64,000 bases of DNA from Dicyema japonicum. Taxonomy: Eukaryota; Animalia; Dicyemida. The notes beneath the pieces were generated by a model. It had not been told where the DNA came from. It saw only the letters and a list, made by a program, of their open reading frames with translations, and ran no database searches. The translations under genes and the position numbers were made by a program. The DNA lies in assembly GCA_011109175.1 (NCBI GenBank), contig RDEW01000023.1, forward strand, positions 862,468 through 926,467. The letters are read 5' to 3'. The first letter of the stretch is position 1. Each line of letters begins with the position of its first letter. Below, in pieces: positions 1 through 64,000 of this stretch.

Positions 1-294
1 CTTACATCATTAATAGAATTTTCAAACAATTAAGACCGGGGGTGACTTCTGAAAATGGTATTTGGCTAAACGCCATTCTAATGAGTTTTGGCTACATTTC
101 TTGATGATGACTACATCTAGGATTAAAGGTCTGTGTGCCCATGCCGATGAGGAGACCACTTTGGACGAGCCGGACAATCTTCTGTACTCAAGCGACTATG
201 CCTTTGCTGATGTGACCGAAACCCACTCGATGGGATGACCATCTTTCCCTTTGAAGGCGGGAAACTTCTTGTCTGGGACGCCACTTGCATCAGA
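1..294 (+). mobile_element. CRE-clade (RLE) non-LTR retrotransposon, decayed 3' part; continues after the hAT insertion at ~2886-3220
   Basis: Translates to DGMTIFPFEGGKLLVWDATC, the PD..D restriction-like endonuclease region also seen in copies at 497-1258 and ~40.5 kb; interrupted at the hAT target site. Confidence 0.75.
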
Positions 295-302
295 GTCTAG
301 AC

Positions 303-2877
303 CAAGGATTCTCAACGGCGGCCCCCCAGGATTTTGGTGCGGCCCGTTTAAAATTATAAAAAAAATATTACATATTTTACATAATGCAGCCGGATTTTAA
401 CTGTGCTTTTTTTCTGTTTGTTTCGTACAATAAACTTTTTATGGTTAAAAATTTTTTACATATTTTAACTATTGTTTTTAAATAAAAATATTTTTTTAAG
501 AAATAGAATTATAAATCATATTTAAAGCTGTTATCCATCCAAAGTGGACCCCGCCGACATTATCGACGTTGCGTTGCCTCTCACGATTGCAACAGAGATC
601 AACTGGAGTAGCCACCGGGTCTCACGTGCTTCGTGGCTTTTTAGTGTAGCTAAGCGTCCAAGTTTCTTTAGGAAGCGAAGCGATTTTCCACTTATTCCTC
701 CAGTTGTCTCGACCACTATCGGATAAAACGCGAATCGGTCGCGTAGCGCTTCGTATTTCTTCTCCTTTGCCCTCATCGTTTTTTCCGCGGAATACAGTGT
801 GTCTACCGCGCTCCCGACAATGTTGGACGGGCAAAGCGTGTCGAACAAGTAGCGTCCCAGACCAAAGGTTTTCCCTCTTCGAATGGGAAAATTGTGATTC
901 CGTCGGGACGTTTTCCGTCTCCTCTGTCCAGACCAACAGGTTCTAGTATGGCTGGGTATCCCGCAGACTCCAGGGCTCGCTTGACAATTCCGTTGATCGC
1001 CTTGTGTCTTGAGAATCGTCCTGCACTCCTTCGACAAGAGAGGGAATGGAGTCCATAACAATCGACGGTTGCGCCACATCGGCATTTGTGGGTCCGGCAA
1101 ATCTCCAGTCCAAGTCTGGTGGAGATGCCGATGCTGACAGTATCGTCGTCAAGGTGGGTCCCGACACTGCCAACTGGAGTGCATTGCCACTCGATTCGCA
1201 TCTTCCAGTGACTAGACAGGCACGTCTGTGTTGGTTTGATTGGTTCAGAAGCCTCTCATGTTTTTAAATTAAATATTTTTTGTATTAAATTTTAATTAAT
1301 ATTGCTTGTGATGTCTGGAAAACATGTTAAAAGAAGTAGAAAAATTAAGAAATTCGTGCCTTTAACCCCGAATGAGAGGAACAATTTTTCGTTTTTGAAG
1401 AAAATGGCAAAGCACATTGCCTGATTTGTCATTTTGTTATACGATGTCTTAAGTTATATAATGTCGAGAGGCATTATATGAAACATTCTTAAGAATATGA
1501 TTCATTTCAAGGTGAATCAAGAAAAATCAAATTTCTATCTATGAAATCAAATCGCAAACTACAAACCACTTTGTTTAAACAGCCCATGTCATCAAGATCC
1601 GCTACAATAGCTTCTTTCAAAATTTGTCATCTACTTGCAAAAAATATGAAGCCGTATTCAGATGGAGAATTTATTAAGCAGCTATCCTTATATTTACTGA
1701 AAAATGTTGTTCTTCAGAAATTAAACTAAATGTTATAAACTTACAGCTAAGCAACGATACAGTTACTCGGAGAATTGAGAGAATATCTGACGATATTCAA
1801 TGCCAGCTACTCACTGAATCCAACTTTTTCGTACACTAATCAATTGCTCTTGACACCACTAAAGATATTAGTGATACAGAACAAATGGCTGTGTTTATTC
1901 GAGGTGTCATGCCTGACTTTTAAAATTTATGAAGAATTTCTTAAATAAAACTAAATTAAATGAAGAATTTCTCACGCTACGTAACTTTCATGGTTCTACT
2001 AAAGGAGCTGATATATTCCGTGAATTTCGTGATTGCATTGAAAAGGAACATTTGGATCTTTAAAAAATGTTTTCAATTGCCACAGATGGATGTCTTTCTA
2101 TGGTTGGATGGAAAACTGGGTTTCAAAGTCTCGTAGCTGGATGGCGAGTAGATGATGAGTTGAGTCCTGTGATTTGGCATCACTGCATACTACATCAAGA
2201 AAATTTAGCTGTAAAATCTATGAAAATGGACCATGTAACAGATTGCAAGTAGAGTTACCATTCATTTTCCAATACTTTCAAACCACAGGGAAAATGAATA
2301 TGAAAAATATACCTCTGTTATTAGTGACTCAATCGATGAATTCGAAACACGGTTTAATGCTTTTAAAGAAGCTCTACCTATTATGAAAATATTTTCGTCA
2401 CCTATGGAAACAGATGCTGCAACCGCTCCATATGTATATCAGCTGGAGCTAATTGAAATGCAGGCAGATTTACAACTTACCGCGCTATTTAAGTCAAGTG
2501 AACTATTGGATTTTTGGAGTCGAATTCCACAATGGAAATATCCGAACTTGGTCAATAATGCTCAAAAAAATGCATCAGTCTTCGGATCAACGTATGCATG
2601 TGAAGCTCTTTTCAGTAAACTTACGCGAATAAAAAGTAAGTATCGAAATCGATTGACTGATGAACAACTAATTCAACTTTTACGTACATCGTCTTCGAAC
2701 TTTACTTCTTGTTTCGATAAAATAGTAGACGCCAAGCAAAATCAAGTCTCACATTGATTCTCTTATTACGTAATAAAGCCTTTTTTCTTTAATCAAATAA
2801 AATATTTTTTGTGCGGCCCGCAAAGATACTCTTAATTATCGATTTGGCCCTTGAGCTAAAAAGGTTGAGATCCCCTG
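303..2877 (+). mobile_element. hAT (Buster/Charlie-type, GTF2IRD2-like transposase) DNA transposon, transposase disrupted
   Basis: Imperfect TIRs CAAGGATTCTCAAC / GGTTGAGATCCCCTG; 8-bp TSD GTCTAGAC (295-302) / CTCTAGAC (2878-2885), the NTCTAGAN target typical of Buster/Charlie hATs. Transposase pieces: CLIC..RHY, SIATDG, HCILHQ, and C-terminal FGSTYACEALFSKL..KSKYRNRLTDE. Confidence 0.9.
497..1258 (-). mobile_element. 5'-truncated CRE-clade retrotransposon nested inside the hAT
   Basis: ORFs 803-1201 and 531-1100 give CRCG..HSLSC (zinc knuckle), KRPDG..VWDAT (RLE) and ISVAIVRGNA. Flanked by a long imperfect direct repeat TGTTTTTAAAT(A/T)AAA..TATTTTTT at ~473-496 and ~1259-1281, the probable TSD. 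Confidence 0.88.
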
Positions 2878-3284
2878 CTCTAGACCCTGCCCTGCCGTTG
2901 TAAAAGCGAAACGGGCAAAGTAAGCGGTCCTACCTGATTATTTTTTGTCTGCTCCGCTCGCGGTTAAAACGTCGGATTCCTTTGCGTTTGCGCCCTGAAA
3001 TTCCTGAATCATATTTGTAGATAAACAGGTAATCTCCGTGAGCGCTGCTGGTTATTTGAGTTATTTCGCTCGCCATCCTGAGATCATAAATGTTAGCTTC
3101 CCGCCGGACGGGTTTTCCATTGTCCAAACCCGCCTTCAAGCCTTGCTCCTTAATGCGAAGATAGTAATGTCTTCTGGTACAGTCCTGCTTGAATGCCCTC
3201 GGGATGCAAAAGTTTATTAGGAGAATGGTCGACTCGTTCCGGCTCATGACGGAAAGGCTTAAACTCTTTAAGCACACACTGCCT

Positions 3285-4210
3285 TTTATTATTATTAACC
3301 CAAGAAGACCAATAGTTAATTTAATTACTAAATTAATTAAGTGATCTCGAAGGCCTCAATCAGAATTCTCATTTTCTCCTCGTGCCCCTACTGGGATCCA
3401 ACACAACTTCTCTGTGGGCGGGGTGATTTCGGGAATAGGAATTGGAGAAGGGTGATGTATACCCTTCTCATAAGACACGTCGTGGCTGTGTATTGTTTAT
3501 AGTTGCACTGCTTGCACAGGGTAGCAAATCCCTTTCCATTTTGTCGAATAAGGTCTTCAAGTGATGAAGGTATTAGTTTTTCTAGTTTCCCGAGATTACT
3601 AATAGTAGCGGCTGTTGAGGCCTGAATGTCCCGGATTCTTTGTTGTTCGTCCAGGACGGATTGATTTCCCATGACGTACAAGCATAGCTGACAGATGGCT
3701 CAATAAATTGTTTGTACAACAATTTCAAACCTGAGAAAGGGGTTTTAATGCCACTGAAAATAGTTTTGATTATCCCTAGCTTTCTTGAGCAGCTTCCAAA
3801 TACAGCGTCGACGTGAGATTAAAAGGACATGTGTGTGTCGAAGGTGATCCCCAAGATTTTCAGTTTCTTCGAGAAAAAATATTTTTGTCTGGTTGATAAA
3901 TAAGCCACTGTCATTTGTCCAAGTCATTAGTCTGAGGTAAAATAAAAATTAACATTTTTGTTCCCAAGATAATATTCTCATTACTGAGTTCCCTTTGTTT
4001 TCACGAGTCTGAATCTCTCAAATCTCTGGGGGATCATATCAGATAGACGACTGAGGAAATATTCAATATCAGTTTTTGACAGCACTGGCTAGTCCCACGG
4101 AAAGCTCCCGATAAGGTTTGAGGGAATTGGTTTGTGGTCTTCTGCTGATTTAACCATTCCATGATACCAGTTGTCCCTCGCAAGCTACTGTGCAATGGCC
4201 AACTCAATTT
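3285..4210 (-). mobile_element. APE-type LINE 3' fragment (family 'X')
   Basis: Decayed RT C-terminus ending ..HEEKMRILIEAFEIT*, followed by a GGTCTTCTTGGGTTAA(TAA)n tail; clearly homologous to 21720-22145. Confidence 0.7.
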
Positions 4211-4214
4211 TATG

Positions 4215-4740
4215 TTTCTGTTAAGGATTGAGTCTGGACCCTGTGTTTGACGCGGTTGTGTTACGAAGAACTTTACCTTTCAAAAGGACTGAGATGAAAT
4301 CCTTTGTAAAAAAGAAAAAACTAAATGAACTTGGAAGGTCCGCTGATACCCATCGTCGTACATATCTGAATGCAGCGTCTGCTGAGAATTCGGGGTCCTG
4401 GTTCAATGCCTTCCCGGTACGGGCAGTTGGTTATCTGCTTTACGGGAATACAATCCGTTTTGTAGTTGTTCTTCGGCTAGGCCTTGAATTCTGATTGGAA
4501 CACCAATGCCGATGTGATGGGATGGTCGACAGGAAAGGACTACACCGGTTGTCATGCATACGACAGGATTCCCTTGTTACACCATGTTAAACGGGACTGT
4601 CATGAGAACTATCGAAGACGCCGGGTTTACTTTCCTTTTAGAACTCCTCGGTCTTGACAAAGGTGATGACAAAAGACCGGATGGCGTAGCACCCATTCCA
4701 CGGAGCCTAGAGAGTTGTCTTGCTTTGGATTCAAGGTGAA
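4215..4740 (+). mobile_element. CRE-clade retrotransposon fragment
   Basis: SAENSGSWFNAFP..G.LL....R..V.LRLGL and GLDKGDDKRPDG motifs, with frameshifts. Confidence 0.75.
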
Positions 4741-5224
4741 AAGAAACTTTCACTAATGGGAATTTGATTAAACCGAATGTATTAAAAGGAGGAATTACAA
4801 CGACATTGTGGACCGGTTCGTTTTCCTGCTGATCTCCGTTAAGACGTCTGGCATTAATTTTATCAGGTTGAAACGGAAGGGGCGAATGACGGAATAGTTT
4901 TTCCAAAATGTTGGGCTGCGATTATGAGAGGTAACTCCCATTGCGTGCTAATCCCTGCAGGCCATAATCGAGACCTGTCATAACAACATTACTTTATGTT
5001 AATAAAATAAAATTGCTAAAAAAAGTAAAATTGACATTGATGTGCTTAACGTTAACTTTTAGGGAGGTCAATTAACATCAACAAGATCCCGCCCGTGAGG
5101 TGATGAGCCCTGGCAAGACAAAGTTGTTTAAAAAAATCTTCCTACCTTCTCTCTGACCAACTCCACTACCATTATAAAAACTCTTCTACCTAAGAATGAA
5201 TTGGTACGTGATGAAAATAGAAAA

Positions 5225-5713
5225 GAGTGCGTTTCAGAGATATCGAGGGATTCCGGGCTACAACACCATTGTTAAAAATACTGTAACGGAGATAGACGGT
5301 GAAGACAACCTGGAATGTGTGGATAATATTGCGTAATTAACAGAGCCAAACGGTAAAGACAGCCCCGAAACATATAGTAAGGTTTTTTGTCTATAATTAT
5401 ACAAAAGGTGATTGCAAATTTGATTTTCCTCGGGTAGACTTGAATTCCCCTTATAAAAGTATGAATAAAAAGATGGGAGTGCATCGATCGAAGTATGAAT
5501 TTAACATTGGAGATAGTGTATTCAATTTATAATTACTTAAAGGTTCGTATTCAGAAGGACTATGGAACTAATCCTTCACTACGTCTGCAAAGGTTCAATC
5601 ATCCCTACGGAGATGCTGTCACTATTGTTGCAAAATTGTCTAACAAATTTGTCAATGTTAAAGATAGTGAGGGAATTGTGAAGAAGGTGCATTCAAAACG
5701 CCTTAAAAAATAA
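5225..5713 (+). pseudogene. C-terminal half of a Ginger-like (gypsy-type) integrase, copy A
   Basis: AFQRYRGIPGYNT ... KYEFNIGDS^VRIQKDYGTNPSLRL...VHSKRLKK* after removing a 25-nt GT-AG intron (5518-5542); paralogous to the C-terminus of copy B. Confidence 0.7.
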
Positions 5714-5714
5714 T

Positions 5715-7460
5715 TATCAATTATGAGGAATATGAAATAATCAAACGCATCATTAAAGACCAAGTATTTCCAAGTACCAACAGGTATAATAAATTTCGTC
5801 TTCTACAAAAAGCAAGAAATTTATGATGATCAACGACAAATGTATCTGAAAGATCAGAATGGAAATCACAAGCTTGTCATTTGTATGGACAATGACAATG
5901 AGATGGATGTTTTGACCTCAGCACTCCATAACCAGGTTCATCTTGGAATGAATAAAATAAAGGATCTCCGCAATAAACACTATTTCCACATTAAAAGAAG
6001 TGTTATCCGTAGAGTAATTAATTCTTGTGAAATCTGTAAGTTTTCTACTCCTATAAAAGTTTGTTTTTTGGTAATATTTTAATAGACAAAGAACATCATA
6101 TCATTGCGTTAAAACCAAATGAAAGGATTCAAATAGATCTTGATGATCTGAAAAGATTTTATTCTGTCAACGGTGAATACAAATGAATGCTCACTGTAAT
6201 TGATGTATATTCAAAGTTGCCATAACAAGAAAATTAAAAAACGAATCTGATTTTGAAGTAAGATGCTTAAAATCATATATTTAATTTAGGTTTCAATGGA
6301 ATTAAAAAGCATATTCTATGAATAAGCCGGGTGGCATAGTGGCTAGGTGTCGGGCTTAAGTGGCTTAGGTTACGGGTCCGATTCTCGCTGCTGTTCACCT
6401 GGTGAAAGGTTCCACGCATCTACGATGCAAAAAGGGATTGACGAGTGACGCCGTCATCAGTGGATACTCACTGCGGAACTGGATTGTCTAGAAAGGACCC
6501 ACACAAAAAAAAGTGAAGATCATACCTTGGTTCTACGATTAGTTAAAAATTAACTGTTCTTTACTTAAATAAAGAGTTTGTCCTGCCTATGCGGAGCTAT
6601 AAATACTATGGCTCTCGTGAAAAGGCTTTATTATTTTTATTCTATGAATATGGGCCTTGAATGATTTTACAATCAGACAATGGTACAGAATTTAAAAAAT
6701 CTGATATTCGGGCACTTACTAATGAATTTAATATTAAACAAGTTCACGGAAGACCAAACCATCCTCGATCTCAAGGTATTCAGTTGTTTGTATATATTTT
6801 AAGGTATCATAGAACGATTCAATCAAACCATCACACGGATTCTGTCGAAAATGATGGCAAAAAACGCTGAAAAATTTTGGATTCAAATGTTACCAAGTGC
6901 CACTTATATGCATTACATAACTGTTCATTCGTCGAGCGGACGAACACCTTTTGAGATGTATAGAGGCATTCCTGGTTTAATACTGTTACAGTAAATGATG
7001 GTTGACTTAATTTTTAAAATTTTGACATAGATTTGGAAAATGATATTTGCGACGAGACAGTAAATACTGATGTCGTTCTGTATGATGGGTCGATAGAAGA
7101 AACAAATAATGAATATACAACTCTGCATGTGAAATGGGTTACAAAAAATGATTTTAAAATTAGAAAACTTTAAACTTAAGTTCATAAAACCAAATTTGAA
7201 TTCACTTTATTTTAAGAGGATGAACAAAAAGATCATGGTAAATACACGTTTTCTATAGGGGATCAAGTTTTTATTAAATAATTAAATGTAGGTTAGAGTT
7301 TTAAAAGATTATGGAACTAATCCTTCTCTAAGGTTGAATAAATTTGAGAGTCCATACAGTGAGCATGTAGAAGTCTTAAGTTTATTATCAAACAATCGTG
7401 TAGAGGTTAGAATGTAAAAAAATATTTTTAGGTTGTTTATCAACTGGTGAAAAAAAATAT
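5715..7460 (+). mobile_element. Ginger-like DD35E integrase gene (copy B) with 4 tiny introns, disrupted by a SINE and by stops/frameshifts
   Basis: HHCC zinc domain (H-NQV-H...CEIC), IQIDL, VIDVYSK, ILQSDNGTEF, HPRSQG^IIERFNQT. Introns at 6059-6085, 6258-6289, 6776-6803 and 7267-7291. No RT/RNase H nearby; TIRs not confidently found. Confidence 0.8.
6325..6637 (+). mobile_element. tRNA-derived SINE, copy 1
   Basis: A-box TGGCATAGTGG, B-box-like GGTCCGATTC, (TTA)n tail, perfect 13-bp TSD TATTCTATGAATA (6312-6324 / 6638-6650). Removing the SINE and one TSD restores the integrase frame (IFYEYGP). Confidence 0.93.
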
Positions 7461-7499
7461 TCCAAGGTCAAGAAAATATAATTAATTTTGATGTAATAA

Positions 7500-7870
7500 T
7501 TTTTTTTACAAAATAATTTTTTTTAACAATTAAACAAATGTCAGTTGAGGAAGCCTGCTGCGTGGATTTTGAACGAGTTCCCTCGGAGTATGACTATACC
7601 AATCTTTTGTCTTAGCCATAACCCTTCTCGTTGATCCATTTTCTTTCTGGCAAGCAATCCTCCGAGTTCTCGCAAGAACTCAGCCGTCATTGGACCAACG
7701 GCTCCCGATGATTCGGTCGCAACAGGAGTAGGTAGCGATCCCCGAGGCAAGAATATTTCTTGATTTTTAGGTTCTCCGCAGTCGAAGCAGCTGCTCCAGG
7801 TGTCTGAACCGATTTGAAAATATTCGTGCTTGAGAACGTGTCTACACAAGTTGCGTCCCATGTAATAAAT
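7500..7870 (-). mobile_element. CRE-clade 3' fragment
   Basis: ORF 7541-7861: PVATESSGAVGP..FLRELG..WLRQKIGIVILRGNS, followed by an A-rich tail. Confidence 0.8.
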
Positions 7871-8329
7871 TTTCTCTAGATTATCCTATTTCAGTAATTA
7901 ATCATGATATTGTTTGACAATATTATGACACATGACATTGATTGACACATGATTTGTTGCGCGTTGTGCATGGTTGCTCACAGTGCGCGCGACTTTTGCA
8001 CGCATTCATTCCCGGGACCAAATCCAATGTTTGACTTCCCTCTCCAGTTTATTATTTTCTCCAAAACTAATCTTGGATAGAAACTACCAAGGGTAAAACA
8101 AAACTAAACCAACTCAGTGATCCTGACGCGTTCCAGCGATTCCAGAATTTGTCTCCAGCAAACCATAGATTTTACGTTATTAAGCTATACTCACTTTTTC
8201 TCGATGTTTTTTTCATCATAGACAAAATGGACTGCTAGCTGTGTTTTATTGACAGCGCTGAAGATTTTTGTTTATTACTCACAGTGACTACTCAATTTCT
8301 AGCTGTGAAAGTTTTTTTTCAAAGTTAAG

Positions 8330-8790
8330 ATACAAACATATTTGAGGTCTTCCACGTCAAATCAGCGCCAGTCAAGTTTAACTTTGATCAGGATGAAAAC
8401 AAATTCCTGACAAGCGAGGTGTATCTCCAGGATGTCTCAGTCACTCGACTCGAAAACGCAATTTTTCAAGTCTCTCCTCTATATGGCAGTAATGTGTCAA
8501 CTTTCCGTTCAAATATTCATATCCAACTTAGAAACCTTGGACTCCCACACGTCTTTATTCTTCCTTAGGAACTTTTTTCTTGCACCTTTTATTCTACGGA
8601 TAGCCTCATGTTTCACGGACATAAACTCCTTAAGAGCCATCGTCGAGAAACTGAGGACTGCTGTTAAAGAAACACTAAAACTGGCTGGATCCAATGCAAA
8701 CTGATGATTCGCTACGAAGGAATCGGAATACGCTCACCACTAGAACTCGTTTTCCCTGCCTTTCTATCTTCGACTAGTTTTTAACTTAGT
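8330..8790 (+). mobile_element. CRE-clade RT-region fragment
   Basis: HTSLFFLRNFFLAP..LR and GIGIRSPLELVFPAFLSS, typical of the CRE post-RT region. Confidence 0.55.
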
Positions 8791-9015
8791 TTTTGGATTA
8801 AAAAAATTCAAAATCACTTGGGACATAAGATCATCATTGTCATGCACTTGCCCCTGGCAACAGAAAGCTTTGACACGCCCCTGAATGGGCAGCCTTAAAT
8901 TCTATGAAAAGCCAAATTTTTACAAAAATGATCAAAAAATTCAAAATCATTAATGAGAAAAGAAATAATAGATACTACATAAGGGAAAGGACGATTCGAG
9001 CACTAAACTCATCAA

Positions 9016-11740
9016 TTAGTGATACCGTTCAGCCGCATAAACTCCTTTGTGTCTAAAATACCTTATGCACTGTTTGTTAAGTCCCCTACTCTCAAAAAAC
9101 GGCAGAAACCAGTCTCTGTCAGCATCTAACCTCAAATTACAAACCAACATCGTTTTGATATCAATATCCCAATAATCTCCAACGAAGTAAGCTGCACACC
9201 CAAATGACAGTCGTTCTAAAGTAAAAACCCCCAAAACCAAAAACGGAACCAGAAGCGACATGAACGAAGAAATCTCGGAATTCTTTAGCAAATCCCTATT
9301 CTGGGGGAATGAGATCACACTCTTAACCAACCCAAGAATCTGAAATCAGCAAAACCCCACCATCGAATAGTAATCCTGATAACTTGAAATATTTAAGGCA
9401 CTCGAGCAGAACTTGAGAACTTTTGAGCAAAGCAAATCTTCGTCAATAACCTTTTATGGTAAAAACTAAATGAGACCGTATTAGCAGCATATTCCAACTT
9501 TTCAACCTGCTTTGGAGCGCAGCATAGATTTGTAAGTATCGAAATATGCTGAGGCAAATGCAAAATCGGGTAATTCGTAAAATGCTCAAAGAAGCTGTTA
9601 AAATATCTACCCAACAATTTGTAAACAGCATTTCGATAGTTGGCCGCCAAAACCTAACAAAATAAAAATATTAAAAAAATAAATATTAAAAAACAAAAAT
9701 TACTAAAACAGCTTAATATATTAAAAAGTTGCAAAAATTCAATTAACAACGTAAAAATCAGTAGACAAACTAAAAAAGGCATATTCAGCATAAAATCAAT
9801 TAATAAATACAACGTAACAGACAAGTATAAAAACAAAAAATCATAAAATTACAAAAGTAGACCAGTTTAAGTATAAAAAGCCGAAAACCAAAAGCTTTAG
9901 AAAAATTAAACGCAAAATTAAATAAAATACAATAAAAAGCAGATTCAAATCACAGACGAGATCACCGAAATGGTTATAAAGGTGATCAGTGTCAATGCCA
10001 ATCAAAAAATGTTCCAAGTCCTGAAAGAGACATGATATATTCAAAACACTATCCTGTGGTTGGTAAGGGAGATGTAGTTCAATCAAATTGGTTAAAAAAG
10101 TGATAACCAACCGATTCAATTTATAATCATTAAATTTAAATATCTATAATTAATTGGCGGGCAAACAAATCGATATTTGGTGAAGTCAAAAAAGTCGGTT
10201 ATATACGGCCTCAAGGATTCACTCCATTCTCTCAAAGTCACAATCAGCAGAGAGAAAAATGGCTTACTCAGTGCTTCAAAAACCGATAACTCGTGTTGAG
10301 TCAGCTTCTCCTGTCCGTAGAAGGCTTGATTATATAACACATTCAAGGCTGAACAGGCCTGCTAAGATGAATCAAGTACCTGCAAGTTGGACGTGTTTTG
10401 CCGACATTCAGAACAGAATGCCATAAATTGTAGAATATGACCCAAGTACATCACAGTCGTTGGTTGGTAGCTGATCCTGAACCAGTGACCTCGGTATTTC
10501 TTAGCTTCCGGCATCTTTAAGTTGTTCACACATGCCAGATTCTGAGTCAGGAACTCAGAGAGTCTGTTGTAGTTCTGGTCAACGTACGGAGCAAACTGGC
10601 GACACTTCTCGGACAGACTCATCCAGTAGAGAAGACTCTTGATCACGTAGCAGCCAACCACAATCTTCCCGGCTTCCTCCTTCTCGACACATGTGCACAG
10701 GATGTTAAGGGTCTGATAATAAGCACGGCAAACCTGAGATTCCAATCGCTTTGAAATTTCCGGGAATCCCGCAGTGATGATGTTCACCACACTAACTTTA
10801 GCATAACTCGAACCAGCAGGCTGAGATAGCCAGAGCTGACTGGTTAGTCGACCCCCAGTCCATTTTTCTAAGGAAGGTCTCATCAATCGAGGATGGACTC
10901 AGAGCTTCATTCAGAGAGTAGCAGAAATCGGGGTCTTCAAAGCACAACATGCTTAGCAGACTTGTCGCCGTCATCTCAGCCTACAATAAGTGGGGTTCTA
11001 CCAGCTTGGGGCCACGCAGCATCCTCACTAAGACGTCAATTAAGGAATTTTCTCTTATCAGATTCTTAAACTCATCAATTTCCTGAAGTCACCATCTCAA
11101 TTACCTCTTCCACCACACAGTCAGCCAGAATCATCACACACGTGGCCTGGGTGATCGAACCGCTTGAATGAATGAGATCCACTAGGCTCGTAAAGCGATT
11201 TCTGTCCTACGAGCAATAAAATAGTTAATTAAGCCAGTTTACCTTAAAAATCATCCCGACTGCCTCAGGGCAGGGGACCATGATCATTCGAAAGAGGATG
11301 AGCAGTTCGTGGAGGTCATCAACTTGTGTGAGTTTGTCGAAGTCTATAATTAAAACTCAGAGGAGTACCGCTTGTAAAAATAGAGCAGAACTCGTGTAGT
11401 TGCTGAATGAACGTGTCGGTCAAAGGGACCACGTTTCGCATGTGGAGAATCAGGTTGGTCGCTTGCATGAACAATTCAGTTTGGTCAGAAGTGAGGATTT
11501 TTAGAGCGCTAAAATAAGCAACGGTTTACATCTGAAAACCTCCATTTTCGTAAATTCTTATGACTACTTCGTCGTTCGTATAGCACAAGAAATTAAGATC
11601 ACTTGGTAAATAAGAATAAGTACATGAGGGCATCCTCAGTCGGAGGAATATCTGAATTGAAGAATTCCTCGACGATTTTATAAGGCAAAGTCGATTGAAT
11701 CTACAATCTAATTGTTAGGCAATACCAATTCCACATCCAT
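9016..11740 (-). CDS. Multi-exon host gene, unidentified (largely helical, ARM/HEAT-like composition)
   Basis: The first exons splice cleanly over GT-AG introns of 25 nt (11701-11725), 22 nt (11602-11623) and 21 nt (11509-11529): MDVEL^IQSTLPYKIVEEFFNSDIPPTEDALI^DLNFLCYTNDEVV..GGFQI^ALKIL. Successive minus-strand ORFs (10362-10886, 10116-10346, 9393-9650, 9016-9330) continue it; the 3' exon structure was not fully resolved. Confidence 0.7.
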
Positions 11741-11859
11741 AAGCTGTAATATTAATATTAAATAATTATTTATTACAATTAGATTGAATTAATATTTATT
11801 AAAATTATTATTATTATTTTTCCTTTTTTACATTCTGTGCTTTTTTGGTTGAGTTAGTG

Positions 11860-12050
11860 AGGGGACTCAATTGCACCGATCACGAGAATGTGGCCCTGAA
11901 AATTCAATCAGCCATCCTGTAAGTTCATGCACAAACACGAGGGAAGAACATCGGGCAAAGATGAGGTCGCTGTTAGAATGCATCGGGATCACTTGATAAT
12001 TAGTTTGGTTATACCGTGGTCTTGAGTTGTTAAATAAAAAAATAAATATG
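11860..12050 (+). mobile_element. Short LINE 3' end
   Basis: ..EEHRAKMRSLLECIGIT* then TAATTAG..GTGGTCTTGAGTTGTTAAATAAAA tail. Confidence 0.7.
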
Positions 12051-12059
12051 AGGCTATCA

Positions 12060-13500
12060 GGATTTTACTGTTCTATCATTTAATGTCATAGGCTTGAAGG
12101 ATATTTCCAAACGAATAATCTTATGTCAGGATCTGAATACCTACAATGCCAGTTGGAAACTTTCAAAAAAGCCAAGTGTGGATATGTGAGTTACATAATG
12201 ATTACCGAATCATCTTCCTACCATCAGAATCTCACCACTGTGGACAGGGTTTGCTATTCACAAGAGTCATTGGAATTCAATCTACTAATGTTATCGTGGC
12301 CCGGTGGCGTAGTGTAAAGAGTACAATTTAGGGGGACTAATCCCCCAGTTAAAACAGGTAGGAAATTCAATATGGATAAATCAATTCGTGTCCGCAAATT
12401 GAAACCCCATCCGTCCCCAAGTATTTCCCCAATCAAAATAGACTGGTTGTAAGTACGTTCACTGAAAAGAATGCGAGGAAAGACGGAATATGGATATATC
12501 CTCTAAAGAATCTTGGCCCAAATTGACTGCGGGTCCTTACGAACATCTGCCAGTCGTTATTGAACTCAGGATTTGTGCTATGCTCTGGAAACAGTCGACA
12601 ATAAATCGACTCTAAAACCTAACATGGACCCTAGTGATCCAGAATCCTTTCACCCAATTTCCCTATTCTTTGTTGCATCTAAGATCCTCGAGAAATATAT
12701 TCTTAACTTGATACAGCCATACCTGAATCTGTCAACTCTCAGTACGACTTCCACCTTAACCCATCTAACCAAGTTAACTGATTTTATTGCGTACGCCGTA
12801 CGCATTCAACAATTACGAACCACAATTCGTACTGTTTTGGTTTCCTTTGGCAGGACCTCCTGCCACAAAATCATTAAATTGAATATTCTTCCATTCATAC
12901 AGAGATGGGTGAAATTATTTCTGTCTGACAGATTGGAAGCACTCTGATGATGTCAAAGATCTCATGCCAGTTACCTATCAAACGGAGACCCACAAAACTC
13001 TGTCCTTTTTCCGGCTTTATTCAACCTCTACCTGTGCAGCATAAATGAGCTAGAAGATACGCTGTTCCTATCCTATGTGAATGATTTGATCCTCGCGGTT
13101 CGTAATAGAAACATCACCTCAGTCCGACTAATACCGCTTCCAATCACACTTGGATTCTCTTGAAACTTGGTTATTAGCTAATATCCTTTCTTCCTACAAA
13201 TTCAGCTGCACGGTATTCACTTCCGACCGACGTCAGCTAAACATAACGAAGGAACTGAAAATATTAAAGAAAGTCTGCCCTGTACCAAAAATACAGCAAA
13301 ACCTAGGAATAATCTACGACCACGTGGACCACATGGTTCCAAAAGCAAACAAGAAAATGAAAGCTCTCTGAGAGGTGCCGGGATCTTCTTCGACCAAGAC
13401 AAGTAAAACCTCAGAATAACCACAAACAATATATCAGGACAATCTTGAACTCCTAGGCCTCATCCTTCGCAGCCTGCCCCATCCAAAAAAATCAGACTCA
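12060..13500 (+). mobile_element. Heavily decayed APE+RT LINE (Ingi/I-like)
   Basis: FNVIGL (APE start), PESFHPISL..SKILEK, G.PQ.SVL.P.LFNLY, SYVNDL (decayed YADD), with many breaks. Confidence 0.7.
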
Positions 13501-13599
13501 AAATGGAACTCTTCCATCAATGATTGATAGTTTGTACTAGGAATCATATTACTAGGGAAAAAATATCATCACAAGTGATTTCCCATACAAAAGAGGTCC

Positions 13600-15020
13600 T
13601 TTTGTAAATGGAGGATAATCATATTGTCAATTGGATTAATTATTATGATTGGACATCGGATTAAAATTCAAGCCACAAGATTTGGTAGCTCTATAAGACC
13701 AGGTTTAAATCTACTTGGTTTTAACTGATTTTGATGAGTATGCATTAATTACGTATTTTTGTTAACAAATTGTGAACAGATAAATTGGTGGTGAATGAGT
13801 TAAAACCCCCACGATACGAAATGCGCTGTTATCATTTTTTAAGGAAACCGGTGGCCTCAACGACGTAACTACCAATGATGGAGGTTTACATATGAGTCAT
13901 TTTATCGTGTAGCAAATTGCATACAATTGTAACCAACAGACCCACTACCTCTCTCTGCCCCATTTATTAGTTTGTTTAGTAGCTACTACGGGACAATCTC
14001 CTTACTTACGTTCCCAGTTCCTTCTATTCAGTCCATATCCATAATTATGGGAACCTATCAAGTCAAGTAAACAACCAGGCACTGTGCGTATTTTGAGACA
14101 GTTGGATTACGTGATGCCTATTGGAATCGGAGAAGTCACTGAAGTTCGATAAAGTAGGTACCGGTATGGAAATCGAACCCACAATCAATCGCGACACAAG
14201 TGACAGCATTAACCACTATGCTACAAAGAATAAGCTCTGTATAAAATCCCACTATTTTAAAAATCTTAGTAATACTCATGAATAAGCTTAGATTAAACAC
14301 TGATGACCGCGTCACTTGTAAACCCTTGAGCATCGTAGATGCGTTAAATCTTCACCGAATAGACAGCAGCGAGATTCAAAAAGGGGACAGCAATCAATCA
14401 AACGGTCGAATAATAAAATTATTTTTTTCCAAGAATTTAAAAACATAGGGCCGCGTGGCGCCATGTGGTGCTGCGTGGTTAATCAGTTGAAGTTTTCTGT
14501 TTGCTTGTCTCTTCCTCTTCTCTCTTCCTAATAGAGTGGCGTCATGTGATCCACCTGTCTAGGTGACGCCCATTGCCAGGCCGGCATGAAAAAGGATCAT
14601 TTGCTCTCCCCCACTCCACTGGAGAGGTTTCCAAAACTGCATGTAATGGATGTCTTACCTTTTATGCTGATTCTGGATGGACTCTGTTTCTGTAGAAGTG
14701 GAAACTGGATACACCTAATTAGTTGTTTACTTTAACTTATTTCTCGGTATATCCGGGGTTAATAAAATAAATAAGCTTTAGATAAGAAATAAATATAATT
14801 ATACGAGATGCCAACACGTCAATGCTTATCAGAATGATTGGATGTATTGATTGCGGAAGGAAGAGCCTATATTGACACGATGGCTCTTCCAAAACATTTG
14901 GCTCACGATCATGAGGGGTAACATCTCTACAAAACACTATGGAGCCCTTTAACCTTGTATTGACATTTGAGACTGAATTATTCCAATAAAATTAACGTAT
15001 TGGACGAGATTTACGGACAT
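13600..15020 (-). CDS. Probable multi-exon host gene, unidentified; boundaries approximate
   Basis: ATG at 15020 followed by several host-type GT-AG micro-introns (14973-14996, 14637-14658, 13986-14009). I could not assemble one continuous frame. Confidence 0.35.
14161..14223 (-). other. tRNA-like head (pseudo-tRNA or SINE 5' end)
   Basis: Reverse strand TAGCATAGTGGTTAATGC...GGGTTCGATTTCC gives A and B boxes; no clean cloverleaf. Confidence 0.5.
14290..14385 (-). mobile_element. Old, degenerate fragment of the same tRNA-SINE
   Basis: Reverse strand AATCTCGCTGCTGT..ACGCATCTACGATGC..AGTGACGCGGTCATCAGTG matches the SINE body. Confidence 0.75.
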
Positions 15021-15090
15021 AAAATGAAATTCAAAAATGTACTACAATATAGACTTATTCAAAAAATAAGAAAAAGGAAATATAGTGAAT

Positions 15091-17000
15091 CTAAAAAAAT
15101 TCTTCAGTGGAAATATTTGTTTGGGCGTCCAGGGCGTACTTAACACCTGGATACGATATTTTCAATGGCTGGAATGGAAAAACTAATCTGATATCTTGAA
15201 ATAAAATTTTTTCATTATTCTCCGTATTCTTCACTCTAATTGATAATTTTCAAACTTCAACCTCAAAAATACACAAAACTGAAGAAAACTCTCGTATTTT
15301 GTTGGGTCTACGGTTTTGTCAATTGGGGCATAGTTAACCACGTGGCGAATGTAGACGATTGAGTTTGGCGACATGTGTGGTATTTTAAATTTTATAAAAA
15401 ACATTCTTCTAACAAAGTCTTCAGAACTAAGCAGAATCTAAGTGAGTTAAACGATAACCATTTGAATCATCCCGGATCTCTTTATTCTATAGCACGGATT
15501 CAAATCCCTAAGGTCCACATAACCCTAACAGAATTATAAACACGTGGGACCAAATATGGATAAATATTTATGTTGTTCGCATATTTTTCAAAGAAAAAAG
15601 AGATAACAGGTAGGTGGATTTCTTCAAATATTTGAGATTTTCTAGTGAAGCTAATTTTCACGGTAAATCCCATAACAAAACCAACGGGATAAAACGCTAA
15701 GCTGAGCAAATTATTCTAGGAAATTCAACCCCAAAACAACCAAATATGAATCAAGGAATCCAGTTGGTCTTTGTATAGATGTGCTCTTGATCATTTGGGA
15801 CAAAGCCCTTGGATCCCTCGGGTACTTCGAGTAGACCACGGGACTTCTACAAATAATTCTAAAACTGACGTTTCGTGTTTTCTATCCCCCTCTGTCTGTT
15901 TTTTTTCGACAAAAGTCTAAATGTAATTTTGTAAGCTACCGAACTCGGGGACATTACAGATTTTATTCTAAAATTTCATTAAAATTACGACTTTGGAAGA
16001 TTTGGAAGAACGGTCAGTTCGTCGACGGGACCCACCGTTGCTTTCAATGGTGATAGAGTTTCGCGTTTCCTTGCTGAAGATAAATCGATTTTTTTCGTCA
16101 ACGTCTGGACTTTGAAAGGTTACTTTGAAGAGTTTGGAACCAGAAAATACGCTGGTTTTGTAATACAATGTGTTCTCTTTTACTGTTACATTTCCTCGAA
16201 GAGGAAGCCAGTCAATGACAATGGACAATGCTTCGTCTTTCTCTTCATATTTTGCCTTTGGAAAAATTATGTGTTGATTTTGATCCACAAATATTGACTT
16301 TGCTTCAAAACTGGTCGATATTTGCAGGCGATAATTTATTTGTCGATGCTGATCGATAAATTGAGATATTTCACCATTTTTGAGATAGAGATTGAGATAT
16401 TTCACCATATTGGCTGATCTATCGTTTCTACATTAAATCTGGGGATACTCTTTGAAGTTTCCGATTTTGGAAAGAGTCCATCGTTCGATCAATAATTTTT
16501 CTTCAACTTCGATTTCTTTGGTGGAATCAATGGTCATATAAGTCTCAATGTAAATTGACGGAATTTCAGACTCCGTCAAATCAAGGCCAAGCAACTCCAA
16601 AATTATATCGTTTGTGTCGGAATTCTATAAATTTTAAGGTTAAACAACTTCATCGACCCTAACTTTAGTAGAATCGAACAATTCATCTAAAGTTATGGGT
16701 TTGGCCGAATCATCCGTTCGGTTAATTCTCCAAGTTTTTACGTGGTCGTATAGATTGGAGTAAAAAACACAAAGAGCCCCTGTTTCCTGGCTTTCACCCA
16801 TTGCTTTCATGACTTTAGAAATATCGCGGTTTTTCTTTGAGAATACTATTTTATATAAAACTTATAGCTGATGTAATAAATTGCATGATTTTTGTTATAT
16901 GATGATATTGTCACTATTTTTATCGATAATCCAATAATTTACGTAATATTTGAGTAAGAGCCTTATATGAATTATTCTGATAATCGATCTGATTGGACGA
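15091..17000 (-). CDS. Atos homolog / FAM214 family (DUF4210 plus C-terminal conserved domain); 5' end uncertain and may extend to ~17.9 kb
   Basis: Spliced pieces KLLIERWTL; GFLDSYL^NNLLSLAFYPVGFVMGFTVKI..LPV..F..YPYL (25-nt intron 15716-15740); YRIKRSGMIQM..RMFFIKF..M....YIRH; ILFQDIRLVF..TEEFF*. These follow, in order, the FAM214 motifs LLERW, GxFEES..PxGxVxGFT, YRVP.SGTIQV and IYLHRDVRLLF as I recall them. Confidence 0.7.
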
Positions 17001-17899
17001 AGATTTCCTTTCGGCTCCTTACCTACTTCGAGTCAGAGGCGTTATTTGATCCACCTAACAGACCTCCAATGCCTTGCTAGTATCCAAAAAGTTCCTCTCT
17101 TACTCCAGAGGAGGAGTTACCACAATGGTGGATACTTTGAAAGAATACGACACATTCCGACAGAGGGAAATAGGACAGAGGAATAAATAGGGGAAATGAA
17201 ACCTACATCAGGGGTTATTAAATAATCGATCGTTACGCAAAAAAAACAAATTCTATAATATTCAGAGTCAACAGTTCTCTGATAGGAAATTGATTTGGTA
17301 GATTTTCAATCGATTGATTCACTAATCGGGTTCCTAGAAATTCAAACTATTCTATGTATGTTTTCAGTGCATTTTTGCCATTATGGGATAATTTAAATTC
17401 TGTAAGAGTTTTCAGTGTTTGCGTTTTGTGGTTCAAATATATTATCTTTGAGTGAAAATAAAGTCTAGGAAGAAATACAGGAGAAATCTTATTCAATCCT
17501 GAGCTTACATAACTTAACGTTCCAACTGTTATTAATCCGTAAATATTTTTGTCGACTATACTCTTTTTGTAATCGCACAATACATCTACTTTCTCTCATA
17601 ACAGATGTAACCTCTTGTCTCCTTTTGCTATGCATATAGGCAAATCATCGGGAGACACTGGATATCCTAAGTTTTAAACTAATAAACTGTTGGACGCACA
17701 GATTTTAAACCTTTGAATCTCGTCCAGGACGCAAAATAGAACAATATAAGTGATTATTTACCGAATGTTGTTTAGGAAGATAGTACGATTCAACAAATAT
17801 TTCTAATATAATGAAATTAGCTTTAATCCAACTTAAAACCGAGATGTAAAACCTTTTTAAAGTTTATGAACTCTTCAACCTAATTATATGATATATTTT

Positions 17900-18900
17900 T
17901 ATAATCATTCAATGTTCTGAAACCCCACAACGATATTGGTTGCATCTCGGGCTCAATGCTAAGAAACTTGATGAGTTGTTTTGTGGCGATTGTTGACCGG
18001 ATTCATCCTCTTTCTTTCGCCAGGAGGTTATCTAGAACACCACCCTCAAAGAAATCAAATGTTGTCGGAAATCAGTGGGTTCGCGTCTCTAGTAAAGGCC
18101 CAAAGAGTTGACCACGGGGATGGTAGGACTTCATGAGACGACCATTTTCCATTCTCACCGTGAAGATCTCCTGTGTGAGATATCACATATAAATTGTTTT
18201 ATTTTCTAAATACCCAGACAGTGAATATTTTTCGTTAACCGACAGTCAAAAGATTGAGCTAATAAAATAGCTTGGTTTTAGGTTTTAGTACGGCATAGTA
18301 AAATCTCTTCATCTCTTTAAGATGAATTTGATCTCAGATGACTTGGAAACCATAGCATGCGTTGCTTCATCACTGGTTCACTTTTTCTGTCGACATTTTG
18401 TTTCTCCAAATGTTGATTATGCCGAATAGCCATAAACAAATTCACTGCATTTAATTTGGAATTCACCAGACTCTCAATTTTCTGGTTTACTTGCGAAGAA
18501 ATTATTTTTAACATTTCTGGCTTTTGAATTTGTCCGGAAGGACCTTCCAATACACCAAGGTATTTATATCCATCCATTCCCTCTAACAACTTGTTTTCTG
18601 AACTCAGGCATTGCTATTTCCTCTCCAAACTTAGACTTGAACCCTTTCAAGAGAAAGCCTATCCACCTCTGGGACACGACCGAGTCTAGAGAGCGTGTTT
18701 TCAATAACCGAGGCAGCCCATTGTTCTCGACAATCAGTTGTTGTGGAAAATATTATTGCTCGTAAAACCGTAAATTTCGTGTTGTTTTGCTGAGGACGAA
18801 TCCTAAAAGTATTCGGCAGAAACATGTCGGACAAGCTCGGCGATCGTTCGATTTGGGTTTTCTTTACTCGATTCGGCACAGAAGTCCGAATAATCAGATA
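17900..18900 (-). mobile_element. HERO/NeSL-like RLE retrotransposon fragment
   Basis: GYKYLGVLE..KIESLVNSKLNAVNLFMAI, the RT thumb motif of this clade; heavily decayed. Confidence 0.6.
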
Positions 18901-19237
18901 AATTTAGATGGTTCTTATCAACAACAGCCATTAACCAGCAACGTGTTTTTTTATTTGAAGTATTCTATTAATATTCAATTATTATTGAAGGTATTCGTTA
19001 AAAAAGCAACGTTATTATGTATAAAACGTCTAATGCAAGAAATTTGTTCCTAGCATTAAATAAGTATGCTGCCTCGCTGCTAAACTACTACATAAATCTT
19101 CAATCAATCACTCCGAAGTAAAACAATTTTCCAGTAAAAAACATAATCTCCCAACAGCTGAATTAAAATTAACTATTCTTTTTCCTTTTTCCTTATAAAA
19201 TTAATTCAATTAATATTTTTATATATTAATAATTTAA

Positions 19238-19816
19238 ATGATTCTTAGTGGGGTTCGTTTGGTTTTAAAATTATTAGAGATTGCTAGCATTGAGAAGGCC
19301 TATAATTAAATTAAACTCGCCCAAACAGTGGTATTCGAAGAATATGAACGATTGGGAGTTAATTTATAAGGGAGCCTTCGCAATCGAGTATTAACAGTAA
19401 AAAGCTTCTCCCTCTTCACAAGTTTGACTGGTCTTGGTCTTCAAGGATTCCTAATTTTGGCGGGAAAAATAAAATTGTCCCTTTTAGGAGCTGCTGTCTT
19501 ATTTTCCTTCAATATCTTCGTTTTAATGACTCCCATTTTGCTACACGTGCTGACACGGAATTATGTGATGGCTATTTACTATAACGAGTCCAAGGACATT
19601 TATCAACTAAACACATGTTCTTTGGTTTTGAGAACGCTGAAATTTCAAGTTCGGAATACTGACGTTACTATTCCTCCGATTCCTCGGTTTTTTGAAACTT
19701 TCCGTGTCAACAATCGATCCTTTTTCACTTCAGAAGAGGGATTTTCTACACGTGCTCACTTTAAGCGATTCTTTGAAGGGGATGATGTGCTTAATAAGGC
19801 TGATGAAGTTATTTAA
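19238..19816 (+). CDS. TMEM70: TMEM70 (mitochondrial ATP synthase assembly factor)
   Basis: MILSG^RLLALRRPIIKL.. (25-nt intron 19253-19277; presequence-like), then ELIYKG.L...VKSFSLFTS, two TM segments, TPILLH.LTR.YV..IYY, F.TF. Needs one extra G in the GGG run at 19370-19372. Confidence 0.8.
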
Positions 19817-19899
19817 TATTTTTGATATTTGACTAATAAAATTTTGTTTATATTTATTGACTTGTTTTATTTTAATTCAAAATAATTATCTTGGACAGT

Positions 19900-20135
19900 A
19901 TGTGAGGAAGATCGAGGAAATGCAAGAGGGCTTTTAGAGTGGTGGATTTGTAAGGAATATCGAACCGGGGAGCCTCTCATGAGACTGGATTCCAGAATTC
20001 AGTCCCGTAAATTCAATCAACCACCCAGTATTGTCATGTGCGGGCTTGAAGAAGGAACACCGGGCCGAGATAAGGTCTCTAATAGAACTCATCGGGATCA
20101 CGTGATAATTAGCTTGGTTTTACCGTGGTCTTTGG
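19900..20135 (+). mobile_element. Short LINE 3' end
   Basis: ..EHRAEIRSLIELIGIT* then TAATTAGCTTGGTTTTACCGTGGTCTT, homologous to 11860-12050 and 34735-35115. Confidence 0.7.
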
Positions 20136-20197
20136 ATGTATCTATCACATTACGTGGTTACCCATCATGGCTTTTAGCTAGTCCAACATTTTTCCTC

Positions 20198-20425
20198 ACA
20201 AATCTCCTCTATTACTCACGTGTTAATTTTTTGCTATAAATTATATCTATTTCACCAAGTCTTTACTTCATTTCGTAAATTTCTGTTGCACCACGGTGTC
20301 ACTCCATTCCAAAATTCTTATTTGAACCACGTGGTTTCATTTTTACCATAAACTCTCTCTGCTACACCACGCGATCCTTTTGTCATGAGAAATCTATTTC
20401 TATTATACCTCGTGATCCTTGTTAT
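20198..20425. repeat. Degenerate ~39-bp tandem repeat, about 6 units
   Basis: Recurring AAA(T/C)..(T)CT..(C)ACCACG(T/C)G core spaced 34-40 bp apart. Confidence 0.55.
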
Positions 20426-20704
20426 TCTTTTAGTTATTACCAGAAGTAGCTAAGTGGATAACGAAACTGCAGAAATGACCCCATAAAAAAAACTTGACAT
20501 CGATCTTTCATATTGCTCGTAGAAATTCATTCAATTAAGTAACCTGGTCTAATTTTTGGCACAAAATAAAATACTGTGTTGAGCATTACCATGATATCTC
20601 ACAACGTTGAGTGTATGAGTATATGTTAGGTAACGAAAATGATTTATTTTTTATTAGAATGAATTTTTTGGATAATTTATAAATTTCAAAATTAAATATA
20701 TTTA

Positions 20705-20990
20705 CAAATATGGCGAGATTGGAGACCACTTTCGTTTTGTACCGGTGGCAATCGTGACGTCTGATGCCGCGGGAAGTATCACAGCTTTTTTCCTAAAGGA
20801 AATCGGGGGGAAATTGACCCACCGTAAGAAAGACGTGCGGGCGGTCTGGCTGAGATAACGAATTGGGATTGCAGTTGTCCGCGAAAACGCTTACACCGTA
20901 ATGTCAGCAGCCGCTCTTCCCCATAGTTAATAAATTATTTTATTGTTAAAAATAAAAATTTATACATTTTAATGAAATAAAAATAATATG
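20705..20990 (+). mobile_element. CRE-clade extreme 3' fragment
   Basis: FVPVAIVTS....FLKEIG....WL..RIGIAVVRENA followed by an A-rich tail. Confidence 0.75.
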
Positions 20991-21719
20991 TCAAACTTTA
21001 TCGATTATTTCATTGACACGTCAGATATCTCGATTTTTATAACCATTTTGTCGAGGCGTATTAATGTTTTTATTACTAAACCTCAACTTGAGGAGGACAT
21101 ACACTTTATTTTAAAGGGAAGAAAAGTTTTGCTGATTAATAGTATAGCAATATAAATTGTTTTAATTGCTAAACACATATTCCGCAAATACTTGTCGTTG
21201 GTCTATGCTCAAAAAGTTAATGTAGCTCGGGTGAACTACAACATAGCTCTATTCATATCTTCATCGCATCAAGTTAGAAGTGATCTTTCTTCACCTTCGT
21301 AATGGAGTCAGATAGCATCGGTAACCATAAATGTTTAAATTAATAAACATCAGATACGTCAATGTCTGGGTTAGAACACCGACTCACCCAAATTGGAGTA
21401 AATTAGATAGGATCTGTCTACGTTGGAAGGGAACAGGGGAATTGTTAGATAGTTAAAGTTAAAAAAATAATATTTTGAGGATTAAATAGAGTTTTGAGAG
21501 TAGTCCTGAGCTAAAAGGAACCTTAGAAAATTGGAATCGGCTTTGCGCAATATCAGAGAATTCTCCTCGGTTAGGAATTCCAAATGATTGGAAAGGGAAC
21601 TGTTCCAGTAATCAGCACACGCATAGGAGATGCTCGATGCAAATAAGAAATTTGTGACTAGATAATTTTCGGCCTTCCATAATTTTATGAGGTTTTTAGA
21701 CGTTAGACTTTTTCCCACA

Positions 21720-22145
21720 ATTTATTTATGTATTATTAACCCAAGAACACCAATAGTTAATAAAATTACTAAATTAATTAAGTGATCTCGACAGCCTCAA
21801 TCAGATTTCTCATCCTTTCCTTGTGGCTTCTGGGATCCAAAACAGCTTCTCAGTGATTATTTGGGGAATAAAAATTGGAGAGGGGTGATGTATGTCCTTC
21901 TCATAAGACACGTCCTAACTGTGTACTGTTGGGAGTTGCAGTTCATGCTCAGGGAGCAAATCCCTTTACATTTCGTCGGATAAGGTCTTCAAGTGATAAG
22001 GGGAATAGTTTTTCTAGTTTCCCAAGATTACTAATAGTAGTGGTTGTCAAGTACTCAATGTCGCTGATTTTTTGATTGTTCGTTTAGGAAGATTAATTCC
22101 CATGACGCAATTGCATAGATGACAGATGGCTCAAATAATTGTGCA
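21720..22145 (-). mobile_element. LINE family X 3' fragment
   Basis: Homologous to 3285-3715, with the same tail; abuts the tail of LINE Y at ~22146. Confidence 0.75.
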
Positions 22146-25100
22146 ATTTATTTATTTAACCCCAAGACCACCAGGAAAGATAAATCAAAACTGACTAATT
22201 AGGTGATCCCATCCTCCAGCAACATCCGAACTCTCTTCTGATTATCCAACCGCACTCCGGAAGCGTCTTCTCTTCCTTCTGCAAAGGGATTCAATCGGCG
22301 TACACTTTTTTATTACCGACCGATATCCCTCTGCATGGGCCACCTTTTCCATGAGTGAGTTTCCCAGTTCCTTGCAGAAACGTAGTAAACCCTGGCCATT
22401 TTTCAACGTTGCCTCATCAGAAACGAGGTCGCCAATGAGGATGTCCGTGTGGTGCATAATTCTCCGCCTGAGGGATTTCAAACGGTCCATTGTCGAAGGG
22501 GAAATCACAAACTTCGAAGCGGAATTGGCATATTCAATGGTCGGTACAATTACTTGTTGATAGACTCTGCTGATGCAAGCAGCCGGAAAAAATGGGCTCT
22601 TCTTTATCATCGCATTCAGAATGTTCCATTTTCGAAGACCCTTGGCAAGCAGCTTTTCCACGTGACTCGAGAACGTCAACAGAGAGTCGAATGATACACC
22701 AAGGATCTTCTGGGTCCTGCGTAAAAGGGATGGGAGTGTTTCCGATGGATATCTCAAGCCCACCTTTGAACCTGTCCGTAGTGAATAATGTGAACTGAGA
22801 CTTGGATGCTGATACACATAACATATTTGCAGATAGCCAGTCACTGATTCGGTTTAGGTGTGTCTGAAAAGTTGCTACAGCCATGGAAGGAGATTTATTT
22901 CTTGCAGCGATAATTAGGTCGTCCGCATAGGATAAAAACATAGTGTCCTGGTCATTAATAGTAGGTAGGTCATGTAGAAATAAATTGAAAAGGAGAGTAG
23001 ATAAAGGGGAGCCTTGCAGGACCCCACTGGGGAGTAGTCTTGATTTTGATGTGGTTTTGTCAATACGGACCCTTCCGCGTCGTGCAGTTAAGAAGTTTTC
23101 CAGCCATAGCTTGATGTTTGGGTGTAAGTTCGAGTTAAAAATCTTTTGAGTTAGAAGTTTCCTCGGAACATATCAAAGGCCTTCTGTATGTCGATAAATA
23201 CTAAGACCGTCCGTAAGTGTGTTCTCATGTTGAAGCCGTAAGTAATAAACTGGAAGATAGAACCCAAATGAGTCGTTGTAGAACGGTCTGCCCTGAAACC
23301 ATGTTGAAACTCTGGTAGATGTAGAACAGGAGAGATGCGCATTAACACAAGCTTTTCCGGTACTTTTGATAAAACACAAGTTATTGAGATGGGGCGGTAA
23401 GAAGAGGGAACGTCTTTTTGGTTTTCTGGGCTTTAGGATTGGCGTAATGAAAGAGTTTTTCCATATACAGTAAACCATCATTAGTCCGAACTTCAATAAT
23501 CCGAATTTTTTGATGAGTTAGCAACATTTTACAAAATTTCTTTACAAACAGGCTTCAATAAACCGAAAATTCATTATCCGCAATCCGAAAGACATTTATC
23601 AAATATTTCGGATTAATTTATTTTGTCTTTGTTATACATTCAGATGAATTTACACTTAAATCTAACAGTACCTAATTGTTAGAAAAAACTAATATTTGTG
23701 AAATAAAAATGTCAAATATGACTCTCAGAGAATTATCTCAAATCTGTGAATAAAAATGAACCTTTATTTGGGAATTTCTACCCTCAGAAAATTTAAAAAA
23801 CCGTAAAAGTTGGAAAACTGTGAAACTACGATTAACAAGTCAAGACAGCCAAGTGGTAAACATCAACTTAATAATTCACTTGTTGAATGGATGAAATTAA
23901 TGGTTTTATTACTGAAGATATCATCATTTCATAAGTTAAAGTATTTTGTGTAAAGCTTGGAATCAATGATTTTGAAATTAGTAAAGGCTACACAGATTTA
24001 AAAGAAGAATTAATCTTAAACTAAAAGTTCTTCACGAAGCTAGCAGCTTAACACAATATGAAATTAATTTGAATAGACAAATATGATTATTTAAAAATTG
24101 ACCATGACGTGTTGTAAAAATGGATAAAACTAGACTCTTTTTTCAATCTTACCTTTTTAAAACAATTTCATCTAAAGATAGAAATGGCATAAAGCAATCA
24201 AAAGTGAGGATTACTATAGCTCTTTGAGCTAATGAAACTGGAACAATAAAAATTAATCCTTTTTATTGGCCATTATAAAAAAACCAAGATTTTTAAAAGA
24301 TTTTGACTTTGAAAATTAATGTACTATGTAAGTAAAAGGGTTTTTGATGACAACATAACTTTTTAATGTTTTCATCAGTCATCATAGTGATGAATTAAAA
24401 TGTTACAGAAAAAAAGTTATTTTTACTGATTGATAATACTCCATGTTTAACGAAATTTTTTTAGAAAATTGAAATTTATTACTTCCAAAGAACACAACTG
24501 CACAACTTCAACCATGGATGCAGGCATAATCATGAACTTTAAGCATTATTATAGAAAAAGGCTTATTTGGATTATATACCCTTGATTTGGAAAAAGATTT
24601 TTTTGTGAATTTACGGAAAGCCATCATTATGGGATCTGACACACAAAGTAAAAGAAGGACATGAAATTGTTTTAAAAATACTGAGGCAATTAAATGTCTT
24701 GATTACTTTGCTAATGAAAGATATAATGCAAGATCCTGTTTTAAATGGGTATCGAACGAACTGAATTTGCTTATGAAAAAGAAATAACTCAAACAGAAGT
24801 GCTCGACGAGAACGAGATCGTCATTCTTTGTGAAGATTATAATGTCGACGAGGAAATTATTGATGCTAAAATGGAATGATATTATATGTGAAAACATAAT
24901 ATTAACTACAATGAAATTAATATATTTGTTTTCCTCACAATCCGAAATGCATCCAAATTTTTTTGTTCGGATTAATGAGGGTTTACTGAATTAGGTAGCG
25001 TATGGTAGTTGATAAAGTCGTTGTACAGTCTTGATAGTATGGCCAAGATGTTTGAGGTGAATAGTGTAAATACTGTCGGGACCACAAGCACGAGTGGGAC

Positions 25101-25153
25101 CGTAGCAATTTAATAGCCTTGTCAACATCATTGGGGGTGAAGAAAGTGGAATA
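22146..25153 (-). mobile_element. LINE family 'Y' (RT), interrupted by a pogo element
   Basis: QHGFR, FIDIQKAFD, GV.QGSPLS..LFN, SYADDL, ending ..GIT* with a (TAAA)n tail. The N-terminal piece GPDSIYTIHLKHLG lies beyond the pogo at 24989-25150. Confidence 0.85.
23468..24988 (+). mobile_element. pogo/Tigger DNA transposon, decayed
   Basis: 24-bp TIRs CAGTAAACCATCATTAGTCCGAAC / GTTCGGATTAATGAGGGTTTACTG (2 mismatches); TA on the left, AA on the right. DDE_1 motifs SKVRIT, LLIDN and LPKNTTAQLQP.DAGII..FK..YRK. Confidence 0.88.
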
Positions 25154-25161
25154 TGGTTTTT

Positions 25162-28100
25162 AAAATTAAATTATTAACCCCGGCTTCGCCAGCAAGTGGG
25201 AAGCCGGCGACCATCAGAGAGCGTGCAGTCCGGACAGGCCGCTCCCAGAGATCCTCGACTTTTGCATCCGGTGGTCCAGGGCAGGGAAAAAGGTCCCGAA
25301 CTACTCTGCCAGCCAGAAAAGGGTGGTGTCCACATCGTAGGCGAGCCAGTCCGATTCTGATCTTCCTCGGGAGCGATTGTTCCGTTGGACTGATATCAGG
25401 GGGGAAGCGCTCCAAGACTTTGTTATATTGAAGTGTCCTAATGGCCCGTGTTGAGATGAAATCATGGATTCGGCGGGTCCAAGTTGAGTCTTCTTGAGGG
25501 GGGGTGATCTTCGACAAGGCTCTTTGTAGGTCAAAGAGGGTCCTGCGTATGTATCTGCGGTTATTGTTACTTAGCAGCGTGAACTGGGTGATTCGGGTCG
25601 AACGACTGCCGTAGGAATTGTAAATTACGCATTTCCAGGTGGTCATAGAGCGGGAGGATTTTCGACTCCCAATGTAAATGGTCGGTGGGGGTTGACTTTA
25701 ACAGCCAGTTATTATTCTCAGCGCCGAGTTTTGCACTTTCTGCAGTTCTTGAGAAAGGGACAAGGAGATTGAGGGGGCCCAACTTGGTGAGGCGTAGTTG
25801 AGTGTAGTCCTGATGAACTGTTTGTAGAGAAGAGTTAAGTTTTCTTTTTGCTGACCGTTTGAGTGGCCAGCTACTGCCCGTAATATGTTAAGTTTCCGCT
25901 TGGCTTTTGTCATTACTTCCTCCACTTGTCTGTTGAAACAGAGTGAAGGATCGAAGACAACTCCAAGGATCTTCGGGTATTTATTTAAGGGGAGTGGTTC
26001 GTCCAACGAGAGTGTGGGGTTTAGGTTGAATTGTCTTCGATCGGTTGTGAACAGGGTAGCTGATGACTTCGAGGTGGAAACACTCATCCAGTTTAAGTTC
26101 ATCCAGTCGGATAGCAAGTTCAGGTGGTACTGCACTTTTTCGGTGGCCAGTCGAACATCGCCACTCCTGGATGCGATTACTAGATCATCGGCATATGTCA
26201 ATAGTAACGTATTTTGGGTTGTTGGGATGTCTTTGACGTAAAGGTTGAAAAGTGAGGGTGAAAGGACTGATCCCTGGGGAACACCGTTTGGTAGGAGTCG
26301 ATATCTTGATAGATTTGAATATAGACACGTATGACCCAGTCTTCCCGAGAGGAAATTTGTGAGCCATGACTTCCATACAGAGGGAATATTTGAAGAATAG
26401 ATCTTGTTGCAGAGGACCACACGGGAGATTCTGTCGAAAGCTTTAGTTAGGTCAATAGAGGCCAAGACAGTTCGTTCCGGGGGTTTGCAGTTGTTGAAAC
26501 CGTTGGAGATGTATTGGGTTAGTGTCAGTAAGTGCGTGGTGGTCGAGTGTAAAGGACGGAAACCATGTTGTGAGTCGGAGAGGTCGAGGTAGGGGGTGAT
26601 TTCGTTAAGAATGATCCTTTCGAGGATTTTTGAGACAACAGATGTTAAGGAAATTGGCCTGAACGAAGAGGGCAAGGAGGAGGCTTTGTTGTTCTTGAGT
26701 ATTGGGATAATGTTCGACTTCTTCCATAACATCGGGATGAAACACCTGTTGATGGAGAATTCGTAGATATCTTTAAGTGCCAAGAGCCCGTTTGGACCGA
26801 GGTGCTTTAGGTGGAATATGCTGATCCGATCGGGTCCCGTGGCTGGTGAGTTTCTTGAGTTTGTAATGAGGTTTTGAACATGACTTACTGATACTTCGAA
26901 TCGTGCCTTTGTTACCCTTGGGGGTTTAGTAATATGAGGTCGATTTTCTTTATTCATTGGAATATGACTCATTTTGCAATAGTGAGTCATCAAGTCATTT
27001 GCCTGGCAGTGGAAATCTTTCGTTTGGTTGTCCTTTCCAAGTCTACCTCCATGGGTTGTGCTCGATTCGGTTTGATTTGATTGTATTTCTCTGATAAATC
27101 TCCAGAAACTTTGGGGTTTTGATTTTGGATTCAATCGAGAGACGAAAGTGGACCACTTCTCCTTTTTGAGCTCCGTAATGAGGTGGGTTATCTTCTTGTT
27201 TAGGGAAGAAATTTCATCTTGGAGTTGCTGGTTGGTTGTTCGGGAACGTTTTAGGCGTCTTCTCTCACAGATGAGATCCAATATTTCTTTGTTGAAAAAT
27301 AGTTTGTAATCATGGATGAATCCTTTAGGGACGTGCTTTCTATCCGCCGAAAGGATGGCTGAGTTGAAATGTGCAATGGCTTTGTCTGGAGAGGTAAAAT
27401 TTTCACAGAGAAGTTTTCCAGCGACGTTTCGACGTCAACCGTGAAGTCGATCCATCTCGCCCTTTTGTAGTTCACATAGGTTCGCCTCGACATAGTTCGT
27501 CCGAAATGCAAGAAGATGTCGATCAGAATAGGGTTATGATCTGAGGGTAAGTCATATCTGACATCCCAGTAGATCGATTTTGCAAGGGGAGCTGAGCATA
27601 TGGAGAGGTCGGGAGACGTGTTAGGATCCCCAGGGCGTGTTCCACATCTCGTGTGTTGGCGGGGGTTATTAATATCACTAGGTGTTCCAGTTCAGAGATC
27701 ACTTGTTTCCCTCTGTGGTCCGAATTCTGGTTTCGGAACCATAGTGGATCTTTAGCGTTTAGATCGCCGCAAATAACTATGTTTTCGTATAGTTGAAGGA
27801 ATTCTAGGTTTGGTCGGTAACTCTTCTGGCAGCAAGACGAAGGGGGAATGTAGATATTCAGAATTGTGTAAGGAGTTGACATAATATTGATGGTGATGGA
27901 TAGCAATTCCATATGTTTATCAGAAGCCGCTGTCAATGTGTGGTCAGTGGTATCCGTGAATGGGATGGAGTTGTGAATGAGGGTGACCAGGCCACCACCG
28001 TGAGATCCATTTGATCGCTCAGAACGGAGCAAAGAGTAGTTTTTGAATTTTGGTGTTTGGGAGAAGGCAGACAAACGTGACTCCTGTAGAAGGGCAATGT

Positions 28101-28399
28101 CAATGCGGTGTTTAACAAAGTACTCAGCCAATTCGGTATGTTTCGAGGTGATTCCATTGGTGTTAAGTTGTAAGATTCTGATGGGTCTATTCTGCGGCCC
28201 TGGGTTTAGTTCAATGTCACCGGATGTCAGGAGGGATTCTTGGGAGCGAAAGCTTCGTGCCCGCTCAATGGTCGCCATCGAGATCTCCTTGAAGAGAGAC
28301 GATAGGGAAATAGTGTGGTTCTTTTTCATGTGTGCTGTGTAGGGCACAGGCACAACCAAATGACACCTCTTGTGAGCCACAACGTCATACAAGGGGAAG
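25162..28399 (-). mobile_element. Apparently full-length (~3.2 kb) Ingi/Vingi-like LINE: 2A-like peptide, APE and RT, with a few frameshifts
   Basis: ORF 27523-28419: GDIELNPGP, LQLNTNG, LQES, IYIPP, GDLNA. ORF 25698-27281: full RT with YADD. C-terminal PPDISPTEQSLPR..LARLRCG. TGGTTTTT direct repeat at 25154-25161 / 28400-28407 is the probable TSD. No ORF1, no RNase H. Confidence 0.88.
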
Positions 28400-28495
28400 T
28401 GGTTTTTGTTATAAACCAATAATCAAATTAACAAAAATATAAAGTTCAAATTAAATTATTATTTAAAATAGTAATTTAAATTTGCTGACTTCGTG

Positions 28496-28999
28496 ATGGG
28501 TAATAAAATCAGAACGATAAATCTGAACTCACAACTCTCCTCAAAAACGCAATGAAATTGCAGTATAAAATGAAATCTTTACTAAAGCAATCCTTAGTGT
28601 CCCTGGAAAAGCAAATATACGCATTTGAAGGCAGCTATCTAGAGGAAACCTTCAAATACGGGAATATCGTCACTGGCTGGGATGACTATCTTCTAACAGG
28701 TAAGTTTTTCCCACATATCTAGCAGAATTCAATCTCCTGACCAGAAGCCGAAGAGAGTGAAGGAGAGTGATCGAATATTTTCTAATTCCTCAACTACATA
28801 CAAACAGGTTGCTATTTCGATGATTTTAGATCGTTGGAAGGGATCTCTCAAATGTGTGCACTGAAGATGAGGGGGAAACTGAAGATGTCAAAAGTGATAG
28901 AGAGGATGCCTTTGTGTATTCTTTCGACAAGCTTCGTTAACTTCCCCCTCCCCTTCTCTGGATAAATCCAGGAAGCGTCCATCAACTATTAGAAACTGA
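28496..28999 (+). CDS. MEAF6: MEAF6/Eaf6 (NuA4/MYST acetyltransferase complex subunit)
   Basis: [25 protein letters not shown] and [11 protein letters not shown] are Eaf6 signatures. Introns at 28563-28587 (25 nt), 28700-28722 (23 nt) and 28808-28829 (22 nt). About three single-base homopolymer corrections are needed; the 3' end is approximate. Confidence 0.85.
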
Positions 29000-29014
29000 T
29001 TTTGATTTTTAATC

Positions 29015-29160
29015 TTTTTATTTTCACTTTGTGTATGGCCATTCCGATCTTTTGTTGCAGCCATAACCCTTCTCGTTGATCCCTTTTTTTCTGGCAAGCT
29101 TTCCTCCGAGTTCGCGCAAGAATTCAGCCGTCATTGGAGCAACGGCTCCCGATGACTTTG
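29015..29160 (-). mobile_element. CRE-clade 3' fragment
   Basis: Close nucleotide match to 7600-7715 (ATAACCCTTCTCGTTGATCC..CAGCCGTCATTGGA). Confidence 0.7.
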
Positions 29161-29199
29161 TGTATAAATTAGTTTATTCACACTTTGACTGGCACCATA

Positions 29200-30080
29200 C
29201 ATCTTTGCTGTCTTCAATCGACTCAGGAGATATCGAATATAAGAATTTCACAAATTTTGTTGAAAGATGAAGGAGCGTGGAAAAGTCTGTTCTGAGGAAG
29301 AAATTATTATTTTTTAATTCTCGAACATTCTAGAAATAATTTAGAATGATATCGCTACCTCCGATGAATGATTTGGTGAGGTGCGATTTATTATATTACG
29401 GAAGATGATCCTCCTCAAGATATCAATGATATTGTCTATGCTTCTCAGTGTGCATATTTGGCTTTAAATATGAAAGTAAGGACTGAGAGCATTTGCTAGA
29501 AAATGTGGAGAAGAAAATTTCAAAGTTATCATCTCAATTGGAACTTGTTAATGGCTATTTCATACAAGCTCTGCCTGTTTCGGAAAAGCAAAAAGTGATT
29601 GATGGTCTTGTTGTTATGGATACAGAAAGTCTAAAAAAGGTGAGTTGACAAGGATTAATGCTTTATTAAATAACTTGATCAGAATTAAGAATAACTGTAC
29701 ATTTTTTGAGGATGGACTTACATGAGACATTTTTATTAAGAAAATTGAATATTTACATGGTTTTTATGCACTGAGATTAATCGAATGCCAAGAAGTTGGT
29801 TTTATACAGGAATAACCTATTTAATCCCTAAAAAGATGAATTTGAGACTTCAAGGGATTTACATCTTATAACGTGTATGCCGATATTACATAAACTTGCT
29901 ACCAAATTTGTTAATGCCAAACTTTTAGATTTTGTGGATTCGTTTGGGTTAATATCTAAAATCAGCTGGAGACGAAAAACATTACAGGGAGTTAAAGAAC
30001 ATACCCTTATAATCAATGCTTAAATAAGGAGTATGGAAACGCCCTTTATTCTCATGAGTTAATGTGAAGAAGACCTTTGA
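29200..30080 (+). mobile_element. HERO/NeSL-like fragment (pre-RT and start of RT)
   Basis: PQDINDIVYASQCAY resembles PTNISDITDTVYAGQRAY at ~38.25 kb; QGVKEH..NKEYGNAL...VNVKKTFDS is an RT motif. Confidence 0.55.
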
Positions 30081-31320
30081 TTCTTAACAGATAACATAAT
30101 TTATTCGCAAAACCCCAACTAAATAAACAAGGTAAGAGCCATTAACTAAAGAGGAAAGCCAAGATTTGGGGTCGTCTATATCGGGGCACTTTCATGAGAC
30201 ACCGTATGTCTCTTCTCCGTAAAAAGCCCCAATTACAATGCGAGTTTCACAAGCAATGTAATAAATCACCGATTCTTCTCGTTTTTCTTTCGTGTTCGTC
30301 ATCAAATTCAGATGGTAAATCCAATCCATGTGCGAGTTTAATTGCATAGTTTCGACTGAAGTTAAAACTTTAACTTTCCAGACTTCATCCATTTTACAAG
30401 GCATTTTCTGGCTTGATTGGTTGTTACACAACCATAGTCAGTATGTTTAGCGTTCATGTCCCCAACAAGGATTGGATATTCATTGTTTTCCATAAATTTG
30501 TCAACAGTCCATGGATACTCTCGTAGTTTTTTAGAATAGATTCCTCCGATAGTTATCCATCCCATGGTTGTTTGTAGTTGAATGCTTGCTAGTTCACTAA
30601 GATTTTCTTCATTGATCGTGGGTAGTCTTGTATTTAAAGAAGTTTTGTAGTAAATTAAAGTTCCTGTTCCAGCACAAGAACCAGTCTTACAAAAAAATAT
30701 CTAATGAGTCGTATCCATCAATTTTAAATGGTCTTTTCTTCAATTTAGTTTTGTTTATAATTAGAATATCCATCTGGATCGTGCTGGCTATAGCAACCAG
30801 CACTGAGGCCCGTTTCCAAAGAGAACAGGCATTAATCAGGGTTATCTGACTACTTCTGGTTTTTTCGGTGGCTGCCCTCTTTTCTTAAGAGAGGCACTCT
30901 CTTCTCTGTGTTGAAGCTTCTACTGTTTCTTTTTTAGAAGGTTTCTTATTATATGTCTATTCCAGCCAGTTTTAATTTCTTATTCGTTCCAATTTTGGAA
31001 ACTTCACTTTCTCCATTATGGGCAATTTCTCGTTTTAGAGATAATTTTCCATTCGATTCTTGCTTTCCTTTTGGTCAATTTTGTTTTTCTTCGCTATGTT
31101 AGCTTCAACAGCCTTGGAACATCTTCCATATTGGCAAAGTGGCTGGATGAACCGCAATTCAAACGACTTATTATTGTTTGTAACCGGACACTGCGATCTT
31201 CTATGTGGACCAGAACAAACAAGGCATCTTTCAACATATCTCCATTAGGCCTGCAGATGTTTATCAACCTCGTAGTATATTCCTTCGTCTTGTAGCATCA
31301 GTGGCACCACTTACTCACCA
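30075..31320 (-). mobile_element. Internally deleted Jockey/I-group LINE (family 'W'): ORF1 zinc knuckles, APE and 3' end, RT missing
   Basis: RCLVCSGPHRRSQC and NCGSSSH (gag CCHC), APE motif VGDMNAKH; 30075-30348 duplicates 31326-31606. Confidence 0.75.
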
Positions 31321-31325
31321 GTGGA

Positions 31326-32760
31326 CTTTGATTCTTAAGATAACAGATAACATGATTTATTCGCAAAACCCCAACTAACTAAACAAGGTAAGAGCCATTA
31401 ACTAAAGAGGAAAGCCAAGATTTGGGGTCGTCTATATCGGGGCACTCTCATGAGACACCGTATGTCTCTTCTCCGTAAAAAGCCCCAATTACAATGCGAG
31501 TTTCCACAAGCAATGTAATAAATCACCGATTCTTCTCGTTTTTCTTTCGTATTCGTCATCAATTTCAGATGCTAAATCCAATCCATGTGCGAGTTTAATT
31601 GCATACCTTCTTGTCTTTTCTAATTTAGTTAGTAGGACTGATTCCTCCTCTGTTTTAAACCAACCTTGATATCCATATATTAGGAAAGGTTCAATACACG
31701 TTTTGTAGACAAACATAAAAGTATCTGGAGACAAATGAAAGCGGAGTAGGGACTTGAGCATTCCCGTAGCTTTCTCTCTTCGTATTTTGATGTGCTCTTT
31801 AAACGATCCTTTTTTGTTAATGCATACTCCAAGGTATATCAGGTTTTCCGAGAACTTAACATTCCCTGTATCAACATATTGATTCTTCCTATTTCTCGCT
31901 ATCCAGGTTACAGAACTTTTTTCTCTTGATAATGTCAATCCATTATTCCGACACCAATCTTCGATTTTCGACATATGAGCTAATGTTCTTTTCCATGATA
32001 TTGATTTATTTATACTAGTGTCCAAAATTAGAATGTCGTCTGCGTAAATTATCATTTTGGTATTGATGTGTCCGGTTTTGGCACCTCGCTCATTATACAG
32101 TTAAAGAGGAGGGGACTCAAAATTGAACCTTGTGGAACACCTCTACTTAGTTTTATCTTTTTAGAGAGCATATTTCCCACACGAATATAAGACTCTCTTC
32201 CCATAAGGAAGTCTCTAATCCACATGAGCGCCGACTTTCCAATGTTCGCTTTTGACAATGTCTCGAGAAGTCCCTCATGCCAGACACTGTCAAAAGCCTT
32301 GGATATGTCCAAACACGTTGCAGTAAGGTATTCTTTCTTACTTATAGATTCTTGAATTGACTTCCTAAGTTCTCGGATGCAGTCTTCAGTTCCTCTATTT
32401 TTACGGAACCCCCACTGATTGTTTGCAAGAAAATTGTTTTCCTCAACCACTTTTGATAATCTATTGAAGACAATTTTCTCCATAATTTTTGAAGTTGAAC
32501 AAATAAGACTAATTGGTCTATAATTTTCTGGATTAGATCTTGATTTTCCTTTCTTTCCAATCATCCGAACAATCGACTTTTTCCAGGTCGATGGAACGTG
32601 AGCAAGTTTCCACGAGGCATTATAAAGCATGGTTAATGCATCAATTAACATAGCATTTGCATTCTTGAATATTTTCATTGGGATAAAATCCCATCCAGGG
32701 GTTTTGTTCTTGCAGCTACAAATCGCAATTTTTACTTCTTCAGGGGAAATAGGGTACACA
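31326..32760 (-). mobile_element. 5'-truncated LINE W (RT and 3' UTR)
   Basis: ORFs 32052-32759 and 31489-32055: YRPISL, QWGFR, LDISKAFDSVWH, GVPQGSILSPLLF, YADD. Confidence 0.9.
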
Positions 32761-33116
32761 TAGGACCCTTCATTGACACCATCCTATCATAGTGATGATT
32801 ATTGCTTTTGATTCTTTTGATCATTCCTAGCATTAAATGAGTATGCTGATTTGCTACTAAACAATATAAAAATCCTTTAGTTTAATGCATATTCTGCCTT
32901 GGTAAAAGTAGCTATTTCACTAATAACATAAATCCTACCAAAAGATCAAAATTTTAAAACCGACAATATTAATGAGTATTTGATTTTATTATAGAGTTTA
33001 GTTTTGTTAATTTATTAACACTTACAATTTTTTGATTTTATAGGTAAAAAAATGTTATTTTTGCAAATTTAAAAAAAATTAATTAAAATATTAGTTTTCT
33101 AACCAAAAAAATGTAG

Positions 33117-33327
33117 GCTATACAGAAGCCGCCTTGGTGGCTATTCCCTATCGAGACTAGAAGTATGAGCAGGAAGTCTATCATTTTCTTAAGAAACTGG
33201 GACGCCTGGTTACACATGGAAACGAGGACGTCGCAACAAGTGGCCCATGCGTATGTGTGGGGCATGTGACATAATACATCATCTTGATGATAAAAAGTGG
33301 ACAACACATGTGTATGAGCACAAATAA
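33117..33327 (+). CDS. Small spliced C2H2-type zinc-finger ORF, 5' end unknown
   Basis: Removing a 31-nt GT-AG intron (33163-33193) gives AIQKPPWWLFPIETRKTGTPGYTWKRGRRNKWPMRMCGACDIIHHLDDKKWTTHVYEHK* (C-x2-C-x13-H-x3-H); a 23-nt GT-AG segment (33094-33116) precedes it. Confidence 0.4.
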
Positions 33328-33939
33328 AATCATAAAAACTAAACTGTGTGACATAGATAATATATAAAAAAATAACAAGACTATGAATTTAGATGAAGTT
33401 CTTATTGCTAATTTTGTTTGTAATCCAAAATATAATTAGTTCTCAAATTGATGTTAATTTTTGTTATATTCAAGTTGTCCGACGAAAACGAGGACCAACA
33501 TGAATTAGAAAAAAAAGGTTGTGACAACATACTATTTAAGGATTCAGATTTTTTAAGAATCTTTTCAGGAGGAAAAAACCTTCGAGAAGACTAAGATCAA
33601 AACCACGGCTTCTAAGGAGGAGGACCAAAAAAAAATTATTAACAGAAGACAGTTCTTCAGATCGAACAATGTTTTATAATATTATGAAGGACCTTGGAGT
33701 TCAACTAATTAAAGAAATTGGAATTCCTGCAATAGCGAGTCAAGTCATTCCATCAACAAGCGGTGAGGTTTATAACACGGGGGACAATTATGGTGGGTCA
33801 AATGCAGAGATGAGTGGGGGCTCAGAATAACATTGACTAACGTACTAATAATTAACGTTACTTAGTAAGAACGTTCGAGAATTAATAATCTAAATAATAA
33901 TTGACTTGTTCCTTTTCAAAGTCGACTAGTTAAGTTCCT

Positions 33940-34248
33940 GCTGGGTGGCATAGTGGTTAGTGTCGGGCTAGGTTACGGGTTCAATTCTCGCTGCTGTTCA
34001 CCTGATGGAAGGTTCCACGCATCTACGATGCCAAAAAGTTTGACGAGTGACGCCGTCATCAGTGGATACACACTGCGGAACTAGATTGTCTAGAAAGGAC
34101 CCACACACAAGAAAAAGAAAAAAGAAGTGATCATTCCTTGGTTCTACGATTAGTTAAAATTAACTGTTCTTTGCTTAAATAAAGTGTGTGTCCTGCCTAT
34201 GCGGAGCTATAAATATTATGGTTCTCCTGAAAAGGCTGTTATTATTAT
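33940..34248 (+). mobile_element. tRNA-derived SINE, copy 2
   Basis: A and B boxes, (TTA)n tail, perfect 13-bp TSD TAGTTAAGTTCCT (33927-33939 / 34249-34261). Confidence 0.93.
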
Positions 34249-34734
34249 TAGTTAAGTTCCTAAAAATATTTATGACACGAAATTCGAACACAGAGCATAT
34301 TGTATCTGAAACTTCACTTTGGTATATTACACTATCTCCTGGGTCGATCATTTCGTATATTCGCAACAAAAGTAAAACGAGAGGTCACATTAAACTTGAG
34401 TGGGAGATATTTCATGTGTCAATACCTCAACCATCGACTGTCCAACTCTATGCATGCTACGGTTGCTTCCAATTTACGAAGAGCCGTATTAGCTATAGCT
34501 TCTCTTAAACAAGACACACATTTTATTTAAATAAAAAACAATTATCATAATAAATCGATAGGGAAAACCAAGGAATGCTCTGCTTTTGTAGACAATCCAG
34601 TTCGGCAGTAAATATGTTCACAGATGAGACAAACCATCTCACTATTATTGCGTTAATATTTTGTTTCAATAATTAAAACTATTAACAAATATATTGGCCG
34701 GAAAAGTCTCCAATTTACTATTTAATATGGAAGA

Positions 34735-35115
34735 CAGGTACCTTGATAAACATTTACAAACAATACATCGAACCATGCTTCTCGTACGCGTGTGCTTCCT
34801 GGGGACCTTCATTATCATGGACGAACATTAAGAAAATCGAGGACGTTCAAAAGAAGGCATTCAGAATCACGGAGCGGTGGTCTTGTGGGAGACACAGAAC
34901 CGGACCGACTACTCTGGAGGCCCTCATTAAACAAAACTCCAGCATGCAAGAAATTGGCCCTGCAAATACAGTCAGCCGCCCAGTAAGAGCTTGTGTGGGT
35001 ACGAGAGAAGAGCACCGGGAAAAAATGAGGATTTTGGCGGAACGCATCGAAATCACGTGATAGTTAATTTTGGTTTTACCGTGGTCTTGGGTGTTAAATA
35101 AAATAAAAATAAATA
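34735..35115 (+). mobile_element. LINE 3' fragment
   Basis: YKQYIEPCFSYACASWGP..VQKKAFRIT..EHREKMRILAERIEIT* then GTGGTCTTGGGTGTTAAATAAAA tail. Confidence 0.8.
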
Positions 35116-36825
35116 GATCAAACTAGTGATTTTTTAAATAAAAAAAGAAAACGATCGTCAATCATAGAAAGATTCAATTAAAAAAATTTAATTGATCTAC
35201 ATCTCGAAAATTGAGCTAAATTCTTTATGCATCGTTTTTCCCCACCCATCCTAGTTTTTGTAGTCAGGCGGTATCCAGCTACAATAAATTCAAAAAATAC
35301 TGGAAGGTATCCTCTACAATGCCTCTGGAATTCTAATCCATATAAACCGAAAAGAGTGATAGTGCGACATCGAACATTCAGTTATGAGCCTTGTTGTTAG
35401 CTAAAAGTAGGAGTATTAGACCAAGTTAAGAACTCTGTTGGAGCATGCCGGGATCAATTGAGTAGTAGAGTTTAGAGACGCTCAAAGCATTTAGGATTAC
35501 ACAATGGCGATTATGAATCGGTTTTCCTAAGATTTTTGCAACAAAAATCATGTTAAAAAAGTAATCAATTTTTTCTTAGGCATCCACGAACGTTCGTTTA
35601 TCATATCAAAATAAAAAAAATCTATATATATAAAGTTTGCTATTCAAGTCTCATTTGAAAATTACTATGTGCATGTTTAATATTATTATTATTACCCTCA
35701 GGATCACTGGGTCAAAGAGAAAGAAATAAAAGTTATCATCTAACTAAGTGATCCCAGACCGACAAAAAAGGACGAGTCCGACGGGGTCGATAATCCTGAA
35801 CAGCTCTTCTAATTGGACATGACATCGGCTCAAAATTTCTGTATGATTGTAGATAATTCGATAGTGTATGGAATAGAGGGCAGCTCGGTAAAATAGCCTC
35901 CTTTAAGAGCTTCCGTTGTAATTCGATTAAAAGTGGAGACAATAAAAACATTTATCAGATCGCATTTTATTTGTAAATTTTTTTTAAAGAATGTAAATTT
36001 TTTAGAAAAAATATTATATTTTATCTAAAGGTATTATATATTTATCAAATTGGAAAAATATAATTTTATTAAAACTTGTCTGTCTAGCATTGTTTGTTGT
36101 GAATGCTATACTCGCATTACTTTTAATGAAAAAACTCAATGTTAATTATAAAGAAATGATGTTATTTCGTACCATCAATTCGCTGATAGATTATCACACT
36201 GTTTCAAAAATAATAAATAATCTTTTACAGAGGAAAGACAATATTTTGAAAGATTCTAAAAAATAGCAACCGGTTTTATAGTCAAACAGTTTCCAAAGCT
36301 TGAAGAGAAGCCCGCGAAAGGGTAGATAGCACTATTGATTAGTCTGTTGACTAAACTTGTAGTAGATCGGATTATGTTCGATCCCGCCACCGCTTTGCTT
36401 GCTAAGATGAGACTTTAATAATCATCAATCCTGCCGCCGCTGGAGCTGCAGAAGGATCGAATTTTATTGACAACAGACTTTTCTGAGATACCAGGAACTG
36501 GATGAATGCAAGGTAGAACAACATCAATTTAATCTATTGGCATCGGTGAGCGTTTCTTAGCGATTGTGGGCAAGGTTGAGGCCGAATATGATGCAATAGT
36601 TCCATTTGACTAAACCACCCTAAAAGATGTAAATATCCCTTTCGATTAGTTTTTGTCCAATTCTTCTATGTAGATAATTGCTTATGGTTGACTCCATACT
36701 ATTCTCAAGTCATATTAAAGAGATACCGCGAAAAAGAGATTATAATTCGGAAGAAGAGATTATAAATGTCCGCCTCCGGTCAGATAAATTTTTCCATTTT
36801 CTAAAAAGCCTGCAGTTCCTGTTTA

Positions 36826-37137
36826 GCCGGGTGGCTTAGTGGTTAGGTGTCGAGCTTAAGTGGCTTAGGCTACGGGTTCGAATCTCGCTGCTGTTCACCT
36901 GGTGGAAGGTTCCACGCATCTACTATGCGGAAAGGGTTTGACGAGTGACGCCGTCATCAGTGAATACTCACTGCGGAACTGGATTGTCTAGAAAGGACAC
37001 TCACACAAGAAAAAGAAAAAAGAAGTGAAGATCATTCTTGGTTCTAAGAAGTGATCTTTACTTAAATAAAGTGTGTGTCCTGCCTATGCGGAGCTAATAC
37101 CACGGCTCCGTGAAAAAGGCTGTTATTAGTATTATTA
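36826..37137 (+). mobile_element. tRNA-derived SINE, copy 3
   Basis: A-box, canonical B-box GGTTCGAATC, TSD TTCCTGTTTAG (36816-36826 / 37138-37148). Confidence 0.93.
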
Positions 37138-37679
37138 TTCCTGTTTAGTAATTGCGAGGAGAATCCACTTTTGATAACTTTTTATGGAAGCCTCTTTTTT
37201 TCAAAAAGTGAATATTTTACGAGAAGGATCTCACTGCAAAGTTCAGTTTGTTTCCTGAGTCTAATTCTTTCAAATCATTGGAGTATCTTATCAGACAGAC
37301 GACTAAAAAAATCTCAATATTCGATTTTATAACACTGGTTGGTACCAAGAAAAACTTCCGACATGGCTTAGGGTAAGTGAAATGTTCAATGTTGACGGCG
37401 CATCTTAGTTGCATTGAACCATCAGCAGAATGGAAATGACGAGACTCGAATAAAGGGCCTTAAGGCCTTATGTCAGGCACTCGTTACACGGGGTCACCAG
37501 GAAATGAATAGTCCTCTATTGTATTCGAGATGATATCATAATGTCTACAATAAATTACTGAATTTAATCAGCATAATATAATCCTTCAAATACCTTCCTG
37601 TATATTAGGAGTTAGATATGTGAATCTATAAGTAATTAATTCTTGTGGTGATGAACACGATTGTTTTTACTAATAATAG

Positions 37680-38760
37680 TGGGAAATTCCCTCGGACTTT
37701 CCTGTGAATAAACCGACTGGACAAAATATTGAGAACGCAGACGAGGTGGTCCGAGGGCTGTTAAGAGTACAAGAAATTGATCCAAATTCACCAACTGAGA
37801 GCAGAACAAATATCAATCTCTCCAAGCGATTATCGGCCAGGCAAATAAGGAGGACAAAGTTGATTGGGTGTGTGAGGTTTTCTGATATCCAAGGCATGAT
37901 TTGGAAGACTACCTCGAGGAGGATGGTTTTTATTAACGAAACCCTTCAATGATAAATTTCATACGTTGACGTTAGTAGCAAACTTAAAAAACTTAGTGAA
38001 ATCCGAAACAGTGTGTACCATTGGTCAAAAGGATCTGGAAACTGGGAAATGTTTCAAAAAATCAGAAATATCGTACTACAAAAATGGTATAGATGAGCAA
38101 TAGTCCACAATTCAAGTGAGGTTAATCACTCACGATGGTAGGAAACGTACAAAGAAAGTGCAATACCAACTTCTTAGAAAGGAGGATTTAATTGCTTTTA
38201 ACGCCACAATAAATAATTATATAATGTAATCTCTACCAACAAATATAAGCGATATTACGGATACTGTTTATGCTGGACAGCGGGCGTATGAGGCTCTCTT
38301 ATAATGTGCCTGAAAGAAGATCGATTGGATCCACCATATGGAAGCCAAGCTTACAAAACTGAGAAAGCAGCTTGAACAAATAACAGAGAAAACTGGACTG
38401 AGAGGAAACCAAAGATAGGACGATGAATAGATACTTTGTCAATATGGATACCGAAAGTCAAAGAAAGGTGAATTAGAGAAAATCAGCGCTTGTATCCAGG
38501 ATTACATAAAGATTGTGAGAAAAGACTTCGAGTACATGAATCTAGAAAGGAATTCAGAAGACATAATAAGTGTTTCGAACTCAACCTAAGATATTTTTAT
38601 CGTGGTTTAGATGAGAGGCATGGCTGTATAAACGTGACGGTGAAAAAAGCACTTTCCTATGCTGAAAAAAGCACATCCCTACCCATTTTGGAGCCGACAA
38701 GTCTCACTAGAGAAAATGGCAAACGCGTCGATAGGAGTACAACATTTCCTTTTGCTTTTT
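37680..38760 (+). mobile_element. HERO/NeSL-like element, decayed N-terminal (pre-RT) region
   Basis: RLRVHESRKEFRRHNKCFELN.RYFYRGL, the pre-RT motif of this clade. Confidence 0.6.
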
Positions 38761-38859
38761 AAGACACAACATGTTATAATAGATACTCTCCGAAAAATTT
38801 GCCCGCTTCAGTCTAGTCTTCATGTTCTAGCCGACTTCAGAAGATAAGGATGTACCTAA

Positions 38860-38992
38860 CCATTTCGAGGAGCATTGTTTGTCCCGTTGCTCTTTAGAGG
38901 TGAGGAATCCTTGGCTCTAAAGCGGACGATCTAGTCCGTCGGATCGGTTCAAAGATCCAAGGGACACCAAGGATCCACTTAAGACGGAATGG
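38860..38992 (+). ncRNA. Candidate structured RNA of unknown class (four-way junction plus pseudoknot)
   Basis: Five perfect Watson-Crick helices plus an outer 8-bp stem with one G-U pair; details in findings. Confidence 0.45.
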
Positions 38993-39340
38993 CTTTGAGA
39001 GATTAAAAATGTAAGTACACAAACTAACGAATAGGATTTCAATGATTTAATATTTTTTAAATTTTCAAAACTATAAATCAAAATACAATATCACGTTTTA
39101 TATAACTTCATTTCTTTATCTTATTTTAAACTTTATTTTGACATGCACATGTCATTCTCGCCTTATGTTGAAAACGTCATAACGAAATGCGAAAAAAATT
39201 ATGTTTTGAAATGCCTCACAAGCTTCTGGAAGAACGGAAAGCATTTGTTTTGAGCATCAAATATAAACAGTCATTGAACCATTCATATCTTACGCATGTG
39301 GTATATGGGTTCCATTCATCTCTTAGACAAATGTCTTGAA

Positions 39341-39700
39341 CAGTGGTTCTCAACATTTTTGGTCTCCGAGCCAAATCAATAACTAACAATTGGTTCGCGG
39401 GCCGCAAATTTAAAAAAAAATTAAACTTTATTAACTGAAAATAATGTGAGAATTGAATCTGCTTTACTTGGACTATTCTTTCAAAACAGTTTTATGACGA
39501 CGTACGTAAGAGTTGCATAAGATGTTCATAAGTTAATTGGTTGCGAAATTTGGTTTTGATACGTGTGAGTCGGCTGAACAGATCTTCACAAATATACGTT
39601 GATCCAAATACAAACGCATTTTTATACGCATTCGTAACCAAATGTGAGAATAGCTTGCTTCATAAGTTTCCCTTCAATGTAGGGTTTCATATGCTTTACG
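39341..39700 (-). mobile_element. 3' end of a related Buster-type hAT
   Basis: TIR CAGTGGTTCTCAAC preceded by GTCTTGAA; minus strand encodes FGSTYICEDLFSRLTRIKTKFRNQLT, paralogous to 2383-2757. Confidence 0.8.
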
Positions 39701-39789
39701 ATAAGATGTTATCAATGACACCACCAAAAACAATTCGACGCGTAATGTTCTTCGCCAAGTTAATCGGGGATATTGTTATATTATTCTGA

Positions 39790-41870
39790 GAGCATGGGTA
39801 TCTGGATTATTGCACCATGGGCGGCTATCCGAGGGATGTACTGGATTGTTTGAAAAGTCTGATAGTCCAAATGAAATCCCTATGCCCAACTATAAATACC
39901 TCAAAGTGTGAAGTTATCAATTTTGGATTTCCCCAGCATGAATGGGACTCGATCCTTCCGATGTTCAGAGATATCATTCCGAAGGCCACAGAAACCAAAG
40001 CAAAACAACTTGAAATACTGGAATCAGTAACACTCAGAACAAAAGAACAACAACTAAAACAGCATTCAGACGCCTGGAGATGCTGGACGCACATACCTCC
40101 TTATTCTTTCTAAAAACTGAACTACGTTCTTCGTGGAGGGGGGAGTCACCCTGATACCTGAAAATGCAACACCTCGATGCTATCGATTTCCTCTCTTCGG
40201 ATCACTATTGAACGCATCACAATGTGAAATTTGACGGCCGAGGGTGGGACCAAGCGACCCTACCGTTAGTCTGAGCGGATTGGGAATCCCATCACTTAAT
40301 GATCAGGTCGGGACCCACCATGATGACGATACTGTCAGCATCGGCATCTCCACCAGACTTGGAATGGAGATTTGCCGGATTCAAATTCTAGTGTGGCGGC
40401 AGCGTCGACTGTTATAGACTCCATGCCCTCTCTTGTCGGACAAGTGCAGGACGATTCCCAAGACACAAGGCGATCAACGGAATTATCAAGCGATCCATGG
40501 AGTCTGCGTGTTACCTGCCATACTTGAACCTGTTGGCCTGGACAGAGGAGACGGAAAACGTCCTGACAGAATCACAATTTTCCCATTCGAAGAAGGGAAA
40601 CTTTTTGGTCTGGGATGCTACTTGTGTCGATGCAACTGGATGCACTCAGGTATGTCTCTTATGTGGACAATCGAATATCTGGAAATTTGAAATTAACTGC
40701 ACGCCATGTGAATCATTCGTCCATTTGGGCTCCATCAAGATGGGTTAAGCTTGCGCCGAGACGCTGTCGAGTTAGCTGTTCCCTCTAGTATTAGAAAGGA
40801 GGTCCCCAGGCGAAAAAAAATAGTTCAGCCAAACTTAACACTACCGCTTACTGACCACAGTCTCTTGAAGATCTCGAACCTCCGGAAAGCCAGGAATATC
40901 CCAGTGAAAATCCTTAAAGGAGTACCTATTGCCGCAGCATTGTGTTTTTCAGATGCCATTGATCACGCACTTCTACTGAGAGTTGGGAATCCTGGATAAA
41001 ACTCATATGCTTCGCACCTGTCGCACTCGGAATACCTACAACTGAATTTGAAAAGAATTATAAAAAAACAAACTCCGGCTCAACTATCCGGGAAACTGAA
41101 AGGAAGCAAAATGAATTTTAAGCAGTCAAAACAACAAACTCAATACTTGAAAAGCCACTTAATGTCAATGAGGTCGAGACCAGAGGGGCATACACCAAAG
41201 AGTAAACCGGAAACTTCTGGAGGGCGATGTGCGTCAACCATACGGGTCATCACGTCGATGACACAGTATTGTCTTGTACCCCCGAGCTCCTGGATGCCTT
41301 TAATATTTAGCACCCAGATGCACTGATTTACTATGGAAAGTTTTTGAATATTGAAGAAACCACGGAGATAATATAACCGAATCCGAAGTCGCTGCGCAGG
41401 GTTATGTCTATGCAATATTAAGGAGCGTCAAGAGCAGCGGAGGCTTGGAAGGGTTATGTTTATGCCATATTAAGGAGCTTGGGTCCACTTACACCTCGAA
41501 GCTGGACGCTGTCTTGTCAAATCAATTACGGACCTAATCAGAAAAATGGTTAACGGTGACATCTCAGAATATGACTGAGAATTGCTCTTCTCCACAGCGC
41601 TAACATGCTTTCAAAAAACCAAATGGGGGAATCCGTCCCATTACGGTCGGAAACTATTTCAGATGACTTGCACAAAGGTAGCATCGACCCTGGTGAGCCG
41701 ACAACTTGGAAGGGAGTTCAATCCTAAACAGATGGGTGCTAGTATCCAGAACAGATGTGAGGCTGCGGATAATGCAGCAAGGCGTTTCTTCACACAGAGA
41801 AATATTTCAATTAACTGCATTGGAATCAAGTTGGGCATAACGAATGTCTTCAATTCTCCCAGAAGAGATA
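39790..41870 (+). mobile_element. CRE-clade pieces: late RT/RLE part (39.8-40.63 kb) followed by an N-terminal/early RT part (40.64-41.87 kb)
   Basis: 40310-40630 closely matches the reverse complement of ~840-1170. Downstream: Cys-rich CLLCG..C..C..H, W.KL..FA..AL, P.QMG...RCEA...AARRF. Confidence 0.75.
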
Positions 41871-41950
41871 CTTTTATTTATTCTATGATTAATAAAATTC
41901 TAAATTTCTGGTATTTTTTAAATAAGAAAAAATATCATTTTATTAACTTA

Positions 41951-43607
41951 CAGGGTTTTCCTATTTATTTAATAACTTTGTCATAAAATTTAATAACTTT
42001 GTCAAAAAATTTAATAACTTTGTCATAAAATTTAATAACTTTGTCATAAAGTTTAATAACTTTGTCATAAAATTTAATAACTTCGTCAAAATATTTAATA
42101 ACTTTGTCAAAATGCTAAATAATTTTGTCAAAATGTTTAATAACTTTGTCAAAATGTTTAATAACTTTGTCAAGGGTCAAATTAAAAAAAACCAATTTTA
42201 TAATTAATTGAAAAAAACAACTGTAAATTAAAATTCTTCATAAGCTAATGCTTTAACTAAATAGCTCCGCATGTGGCTATACAAATTATTGCACACATCT
42301 GATGGAATTTCTCCGATGTTTTGGATTGCGTTTATTAATTCCTCAGAGTTCCTACAATTTTTCTTTTTGATGTTATTTTTCCAAACAGAAAAAAACTCTT
42401 CAATTGGATTGAGTTGAGGAGTATAAGGAGGCAAAAAATACAATTCATACCCTATACACGTTAAAAATTAATTGGATACCAGTTCCGAATACAACATTTT
42501 TTAATTGCTCGCTCTTGTGAATTGATGCATTGTCACATATCAATACCATGTCTTAAATATAATATATAACCATACTTTTTTTCCCTGCATGTTCAAGCTT
42601 ATAATTAAGCTGTATTACAAAATCAATGAACGTCTCTGCGCGATAAGGGGAGGAATTGATTTCGTAATGTAAAAGGCCGTCCACAGAAATAGCAGCACAA
42701 ATAGAAAAATTTTTCTCTCTTATGTTTCTAATACATTTTTTCGGAGTAACTCCTTTTATAGATCTTCCAAATTTGGATCTCATAGAACAATTGACTCCCA
42801 TTTCGTCTATAAAAATAAGCCGTTGATCAATTTCAATTATTTTTCTGGCAAATCTATATCTTTCTTCCATATTTATTGTAGAATTTCTCGCCATAGGTAC
42901 AAATTGAATCTTTTTAAAACTATATCCAAATGTATCTAGCGTCCTATTTATTGTCGATAAAGAGACATTTTTTCTTTGCACATCAAATAAAGAATTTTTT
43001 AAATTTTCAGAGTAAATGAAGCATCTTCTTCAATTTTTTTAGTCAAAAATAAGATGTCCGATGAATTAAGTTTTTTTTTTTCGTCCTCAATTAATTCTTA
43101 TTAAAGCAAAACATCCTGTATTTTTGTATTTTTTGACGATAGAAACAACTGTCTGATAGTTAATACAGATGTCTTTTCTTATTTTTGAATAAGCTAACCC
43201 TGCTTCATATTTATTTATAATAAGTTTTCGGTTTTCTTCGGATACAGTAGTATTTTTGTTTTTGTAACTATTCATTTAATTCATTTTGCACAAAAATTTG
43301 TATTTATAGGAACTTAATAATCCAATATATATAAATAATGATCTAATAAATATAAATAATGATCTAATAAAAATAAATAATTATCTCAATAAATATAAAT
43401 AGTAATCCCAAAAATATAAATAATAATCTTTACTGAGTTATTAAACATTTTGACAAAGTTATTAAACATTTTGACAAAGTTATTAAGTATTTTGACGAAT
43501 TATTAACATTTTGACAAAGTTATTAAATTTTATGACAAAGTTATTAAATTTTTTGACAAAGTTATTAAATTTTATGACAAAGTTATTAAATAAATAGGAA
43601 AACCCTG
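41951..43607 (-). mobile_element. Tc1/IS630-type DD34E transposon with long, internally repetitive TIRs
   Basis: TA|CAGGGTTTTCCTATTTATTTAATAAC...GTTATTAAATAAATAGGAAAACCCTG|TA; TIRs are built of 21-bp units (TAATAACTTTGTCAAAATGTT-like), about 10 on the left and 7 on the right. Confidence 0.95.
42228..43275 (-). CDS. Tc1-family transposase with two micro-introns; N-terminal part has a TGA and homopolymer frameshifts
   Basis: HTH N-terminus, FIDEMG, ICDNASIH, LPPYTPQLNPIEE; introns at 42552-42575 (24 nt) and 42452-42479 (28 nt). Confidence 0.85.
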
Positions 43608-43609
43608 TA

Positions 43610-44960
43610 TCTTTCAATGCTTGTTGTTAACGCCAAGTTTTGTATGCTTCTATTTTTCCTCGAGTCGTTGTTCGCATCGCTATATTATAGTATATTCTGT
43701 TTTCTCGGTGTTAATTTTTAGGAATGATTTTTCAAATGTTTTTTGCCAATTTGTCGATAATACCTTCTAATTGGTAGTCTGCTGCCGTGAGATCTATGGC
43801 ATCTGCGAAGATGACTTCCGTTATATGTCTGGGGATATTATTCATGACTTCTAGTAGGATTTCCTTCAGATTTGTGATGAATAATACCGAGGATAGGGCG
43901 TCTCCTTGAGGGGTGCCTTTCTTTGTTCCTAATACACTGGAATTCTGACTTCCGAACTGGATAAATAGTTGAGTGGAGGAGAGTAGACAACGAATTATTC
44001 TGATGCAATCTTCTTGAATAGTGGTGTTAATAATTGTATCATCTTGACTACACTGATTGAGTCAAATGCCTTAGATAGGTCTATTCCCATTATGGGGTAC
44101 TCCCTTTATATTTTGGCATGAAGCACACATCCATTTGTGGCTCCAAACAGCATCGAAGTTTATCTTCTAGAGACAAACCCACTTTGGCTAGCTTCGATAA
44201 ATCAACGTAGTAGGGCTTTTATTCTGTCTAGAGCGATTCGATAGAATTTTGCTCAGTCATGTTTGATTGGTCTTAAGCTGTTTAGCTATCCTTTTTCCAT
44301 CCCCGTTTTATGTAAGGGGATTAATTTTCCGATTTCGATGTAAATTCTGGAGTGTTCCTCAAATGTTTTGTTCGGATGTGAGTAATGAGTTTTGAAACTC
44401 TTCAGGAGCGTAATTTATGAGTTCTGCATTAACAAATCTAGGCCTGGGGCTGTTAAGTTGTTTAGTCTAGTCACAGTTTTTTAACTTCTGTTAAGGTTAT
44501 CTCTGGTGATAGCTTTCTGGGGAGTCCATCAACGGATAAAGCGTTTTTTCGTTATCAAAATTGAAATATTTTTCTAAGTGATCAACTATTTCTCGCATAA
44601 TTTTATTCTTTGGATTTTGAACTCAGTTGCTTTCAATTGGTTGTGCGTGTTCATGTATTTGATACGTAGATCCTTTTGTAAATTGTAGATGTGATCTATA
44701 TGTGGGTCGTGTATACCTTTGATTGTTTTGGGAATTTTACCAATCGTGTGATTAGCCACTGATTTTATTTTGTAACGAGTTTATTCCATAAACTTCCATC
44801 AGGTAAATTGAGATTGATCGATTATATGGTATGCGATATTTTAGCTGAATAGTTATTTCTGTAGATAGAATTGTTTCTTAAGAGTTTGACAGCGTATCTA
44901 AGTTCTCTGTGTCTGTTTTTGACTCTGTTAATCCAAAATCTTTCTTGAGAAGTTTGATTA
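43610..44960 (-). mobile_element. RTE-like LINE RT fragment, same family as the array's plus-strand fragment but inverted
   Basis: Reverse complement matches ~48.55-49.65 kb and extends further into the RT (GTPQGDALSS.LF, VIFADA); 22-bp tandem duplication at 44941-44984. Confidence 0.85.
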
Positions 44961-45186
44961 CCTTTCTTGAGAAGTTTGATTACCTTTCCTTATCATTACG
45001 GATAAACCAACAGGGAAGATCTATACCGAATTAGAGATGTTGAGGCAAACCCTAGAAAGTCACAATAGTTTAACTCAATAAACAATCTAACATTTTTTTG
45101 GAACGGAACTCGAAGGTAGAATACCTCTGTTTTTTGATACACCCTCTGGATTTTGAACACTTCAAAAATTTTATTAAAAAATTAAT

Positions 45187-48100
45187 AAGAACCATATACA
45201 AACAACCAGGAACCTACAGACACCATAGCTAATCACTTCGAAAAATATTTCAATTTTAATAAGAAGAATCACTTTATGCGTTTGATGGACTCGACAGAAA
45301 AGATATCACCAATGATAACCTTAACAGAATTTTAAAAACTGTGACTAGACTAAACAACTTAACAGTCCTAGGCCCTAGATTTGTTAATGCAGAGCTCATA
45401 AAATACGCTCATGAAAATTTTCTAAACTCATTACTCACATTCCGAACAAAACATTTGAGGAATACTCCAGAATAAAATTGGAATCAGAAAATTAATCCCT
45501 TTACATAAAACTGAAAAGGAAATAAAATAGCTAAACAGCTTAAGACCAATCAAACATGACTGAGCAAATTCTATCGTAATCGCTGTAGACAAAATAAAAG
45601 CCCCACTACGTTGATTTATCGAAGCTAGATTTATTTCTTGCAGAGATAATTAGGTCGTCTGCATAGGATAAAAACATAGTGTCCTGATCATTGGTAGTAG
45701 CTAGGTCATGTAGAAAAAGGTTGAAAATAAGAGAAGATAAAGGGGAGCCTTGCAGAACCCCATTGTAAAGTAGTCTTAATTTTGAAGAGTTTTGTCAATT
45801 CGGACCCTTCCGCGTCGTCAGTTAAGAAGTTTTCCAGCCATAGCTTGATGTTTGGGTGTAAGTTCGAGTTAAAAATCTTTTGAGTTAGGAGTTTCCTCGG
45901 AACATATTCAAAGGCCTTCTGTATGTCGATGAATATCTAAGGCCGTCCGTAAGTGTGTTCTCATGTTGAAGCCGTAAGTAATAAACTGCAGTGTGCTTTT
46001 TAATAATAACTTTACTAACGTTGTTTTGCGGTGTGTTTATTATTAATAACAACGATCTACAAGAGCTATACTATTAAAATTTTGAAGAGGAGATTAAGAC
46101 AGTTCGCACATCTATATAAACATAAAAGACGTCAATTCCTTACCATTCTCTAGCTTTTGATTACTCTGGAAATGTGTTTATACAGATCTCTATTACATTG
46201 AGAATTGAGCCATCAAAATTTCTAACATGCTATACTCGTTCGACTTGACAAGGGTCAATAAGACTGAGAGACAAAGGCTTAGGTATCTTCCGAATTTGGC
46301 TAATCGATTCTAACTTCATGCTTTCGTCTTTCTTTAGACAGTCTCTCAGTTTTTTGTTTAAGGATAGCTTAATTGCAGTTCTAATCTTTTTTCCGAGGTA
46401 TAAGCACATATCACAAAAGAACCAGTCCTCGCATCAATAAAGTACTCCAAGAAACATGAGACTTGTTTTACAAATATTACTGAGTCTTACAAAAAATCGT
46501 AATACCATCTTAATTTGAAGAATACAAGTTATGGCTGTTGCATGACAAATCAGTATGGACGAGTTTATAATTATTATCTGATTCTTGTGGCTTAGTGATC
46601 GTTAAGTAGGATGACCCAAATCAAATATTTTATCACTATGGGTAGAATCTTGGTGTATACCTAGTATTACTAGTTCTATCTGTTTATGCAAGAAGGTCAA
46701 CAGATAAAAGATAGTCTCAATTTCTTCATCTTCGCAACAATTATAAAATAGAATCGAGAGACTTAAATCAAAATTATTTCATTTATAAATATATACGATT
46801 CAAATAAAAAGATTGTATTTCAAATTAACTCGAAAAATATTGATACTTATAAAATGAAGTTTAAATACTATAATAAAATGTATTTATATAAAACGTGATA
46901 TTGTATTTTGATTTATCGTTTTGAACATGTAGTTTTGTTGTTCAAAAATATTAAAATTAAAGTCATATTTTTTTGTTTGTGTACTTACATTTTTGAAAAT
47001 TTTTAATTTATTCTTGGCAAAATGATTATTCATATTATTTCTTGGAAGATCGTCTGTATTATATCCCCTAAAGTATTATAAAAACTTACTTATTATTATT
47101 TATTAAAAATTCATAATGTGACATAATTTCACTACTCTCGAAACTATAATAATAAAAATAAGTTTATACTAATAACGTGCTGATGAATACTTTGTAAATC
47201 GGATATTATCAATTTTTTCAAAATTATAAATTAAAAATTTGATTCTGTTTTTAGTTTTATCAATAAAATCGTTTTTTAAAAAATTCTATTATATTAAGTA
47301 ATCAAAAACTTTGAATATTATTTCATATGAAGTTATTCTGATAAATGTATTTACATTATTGGTTATCTCATTATCTCTATAAAAATTTAAATTTTTTTGA
47401 CAAACCTTGTCGAATCGATAAAATTTGCAGATATTATTGTGAATGAATCAGTAATATAATAATTTCTATTGCTGGATTTAAAGATATCTAAATCTTTCTA
47501 TCAATGTTTATAGTAGTGTAATACATAATAAATATGAACATTTATTGGATCTGACATTACATTGTTGAGTTTATTGCATGTTAATATACGTTGAATTATA
47601 CAAGCTTCCATAACCAACTATATAAATAAAAAACTATAAATAATTTAATTTAATATAAATTATCAATTATTAGTTTATATTTTTAAATTAAACATATTTG
47701 AACAATTATGCTTCCTTAAAAAAGTTATCACTTCTCCGCGATTATTTTGGTTGAGGTTGGTGACGCATCTCAAATTGCACTAATGTCTCTTTCACTCTTT
47801 CGAAACTCTCTCTTCACGCTAGCATCCTTCAACGTTCGAAGAGTAAAGTCGTCGGTCAAAAGAAGTTCACTCTGCCAGGATTTGAAACAATACAAAATTA
47901 CTAAGAGACCAAAGTCCAAGAAGGATTCAACGAACAAAATGCTGACCATGACCTTATCATGTTTCCTTCCAACTGTCATCACTAAGGAAAGGGATTTGCG
48001 GTAGAAATCAAACTCCGGGAATATATATCAAGAATATGGAAAGTGAATTACAGAATTTGCGTAATTCAATTAGAAACTGGATCTAACTCTACAATTACAA

Positions 48101-51100
48101 TTATAAATGTATATGCTCATACATTTCCAAAACTCTCTAAAACCCAACGGAACTGAAATATTTTAACAGTTCAATATCCACAACCCTTATGGTAATATCC
48201 ACGAGGTATGTACTTTACATAAGTGCGAGATTGGAACGCGAAAGTCGGAAAATGTGCGGAGAACTGAGCTTCATGGGTACCCATGGGTGAGGTCAGAAAA
48301 ACATGTCTGAAGCAACTATGGCCAACTTTGTGATTAATAAACAATTATTCATTTGCAACACAGCATTCCAGCACGCTGCAAGGCATATCAAGACCTGGAC
48401 TGATGAACGCCGAGACTTAAATGGACATTTAATCAAAATATATAACCAATTTGACTACATTCTGTTTCGACAATCACAGAAAACCCTATTCTCAGATTCC
48501 AGAACATATGGAAGGAACGCTAACATAGAGTGACTATAAACTATTAGTAATCACACTTCTCTTAAAGAAAAGATTTTGGATTAACAGAGTCAAAAACAGA
48601 CACAGAGAAGTTAGATACGCATTCGAATTCTAAAGAAACATTCTTATCTGCGTAAATAGCTACGCAGATAATATATCACAAACTATAGAATCGTTCAATC
48701 TCAATTTACCTGCTGGAAGTTTATGGAATAAACTCGTTGAAAAATAAAGAAAAAATCCCAGAATATCCACGAAACATTGCTACAGAACTTTGCAAATGAA
48801 GTAGGATAGTACTAACACGTATATGCATCTGTAAAGATGCTATCGCGAAAAAAGTATTCTGCAAATCTAACAGTTCATGATGAACTAGGAAGAACCATTT
48901 ACAACAACCAGGAAACCTACATACACCATAGCTAATCACTTAGAAAAATATTTCAATTTTTATAAGAAGAATCACTTTATGCGTTTGATGGACTCCCCAG
49001 AAAGCTATCACCAATTAAAACTTAACAAATTTAAAAACTGTGACTAGACTAAACAACTCAACAGCCCCAGAGCCTAGATATGTTAATGCAGAGCTCATAA
49101 AATACGCTCATGAAGATTTTCTAAACTCATTACTTACATTCCGAACAAAACATTTGAGGAATACTCCAGAATAAAATTGGAATCAGAAAATTAATCCCTT
49201 TACATAACTAAAAAGGAAATAAAATAGCTAAACAGCTAAGACCAATCAAACATGACTGAGCAAAATTCTATCGTAATCGCTGTAGACAGAATAAAAGCCC
49301 CACTACGTTGATTTATCGAAGCTAGCCAAAGTGGGTTTTCTTTGGAAGATCAACTTCCGATGCCGTTTGGAGCCACAAATGGATCTGTGCTTCATGCCAA
49401 AAATATAAAGATGAGTACCATATAATGGGAATCGACCTATCTAAGGCATTAGAGTCAATCAGTATATCAAGATAATACGAATATTAACACCACTATCAAG
49501 GAAGATTGCATCAGAATAATTCGTTATCTATTCTCCTCCACTCAACTATTTTTCCAGCTCGGAAATCAGAATTCCAGAGTATTAAGAACAAACAAAGGCA
49601 CCCCTCAAAGAGACGGCAAATCCCCGTTATTATTCATCACAAATCTGGAAGGAAATCCTACAATTGCATAGCTGACAGATGGCTCAATTAATTGTTTGTG
49701 CAATTTATTTATTTAACCCCAAGACCACCAGGATAGATAGGTCAAAACTGACTAATTAGGTGATCCCAGCTACCAGTAACATCCGAACTCTCTTCATTTG
49801 GTCTTCTGATGATCCAACCGCATTCCAGATGCGTCTTCTCTTCCTTCTGCAAAGGAATTCTATCGGCGTGCACTTTTTTATTACCGACCGAAATCCCTCT
49901 GCATGGGCCACCTTTTCCTTGATTGGGTTTCCCAGTTCCTTTTAGAAACGTAGGAAATCCTTGCCATTTTTCAACGTTTCTTCATCAGAAACGATTGACT
50001 CGAGAACGTTAAAGAGAGTCGAAAATTACACCAATGATCTTCTGAGTCCTCGTAAAAGGGATGGGAGTGTTTCCGATGGATATCTTGACTCCACCTTTAA
50101 ATCTTCTGTCCGTAGTGAATAATGTGAACTGAGACTTGGATGCTGATACACATAACATATTTGAAGATGGCCAGTGACAACTCTTGTTAGGTGTGTCTGA
50201 ACAGTTGCTACAGCCATGGTTGGAGATTTATTTCTTGCAGAGATAATTAGGTCGTCTGCATAGGATAAAAACATAGTGTCCTGATCATTGGTAGTAGCTA
50301 GGTCATGTAGAAAAAGGTTAAAAATAAGAGAAGATAAATCGGAGCCTTGCAGAACCCCATTGTAAAGTAGTCTTAATTTTGAAGAGCTTTTGTCAATTCG
50401 GACCCTTCCGCGTCGTTCAGTTAAGAAGTTTTCCAGCCATAGCTTGATGTTTGGGTGTAAGTTCGAGTTAAAAATCTTTTGAGTTAGGAGTTTCCTCGGA
50501 ACATATTCAAAGGCCTTCTGTATGTCGATGAATAGTAAGGCCGTCCGTAAGTGTGTTCTCATGTTGAAGCCGTAAGTAATAAACTGCAGGTGTGCTTATT
50601 AATAATAACTTTACTAACGTTGTTTTGGTGTGCTTATTATTAATAACAACGATCTACAAGAGCTATACTATTAAAAATTTGAAGAGGAGATCAAGACAGT
50701 TCGCACATCTATATAAACATAAAAGACGTCAATTCCTTACCATTCTCTAGCTTTTGATTACTCTGGAAATGTGTTTATACAGATCTCTATTACATTGAGA
50801 ATTGAGCCATCAAAATTTCTAACATGCTATACTCGTTCGACTTGACAAGGGTCAATAAGACTGAGAGACAAAGGCTTAGGTATCTTCCGAATTTGGCTAA
50901 TCGATTCTAACTTCATGCTTTCGTCTTTCTTTAGACAGTCTCTCAGTTTTTTGTTTAAGGATAGCTTAATTGCAGTTCTAATCTTTTTTCCGAGGTATAA
51001 GCACATATCACAAAAGAACCAGTCCTCGCATCAATAAAGTACTCCAAGAAACATGAGACTTGTTTTACAAATATTACTGAGTCTTACAAAAAATCGTAAT

Positions 51101-54100
51101 ACCATCTTAATTTGAAGAATACAAGTTATGGCTGTTGCATGACAAATCAGTATGGACGAGTTTATAATTATTATCTGATTCTTGTGGCTTAGTGATCGTT
51201 AAGTAGGATGACCCAAATCAAATATTTTATCACTATGTGTAGAATCTTGGTGTATATCTAGTATTACTAGTTCTATCTGTTTATGTAAGAAGGTCAACAG
51301 ATAAAAGATAGTCTCAATTTCTTCATCTTCGCAACAATTATATAGTAGAGTCGAGAGACTTAAATCAAAATTATTTCATTTATAAATATATACGATTCAA
51401 ATAAAAAGATTATATTTCAAATTAACTCGAAAAATATTGATATTTAAAAATGAAGTTTAAATACTATAATAAAATGTATTTATATAAAACGTGATATTGT
51501 ATTTTGATTTATCGTTTTGAACATGTAGTTTTGTTGTTCAAAAATATTAAAATATTAAAGTCATATTTTTTTGTTTGTGTACTTACATTTTTGAAAATTT
51601 TTAATTTATTCTTGGCAAAATGATTATTCATATTATTTCTTGGAAGATCGTCTGTATTATATCCCCTAAAGTATTATAAAAACTTACTTATTATTATTTA
51701 TTACAAATTCATAATGTGACATAATTTCACTGCTCTCGAAACTATAATAATAAAAATAAGTTTATACTAATAACGTGCTGATGAATACTTTGTAAATCGG
51801 ATATTTTCAATTTTTTCAAAATTATAAATTAAAAATTTGATTCTGTTTTTAGTTTTATCAAAAAAATCGTTTTTAAAAAAATTCTATTATATTAAGTAAT
51901 CAAAAACGTTGAATATTATTTCATATGAAGTTATTCGGATAAATGTATTTACATTATTGGTTATCTCATTATCTCTTTAAAAATTTAAATTTTTTTTGAC
52001 AAACCTTGTCGAATCGATAAAATTTGCAGATATTATTGTGAATGAATCAGTAATATAATAATTTCTATTGCTGGATTTAAGATATCTAAATCTTTCTATC
52101 AATGTTTATAGTAGTGTAATACATAATAAATATGAACATTTATTGGATCTGACATTACATTGTAGAGTTTATTGCATGTTAATATACGTCGAATTATACA
52201 AGCTTCCATAACCAACTATTTAAATAAAAAACTATAAATAATTTAATTTAATATAAATTATCAATTATTAGTTTATATTTTTAAATTCTTAAAAAAAGTT
52301 ATCACTTCTCCACGATATTTTTGGTTGAGGTTGATGACGCATCTCAAATTGCACTCATGTCTTTTTCACTCTTTCGAAACTCTCTGTTGACGCTAGCATC
52401 CTTCAAAGTTTGAGGAGTAAAGTCGTCGGTCAAAAAAAGACTATTCTGCCAGGATATGTTACGGTACAATATTACTAAGAGACGAAACTCCAAGAAGCAC
52501 TTAACGAACAAAATGCTGACCATGACCTTATCATTCTTCCTTCGGAATGTCATCAATACGAAATGGGATTTGCGGTGGATACCAGACTCCGGGAATATAT
52601 AAAAAGAATATTGAAAGTGAATGACAGAATTTGCGTAATTGAATTAGAAACTGGATCTAACTCTACAATTACAATTATAAATGTATATGCTCATACATTT
52701 CCAAAACTCTCTAAAACCCAACGGAACTGAAATATTTTAACAGTTCAATATCCACAACCCTTATGGTAATATCCACGAGGTATGTACTTTACATAAGTGG
52801 AGATTGGAACGCGAAAGTCGGAAAATGTGCGGAGAACTGAGCTTCATGGGTACCCATGGGTGAGGTCAGAAAAACATGTCTGAAGCAACTATGGCCAACT
52901 TTGTGATTAATAAACAATTATTCATTTGCAACACAGCATTCCAGCACGCTGCAAGGCTATCAAACCTGGACTGATGAACGCCGAGACTTAAATGGACATT
53001 TAATCAAAATATATAACCAATTGACTACATTCTGTGTGACAATCACAGAAACCTATTTTTAGATTCCAGAACATATGGATGGAACGCTAACATCGAGTGA
53101 TCATAAACTATTGGTAATCAAATTTCTCCTAAGAGAAATTTGGATTAACAGAGTCAAAACAGACACAGAGAACTTAGATACGCATTCGAATTCTAAAGAA
53201 ACATTCTTATCTACGTAAATAGCTATTCAGATAATATATCACAAACTATAGAATCGTTCAATCTCAATTTACTGCTGGAAGTTTAGGAATAAACTCGTTG
53301 AAAAATCAAGAAAATCCCAGAATATCACGAAACATAGCTACAGAACCTTGCAAATGAAGTAGGAATAGTACTAATACGTATATGCATCTGTAAAGATGCT
53401 ATCGCGAAGAAGTATTCTGCAAATCTAACAGTTCATGATGAACTAGGAAGAACATTTACAACAACCAGGAACCTACAGACACATAGCTAATCACTTAGAA
53501 AAATATTTCAATTTTTCTAAGAAGAATCACTTTATGCGTTTGATGGACTCCCCAGAAAGCTATCACAATTAAACCTTAACAGAATTTTAAAAACTGTGAC
53601 TAGACTAAACAACTCAACAGCCCAGGCCTAGATATGTTAATGCAGAGCTCATAAAATACGCTCATGAAGATTTTCTAAACTCATTACTTCATTCCAACAA
53701 AACATTTGAGGAATACTCCAGAATAAAATTGGAATCAGAAAATTAATCCTTTACATAAAACTGAAAAGGAAATAAAATAGCTAAACAGCTTTAGACCAAT
53801 CAAACATGACTGAGCAAAATTCTATCGTAATCGCTGTAGACAGAATAAAGCCCACTACGTTGATTTATCGAAGCTAGCCAAAGTGGGTTTGTATTTGGAA
53901 GATCAACTTCCGATGCCGTTGAGCCAAATGGATCTGTTCTTCATGCCAAAAATATAAAGATGAGTACATATAATGGGAATCGACTATCTAAGGCATTTGA
54001 GTCAATCAGTATATCAAGATAATACGAATATTACACCACTATCAAGGAAGATTGCATCAGAATAATTCGTTATCTATTCTCCTCCACTCAACTATTTTTC

Positions 54101-57100
54101 CAGCTCGGAAATCAGAATTCCAGAGTAATTAAGAACAAACAAAGGCACCCTCAAAGAGACGCCATATCCCCGTTATTATTCATCACAAATCTGAGGAAAT
54201 CCTACAATTGCATAGCTGACAGATGGCTCAATTAATTGTTTGTGCAATTTATTTATTTAACCCCAAGACCACCAGGAAGATAGGTCAAAACTGACTAATT
54301 AGGTGATCCCAGCTTCCAGTAACATCCGAACTCTCTTCATTTGGTCTTCTGATGATCCAACCGCATTCCGATGCGTTTCTCTTCCTTCTGCAAAGGAATT
54401 CTATCGTGCACTTTTTTATTACCGACCGAAATCCTCTGCATGGCCACCTTTTCCTTGATTGGGTTTCCCAGTTCCTTTAGAAACGTAGAAATCCTTGCCA
54501 TTTTCAACGTTTCTTCATCAGAAACGATGACTCGAGAACGTTAAAGAGAGTCGAAAATTACACCAATGATCTTCTGGGTCCTCGTAAAAGGGATGGGTGT
54601 TTCCGATGGATATCTTGACTCCACCTTTAAATCTTCTGTCCGTAGTGAATAATGTGAACTGAGACTTGGATGCTGATACACATAACATATTTGAAGATGG
54701 CCAGTAACAACTCTTGTTAGGTGTGTCTGAACAGTTGCTACAGCCATGGTTGGAGATTTATTTCTTGCAGAGATAATTAAATCGTCCGCATAGGATAAAA
54801 ACATAGTGTCCTGATCATTGGTAGTAAGTAGGTCATGTAGAAATAGGTTGAAAAGGAGAGGAGATAAATCGGAGCCTTGCAGAACCCCATTGTAAAGTAG
54901 TCTTAATTTGAAGAGCTTTTGTCAATTCGGACCCTTCCGCGTCGTTCAGTTAAGAAGTTTTTCAGCCATAGCTTGATGTTTGGGTGTAAGTTCGAGTTAA
55001 AAATCTTTTGAGTTAGGAGTTTTCTCGGAACATATTCAAAGGCCTTCTGTATGTCGATGAATAGTAAGGCCGTCCGTAAGTGTGTTCTCATGTTGAAGCC
55101 GTAAGTAATAAACTGCAGTGTGCTTATTAATAATAACTTTACTAACGTTGTTTTGGTGTGCTTATTATTAATAACAACGATCTACAAGAGCTATACTATT
55201 AAAAATTTGAAGAGGAGATCAAGACAGTTCGCACATCTATATAAACATAAAAGACGTCAATTCCTTACCATTCTCTAGCTTTTGATTACTCTGGAAATGT
55301 GTTTATACAGATCTCTATTACATTGAGAATTGAGCCATCAAAATTTCTAACATGCTATACTTGTTCGACTTGACAAGGGTTAATAAGACTGAGAGACAAA
55401 GGCTTAGGTATCTTCCGAATTTGGCTAATCGATTCTAATTTCATGCTTTCGTCTTTCTTTAGACAGTCTCTCAGTTTTTGTTTAAGGATAGCTTAATTGC
55501 AGTTCTAATCTTTTTCCGAGTATAAGCAAATATCACAAAAGAACCAGTCCTCGCATCAATAAAGTACTCCAAGAAACATGAGACTTGTTTTACAAATATT
55601 ACTGAGTCTTACAAAAAATCGTAATACCATCTTAATTTGAAGAATACAAGTTATGGCTGTTGCATGACAAATCAGTATGGACGAGTTTATAATTATTATC
55701 TGATTCTTGTGGCTTAGTGATCGTTAAGTAGGATGACCCAAATCAAATATTTTATCACTATGGTAGAATCTTGGTGTATACTAGTATTACTATTCTATCT
55801 GTTATGTAAGAAGGTCAACAGATAAAAGATAGTCTCAATTTCTTCATCTTCGCAACAATTATAAAGTAGAGTCGAGAGACTTAAATCAAAATTATTTCAT
55901 TTATAAATATATACGATTCAAATAAAAAGATTGTATTTCAAATTAACTCGAAAAAATTGATACTTAAAAAATGAAGTTTAAATACTATAATAAAATGTAT
56001 TTATATAAAACGTGATATTGTATTTTGATTTATCGTTTTGAACATGTAGTTTTGTTGTTCAAAAATATTAAACATTAAAGTCATATTTTTTAGTTTGTGT
56101 ACTTACATTTTTGAAAATTTTAATTTATTCTTGGGAAAATGACTATTCCTATAATTTCTTGGAAGATCGTCTGTATTATATCCCCTAAAGTATTATAAAA
56201 ACTTGCTTATTATTATTTATTACAAATTCATAATGTGACATAATTTCACTACATTCTAAACTAAAATAAAAAAATAGGTTTATACTAATTACTTGGTAAT
56301 GAATACTCTGTAATTTGGATATTTTCAATTTTTTCAAAATTATAAATTAATAATTTTATTCTGTTTTTAGTTTTATCAATAAAATCGTTTTTTTTTAATT
56401 CTATAATATTAAGTAATTAAAAACGTCGAATATTATTTCGTATGAAGTTATTCGGATAAATGTATTTATACCTTTAGTTATCTCATTATCTCTAAAAATT
56501 TTAAATTTTTTGACAAACCTTGCTGAATCGCTAAAATTTGCAGATATTATTGTTAATGAATTAGTAATAAAATAATTTCTATTGCTGGATTTACAGATAT
56601 CTAAATCTTTCTATCAATGTTTATAGTAGTGTAATACATAATAAATATGAACATTTATTGGATCTGACATTAAATTGTTGAGTTTATTGCATGTTAATAT
56701 ACGTTGAATTATACAAGCTTCCATAACCAACTATTTAAATAAAAAACTATAAATAATTTAATTTATATAAATTATCAATTATTAGTTTATATTTTTAAAT
56801 TAAAAATATTAGAACAATTATACTTCCTTAAAAAAAGTTATCACTTCTCCACGATATTTTTGGTTGAGGTTGATGACGCATCTCAAATTGCACTCATGTC
56901 TTTTTCACTCTTTCGAAACTCTCTGTTGACGCTAGCATCCTTCAACGTTCGAGGAGTAAAGTCGTCGGTCAAAAAAAGATTATTCTGCCAGGATCTGAAA
57001 CGGTACAATATTACTAAGAGACCAAACTCCAAGAAGCACTTAACGAACAAAATGCTGACCATGACCTTATCATTCTTCCTTCGGAATGTCATCAATACGA

Positions 57101-60100
57101 AATGGGATTTGCGGTGGATACCAGACTCCGGGAATATATAAAAGAATATTGAAAGTGAATGACAGAATTTGCGTAATTGAATTAGAAACTGGATCTAACT
57201 CTACAATTACAATTATAAATGTATATGCTCATACATTTCAAAAACTCTCTAAAACCCAACGGAACTGAAATATTTTAACAGTTCAATATCCACAACCCTT
57301 ATGGTAATATCCACGAGGTATGTACTTTACATAAGTGGAGATTGGAACGCGAAAGTCGGAAAATGTGCGGAGAACTGAGCTTCATGGATACCCATGGGTG
57401 AGGTCAGAAAAACATGTCTGAAGCAACTATGGCCAACTTTGTGATTAATAAACAATTATTCATTTGCAACACAGCATTTCAGCACGCTGCAAGGCATATC
57501 AAGACCTGGACTGATGAACGCCGAGACTTAAATGGACATTTAATCAAAATATATAACCAATTGACTACATTCTGTGTCGACAATCACAGAAAACCCTATT
57601 TTTAGATTCCAGAACATATGGATGGAACGCTAACATCGAGTGATCATAAACTATTGGTAATCAAATTTCTCCTAAAGAAGAAGATTTTGGATTAACAGAG
57701 TCAAAAACAGACACAGAGAACTTAGATACGCATTCGAATTCTAAAGAAACATTCTTATCTACGTAAATAGCTACTCAGATAATATATCACAAACTATAGA
57801 ATCGTTCAATCTCAATTTACCTGCTGGAAGTTTATGGAATAAACTCGTTGAAAAATAAAGAAAAAATCCCAGAATATCCACGAAACATAGCTACAGAACC
57901 TTGTAAATGAAGTAGGATAGTACTAACACGTATATGCATCTGTAAAGATGCTATCGCGAAAGAAGTATTCTGCAAATCTTACAGTTCATGATGAACTAGG
58001 AAGAATCATTTACAACAACCAGGAACCTACAGACACCATAGCTAATAACTTAGAAAAATATTTCAATTTTTATAAGAAGAATCACTTTATGCGTTTGATG
58101 GACTCCCCAGAAAGCTATCACCAATTAAAACTTAACAGAATTTTAAAAACTGTGACTAGACTAAAAAAACAGCCCAGAGATATGTTAATGCAGAGCTCAT
58201 AAAATACGCTCATGAAGATTTTCTAAACTCATTACTTACATTCCGAACAAAACATTTGAGGAATACTCCAGAATAAAATTGGAATCAGAAAATTAATCCC
58301 TTTACATAAAACTGAAAAAGAAATAAAATAGCTAAACAGCTTAAGACCAATCAAACATGACTGAGCAAAATTCTATCGTAATCGCTGTAGACAGAATAAA
58401 AGCCCTACTACGTTGATTTATCGAAGCTAACCAAAGTGGGTTTGTCTTTGGAAGATCAACTTCCGATGCCGTTTGGAGCCACAAATGGATCTGTTCTTCC
58501 TGCCAAAAATATAAAGATGAGTACCATATAATGGGAATCGACCTATCTAAGGCATTTGACTCAATCAGTATATCAAGATAATACAAATATTAACACCACT
58601 ATCAAGGAAGATTGCATCAGAATAATTCGTTATCTACTCTCCTCCACTCAACTATTTATCCAGCTCGGAAATCAGAATTCAAGAGTATTCGGAACAAAGA
58701 AGGGCACCCCTCAAGGAAAAGCCATATCTCCGGTATTATTCATCACATATCTGAAGGAAATCCTACTATTGCATAGCTGACAGATGGCTCAATTAATTGT
58801 TTGTGCAATTTATTTATTTAACCCCAAGACCACCAGGAAAGATAGGTCAAAACTGACTAATCATGTGATCCCAGCCTCCAGTAACATCCGAACTCTTTTC
58901 ATTTGGTCTTCTGATGATCCAACCGCATTCCGGATGCGTCTTCTCTTCCTTCTGCAAAGGAATTATATCGGCGTGCACTTTTTTATTACCGACCGAAATC
59001 CCTCTGCATGGGCCACCTTTTCCTTGATTGGGTTTCCCAGTTCCTTTTAGAAACGTAGGAAATCCTTGCCATTTTTCAACGTTTCTTCATCAGAAACGAG
59101 TGACTCGAGAACGTTAAAGAGAGTCGAAAATTACACCAATGATCTTCTGGCTCCTCGTAAAAGAGATGGGAGTGTTTCCGATGGATATCTTGATCCCACC
59201 TTAAAATCTTATGTCCGTAGTGAATAATGTGAACTGAGACTTGGATGCTGATACACATAACATATTTGAAGATGGCCAGTCACAACTCTGGTTAGGTGTG
59301 TCTGAACAGTTGCTACAGCCATGGTCGGAGATTTATTTCTTGCAGAGATAATTAGGTCGTCTGCATAGAATAAAAACATAGTGTCCTGATCATTGGTAGT
59401 AGCTAGGTCATGTAGAAAAAGGTTGAAAATAAGAGAAGATAAAGGGGAGCCTTGCAGAACCCCATTGTAAAGTAGTCTTAATTTTGAAAAAGTTTTGTCA
59501 ATTCGGACCCTTCCGCGTCGTCCAGTTAAGAAGTTTTCCAGCCATAGCTTGATGTTTGGGTGTAAGTTCGAGTTAAAAATCTTTTGAGTTAGGAGTTTCC
59601 TCGGAACATATTCAAAGGCCTTCTGTATGTCGATGAATACTAAGGCCGTCCGTAAGTGTGTTCTCATGTTGAAGCCGTAAGTAATAAACTGCGGTGTGCT
59701 TATTAATAATAACTTTACTAACGTTGTTTTCCGGTCTGCTTATTATTAATAACAACGATCTACAAGAACTATACTATTAAAAATTTGAAGAGGAGATCAA
59801 GACAGTTCGCACATCTATATAAACATAAAAGACGTCAATTCCTTAACATTCTCTAGCTTTTGATTACTCTGGAAATGTGTTTATACAGATCTCTATTACA
59901 TTGAGAATTGAGCCATCAAAATTTCTAACATGCTATACTCGTTCGACTTGACAAGGGTCAATAAGACTGAGAGACAAAGGCTTAGGTATCTTCCGAATTT
60001 GGCTAATCGATTCTAACTTCATGCTTTCGTCTTTCTTTAGACAGTCTCTCAGTTTTTTGTTTAAGGATAGCTTAATTGCAGTTCTAATCTTTTTTCCGAG

Positions 60101-63100
60101 GTATAAGCACATATCACAAAAGAACCAGTCCTCGCATCAATAAAGTACTCCAAGAAACATGAGACTTGTTTTACAAATATTACTGAGTCTTACAAAAAAT
60201 CGTAATACCATCTTAATTTGAAGAATACAAGTTATGGCTGTTGCATGACAAATCAGTATGGACGAGTTTATAATTATTATCTGATTCTTGTGGCTTAGTG
60301 ATCGTTAAGTAGGATGACCCAAATCAAATATTTTATCACTATGGGTAGAATCTTGGTGTATACCTAGTATTACTAGTTCTATCTGTTTATGTAAGAAGGT
60401 CAACAGATAAAAGATAGTCTCAATTTCTTCATCTTCGCAACAATTATAAAGTAGAGTCGAGAGACTTAAATCAAAATTATTTCATTTATAAATATATACG
60501 ATTCAAATAAAAAGATTGTATTTCAAATTAACTCGAAAAATATTGATACTTATAAAATGAAGTTTAAATACTATAATAAAATGTATTTATATAAAACGTG
60601 ATATTGTATTTTGATTTATCGTTTTGAACATGTAGTTTTGTTGTTCAAAAATATTAAAACATTAAAGTCATATTTTTTTGTTTGTGTACTTACATTTTTA
60701 AAAATTTTTAATTTATTCTTGGCAAAATGATTATTCATATTATTTCTTGGAAGATCGTCTGTATTATATTCCCTAAAGTATTATAAAAACTTACTTATTA
60801 TTATTTATTACAAATTCATAATGTGACATAATTTCACTACTCTCGAAACTATAATAATAAAAATAAGTTTATACTAATAACGTGCTGATGAATACTTTGT
60901 AAATCGGATATTTTCAATTTTTTCAAAATTATAAATTAAAAATTTGATTCTGTTTTTAGTTTTATCAAAAAAATCGTTTTTAAAAAAATTCTATTATATT
61001 AAGTAATCAAAAACGTTGAATATTATTTCATATGAAGTTATTCGGATAAATGTATTTACATTATTGGTTATCTCATTATCTCTTTAAAAATTTAAATTTT
61101 TTTTGACAAACCTTGTCGAATCGATAAAATTTGCAGATATTATTGTGAATGAATCAGTAATATAATAATTTCTATTGCTGGATTTAAAGATATCTAAATC
61201 TTTCTATCAATGTTTATAGTAGTGTAATACATAATAAATATGAACATTTATTGGATCTGACATTACATTGTTGAGTTTATTGCATGTTAATATACGTTGA
61301 ATTATACAAGCTTCCATAACCAACTATTTAAATAAAAAACTATAAATAATTTAATTTAATATAAATTATCAATTATTAGTTTATATTTTTAAATTAAACA
61401 TATTAGAACAATTATACTTCCTTAAAAAAAGTTATCACTTCTCCACGATATTTTTGGTTGAGGTTGGTGACGCATCTCAAATTGCACTCATGTCTTTTTC
61501 ACTCTTTCGAAACTCTCTGTTGACGCTAGCATCCTTCAACGTTCGAGGAGTAAAGTCGTCGGTCAAAAAAAGACTATTCTGCCAGGATATGTTACGGTAC
61601 AATATTACTAAGAGACGAAACTCCAAGAAGCACTTAACGAACAAAATGCTGACCATGACCTTATCATTCTTCCTTCGGAATGTCATCAATACGAAATGGG
61701 ATTTGCGGTGGATACCAGACTCCGGGAATATATAAAAAGAATATTGAAAGTGAATGACAGAATTTGCGTAATTGAATTAGAAACTGGATCTAACTCTACA
61801 ATTACAATTATAAATGTATATGCTCATACATTTCCAAAACTCTCTAAAACCCAACGGAACTGAAATATTTTAACAGTTCAATATCCACAACCCTTATGGT
61901 AATATCCACGAGGTATGTACTTTACATAAGTGGAGATTGGAACGCGAAAGTCGGAAAATGTGCGGAGAACTGAGCTTCATGGGTACCCATGGGTGAGGTC
62001 AGAAAAACATGTCTGAAGCAACTATGGCCAACTTTGTGATTAATAAACAATTATTCATTTGCAACACAGCATTCCAGCACGCTGCAAGGCATATCAAGAA
62101 CTGGAACGCGCGAGACTTAAATGGACATTTAATCAAAATATATAACCAATTTGACTACATTCTGTGTCGACAATCACAGAAAACCCTATTTTTAGATTCC
62201 AGAACATATGGATGGAACGCTAACATCGAGTGATCATAAACTATTGGTAATCAAATTTCTCTAAAGAGAAGATTTTGGATTAACAGAGTCAAAAACAGAC
62301 ACAGAGAACTTAGATACGCATTCGAATTCTAAAGAAACATTCTTATCTACGTAAATAGCTATTCAGATAATATATCACAAACTATAGAATCGTTCAATCT
62401 CAATTTACCTGCTGGAAGTTTATGGAATAAACTCGTTGAAAAATAAAGAAAAAATCCCAGAATATCCACGAAACATTGCTACAGAACTTTGCAAATGAAG
62501 TAGGATAGTACTAACACGTATATGCATCTGTAAAGATGCTATCGCGAAAGAAGTATTCTGCAAATCTTACAGTTCATGATGAACTAGGAAGAATCATATA
62601 CAACACAACCAGGAACCTACAGACACCATAGCTAATCACTTAGAAAAATATTTCAATTTTAATAAGAAGAATCACTTTATGCGTTTGATGGAGTCGACAG
62701 AAAGCTATCACCAGAAAAAACCTTAACAGAAGTTTAAAAACTGTGACTAGACTAAACAACTTAACAGTCCTAGGTTTAATTTAAGTTAATGCAGAACTAA
62801 TAAATTACGCTCCTGAAACGTTTCTAAACTGATTAGTTACATTCCTAACAAAACATTTGAGGAATACAGCAGAATAACATCGAAATCGGAAAAATAATCC
62901 CCTTACATAAAACGGGGATGGAAAAAGGATAGCTAAACAGCTTAAGACCAATAAAACATGACTGAGCAAAATTCTATCGTAATCGCTCTGGACAGAATAA
63001 AAGCCCCACTACGTTGAATTATCGGAGCAATCCAAAGTAAATTTTCTCCGGAAGCTAAACTTCCGATGCTGTGTGGAGCCACAAATGGATGTGTGATTCA

Positions 63101-64000
63101 TGCCAAAAATATAAAGAGGAGTACCCCATAATGGGAATATACCTATCTAAGGCATTAGACTCAATCAGTATAGTCAAGATAATACGAATATTAACACCAC
63201 TATCAAGGAAGATTGCATCAGAATAATTCGTTATCTACTCTCCTCCACTCAACTATTTTTCCAGCTCGGAAATCAGAATTCCAGAGTATTCGGAACAAAG
63301 AAGGGCACCCCTCAAGGAGAAGCCCTATCCCCGGTATTATTCATCACAAATCTGAGGAAATCCTACAATTGCATAGCTGACAGATGGCTCAATTAATTGT
63401 TTGTTCAATTTATTTATTTAACCCCAAGACCACCAGGAAAGATAGGTCAAAACTGACTAATTAGGTAATCCCAGCTTCCAGTAACATCCGAACTCTCTTC
63501 ATTTGGTCTTCTGATGATCCAACCGCATTCCGGATGCGTCTTCTCTTCCTTTTGCAAAGGAATTCTATCGGCGTGCACTTTTTTATTACCGACCGAAATC
63601 CCTCTACATGGGCCACCTTTTCCTTGATTGGGTTTCCCAGTTCCTTTTAGAAACGTAGGAAATCCTTGCCATTTTTCAACGTTTCTTCATCAGAAACGAG
63701 TGACTCGAGAACGTTAAAGAAAGTCGAAAATTACACCAATGATCTTCTGGGTCCTCGTAAAAGGGATGGGAGTGTTTCCGATGGATATCTTGACTCCACC
63801 TTTAAATCTTCTGTCCGTAGTGAATAATGTGAACTGAGACTTGGATGCTGATACACATAACATATTTGAAGATGGCCAGTGACAACTCTTGTTAGGTGTG
63901 TCTGAACAGTTGCTACAGCCATGGTTGGAGATTTATTTCTTGCAGAGATAATTAGGTCGTCTGCATAGGATAAAAACATAGTGTCCTGATCATTGGTAGT
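45187..64000. repeat. ~4.55-4.6 kb tandem macrosatellite (at least 4 units, running off the window): RTE-like APE/RT fragment (+), X/Y LINE fragment (-), ~1.7 kb AT-rich spacer
   Basis: The junction GTAATAAACTGC recurs with its CTGC at 45986, 50584, 55113 and 59689 (periods 4598, 4529, 4576); the ORF track repeats the same short ORFs at this period. Confidence 0.97.

Follow-up and report, generated by a model that had tools for sequence, protein, structure and literature searches.

A Tc1-like DD34E transposon family of Dicyema japonicum with two probable ultra-short introns in its transposase gene

The element and its insertion

The DNA analyzed here, called the window throughout, is a 64,000-nucleotide stretch of the genome of Dicyema japonicum, a parasite of the octopus kidney (GenBank assembly GCA_011109175.1, contig RDEW01000023.1, positions 862,468 to 926,467 of the forward strand). 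The window consists mostly of repeats, and no obvious host gene was found among its open reading frames of at least 110 aa, the large ones encoding LINE reverse transcriptase or endonuclease. A near full-length LINE with endonuclease/exonuclease/phosphatase and RVT_1 domains occupies 25128-28419 on the minus strand, and LINE-type reverse transcriptase fragments lie at 31489-32759, 50026-50562 and 59209-59667 on the same strand. The subject of this study is a complete Tc1-like element of 1657 bp with the following parts:

41951..43607, minus strand: complete Tc1-like element, with termini CAGGGTTTTCC to GGAAAACCCTG; homology with other copies is bounded there
43608..43609, no strand: TA target-site duplication on the 5' side, from flank comparison of two-ended copies
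41949..41950, no strand: TA target-site duplication on the 3' side, from flank comparison of two-ended copies
43505..43607, minus strand: 5' terminal inverted repeat (TIR), inverted-repeat pair I1
41951..42053, minus strand: 3' TIR, inverted-repeat pair I1
43436..43592, minus strand: 5'-end tandem array with a 21-bp unit, ~7.6 copies
41967..42173, minus strand: 3'-end tandem array with the same 21-bp unit, ~9.9 copies
43315..43429, minus strand: second 21-bp tandem array, with a unit unlike that of the TIRs, ~5.4 copies

The 5' and 3' TIR arms, each 105 nt counting the TA, are 98% complementary, and their 21-bp repeats are presumed to be transposase-binding sites. The second 21-bp array follows the one of the 5' TIR, ahead of the start codon, and is possibly a promoter or regulatory region. 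Searching the D. japonicum genome (67,542,437 bases in 377 contigs) gave 60 matches to the coding region at 84-98% identity, and the terminus was counted 86 times genome-wide, versus 0 for a control. All 15 two-ended copies are bordered by TA on both sides, and the flanks beyond it are unrelated. The 21-bp motif of the TIRs occurs, among the loci fetched from the genome, only in copies of this family and in none of the other Tc1-like loci; a motif private to the family points to a need for a transposase of its own.

Some termini lie only 124-412 bp apart, which suggests that they belong to MITE-like derivatives of the element. Internally deleted derivatives of this type, with both termini intact, range from ~124 bp to 1.3 kb (for example G000:C1:328790-328913, G000:C279:543430-543841 and loci L012, L017, L019, L026 and L027), and one common deletion, shared by L025, L026 and L027, takes out the region of the introns described below.

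The TA duplications, the inverted ends, a D-34-E catalytic triad and matches to Pfam domains and solved structures together assign the element to the Tc1-like DD34E cut-and-paste transposons, as a defective copy of a multicopy D. japonicum family. The original prediction, which had been made from the letters of the DNA, was right about this identity, with which the TA sites, TIRs, HTH region, DDE_3 domain and D-34-E spacing all agree. The matches to HTH_SB (E = 1.6e-8) and HTH_Tnp_Tc3_2 (E = 6.7e-7) both fall just under the curated Pfam cut-offs. When the family profile was compared with solved structures, the catalytic domain of SB100X (E = 1e-10) and the PAI subdomain of SB matched best, followed by Pax paired domains and, more weakly, by mariner Mos1.

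The transposase gene

The transposase gene is read from the minus strand and comprises three exons separated by two short segments, which we regard as candidate introns. Three defects lie in the upstream part of this copy. The gene features are:

42576..43275, minus strand: exon 1, with the ATG at 43275, HTH_SB, HTH_Tnp_Tc3_2 and DDE_3 positions 1-79
42552..42575, minus strand: candidate intron 1, 24 nt, phase 1, in codon 235
42480..42551, minus strand: exon 2, 72 nt, with the codon of the second catalytic D at 42534-42532
42452..42479, minus strand: candidate intron 2, 28 nt, phase 1, in codon 259
42228..42451, minus strand: exon 3, with the codon of the catalytic E at 42401-42399 and the stop codon at 42230-42228
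43087..43089, minus strand: TGA nonsense codon, private to the window copy (TGT in sister copies)
43071..43081, minus strand: run of 11 A, one A more than in the open-frame copies, a +1 frameshift
43005..43006, minus strand: site of a 1-base deletion relative to other copies, a -1 frameshift

The DNA-binding region, a paired-like HTH, lies in exon 1 together with the codon of the first catalytic D (42807-42805), and this exon is broken in the window copy. On the minus strand the open reading frames 42553-42981, 42445-42549 and 42228-42443 break where the two segments lie. The first segment begins GTATGG, ends TTTAAG and carries an in-frame TAA; the second begins GTATCC, ends TATAG and shifts the frame if retained. 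Their GC contents, 17% and 25%, respectively, are below the 30% of the exons. Both segments agree in position, length and GT..AG ends with what had been proposed for them (42575-42552, 24 nt with an in-frame TAA, and 42479-42452, 28 nt, minus strand).

The original prediction had, on the other hand, missed the TGA, the extra A and the absent base of the window copy. These were found by alignment with eleven other full-length copies together with frame checks. The stretch from ~43071 to 43006, between the two frameshifts, is out of frame; four stops are left even after both segments are removed, and the intact transposase gene of an autonomous copy is lacking. The window copy is dead, a transposase being impossible even if its transcript were spliced. 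Two sister copies, L002 (contig C157) and L003 (contig C331), have an open frame of 332 aa only with both segments removed. Unspliced, this frame is open for 241 codons and ends at codon 242, which is the TAA of intron 1. The proposal that transposase production depends on splicing is supported for the family, by virtue of the open frames of L002 and L003, but not for the copy on which it was based. Its corollary that unspliced RNA is non-productive is borne out by the stop at codon 242 in these two copies and by the frameshift that intron 2 imposes. As evidence for selection, the open frames of L002 and L003 are weak by themselves, the two copies being young and 98% identical.

A run of A just before intron 1 (42576-42582) is variable within the family, having six A instead of seven in about one quarter of the copies and of the read depth. 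The frame of six-A copies would be broken even after splicing. They are mostly 5'-deleted and non-autonomous, have one further common variant and are probably one dead sublineage.

Introns of the host

Introns of Dicyema genes measure 26.2 ± 1.9 nt (PMC2222250), and the mean intron length of the D. japonicum assembly (67.5 Mb in 377 scaffolds, GC 36.7%, 49% repeats) is 38 bp (PMC6736024). In a 2026 survey of 51 genomes, myxobolid myxozoans and D. japonicum were the only animals with introns below 30 nt, and the splice signals were described as reduced, to 'GTa' on the 5' side and to 'AG' on the 3' side (PMC13644364). Because the window offers no obvious host gene among its open reading frames, an aldolase gene elsewhere in the genome was used to show host introns: it contains four GT..AG introns of 23, 27, 23 and 23 nt, one of which ends AAAG. 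The gene is one of two class-I aldolase paralogues, L044 (G000:C79:1153653-1156994) and L045 (G000:C190), and the micro-introns of 23-27 nt are those of the C79 copy.

The window also contains an rve-type integrase gene (6661-6994, plus strand) with a 28-nt segment at 6776-6803 that starts GTA and ends AAG. Its removal joins H-P-R-S-Q-G to I-I-E-R-F-N-Q-T, by eye a canonical integrase motif, and the gene is the second transposon-type gene of the window with a predicted host-type micro-intron.

Comparative evidence for splicing

Homology and family searches were conducted with single exons or natural open reading frames, and joined translations were used for counts of frame, stops and codons. 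A word-based protein search with the natural 241-aa open reading frame of L002 returned two uninterrupted homologues, P0001 (336 aa) and P0002 (338 aa), with 44-46% identity to the query. In an exon-by-exon alignment with P0001, exon 1 corresponds to residues 8-237 without a gap, the codon split by intron 1 to residue 238 and exon 2 to residues 239-262, while exon 3 is in register from residue 263 and is aligned by BLAST from residue 267 to 336; the exons tile the intron-free homologues without gap or overlap. The Pfam DDE_3 domain is likewise recovered in three pieces, positions 1-79, 81-111 and 110-146, in this order, and since these cover the domain consecutively they make up one continuous domain.

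Removal of both segments yields the D-34-E spacing. In the sister copy L002 the triad then consists of D158, D241 and E276, the last two separated by 34 residues, and a hand count gives the same spacing for the window copy, so that the exact figure put forward in the original prediction is correct. Among full-length relatives, 41 of 43 have this spacing, and an alignment of all 43 contains no insertion or indel at either junction. A scan for GT..AG segments, 15-40 nt long and lying within ±30 nt of each site, found a single one per site that keeps the frame open, and it has the length required for colinearity with the homologues; the GT..AG deletion is unique among the frame-keeping deletions, being one of 245 at one site and one of 434 at the other.

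Both segments have GT..AG ends and a GTA start, matching the reduced signals of the host, and their lengths of 24 and 28 nt fall in the host intron range. Other genomic copies agree with the original prediction in that both segments are present in all 21 copies spanning the sites. Four public sequencing runs hold the stretch; they come from one sample and study, and none is on record as RNA. Their contigs are short and very deep with Nextera-like adapter ends, and the runs look like genomic DNA libraries. No joint at either intron site was found in the contigs of these four DNA-like runs, and DNA copies lacking the segments are thus unlikely to exist in the individual sampled. Together with the presence of both segments in every spanning copy, this indicates that the family was amplified after the segments had been acquired.

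Variation among the copies is consistent with past selection on the spliced product. Of the variants shared by at least two copies, 19 of 47 are synonymous in the spliced frame, versus an expected fraction of 0.198 (p = 9e-4), while singleton variants are near neutral. The enrichment is modest for exons 2 and 3 alone (8 of 19 shared variants, p = 0.016) and is not significant in the two other frames. On this comparative evidence we consider that the two segments are real spliceosomal introns of the ultra-short host class, removed by the host spliceosome, with a probability of roughly 0.85.

Relatives and origin of the introns

A profile search extended the set to ~100 relatives, from JGI, ENA and Logan contigs, from the mites Brevipalpus and Panonychus and from microsporidia, where they carry the annotators' label Tc3 transposase. 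In a maximum-likelihood tree of the sequence equivalent to exon 1, the dicyemid family forms a long branch within a clade that also contains P0001-P0015 (support 97/89), and this clade is nested among further intron-free relatives. Since all detected relatives are intron-free and the dicyemid family is nested among them, gain of the introns is the parsimonious reading, and the dicyemid lineage most likely acquired them before amplification of the copies now present. It should be noted that the set of homologues is biased toward intron-free genes, the protein database consisting of single-ORF calls among which intron-bearing relatives would be missed. The nearest Tc1 homologues, to which the original prediction had pointed for a comparison of intron gain, favor the idea, with no insertion in 43 relatives and a nested clade. 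Its statement that the element has adopted the intron class of its host stands as far as length and signals are concerned, which are host-like, and is better put as the gain of two introns in this lineage, the relatives being intron-free.

The catalytic domain is also without an intron in seven other Tc1-like loci of the D. japonicum genome, five of which are intact at 330-361 aa. Uninterrupted Tc1/mariner-like open reading frames in this size range (330-361 aa) are found at L047 (G000:C35:647300-650500), together with four places of equal score, and at L048, L050, L051 and L052. One intron-free Tc1/mariner-like family has at least five near-identical copies, which suggests that other, intron-free DNA transposons have recently been active in the genome.

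Tandem duplication of the downstream exon was considered as a source of the introns and rejected as unsupported. The start of intron 1 (S-M-V-I) can be compared with that of exon 2 (N-M-V-L), and the start of intron 2 resembles that of exon 3. The local alignment scores are not above background, however, with fractions of 0.38 and 0.12 of other windows scoring equally well.

The relatives closest to the family outside this genome are carried by two Logan contigs of run SRR20852515 (L031 and L032), 1.17 and 1.24 kb long. These have inverted repeats of 24-30 nt at both ends and resemble either complete small elements or contigs whose assembly broke off within TIRs. Such contig ends fit DNA or read-through RNA; the source type of these contigs does not affect the colinearity argument.

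Comparison with known systems

With Sleeping Beauty and Tc1 the Dicyema element has in common the D-34-E triad, the paired-like HTH and TA target sites, while its sequence similarity to them is remote. The presence of several predicted binding-site repeats in each inverted end resembles the IR/DR arrangement of Sleeping Beauty, which has two direct repeats per end, compared with 8-10 tandem 21-bp units in the Dicyema element. The coding regions of Sleeping Beauty and Tc1 are uninterrupted.

The closer relatives P0001-P0015, from Logan, JGI and ENA contigs of 1.1-4 kb, are 43-48% identical among themselves over their full length. Identity between the dicyemid exons and P0001 is 44% for exon 1 and 57% for exon 3. 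They resemble the dicyemid family in length (~330-340 aa) and D-34-E spacing and belong to the same clade, but differ from it in that each consists of one uninterrupted open reading frame and lacks both segments at the junctions.

A known precedent is Minos of Drosophila hydei, a Tc1-like element of ~1.8 kb with inverted ends of 254 bp, a TA target and a 60-bp intron in its transposase gene (PMC2874221). Minos and the Dicyema element are alike in size, in long inverted ends, in the TA target and in a transposase split by short intron sequence of the host type. Minos, however, has one intron of ordinary insect size, whereas the Dicyema element has two, of 24 and 28 nt, both in the catalytic domain around a 72-nt exon, and its ends are made of 21-bp arrays. 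An intron in a Tc1-like transposase gene is therefore already known from Minos, and the novelty of the Dicyema element lies in how many introns it has, how short they are and where they sit, as well as in the evidence for their gain. We found no literature on dicyemid transposons with introns.

Alternative explanations

The segments might instead be small inactivating insertions, the copies having descended from a dead master and been moved in trans by a transposase from elsewhere. Many copies are indeed decayed or internally deleted, and the runs that hold the sequence are DNA-like with none on record as RNA, both of which this explanation accommodates. It leaves unexplained why the insertions should have GT..AG ends, a GTA start and host-typical lengths and why their removal should restore exact colinearity, and neither a genomic copy nor a DNA contig without the segments was found. 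Moreover, the TIR motif is private to the family, so that nothing points to a matching transposase from another source, and the shared variants are biased toward synonymous changes in the spliced frame also downstream of the first stop. We therefore regard inactivating insertions as highly improbable. An assembly or sequencing artefact can be rejected, the segments being present in 21 independent genomic copies and in the contigs of four runs. If the segments are real introns, they could still be ancestral to the Tc1 clade and have been lost by the relatives rather than gained in dicyemids, and a homologue search that returns single-ORF proteins would render intron-bearing relatives invisible. 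The family is nested, however, among more than 40 intron-free relatives from many sources, mites, microsporidia and metagenomes among them, which would call for many independent precise losses, and the intron sizes fit the peculiar class of this host; ancestral introns are accordingly very unlikely.

A different question is whether the introns, if real, serve as a regulated control point. In the P element of Drosophila, retention of the third intron (IVS3) truncates the transposase ahead of its catalytic residues. The P element belongs to a different superfamily and is like the Dicyema element in logic only. By analogy, stage- or cell-specific retention in Dicyema could produce a truncated repressor of transposition, ~241 or 268 aa long and with an incomplete DDE triad: both introns lie within the catalytic domain, retention of intron 1 would leave a frame of 241 codons that still includes the whole HTH domain, and retention of intron 2 would lead to a frame that ends 10 codons later. 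Against such regulation it must be said that unspliced RNA is non-productive wherever an intron interrupts coding sequence, which deprives the placement of these two of special weight as evidence, and that no regulatory motif was identified. We consider a P-element-like control point unlikely, and keep introns of the host class as the preferred explanation.

Proposed mechanism

In the model that we favor, both introns would be excised from the transcript of an intact copy by the spliceosome of the host, for which introns of ~23-30 nt are routine substrates, and a 332-aa transposase could then be made. This protein, with its paired-like HTH and the triad D158, D241 and E276 (L002 numbering), would bind the 21-bp repeats in the inverted ends and transfer the element to new TA sites by cut-and-paste. 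Unspliced RNA would give no active enzyme, owing either to the TAA stop in intron 1 or to the frameshift in intron 2; the predicted products, ~241 or 268 aa, would keep the DNA-binding domain.

Implications

Introns below 30 nt are exceptional in animals. For the question of how and when genomes with such introns gain them, a young transposon with many copies and with intron-free relatives is a clear example, in which two introns were gained at known positions, and its dozens of copies of different ages provide an internal clock. If the introns are removed as proposed, the transposase is predicted to be made only in hosts that splice introns of 24-28 nt, which bears on horizontal transfer of the element and on its possible use as a tool.

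We raise more tentatively, as a possibility that we think somewhat doubtful, that unrelated superfamilies of DNA transposons, represented by the Tc1-like family and by the rve-type integrase gene at 6661-6994, have each gained host-type micro-introns through an active and general intron-creating process. Alternatively, recurrent gain may reflect a benefit of intron acquisition to resident transposons, for example by locking their expression to a host that splices introns of 24-28 nt. A general intron-creating process, if it exists, would be datable by the divergence of transposon copies, and if the same is true of other transposon superfamilies of this genome, intron gain in dicyemids would be recurrent and open to study.
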